From IMG/VR virus record IMGVR_UViG_3300045988_003907, positions 1 through 6,102 of that record: DNA of 6,102 bases. One strand, given 5' to 3'. This DNA comes from a virus. The translations under genes and the position numbers were made by a program. Below are positions 1-6,102 of this stretch, in pieces. Below the pieces are notes generated by a model. It did not search any database, had not been told where the DNA came from, and saw nothing but the letters and a program-made list of their open reading frames with translations. Every line of letters starts with the position of its first letter. The first letter of the stretch is position 1.

Positions 1-134
1 GTCTTATCAGAGATTACTACATCCCACAGTGCTTGTACCTGTTCGCGGTAACGGCTGCCACCGCGTGCCAGTGCTTCGTAGTACTGCTGTACTGCTACGG
101 CTTTTCTTAAGTCGTTGATGGTTGCCGCCGTTAC
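1..134. repeat. Exact inverted (foldback) copy of 5969..6102, an internal part of the capsid gene; probable chimera or assembly artefact
   Basis: The reverse complement of 1..134 matches 5969..6102 base for base (checked in 10-nt blocks). The match breaks at 135/5968. Positions 1..55 also pair perfectly with 127..181. Confidence 0.9.
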
Positions 135-181
135 CGCGAACAGGTACAAGCACTGTGGGATGTAGTAATCTCTGATAAGAC
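127..181 (+). repeat. 55-nt direct terminal redundancy with 6048..6102 (circularisation overlap)
   Basis: The string gccgttaccgcgaacaggtacaagcactgtgggatgtagtaatctctgataagac occurs identically at both places. The upstream bases differ (c at 126, a at 6047). Confidence 0.95.
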
Positions 182-812
182 GGTACAAATCCCAGAATAC
201 TTGGGAGGTGGCAGATACCACGTCAACATGAACCAAATCGTGCAGACAAGCGGACAGCAAAGCGACACAGACACACCTATTGGCGAAACTGGCGCAATGT
301 CAGTGACACCGATCAATGAAAGTTCCTTCACCAAATCGTTTGAAGAGCACGGCTTTGTAATTGGCGTATGTTGTGTGCGACACAATCACAGTTACCAGCA
401 AGGCTTGGAGCGTTTCTGGAGCAGATCGGAAAGACTGGATTACTATGTGCCTCAGTTCGCAAACTTAGGCGAACAGCCTGTCAAAAAGAAAGAAATCATG
501 TTAACCGGCCTTGGAACCGACGAGGAGACATTTGGCTATCAGGAAGCCTGGTCAGACTACAGAATGAAGCCTAACCGGGTATCCGGCAAAATGAGAAGCA
601 ATGCAGAAGGCACACTGGAATTCTGGCACTATGCGGACAAATACGATAAAGTACCAACGCTATCGCAAGAATGGATGACAGAAGGGAAAAACGAAATTGC
701 ACGAACATTGATAGTACAGAATGAGCCGCAATTCTTCGGAGCAATCCGCGTAGCAAACAAAACCACAAGGCGGATGCCGTTGTACAGCGTACCGGGCTTG
801 TATAAACTGTAA
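180..812 (+). CDS. VP1: Major capsid protein VP1, C-terminal part (continuation of 5057..6102; whole protein 558 aa)
   Basis: The frame of track ORF 201..812 stays open upstream to 111. Codon 180..182 (acg) equals 6101..6102 plus 182. The joined sequence reads ...LRKAVAVQQYYEALARGGSRYREQVQALWDVVISDKTVQIPEYLGGGRYHVNMNQ...QEAWSDYRMKPNRVSG...RRMPLYSVPGLYKL*, which carries conserved Microviridae capsid motifs. The TTG 'start' at 201 in the track is an artefact of ORF calling. Confidence 0.93.
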   Translation, partial: TVQIPEYLGGGRYHVNMNQIVQTSGQQSDTDTPIGETGAMSVTPINESSFTKSFEEHGFVIGVCCVRHNHSYQQGLERFWSRSERLDYYVPQFANLGEQPVKKKEIMLTGLGTDEETFGYQEAWSDYRMKPNRVSGKMRSNAEGTLEFWHYADKYDKVPTLSQEWMTEGKNEIARTLIVQNEPQFFGAIRVANKTTRRMPLYSVPGLYKL

Positions 813-813
813 G

Positions 814-822
814 AAAGGAGGA
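814..822 (+). promoter_or_regulatory. Shine-Dalgarno sequence (aaaggagga) for VP2, separated from its ATG by the hairpin at 823..842
   Basis: A perfect SD core directly follows the VP1 stop (810..812). It lies 28 nt from ATG 851 in linear distance but only 8 nt if the hairpin is folded. Confidence 0.5.
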
Positions 823-848
823 AGCCCGGAGAAATCCGGGCTATTTTT
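823..848 (+). terminator. Intrinsic-terminator-like hairpin after VP1
   Basis: 8-bp GC-rich stem agcccgga/tccgggct (823..830 and 835..842), a GAAA tetraloop, then a T5 run within atttttaa (T run at 844..848). Confidence 0.65.
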
Positions 849-850
849 AA

Positions 851-1714
851 ATGGGAGCATTATCAGGATTCTTAACAGCGCTAAACGTAGCGGGAAACGT
901 GGCAAACACAATCGGAACTGTTGCAGGAGCAGCTAAAAACGTAGCCGGAGCGTTTGGCGGATGGGGACAGACAGGCAATAGCCAAAGTACCGGCGGCAGC
1001 GTAAGCCAAGGCGGCGGACACTCGGAAAGCGGAAGTCAATCCGGCACAAACGTAAAGCAAGTTGACGACTGGCTAAAACAGGCATACGCATACCAAGGAC
1101 AAGAAGCAGCCATGCAAGGTAAATACAACAGTCAAAGTATGCTTAAACAGATGGGTTACAACACCTTACAAGCAATCATGCAAGGCGTATACAACCACAT
1201 CGAAAACAGCGTAGCCATGAACTACAACAGTGCAGAAGCACTAGCAAGCCGTGAATGGCAAGAGCGCATGTCAAGCACTGCATACCAGCGTGCAGTTGAA
1301 GACATGAAAAAAGCGGGACTTAATCCCATCTTAGCATTCTCAAACGGCGGCGCAAGCACACCGGGAGGAAGTGCAGGAACAATCAGCGGAGCAAGTATGG
1401 GACTTGCAAGCAGCAGCGCACTAGGAGTAAGCCGAAGCGGAGGATTTGTACCAAACGCATACGAAAGTTCCAGCTGGTCACAAAGTGACTGGTACAATGC
1501 AGCGCAAAGCTGGCAACAAATGCTCAGTACAACGCACATGACGCCATACGGACTACAAAAGGCACTTACAGAAGTAGGAAACGACACAAGCAAGGCTATT
1601 ACGGATGCAACAGCAAAGACAGGCAAAGGCGCAGAGCAGAGCAGAAGCATGAAGCCACAAGACAAAACGGGAAACTACGGAGAAAAACGAAAGCCGGGTG
1701 ATTACTTAAAGTGA
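851..1714 (+). CDS. VP2: VP2 minor capsid / DNA pilot protein (287 aa)
   Basis: The N-terminus is Gly/Ala-rich and hydrophobic (MGALSGFLTALNVAGNVANTIGTVAGAA...). The conserved gokushovirus VP2 block REWQERMSSTAYQRAVEDMKKAGLNPILAFS is present. The gene lies immediately after VP1. Confidence 0.9.
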   Translation: MGALSGFLTALNVAGNVANTIGTVAGAAKNVAGAFGGWGQTGNSQSTGGSVSQGGGHSESGSQSGTNVKQVDDWLKQAYAYQGQEAAMQGKYNSQSMLKQMGYNTLQAIMQGVYNHIENSVAMNYNSAEALASREWQERMSSTAYQRAVEDMKKAGLNPILAFSNGGASTPGGSAGTISGASMGLASSSALGVSRSGGFVPNAYESSSWSQSDWYNAAQSWQQMLSTTHMTPYGLQKALTEVGNDTSKAITDATAKTGKGAEQSRSMKPQDKTGNYGEKRKPGDYLK

Positions 1715-2730
1715 GTTGTTACAAGCCATTAATACGGCTGTACAACCCTAACGACAAAAACATCAGCGGGAGAGTGTATTCGCTCTCCCGCTATTCTCAG
1801 TTAGCGGGAAAACAGCTGAAGTATGAAGATTTGATGTATAGAAAAGATGTCATGTTGATACCATGCGGGCAGTGCATCGGATGCAGAATCAGACAAAGGG
1901 AGGACTGGACAACACGAATAGAATTAGAAGCACGAGACTATCCAAGAGAAGAAGTTTGGTTTATCACGTTGACTTATGACGAGGACCATGTACCGGGCAT
2001 GATAGTAAACACAGGTGAAATCATGCGAAAAGTACAATACGTCTGGAAACCGGGAGAGAAGCGCCCTGAAAGCGTCCAAACGTTGCTGTATACTGACGTT
2101 CAAAAGTTCTTAAAACGTCTCAGAAAGGCTTATAGGGGCAAATTACGCTATTTCGTAGCGGGAGAGTACGGAGAACAGACAGCTAGGCCACATTACCACA
2201 TGATTTTATATGGATGGAAACCAACAGACCTAGAACACTTATACAAGATACAACACAACGGATATTTCACAAGTAAATGGCTAGAAAGCCTATGGGGCAT
2301 GGGTCAAATCCAAATAGCGCAAGCAGTGCCAGAAACTTATAGATACGTTGCAGGATACGTCACAAAAAAAATGTACGAGATAGACGGTCAGAAAGCAAAC
2401 GTATACTACGAACTAGGGCAACAAAAGCCTTTTGCGTGTATGAGTCTTAAGCCGGGTCTGGGAGACCGCTACTATCAAGAACACAAAGCGGAGATATGGA
2501 GACAAGGCTACATCCAATGCACAAACGGCAAACACGCACAAATTCCGCGTTATTATGAAAAAATGATGGAAGCGGAAAACCCACAAAGATTGTGGAGAAT
2601 TAAACAGAACAGACAAGCAGCAGCCATAGCGGAGAACCGGCTTAAGTATGAAAATGCAGACTTTGCAGAGCAATGTAAGACAAAAGAAAGAGTGATAAAG
2701 AAGCAGATGAAGAAGAGAGGGACCCTTTGA
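1711..2730 (+). CDS. VP4: VP4 replication initiator, HUH rolling-circle endonuclease (phiX174 A homologue, 339 aa)
   Basis: The GTG start overlaps the VP2 stop (GTGA, 1711..1714). The N-terminus MSCYKP and the Cys cluster PCGQCIGCR are typical. Motif ITLTYD is present, as is the HUH motif RPHYHMILYG (HYH at 2191..2199). The two-tyrosine catalytic motif YVAGYVTKK has its Tyr codons at 2344..2346 and 2356..2358. Confidence 0.95.
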   Translation: MSCYKPLIRLYNPNDKNISGRVYSLSRYSQLAGKQLKYEDLMYRKDVMLIPCGQCIGCRIRQREDWTTRIELEARDYPREEVWFITLTYDEDHVPGMIVNTGEIMRKVQYVWKPGEKRPESVQTLLYTDVQKFLKRLRKAYRGKLRYFVAGEYGEQTARPHYHMILYGWKPTDLEHLYKIQHNGYFTSKWLESLWGMGQIQIAQAVPETYRYVAGYVTKKMYEIDGQKANVYYELGQQKPFACMSLKPGLGDRYYQEHKAEIWRQGYIQCTNGKHAQIPRYYEKMMEAENPQRLWRIKQNRQAAAIAENRLKYENADFAEQCKTKERVIKKQMKKRGTL

Positions 2731-2736
2731 CGGTGT

Positions 2737-2778
2737 CATCTAGCCCAGTACCTATCAAGTAAGGTACTGGGCTAGATG
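2737..2778. other. Perfect 16-bp stem-loop 7 nt downstream of the VP4 stop; either a terminator or an ssDNA origin/priming structure
   Basis: catctagcccagtacc (2737..2752) pairs with ggtactgggctagatg (2763..2778) with no mismatch. The loop is the 10-nt tatcaagtaa. Only a weak T tract follows (tcgtttaaag). Confidence 0.6.
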
Positions 2779-2834
2779 TCGTTTAAAGATTCCATGTATC
2801 AGCCTATTAAGTCTATCAAATAGCTATATCTTAT

Positions 2835-2877
2835 CGCGCGTGCGCACACGCGCGAAGCGCGCACGCGCGCACGCGCG
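2835..2877. repeat. GC-rich alternating purine-pyrimidine element with tandem GCGCACGC units and several possible hairpins
   Basis: 2835..2854 (cgcgcgtgcgcacacgcgcg) and 2857..2877 (gcgcgcacgcgcgcacgcgcg) are both perfectly alternating Py/Pu. GCGCACGC is tandem at 2859..2866 and 2867..2874. The segment 2835..2845 is complementary to 2859..2869 and also to 2867..2877. Confidence 0.8.
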
Positions 2878-3015
2878 GCTCTTCGGCGCTATAGTTCGCA
2901 AGCTCACAAGCGCCGTAAATAATATAACTTGTTGTAGGAGTAGTAGTAGAGGTGGTGGAAAAGTTGAAAAGTACTAAAATTTAACGTTAAGACGTAAATA
3001 AAAAGCAAAAAACAC

Positions 3016-3055
3016 TGTTGAAAGAATTGTTGAAAACTTGTTGAATTGTTGAAAG
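3016..3055 (+). repeat. Iteron-like cluster A: four direct copies of TGTTGAAAR
   Basis: Copies are tgttgaaag 3016..3024, tgttgaaaa 3028..3036, tgttgaat 3039..3046 (degenerate) and tgttgaaag 3047..3055. All have the same orientation. There is an outlier agttgaaaa at 2962..2970. Confidence 0.8.
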
Positions 3056-3072
3056 TTCGTCAAAATGACGAA
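3056..3072. repeat. Small palindrome TTCGTCA-AAA-TGACGAA between the two iteron clusters
   Basis: ttcgtca (3056..3062) is the reverse complement of tgacgaa (3066..3072), separated by a 3-nt spacer. Confidence 0.7.
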
Positions 3073-3090
3073 AACCTTTGTGCAACTTTA

Positions 3091-3128
3091 TGTTGAAAAC
3101 CTGTTGAAAGTGTTGAAAGTGTTGAAAA
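3091..3128 (+). repeat. Iteron-like cluster B: four direct copies of TGTTGAAAR, three of them exactly tandem (9-nt period)
   Basis: Copies are tgttgaaaa 3091..3099, tgttgaaag 3102..3110, tgttgaaag 3111..3119 and tgttgaaaa 3120..3128. Confidence 0.85.
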
Positions 3129-3269
3129 CGCGCACAGCGCTAAAAAGGAATGGATTAGCCGAGCTCCGCGTGCGCTACGCACGGCAAGGCGCAAAAGCGC
3201 TTTCAAAACAAAAGAGCAAAACCGGGTTGCAAGAGAAAGTTACAAATATATTACAAAAAAACAAAATCA

Positions 3270-3298
3270 TTAAAAAGCCTATTGAAAAACGATATAAT
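3270..3298 (+). promoter_or_regulatory. Candidate sigma70-type promoter for the accessory cassette
   Basis: TTAAAA (3270..3275), a 17-nt spacer, then a perfect TATAAT (3293..3298), about 30 nt upstream of ATG 3330. The background is A/T-rich, so chance matches are likely. Confidence 0.3.
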
Positions 3299-3329
3299 AG
3301 AATCAGAAAAAGAAAGGAGAGCGCGAACC

Positions 3330-3548
3330 ATGAAAAAAATCTACATGAGCGAGCAAAATTACATAGAACTTAATTTTTTTGGATACATAATGGCAAAAAA
3401 ATACAAATACGAAAAATCATATAAGAAAGGAGAAAAAATTATTTGCAGAAAGTACGCATTCGAACTGGGAGATGAAAAAGACGAGAACAGGTTATACAAA
3501 GCAGAAAAAAGATTCATAGAAAATGTAATCGTAGTAAAGAAAGGTTGA
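3330..3548 (+). CDS. Hypothetical protein, 72 aa, Lys/Tyr-rich, no recognisable family
   Basis: ATG 3330 is preceded by SD aaaggaga (3313..3320, 9-nt spacing). It lies in frame within track ORF 3282..3548, and its stop abuts the peptidase gene. No transmembrane segment is apparent. Confidence 0.55.
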   Translation: MKKIYMSEQNYIELNFFGYIMAKKYKYEKSYKKGEKIICRKYAFELGDEKDENRLYKAEKRFIENVIVVKKG

Positions 3549-3553
3549 CGAAA

Positions 3554-3946
3554 ATGATTAAAAGCTATATCATGGACACAGACGGAAACGTAAAACTGGC
3601 AAGACACTTCAAAGTAAAAGAATTTGCTTGCAAAGACGGCAGTCAAGTAGTGTTCATAGACGACTACCTGTACACCGTTCTGGATATCTTACGACATAAG
3701 CTAGGAAAGCCGGTAATCATCACCAGCGGATACAGAACACCAGAATGGAACAAAAAATGCAACGGAGCAAAATACAGCTACCACATGCGCGGTATGGCAG
3801 CAGACATCCGAGTAGATGGCATGAATGCAAAAGAGCTTGCCAACAAACTGAATGAAATCGTACCGGATGAATGCGGCATTATCGTATACAAAAATTGGGT
3901 ACACTTTGACGTGCGACCCGGAAAAAAATACAGAAAGGGGGTATAA
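3554..3946 (+). CDS. Zinc D,D/L,D-peptidase of the LAS / Peptidase_M15 (YcbK-like, M15_3-type) fold; candidate endolysin (130 aa)
   Basis: ATG 3554 (SD agaaagg at 3538..3544) lies in frame within track ORF 3545..3946. Family-typical N-terminal block: HFKVKEFACKDG. SGYR is followed by the zinc ligands H-x6-D in SYHMRGMAAD (His 3782..3784, Asp 3803..3805). The distal WVHFDV supplies the third ligand (His 3902..3904). Confidence 0.85.
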   Translation: MIKSYIMDTDGNVKLARHFKVKEFACKDGSQVVFIDDYLYTVLDILRHKLGKPVIITSGYRTPEWNKKCNGAKYSYHMRGMAADIRVDGMNAKELANKLNEIVPDECGIIVYKNWVHFDVRPGKKYRKGV

Positions 3947-3947
3947 A

Positions 3948-4070
3948 ATGGCACTGATCTCTATTAAAGACGTCAAACAGGCAATCCGCATTATGATGCA
4001 GATTCTCGAAAAGCTTGACGAGATCTATCACGCACTGCACGACAGCATCAACGAAAACGAAAAGGAGTAA
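3948..4070 (+). CDS. Hypothetical small protein, 40 aa (MALISIKDVKQAIRIMMQILEKLDEIYHALHDSINENEKE)
   Basis: ATG 3948 begins 1 nt after the peptidase stop, with SD gaaaggggg (3933..3941). It is in frame with track ORF 3852..4070, whose upstream part overlaps the peptidase and is unlikely to be real. Confidence 0.45.
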   Translation: MALISIKDVKQAIRIMMQILEKLDEIYHALHDSINENEKE

Positions 4071-4074
4071 AATC

Positions 4075-4302
4075 ATGATGCACAAAGCATGGAACGTACG
4101 CGACCAGACCAAAGAAGCATTGGAAGAACTACTCACACGAAAATACAAAGAAATTGACAGCGATTACAAAATGCTTAGAAAAGTGTCAAACATTGAGGAT
4201 GCAAAAAGGCTGGTAGATGAAATTTGGCAGATAAAAAGCTTTGCAAACGCTATCGAACTGGAACTGATTAGAAGGGAGTACATCAATGGCACGACATCGT
4301 AA
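4075..4302 (+). CDS. Hypothetical protein, 75 aa, predicted all-helical and charged
   Basis: ATG 4075 has SD aaaggag (4061..4067, 7-nt spacing). This is the plausible start of track ORF 4015..4302. Confidence 0.6.
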   Translation: MMHKAWNVRDQTKEALEELLTRKYKEIDSDYKMLRKVSNIEDAKRLVDEIWQIKSFANAIELELIRREYINGTTS

Positions 4303-4408
4303 AGCAATGACCGGCGCAAAAGACCGCCGTATGTTTAACGTAACCGCACGAAAAACCAAAACTATCAACCTCAGCCAGAAGCCTATGAGAGGCGGCATCC
4401 GGCTGTAA
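4286..4408 (+). CDS. VP8: VP8-type Arg/Lys-rich DNA-binding (packaging) peptide, 40 aa (functional analogue of phiX174 J)
   Basis: Absent from the ORF track because it is too short. ATG 4286 has SD gaagggag (4271..4278, 7-nt spacing). The translation is MARHRKAMTGAKDRRMFNVTARKTKTINLSQKPMRGGIRL*. The basic N-terminus, the RRMF..TA core and the C-terminal MRGGIRL match the gokushovirus ORF8 pattern as I remember it from Chlamydia phages. Confidence 0.8.
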   Translation: MARHRKAMTGAKDRRMFNVTARKTKTINLSQKPMRGGIRL

Positions 4409-4429
4409 AACAAAAGGAGAATAGATATC

Positions 4430-4669
4430 ATGAAGCATGAATATTTTGGCCTGTGGGACAGTGTAGCAAAGTGCTATGCATGGGTAGGCGAAAGCAAGAA
4501 CAGTGCAACGTTCGCACGTATGTGCAATGTGATGGCAAAAGATGAAAAAACGTTTGTCGGACAAGCGCCGGGTGACTACACCGGCTTTAAACTGGCAGTG
4601 TTCGAAGATGAACAGGGCACGTTCGCAAACGACAAGGAAAAGGTATGGGAGGGCAAGCCAAATGAATAA
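4430..4669 (+). CDS. VP5: Small non-structural protein, VP5-like (79 aa); function tentative
   Basis: ATG 4430 has SD aaaggaga (4413..4420). It occupies the position before VP3 typical of gokushovirus VP5. The pattern F.LWDSVAKCY...KNSATFARM...DYTGFKLAVFEDEQGTF resembles that family from memory only. Confidence 0.6.
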   Translation: MKHEYFGLWDSVAKCYAWVGESKNSATFARMCNVMAKDEKTFVGQAPGDYTGFKLAVFEDEQGTFANDKEKVWEGKPNE

Positions 4670-5060
4670 ACGATATGAAGAAGGGCGAGAGCCCTTCTTT
4701 TCTGAATCAGGCGAAAAAATGCGAAAGCAATACGTCTGGACGAAGGACGAAAAAGGACAGGAAGTGCTCCAGGAAACTGCACCAATCGACATCCAGCAGG
4801 AAATTGAAAGCTATGCGGACGAATGTGACATCAAAAGCATTATCAGAAAAGCAAGTTTCGACCCGCAGTTTCTAAAAAGCCTGTCAGAAGGAGCGCTAAA
4901 CGGAACAGAAGTGGACATCACCGAATTCCCGCAGAACATTCACGAGTATCATCGCATGCTAGCGACCGCACAGGCAAACGCCATGAAACTTGAAGAACTG
5001 CAAAAAGCAGCAAAAGAAGAACCAACAGTAGAACCTAAAGCAAAGGAGGAAGAAAAGTGA
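4662..5060 (+). CDS. VP3: VP3 internal scaffolding protein (132 aa)
   Basis: ATG 4662 overlaps the VP5 stop (ATGAATAA) and has SD gggaggg at 4647..4653. The conserved ...ESYADECDIKSIIRKA... (DECDI-type) block and an acidic/Lys-rich C-terminus are present. The gene lies directly upstream of VP1. The track start at 4542 would overlap VP5 by 128 nt and is rejected. Confidence 0.8.
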   Translation: MNKRYEEGREPFFSESGEKMRKQYVWTKDEKGQEVLQETAPIDIQQEIESYADECDIKSIIRKASFDPQFLKSLSEGALNGTEVDITEFPQNIHEYHRMLATAQANAMKLEELQKAAKEEPTVEPKAKEEEK

Positions 5061-6102
5061 ATCGAAACAATGAGCGACACTTTAACCAGATTCCGGAAAT
5101 GAAAGCAAGTCGAACGCGGTTTAATCGTGACCAGACGGTTTTAACAACATTCGATGCCGGCAAGCTGATTCCGTTTTACGTTGATGAAGTATTACCCGGC
5201 GACACATTTAGCGTGGACACGTCGGCAATCGTCCGAATGACAACGCCGAAATTTCCTGTTTTCGATGACGCGTTCATCGACTTTTACTACTTCTACTGTC
5301 CTAACCGTATCTTATGGGACAACTTCAAGCAATTCATGGGAGAAGTAGAGGAAACGCCGTGGATGCCGAAAAGAACCTATACAGTACCCAAAATCATCAT
5401 CTCAGGCAGCAAAGATAACCCGGCGCCATATGAAGAGTCAATACTGGATTACATGGGAATCCCAACGAAAGTTCAAAACGGCTTCATGGTAAACGCACTA
5501 CCAGTCAGAGCATATGTAAAAATCTGGAATGAATTTTTCAGAGATGAAAACGTAGGAAATGCGGCATCCATCAAAACCGATGACAACAACGTAATTTACG
5601 ATGACACAGAAGACGATGGAAACATCGACGGAAATCTGCAACGGGCAAACACGGGCGGCAGATGCTTACCGGTAAACAAGTTTCACGACTACTTCACCAG
5701 CTGCCTACCGTATCCTCAGCGCGGGCCGGAAGTAGTAATGCCGATGCAGGGCAATGCAAGAATAACCGGATACGCAGATGATAAATTCAACGAAAGAGCA
5801 CCCCTATATGTAAACAGCTTTCATGACGGAAGCACAAACCCGGGCAACATCAAAGACAAACTGTATGCAATCGCACAAGATGGAGGCAAAGGATCAGCAT
5901 ACCTAGCCATTGGAGACGGAACAGGCACAGAACATAGCGTGGTATACCTGGGAGCAGACCTCGGAAGCGTAACGGCGGCAACCATCAACGACTTAAGAAA
6001 AGCCGTAGCAGTACAGCAGTACTACGAAGCACTGGCACGCGGTGGCAGCCGTTACCGCGAACAGGTACAAGCACTGTGGGATGTAGTAATCTCTGATAAG
6101 AC
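5057..6102 (+). CDS. VP1: Major capsid protein VP1 (phiX174 F homologue), N-terminal 348 codons plus 2 nt; continues at 182
   Basis: The GTG start at 5057 overlaps the VP3 stop (GTGA) and has the SD aaaggagga at 5042..5050. The translation begins NRNNERHFNQIPEMKASRTRFNRDQTVLTTFDAGKLIPFYVDEVLPGDTFSVD..., the hallmark Microviridae capsid N-terminus. I translated the frame by hand to the window end and found no stop. The ORF track omits it because it has no stop inside the window. Confidence 0.95.
   Translation, partial: MNRNNERHFNQIPEMKASRTRFNRDQTVLTTFDAGKLIPFYVDEVLPGDTFSVDTSAIVRMTTPKFPVFDDAFIDFYYFYCPNRILWDNFKQFMGEVEETPWMPKRTYTVPKIIISGSKDNPAPYEESILDYMGIPTKVQNGFMVNALPVRAYVKIWNEFFRDENVGNAASIKTDDNNVIYDDTEDDGNIDGNLQRANTGGRCLPVNKFHDYFTSCLPYPQRGPEVVMPMQGNARITGYADDKFNERAPLYVNSFHDGSTNPGNIKDKLYAIAQDGGKGSAYLAIGDGTGTEHSVVYLGADLGSVTAATINDLRKAVAVQQYYEALARGGSRYREQVQALWDVVISDK

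Follow-up and report, generated by a model that had tools for sequence, protein, structure and literature searches.

The sole long non-coding stretch of a gokushovirus (Microviridae) genome, 2731-3329, houses a cassette that, judged by its sequence, is a basal unwinding system (BUS) followed by two distal clusters of co-oriented DnaA boxes, an oriC-like arrangement in the Oscillospiraceae dialect. We consider it probable that this cassette recruits host DnaA to the replicative form of the phage, opens the DNA there and probably loads a helicase. The kind of element is already known, namely the BUS of DnaA-dependent origins. Its setting is new, a portable and invertible cassette on a single-stranded DNA phage that replicates by rolling circle, and new in this setting are also the common orientation of all boxes and a phage-specific block in the unwinding position.

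A repeat array in a gokushovirus genome

The window, by which we mean the whole 6,102-nt stretch of DNA that was analysed, is a complete gokushovirus genome of ~5.92 kb plus assembly redundancy. The same phage occurs as free contigs of 5.94-5.98 kb in three metagenome assemblies. All genes of the window lie on the + strand:

851-1714, + strand: VP2
1711-2730, + strand: VP4, the rolling-circle Rep (Pfam REP_ORF2-G2P)
3554-3946, + strand: M15 peptidase (Pfam)
4430-4669, + strand: ORF5 (Pfam)
4662-5060, + strand: Chlamydia-phage-type scaffold protein (Pfam)
from 5057, wrapping round to 201-812, + strand: capsid F (Pfam)

The exact motif TGTTGAAAR occurs seven times in the 6,102-nt window, on the + strand only, with starts at 3016, 3028, 3047, 3091, 3102, 3111 and 3120. 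Shuffled sequences gave an expectation of 0.20 copies, and seven was reached in 0 of 200 shuffles. A copy at 3039 (TGTTGAATT) keeps the 7-nt core exactly and deviates in its final two bases, and a degenerate outlier (AGTTGAAAA) lies at 2962-2970. Start-to-start spacings are 12, 11 and 8 in the first group and 11, 9 and 9 in the second. A sequence-only reading of this DNA had reported these copies and spacings, a palindrome, TTCGTCA-AAA-TGACGAA, at 3056-3072 and an open frame at 3065..3373; all were found in place, with seven of its eight copies exact and one truncated.

The array is part of a cassette built like a basal unwinding system

BLAST comparison with phages whose VP4 is 37-96% identical gave alignments with constant ends, at window positions 2919/2925 and 3118/3131, and the cassette keeps 73-95% nucleotide identity even where the proteins have greatly diverged. 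The repeats that drew the sequence-only reading's attention thus account for no more than the 3' two-thirds of the discrete element 2919-3129.

A BUS consists of two co-oriented DnaA boxes that guide a DnaA-ATP oligomer onto adjacent 3'-GAT-5' trios, opening the duplex, and it is recognised by at least three trios within 16 bp of a box and by tandem co-oriented boxes (PMC8287927; PMC10721633). Trios are defined as 3'-NAN-5' with the consensus 3'-GAT-5', to which 5'-TAG-3' is equal (PMC8287927). In B. subtilis, distal boxes help at a distance and in either orientation (minimal incC; PMC6669920). The cassette contains five trios, a tandem box pair 4 nt away from them, an AT-rich region beyond the trios (15 of 19 bases A or T) and boxes of host type, the same 9-mers being present in dnaA-dnaN and dnaA-upstream spacers of Ruminococcus and Oscillospiraceae, the putative hosts. 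Its parts are as follows:

2919..3129, + strand: whole cassette, predicted oriC-like DnaA module of ~210 nt (BLAST against relatives, shared end points)
2916..2934, + strand: AT-rich stretch in the position of a DNA-unwinding element, including TAACTTGTTG at 2925-2934 (alignment with hosts)
2935..2949, + strand: predicted DnaA-trios TAG GAG TAG TAG TAG (column conservation; same as host (TAG)5)
2950..2953, + strand: trio-to-box spacer, AGGT here and GGGG, GGGC or GGAG in most phages and hosts (alignment)
2954..2962, + strand: predicted proximal DnaA box B1, GGTGGAAAA, for which the consensus of relatives is TGTGGAAAA / TGTTGAAA (trio-adjacent box position of the host BUS)
2962..2970, + strand: predicted second co-oriented box B2, AGTTGAAAA, where hosts have TGTTGAAAcTGTTGAAAa
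2971..3015, + strand: AT-rich spacer of variable sequence (low column conservation in 103 cassettes)
3016..3055, + strand: distal cluster 1, predicted boxes at 3016 (TGTTGAAAG), 3028 (TGTTGAAAA), 3039 (TGTTGAATT) and 3047 (TGTTGAAAG), co-oriented with B1/B2
3056..3072, no strand: palindrome TTCGTCA-AAA-TGACGAA, clade-specific and not part of the core
3079..3087, + strand: weak box-like site TGTGCAACT, which departs by a single mismatch from TGTGNAWAA, the relaxed consensus of DnaA boxes
3091..3128, + strand: distal cluster 2, predicted boxes at 3091, 3102, 3111 and 3120 (motif count)

Alignment of 103 distinct cassettes revealed that the best-conserved bases are those of the 5' block and not those of the eight repeats noted earlier. 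This block runs TAACTTGTTG, TAG-NNG-TAG-TAG-TAG, a short G-rich spacer, and TGTGGAAAA then GTTGAAAAG boxes; 3' of it, an AT-rich spacer of variable sequence leads to four boxes, which a hairpin region, likewise variable, and TTGTGCAAC (conserved in most cassettes) separate from four more. Box orientation is uniform throughout, with about ten boxes per genome copy, and the site TGTGCAACT may be a further, weak DnaA box. The TAG trios are the most conserved columns of the cassette, the three box-proximal ones being invariant; relatives and hosts have runs of (TAG)4-5. The B1/B2 pair, degenerate in the window, is consensus-like in relatives. The outlier at 2962 is real but not isolated: it is the second of the box pair 2954-2962 (GGTGGAAAA) and 2962-2970 (AGTTGAAAA), 4 nt from the TAG run at 2935-2949. 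Of the proposed layout of two repeat sets flanking a core, the two clusters stand, but the predicted functional head, formed by the trios and the proximal box pair (2935-2970), had been overlooked. The palindrome does not serve as a common core either: depending on the clade, the hairpin retains only a CGTCA-NNN-TGACG core, is replaced by GCACAAA-N4-TTTGTGC, or is missing.

Within the 5' block, TAACTTGTTG is nearly invariant (at least 91 of the 103 distinct phage cassettes) and phage-specific, hosts carrying generic AT-rich DNA in its place. The 13-mer TAACTTGTTGTAG has a single occurrence in each of 119 phage loci and is present in 0 host loci. Box sequences interchange at homologous positions among TGTTGAAAA, TGTGGAAAA and the canonical TGTGGATAA, which corresponds to the canonical DnaA box TTATCCACA read from the opposite strand. 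At the position equivalent to 3028, 12 of the 103 cassettes have TGTGGATAA and 4 have TGTGGAAAA, and at that equivalent to 3091, 38 have TGTGGAAAA.

The boxes match chromosome origins of Oscillospiraceae and Ruminococcus

When one genome of each bacterial species was scanned for three consecutive boxes, many Oscillospiraceae, Ruminococcaceae and Ruminococcus genomes matched; no microvirus genes were found in the matched bacterial loci. Arrays adjoin dnaA/dnaN in ten loci, six of which hold 13-30 TGTTGAAA boxes per 8 kb, versus ~0.24 expected for an 8-mer. In a Ruminococcus sp. MAG (L252), arrays occupy the dnaA-dnaN interval as well as the region upstream of dnaA, and yidC is close by; one flanking ORF is DnaA (Pfam Bac_DnaA 8e-65, plus Bac_DnaA_C and DnaA_N) and the other is DnaN by Pfam. 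The dnaA-dnaN neighbourhood is the classical oriC region of Firmicutes. Read from the dnaN side, six dnaA-dnaN spacers consist of AT-rich DNA, (TAG)5, GGGG and TGTTGAAAcTGTTGAAAa or close variants, and the phage 5' block aligns with these origins column for column (alignment A1). The dnaA-dnaN spacers of L252 and of three further loci (L280, L199 and L204) carry a (TAG)5 run to which the phage trios are identical. The unit TGTTGAAAAC-N2-TGTTGAAA-N-TGTTGAAA recurs in many Oscillospiraceae genomes.

Because of this position within host origins and the interchange with canonical boxes, we assign TTTTCAACA to DnaA. The TGTTGAAAR repeats look like DnaA boxes of an Oscillospiraceae/Ruminococcus type, TTTTCAACA, interchangeable with TTTTCCACA and TTATCCACA, and the phage hosts to which these sequences point are Ruminococcus-like bacteria or other Oscillospiraceae.

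These bacterial genomes often hold box clusters at sites other than oriC, and triple boxes often lie 3' of a -10-like CATAAT. The idea that the repeats are a decoy resembling a CRISPR repeat tail (ATTGAAAG) was dropped after discovery of the host origins. In full-text searches we found no paper linking Microviridae or gokushoviruses to DnaA boxes, oriC or trios.

The cassette is widespread, inverted and relocated among gokushoviruses

The motif is kept in relatives. A VP4 search yielded 80 IMG/VR genomes with VP4 at least 90% identical, almost all of which have the array, and pattern scans extended its range to phages with VP4 identity as low as 37-57%. The cassette is also matched by 46 GenBank gokushovirus records, from faeces of human, pig, monkey, mink and dog. 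In all, the element is present in at least 158 of 190 distinct microvirus-sized contigs. Where VP4 is at least 80% identical, at least 88 cassettes are direct and at least 5 inverted; at 40-60% identity, at least 44 are direct and at least 1 is inverted; and below 40% the cassette is inverted in all of at least 20 contigs. Among close relatives a cassette is absent from L020 alone, which is a chimeric 8.8-kb contig with tailed-phage-like ORFs.

In six close relatives (L002, L010, L035, L052, L058 and L062) the cassette is precisely inverted while its flanks are not flipped, and in the clade with VP4 less than 40% identical the inverted cassette lies between VP2 and VP4 rather than downstream of VP4. 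It always adjoins VP4, and each of the clades examined retains the complete BUS geometry. Since the cassette accompanies VP4 proteins from less than 40% to 96% identical, in both orientations and at two positions, it does not co-vary with a phage protein and is independent of orientation. By this evidence it is a unit that would work in either direction and appears to be kept by selection. An active invertible switch was rejected as an explanation of the inverted copies: these are 77-81% identical to the cassette of the window and have rearranged flanks, which points to old evolutionary inversions and relocations. The pattern TAGTAGTAG-N3-10-TGTGGATAA, representing a canonical-box BUS in other microviruses, matched a lone microvirus, in which there is only one box and the match is probably fortuitous.

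Predicted action of the cassette on the replicative form

DnaA binding, unwinding, helicase loading and an effect on the host are predictions, which we order as follows. On the double-stranded replicative form, host DnaA-ATP would bind the box pair at 2954-2970, aided by the distal boxes, and would polymerise onto the strand that carries the TAG trios, and the adjacent AT-rich DNA at 2916-2934 would melt. The opened site would be the most likely entry for the host replicative helicase and primase; helicase loading in Firmicutes goes through DnaD, DnaB and DnaI. The outcome could be a second, DnaA-dependent mode of initiation for the replicative form, or a priming site beside VP4-driven rolling circle with a role akin to that of the phiX174 PriA-dependent assembly site. 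As a side effect, ~10 DnaA molecules would be sequestered per replicative-form copy, which may itself benefit the phage. We take DNA opening as the selected activity because constraint is strongest on the BUS geometry, on the trios and on the AT-rich block.

Three aspects sit less easily with this proposal. The proximal box pair of the window (GGTGGAAAA / AGTTGAAAA) is degenerate. The boxes are direct repeats, so the incoming single strand would contain no double-stranded boxes; the step from single-stranded to double-stranded DNA falls outside what the proposal accounts for. In the textbook account, microviruses replicate by rolling circle with a phage HUH nickase and the host helicase and polymerase, independently of DnaA. 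Microviruses are known to replicate in this way, and VP4 is retained in those that bear the cassette; it is therefore not evident why a site opened by DnaA would be required. It is conceivable, if on balance doubtful, that the phage has two replication modes, VP4-driven rolling circle and an oriC-type origin fired by host DnaA in step with the host chromosome. If so, a plasmid-like carrier state with vertical inheritance in Ruminococcus-like hosts would be permitted, a lifestyle of which we know no case in Microviridae, and oriC mimicry could be read as a host label for uncultured microviruses.

Alternative explanations of the array

We weighed DnaA recruitment for opening against readings in which the same boxes serve another end. 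The cassette could act solely as a DnaA sponge, titrating the initiator on the multicopy replicative form so as to shut down host initiation or de-repress DnaA-controlled genes, with no opening of phage DNA. Ten co-oriented boxes per genome copy and the frequency of non-oriC box clusters in these hosts would suit a sponge. DnaA-box regions of the B. subtilis oriC inhibit growth on multicopy plasmids, and E. coli datA titrates DnaA. Titration needs neither trios nor an unwinding element, however, whereas the trios, the spacer and the adjacent AT-rich block are better conserved than the boxes and every examined clade has the full BUS geometry; we regard a pure sponge as unlikely. Quite improbable, in our view, is that array-bound DnaA regulates a neighbouring phage promoter and so senses host replication status. 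A sigma-70-like promoter does lie ~140 nt downstream of the cassette in most genomes (TTAAAA-17-TATAAT, 3270-3298), and the host triple boxes often follow a CATAAT of -10 type. This relation to a promoter is not kept, though, where the cassette lies between VP2 and VP4 (VP4 less than 40% identical) or is inverted elsewhere, and a repressor site would need neither trios nor an AT-rich element. Another origin-associated host protein in place of DnaA, for example a Spo0A-like regulator with the 0A box TGNCGAA, is very unlikely. TGTTGAA is one base from TGTCGAA, the palindrome contains two perfect TGACGAA/TTCGTCA heptamers of 0A type, and phage phi29 offers a precedent in carrying Spo0A sites. We dropped the 0A-box idea because the palindrome changes or vanishes in other clades and the motif, which fills the trio-adjacent box positions of the host BUS, swaps with the canonical TGTGGATAA and never with TGTCGAA.

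Phage-encoded binders fare no better. The sequence-only reading had proposed VP4, a small phage protein or a host factor as the binder, of which the host factor emerges as the best candidate. An array of iterons or an operator, bound by VP4 or by one of the small phage proteins, or a rolling-circle origin nicked at AACTTG (2926-2931), would explain why the cassette is always beside VP4 and why TAACTTGTTG is phage-specific and nearly invariant. An origin of phiX174 type is ~30 nt long, and its nick site, CAACTTG^ATATTAATAAC, fixes which strand is displaced. The six bases AACTTG are common to the phiX174 nick heptamer (CAACTTG^A) and TAACTTGTTG and are the only part that the cassette shares with such an origin. 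Against nicking there is an indirect test. Coding strands are extremely biased at fourfold sites (A 0.41-0.54, T 0.11), and the bias points the same way with direct and with inverted cassettes, the old inverted clade included. Provided that this bias mirrors the strand that is packaged, the choice of the strand to be displaced and packaged does not seem to lie with the cassette, a point against a nick site within it. Plasmid iterons co-vary with their own initiator and have units of ~17-22 bp next to a theta rep gene, whereas here the unit is 9 bp and identical boxes recur with VP4 proteins 37% to 96% identical and in bacterial chromosomes, which speaks against element-specific iterons; the origin likeness claimed for the array stands. 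Pfam searches of the ten window proteins identified only Rep, capsid F, M15 peptidase, ORF5 and scaffold, with no DNA-binding domain in the small ORFs and a gp32-like match below the cut-off (E 0.007). We rate the iteron, operator and nicked-origin readings together as highly improbable. Still less weight attaches to a parC-type centromere at which a ParR-like adaptor would segregate the replicative form. A pair of clusters, each with four short direct repeats spaced 8-12 nt apart, had suggested one, but the motif is that of host origin boxes, and Pfam found among the ten window proteins no ParR, ParM, ParA, ParB or ribbon-helix-helix protein, and hence no adaptor and motor nearby. Among the 72,556 plasmids of PLSDB only chance matches of 27-28 nt to the query were found, and a plasmid origin or centromere as the source was rejected. 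That ORF 3065..3373 is translated and the repeats encode LLKVLKVLK is scarcely credible. The frame is open here and was called by gene callers in three near-identical contigs; yet half of the boxes lie upstream of it, the boxes fall in all frames, an inversion breakpoint at 3129 cuts it in six relatives, and from the homologous ATG it extends for only 20-79 aa in 61 of 67 relatives. The view of the array as a DNA-level rather than a coding signal is thus upheld.

Candidates at the RNA level were rejected as well. An Rfam search of the whole window at a permissive threshold returned nothing in 2700-3400 at E up to 1, and with hairpins differing between clades, a structured or known RNA was set aside. 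No sigma-70 promoter or terminator was found on either strand within 2919-3129, and with it went the idea of a self-contained RNA gene or promoter array.

Relation to known systems

The predicted BUS of the cassette has the same elements in the same order as bacterial examples such as B. subtilis incC (DnaA-box 6/7, trios, AT-rich element, distal boxes), with a short G-rich spacer, two co-oriented boxes and more boxes 50-170 bp away, and it is near-identical in sequence to the dnaA-dnaN origins of Ruminococcus and Oscillospiraceae. Unlike them, it resides on a 5.9-kb single-stranded DNA phage that has its own HUH rolling-circle initiator, lacks dnaA/dnaN flanks, has all boxes in the same direction and the invariant phage-specific TAACTTGTTG in the unwinding position, and behaves as a movable, invertible unit.

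Plasmids and plasmid prophages also have DnaA-box-assisted origins (P1 oriR, F oriS, pSC101, RK2 oriV and R6K), which, as proposed for the phage, borrow host DnaA through boxes beside an AT-rich region to aid opening or helicase recruitment. Those origins are built on iterons for their own Rep, with DnaA boxes as accessories, whereas in the phage cassette no element-specific iterons were seen and the predicted BUS is full and trio-based. With DnaA-titrating loci (E. coli datA, B. subtilis box clusters, and 'inc' regions on multicopy plasmids) the cassette shares a dense non-oriC cluster on a multicopy molecule, but such loci need no trios or unwinding element, both of which are conserved here. 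Dedicated non-coding sites for helicase and primase loading, the role proposed for the cassette, are known as the primosome assembly sites of phiX174 and G4, which are likewise intergenic, and as the DnaA-box hairpin ('ABC primosome') sites of R6K and pBR322. The phiX174, R6K and pBR322 sites act as folded single-stranded DNA, whereas the boxes of the phage, being direct repeats, are unable to pair with one another, which obliges the element to act on double-stranded DNA. With R1 parC and plasmid iterons the cassette has in common two groups of short direct repeats; they differ in that the cassette motif is the host's own origin box, has no cognate phage protein, does not co-vary with VP4 and is a 9-bp rather than a 17-22-bp unit. 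Phage phi29 has sites for host Spo0A and Spo0J, which repress phage development. It is thus also a lytic phage with arrays for host chromosome-maintenance proteins, but those sites involve another protein and motif and do not form an unwinding module.

A conserved and complete predicted DnaA module in at least 158 gokushovirus genomes implies that widespread phages of the human and pig gut recruit the host initiator, which contradicts the expectation that microviruses are independent of DnaA. It also provides a sequence-based host assignment, to Oscillospiraceae/Ruminococcus, for phages without a cultured host, and makes the mechanism testable with existing DnaA assays, be it binding and unwinding by DnaA, loading of the helicase, or a titration by which the host would be arrested.

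DnaA of the putative hosts has an altered recognition helix

Position 6 of the DnaA box is normally conserved, and it is there that TTTTCAACA departs from the canonical sequence, a point against the assignment to DnaA. The recognition helix of DnaA in these hosts reads GGRDHSTIVYS/A, versus GGRDHTTV(I/L)HA in the structures compared (B. subtilis 8BTG, Aquifex 1L8Q/2HCB and E. coli 1J1V), and the changes are Thr to Ser and His to Tyr. We take the substituted Thr and His to be the base-contacting T435 and H439 of the structure of E. coli DnaA domain IV with DNA. These substitutions are consistent with a changed preference at box position 6, from C to A, and the lineage-specific box together with the altered helix matters for origin prediction in abundant gut bacteria.

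DnaA and its boxes in Oscillospiraceae and Ruminococcus, the probable hosts

The recognition helix of DnaA reads DHSTIVY in five Oscillospiraceae/Ruminococcus loci (L252, L214, L280, L204 and L199), a segment that is elsewhere conserved as DHTTV(I/L)H. At the origins of the Oscillospiraceae and Ruminococcus that encode the DHSTIVY DnaA, the boxes are TTTTCAACA. The helix and its boxes together look like a lineage-specific shift in DnaA-box specificity. Away from dnaA, the unit TGTTGAAAAC-N2-TGTTGAAA-N-TGTTGAAA is repeated across Oscillospiraceae genomes (L233, L249, L250, L253, L261, L266 and other loci), often lying 3' of a -10-like CATAAT and upstream of unrelated genes. Such units may represent clusters of DnaA boxes, or promoters under DnaA control.

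Modules resembling the canonical basal unwinding system (BUS) of bacterial origins were also found on IMG/VR contigs of 7-160 kb (L314/L326/L352, L324/L329/L341, L325, L335/L357, L345, L349, L362 and L363). Their order is AT-rich DNA, TAG repeats, GGGC or GGCC, TGTGGATAAtGTGGATAA and further boxes, and no dnaA lies beside the module in these contigs. Either dsDNA phages or phage-plasmids that carry oriC-type origins, or host contamination, may account for these larger contigs.

Flanks and variation of the phage cassette

Three features surround the putative DnaA-box cassette of the window:
2737-2778: inverted repeat, perfect over 17 bp and enclosing an 8-nt loop, directly 3' of the VP4 stop codon
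2835-2914 and 3160-3200: GC-rich self-complementary blocks of CGCGCGTGCGCACACGCGCG- and GCGCACAGCGC-type mini-palindromes, either side of the cassette
3128-3150: 23-mer ACGCGCACAGCGCTAAAAAGGAA, adjoining the 3' end of the cassette

The inverted repeat is not followed by a T-run and is kept in relatives, including the chimeric contig L020. It is a candidate for the true rolling-circle or complementary-strand origin. The 23-mer is exact in 40 of 146 microvirus loci; in a divergent clade (L089/L163) it is found at the 3' end of VP4, away from the cassette. In relatives that carry the cassette inverted, the GC-rich blocks are missing or rearranged, and these blocks may thus mark the sites where recombination inverts the cassette.

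In phage L416 part of the cassette is duplicated as a second TTGTTGTAGTAGTAG head, and in L082, L089, L108, L134 and L147 as two box triplets spaced 148 nt apart. These partial duplications show that the module is still expanding and contracting. L020 (positions 6117-8600), an 8.8-kb contig labeled as a microvirus, has ~3.4 kb in place of the cassette region. On the opposite strand this insert carries ORFs of 479, 211 and 120 aa; judged by eye only, their products resemble tailed-phage proteins. L020 is most likely a chimeric assembly.

Genome ends and strand bias

Bases 1-62 of the window are the exact reverse complement of its final 62 bases, and positions 127-181 directly repeat its final 55 bases. 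The start of the window (1-181, compare 5978-6102) is an assembly foldback, and together with the terminal repeat this places the true circular genome at ~5.92 kb. Contigs of the same phage in three metagenome assemblies measure 5936-5976 nt.

Strand bias is extreme at the fourfold-degenerate sites of VP1 and VP4, where the coding strand carries A at 0.53 and T at 0.11 in the window and its relatives. phiX174, by contrast, is T-rich, the reverse of this A-over-T bias.

Follow-up and report, generated by a model that had tools for sequence, protein, structure and literature searches.

The window, meaning the whole stretch of 6,102 nt analyzed here, represents a gokushovirus-type microvirus whose recognizable genes all lie on the + strand (Table 1). 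Genomes with five VP genes on one strand of a circle of ~5-6 kb were classed as gokushoviruses, and the full hallmark set was found on a single strand: VP1 with its Phage_F domain, the pilot protein VP2, VP3 (Chlamy_scaf), the replication initiator (Rep) VP4, and VP5. These matches bear out the microvirus context assumed in a preliminary description of this DNA. Nucleotides 1-134 of the window match nt 5969-6102 exactly when reverse-complemented, and nt 6041-6102 occur a second time at nt 120-181; the start of the window (its first 119-181 nt) is an assembly artifact. Because nt 1-181 are artifactual, the true circle comprises about 5,921 nt (182-6102) and not the full 6,102 nt. Joining VP1 across the circle junction deduced from the repeats yielded a protein of 558 aa. 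The closest GenBank records were Gokushovirus WZ-2015a (KT264791), which aligns to 92% of the window at 85% nucleotide identity, and a human gut gokushovirus (KX513868).

Table 1. Genes, motifs and other features of the window, with the observations on which each entry is based
Feature	Position	Strand	Basis or remarks
VP1 major capsid protein, 3' part	182..812	+	Pfam Phage_F positions 302-501, E 1.7e-56
VP2 DNA pilot protein	851..1714	+	phrog_8742, E 5e-126
VP4 replication initiator	1711..2730	+	Pfam REP_ORF2-G2P; phrog_942, E 9e-109
Non-coding region (~600 nt), upstream of peptidase cassette	2731..3329		repeat finder, sequence
Perfect hairpin in non-coding region	2737-2778		repeat finder/sequence
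GC-rich imperfect palindrome in non-coding region	2835-2877		repeat finder/sequence
GTTGAAA repeats in non-coding region	3010-3125		repeat finder/sequence
orf72, 72 aa, basic (pI 9.5), without TM segment	3330..3548	+	upstream of peptidase, 34% GC stretch
Shine-Dalgarno-like AAAGAAAGG	3537..3545	+	8 nt upstream of ATG 3554; read from sequence
M15_3/LAS zinc peptidase gene, 130 aa + stop	3554..3946	+	Pfam, PHROG, motifs, fold
SGYR motif (R61) of peptidase	3725-3736	+	read from sequence
H77 codon of peptidase	3782-3784	+	read from sequence
D84 codon of peptidase (H-x6-D)	3803-3805	+	read from sequence
H117 codon of peptidase	3902-3904	+	read from sequence
D119 codon of peptidase (VHFD)	3908-3910	+	read from sequence
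orf40, 40 aa (34-40 aa in relatives), acidic, helical	3948..4070	+	starts 1 nt after peptidase stop
orf75, 75 aa, hydrophilic, helical, without TM segment	4075..4302	+	ORF reading
J/VP8-like DNA-binding protein, 40 aa, arginine/lysine-rich, basic	4286..4408	+	phrog_10695, E 2.6e-10
VP5	4430-4669	+	Pfam Phage_ORF5; VP5/VP3 pair: phrog_1670, phrog_24309
VP3 internal scaffold	4662-5060	+	Pfam Chlamy_scaf; VP5/VP3 pair: phrog_1670, phrog_24309
VP1 major capsid protein, 5' part	5057..6102	+	GTG start 5057; Pfam Phage_F, phrog_514; runs off window end

A scan for promoters and terminators between nt 2650 and 4450 gave counts no higher than expected from shuffled sequence. From orf72 through VP1, neighboring genes overlap or are separated by at most 21 nt. 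Because of this close spacing, the peptidase and the structural genes are apparently co-transcribed as a polycistronic unit.

The preliminary description had assigned an intact M15/LAS zinc peptidase to nt 3554-3946, with its motifs at the places listed in Table 1, and this assignment was confirmed. The gene begins with ATG 3554 and ends with the stop codon at 3944-3946; a mechanical ORF listing gives TTG 3545 as an alternative start. The product matched PF08291 (Peptidase_M15_3, Pfam clan Peptidase_MD) with 81.9 bits against a cut-off of 23.2 (E 4.3e-23, model positions 2-108 of 108), PF05951 (DUF882/Peptidase_M15_2) with 35.1 bits against a cut-off of 27, and the PHROG family phrog_894, "endolysin," with an E-value of 5.6e-43. 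In the alignment with 1LBU, the Zn D-Ala-D-Ala carboxypeptidase of Streptomyces albus G (E 3e-4 with the single sequence, 4.5e-8 with a profile), R61, H77 and D84 correspond to R138, H154 and D161, of which H154 and D161 are reported to be zinc ligands (Bochtler et al. 2004). H117 was equated with the third zinc ligand via the Pfam alignment and its conservation. R61, H77, D84, H117 and D119 were invariant in an alignment of 47 sequences covering microviral and Oscillospirales-phage homologues, and the R/H/D/H/D catalytic set was kept in 44 of 45 ungapped relatives.

An AlphaFold2 model of the peptidase had a mean pLDDT of 74 and a pTM of 0.71, with residues 8-25 poorly defined. When the model was searched against the PDB with Foldseek, the top 29 matches were exclusively LAS proteins, at probabilities up to 1.00 and with modest scores (TM-scores ≤0.53, E-values ≥2e-3). 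They included VanY, VanXYc, hedgehog N-domains, LdcB, LysECD7, EndoT5 and, as the best match, 1LBU. The latter shares the SxHxxGxAxD metal motif with the window enzyme but is only ~20% identical and has an extra N-terminal domain. In contrast to VanX/VanY and EndoT5, the window enzyme lacks the E/D three residues before the distal His and has N-W-V-H instead. Against its relatives, the peptidase has a dN/dS value of 0.135 (VP3, 0.11; VP4, 0.055); the gene is under purifying selection. Judged by motifs and fold, the ORF is real and encodes a single-domain LAS-type zinc peptidase that is predicted to be catalytically intact, and Zn-dependent cleavage of peptide bonds in peptidoglycan is its probable activity.

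The enzyme is of a kind that is already known and annotated. M15_3 peptidases have been described in five human gut Gokushovirinae and six Alpavirinae, for which repeated horizontal acquisition was argued, an affinity of the gokushoviral copies to Faecalibacterium was noted, and a role as putative endolysin was proposed (Roux et al. 2012, PMC3394797). Peptidases were later listed among the few recurrent accessory genes of microviruses (Kirchberger et al. 2022, PMC9239249), and their role was treated by Neri 2022 and Kirchberger 2022 as in Roux 2012. GenBank relatives annotate the gene as "peptidase M15," including a CDS of KX513868, and M15 peptidases also occur in cultured microviruses (roseophages, vB_RpoMi-Mini and Bacteroides phage phiHBP1). 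Compared with the M15_3 peptidases of gut Gokushovirinae and Alpavirinae (KT264791, KX513868, MG945447 and others), gene, virus group and architecture are the same, and the proteins are 64-90% identical, the window copy being 90% identical to a deposited one. There is no difference in kind from the published gut gokushovirus copies, to which the window genome adds the orf72 insertion. The missing holin is not remarked on in the published descriptions of these copies that were consulted. By itself the enzyme contributes little: genes of this kind have been on record from gut microviruses since 2012, and it is one more copy.

The suggestion in the preliminary description that such an enzyme is uncommon in microviruses did not hold, both in view of its description in 2012 and by the counts obtained here. 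A relative of the peptidase is encoded on 262 IMG/VR stretches, the best 80 of which are 75-97% identical. In a collection of 5.8 billion proteins, the number of 90%-identity clusters matching the peptidase exceeded 1,500 (E ≤1e-5), and the best-matching of these were nearly all on contigs of microvirus-genome size or shorter; at E ≤1e-3, 11,466 family representatives at 50% identity were obtained. In a further comparison, the 80 closest IMG/VR relatives were chosen by VP1 instead of the peptidase. The enzyme is encoded in each of the 71 genomes of this set that appear complete. It is missing from four shorter contigs of the set, two of which (L307 and L317) possibly close into circles without it. 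The peptidase gene is fixed in a very abundant clade of gut gokushoviruses.

Three small ORFs flank the peptidase gene, with the corrected boundaries given in Table 1. The J/VP8-like protein, found in 77/80 peptidase-selected relatives, is a second 40-aa ORF of the window genome and is distinct from orf40. Searches with orf72 gave no match among 50,697 phage records and none in Pfam or PHROG. It was present in 0/80 peptidase-selected and 1/71 VP1-selected relatives and is almost unique to the window genome. By comparison, orf40 was found in 78/80 peptidase-selected relatives with conserved start and stop and the core MAL[IV]S[IL]KD.K.AI..M..ILEKLDEIYHAL, although almost no GenBank record annotates it. 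Its dN/dS value of 0.15 points to purifying selection and is indicative only, as it derives from 9 pairs with a saturated dS of 1.18. orf75 was found in 49/80 peptidase-selected and 68/71 VP1-selected relatives (dN/dS 0.17).

The preliminary description had considered a non-canonical partner among these flanking proteins. Such a partner could be a small soluble neighbor (orf40, orf75 or orf72) that binds the peptidase and delivers it to a host secretion system, similar to Gp1 and LysA of phage Ms6. The position of orf40 directly behind the peptidase stop, with a distance of 1-2 nt in 39 of 78 relatives as well, is consistent with this idea, as are the selection on orf40, the placement of an orf40-like ORF immediately before the peptidase in a second gokushovirus clade, and the example of a small soluble protein that aids export (PMC6116114). 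However, orf40 also lies next to the J-like gene in the peptidase-less gokushoviruses L083-L086, whose VP1 is ~45% identical, and the peptidase-less genomes encode a 68-aa ORF that resembles orf75 (homology judged by eye). Because orf40 and an orf75-like protein occur in gokushoviruses without the peptidase, they probably are not dedicated partners and have another primary function; orf40, which was rejected in this role, is a core gene of the lineage. The near confinement of orf72 to the window genome likewise argues against a helper role. Since all small ORFs of these genomes fall within the VP4-VP5 interval, adjacency to the peptidase is weak evidence. None of the three is convincing as a dedicated partner of the peptidase, the earlier proposal is weakened, and export assisted by one of them appears quite improbable.

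Signal and transmembrane (TM) segments were assessed by the Kyte-Doolittle mean over 19 residues (KD19). The maxima were 0.75 for the peptidase, 0.95 for orf40 and 0.51 for orf75, and orf72 was below these values. No signal peptide or SAR segment was found in the peptidase, whose N-terminus MIKSYIMDTDGNVKLARHFKVKEF is charged. Both the lack of an export signal and the lack of TM segments in the 72-, 40- and 75-aa neighbors (KD19 ≤0.95), as described earlier, were thus reproduced, and the second observation extends to all + frames: when the three + strand frames of the true genome were read from stop to stop, start codons ignored, no TM-length segment with KD19 ≥1.4 was present. A hidden or overprinted TM gene on the + strand was rejected on the basis of the same scan. 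The most hydrophobic + strand segment was the Gly/Ala-rich N-terminus of VP2 (KD19 1.12). Among the 80 peptidase-selected relatives, 72 had no + strand ORF of ≥20 aa with KD19 ≥1.5, and most of the exceptions were due to the N-terminus of VP2 or to contigs that are too long and probably chimeric. As a positive control, the same scan recovered the holin-like neighbors of the endolysins in the Faecalibacterium phages FP_Toutatis and FP_oengus. The minus strand contains many hydrophobic ORFs, which were attributed to the A-rich, T-poor composition of the + strand (18% T). Also considered was a recurrent overprinted ORF, hydrophobic and 24 aa long, which in a second gokushovirus clade lies within the 5' end of VP1. 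The corresponding frame of the window is closed after 11 codons, and the ORF probably arises as a side effect of a VP1 motif that is conserved. Database variants of the peptidase with N-terminal extensions (up to 200 aa) were considered as isoforms that might carry a signal and were rejected, the added residues being hydrophilic and resulting from read-through of upstream sequence.

Of the canonical holin-endolysin cassette, the endolysin part is therefore present (phrog_894, annotated homologues) and the holin or pinholin part is absent. The peptidase does not belong to the endolysins with signal peptide or SAR domain, and no amurin, a small and usually overprinted membrane protein such as E of phiX174, was found in the + frames. 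With neither an export signal nor a + strand TM segment, the route of the enzyme to the cell wall is unexplained, as had been pointed out before.

Outside the microviruses, the phage database contained no closer homologues than the annotated endolysins of FP_Toutatis and FP_oengus, which are 43-46% identical. Across 185,579 species genomes, a profile of the peptidase found homologues only at ≤50% identity, in prophages of Clostridia; the best 80 matches were 41-50% identical and came nearly all from Oscillospirales and other Clostridia (Faecalibacterium, Acutalibacteraceae, Oscillibacter, Dysosmobacter, Lawsonibacter and Papillibacter). A search for hosts via VP1 in the same 185,579 genomes gave zero matches. 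The endolysins of FP_Toutatis, FP_oengus and the Oscillospirales prophages are likewise single-domain M15_3 enzymes (137-138 aa), and the invariant R/H/D/H/D residues are shared with the wider family of these enzymes. The microviral version differs in the deletion of a 7-residue loop (PVKAGRP). The pI of the peptidase is 9.3, compared with 9.6 in the holin-dependent homologues; the basic charge is similar, and an adaptation of the charge of the microviral enzyme for membrane interaction was discarded. A further difference lies in the gene neighborhood. Whereas the microviral genome has no TM or holin gene, the FP_Toutatis endolysin is directly followed by TM proteins (KD19 2.6 and 1.9), that of FP_oengus, whose gene directly follows two tail-protein genes, by a protein with KD19 2.6 and an annotated holin, and 49/52 Oscillospirales loci have a TM ORF on the same strand at a distance of up to 1.5 kb, which is a crude control. 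The gut gokushovirus lineage most likely acquired the peptidase horizontally from Oscillospirales tailed phages (those of Faecalibacterium and relatives), and the gene is now fixed in it.

Other microviruses with a peptidoglycan hydrolase do carry a small membrane protein. The microvirus Ebor (Tainavirinae) resembles the window genome in encoding such an enzyme, Gp7, for which degradation of peptidoglycan was shown experimentally, but it also encodes the small TM protein Gp1 of 45 aa (PMC11980548), which the window clade lacks; Gp7 furthermore matched another structural template, 6SSC. Dulem viruses 195 and 178 are also microviruses and encode a peptidase 49-51% identical to the window enzyme, but differ from the window clade in an annotated 35-aa TM ORF after VP2 (KD19 2.7-2.9). 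The Dulem-type peptidase was followed as a lead to more microviruses with a TM partner and was abandoned, its IMG/VR matches being mostly tailed-phage contigs. Because other hydrolase-bearing microviruses possess a small membrane protein, the missing TM partner is a real lineage feature of the clade, and its clade-wide lack of TM-length segments beside an endolysin goes slightly beyond the literature consulted. The gokushoviruses with ~45% VP1 identity share the orf40-J-VP5-VP3 block and have neither the peptidase nor TM proteins. The wider lineage thus has another way to exit, for which the peptidase is not strictly needed, and the enzyme may serve to enhance egress without being its only effector.

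The lack of a partner for egress also raises the question of a role at entry, where a few virion-borne copies of the peptidase would locally digest the thick wall of a monoderm (Oscillospirales) host so that the pilot protein reaches the membrane. The enzyme would then resemble the virion-associated lysins of tectiviruses and P5 of the cystoviruses, whose lytic enzymes work at both entry and egress according to the cited literature. Monoderm Clostridia are the hosts of the phages with the nearest homologues, and on such cells a 30-nm tailless T=1 particle faces a thick, exposed wall. The gene is moreover fixed in the clade and absent at ~45% VP1 identity, where the hosts may differ. However, the peptidase bears no structural-protein signature and is not fused to VP1 or VP2, and its tailed-phage homologues are found beside TM or holin genes in the position of a lysis cassette, even if the FP_oengus copy also follows tail genes. 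In Ebor, the only microvirus examined in this respect, Gp7 was present in virions only at trace level (PMC11980548). An entry function is accordingly regarded as unlikely, although less so than export by a soluble neighbor.

Another possibility is that the peptidase never has to leave the cytoplasm. It would cleave the peptide stems of wall precursors (UDP-MurNAc-peptides, lipid I/II) like VanX or VanXY, and starvation of the wall would lead to lysis. The end-point would be the same as for phiX174 E but reached by catalysis. Membrane passage would be unnecessary, which fits a genome without + strand TM segments, and blocking the supply of precursors is the typical lysis route of small-genome phages. 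VanY and VanXYc, which act on cytoplasmic or precursor substrates, are among the top fold matches of the model. On the other hand, the enzyme is 41-50% identical to holin-dependent enzymes that act on the mature wall, with no obvious change in length class, invariant residues or charge relative to these homologues. Other small peptidase endolysins such as EndoT5, in addition, are reportedly over-produced in the cytoplasm of E. coli without lysis. We therefore give precursor cleavage as little credit as export by a soluble neighbor. The comparison with phiX174 E, a single-gene lysis protein that inhibits MraY, applies insofar as a very small ssDNA phage has a lysis function but no pair of holin and endolysin; E is, however, a non-enzymatic, overprinted membrane protein, whereas the window encodes a hydrolase fold and no TM ORF in the + frames.

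Taken together, family, fold and tailed-phage relationships favor the reading that the peptidase cuts the host peptidoglycan at egress as an endolysin, to which we assign a probability of about 0.6. Synthesis of the enzyme would take place in the cytoplasm, from a polycistronic unit shared with the structural genes. Late in infection it would cut peptide bonds of the host peptidoglycan, upon which the wall would fail and the virions escape. Because holin, signal peptide and SAR domain are all absent, one step of the canonical endolysin pathway is missing. The membrane would be crossed at a lesion produced by something other than a classical holin. Such a lesion could arise from an excess of the pilot protein VP2, with its N-terminus as the one mildly hydrophobic element, or from a general de-energization of the membrane late in infection. 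That such a non-holin lesion substitutes for the missing canonical step is speculative. A loose precedent may be seen in some mycobacteriophage LysA proteins, which after accumulation lyse cells without their holin (PMC6116114). A more far-reaching interpretation is that the clade, with a fixed and selected endolysin and no + strand TM segment, carries out holin-free lysis of a type new for DNA phages, via destruction of precursors, export aided by a soluble protein, or breaching of the membrane by VP2. We consider this doubtful, although somewhat less so than a role at entry.

In the human and pig gut, gokushoviruses rank with the most abundant ssDNA phages, and no mode of lysis has been defined for them. 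The clade described here makes the lysis route a testable question and does not constitute a new system. If the hosts are Oscillospirales, it would represent a gokushovirus lineage that infects monoderm bacteria. The small single-domain enzyme could be of practical use as a lysin against Faecalibacterium-like Clostridia. A holin-free route or a role in the entry of Gram-positive cells would, if true, broaden the repertoire of phage lysis and host range.

The window start (1-181) is an assembly artefact. A fold-back accounts for nucleotides 1-134, which match the reverse complement of 5969-6102 exactly, and nucleotides 120-181 are a 97% copy of 6041-6102. The genome is circular with a real size of about 5,921 nt, and the capsid gene VP1 runs across the junction. 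The coordinates of the features are collected in the table.

Features of the window and of related genomes (KD19, Kyte-Doolittle mean over 19 residues; TM, transmembrane)
Feature	Position	Remarks
VP1	5057-6102 + 182-812	split over circle junction
Perfect 17-bp hairpin	2737-2778	directly after stop of VP4 (replication initiator)
GC-rich imperfect palindrome	2835-2877	CGCGCAC-type repeats; non-coding region 2731-3329
GTTGAAA(G/A) iterons	3010-3125	non-coding region 2731-3329
'orf102' frame	3065-3373	spans iterons
orf72	3330-3548	basic, 72 aa, within 34% GC stretch
orf40	3948-4070	conserved acidic helical protein, 34-40 aa, core ILEKLDEIYHAL
orf40, peptidase-less gokushoviruses	L083 1826-1921; L084 4237-4332; L085 4538-4654; L086 2101-2196	
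KILAM.DKIYHA motif	L169 1143-1385; L171 4049-4459	upstream of peptidase, second clade
Hydrophobic ORF	3879-4148 (-)	antisense to peptidase end and orf40
35-aa ORF	L167 2593-2700; L168 2621-2728	one strong TM helix (KD19 2.7-2.9); closely follows VP2 (pilot protein)
24-aa ORF LLHGHIFLLCACKTFVGTL	L171 171-245; also L252, L254, L255, L261, L264, L268	overprinted in VP1 5' end

Between VP4 and the peptidase, the frame designated 'orf102' was half-conserved in 73 of the 80 relatives picked by their peptidase, and some database proteins (P0019) have it joined in-frame to the peptidase. This stretch is probably a DNA-level element, either an origin or a promoter, rather than a gene. The adjacent orf72 is essentially confined to the window genome. 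It was found in none of the 80 relatives and in one of the 71 complete genomes among the closest relatives picked by VP1, with no match among 50,697 phage records, and it looks like a recent insertion.

Downstream of the peptidase, orf40 was present in 78 of the 80 relatives and also in gokushoviruses that lack the enzyme; nearly all GenBank records leave it unannotated. A motif related to that of orf40 was found in the second peptidase-bearing gokushovirus clade. Two close VP1 relatives, L307 (4,750 nt) and L317 (5,076 nt), seem to close into circles in which orf40 follows VP4 by about 50-350 nt; the peptidase and the long non-coding region would then both be missing. The orf40 start is restored at the L307 circle junction. 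Either natural deletion or a collapsed assembly could account for these two contigs. The two IMG/VR contigs L046 (10.9 kb) and L076/L297 (8.8 kb), which carry the microviral peptidase, far exceed microvirus genome size. Their extra sequence holds many hydrophobic ORFs, and chimeric assembly or concatemer formation may explain their length.

The minus strand of the window also contains many long hydrophobic ORFs, with KD19 values up to 2.8. The plus strand has much more A (37%) than T (18%), and a base composition of this kind would give rise to such ORFs. Among the other peptidase-bearing microviruses, a moderately hydrophobic 24-aa ORF (KD19 1.5-1.8) recurs in the second clade; in the window, a stop closes the homologous frame after 11 codons. 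Two lemur-gut microviruses, Dulem viruses 195 and 178 (L167 and L168), encode a peptidase that shares 49-51% identity with the window enzyme. Their 35-aa TM ORF, which the window clade lacks, may act as a holin or lysis partner.
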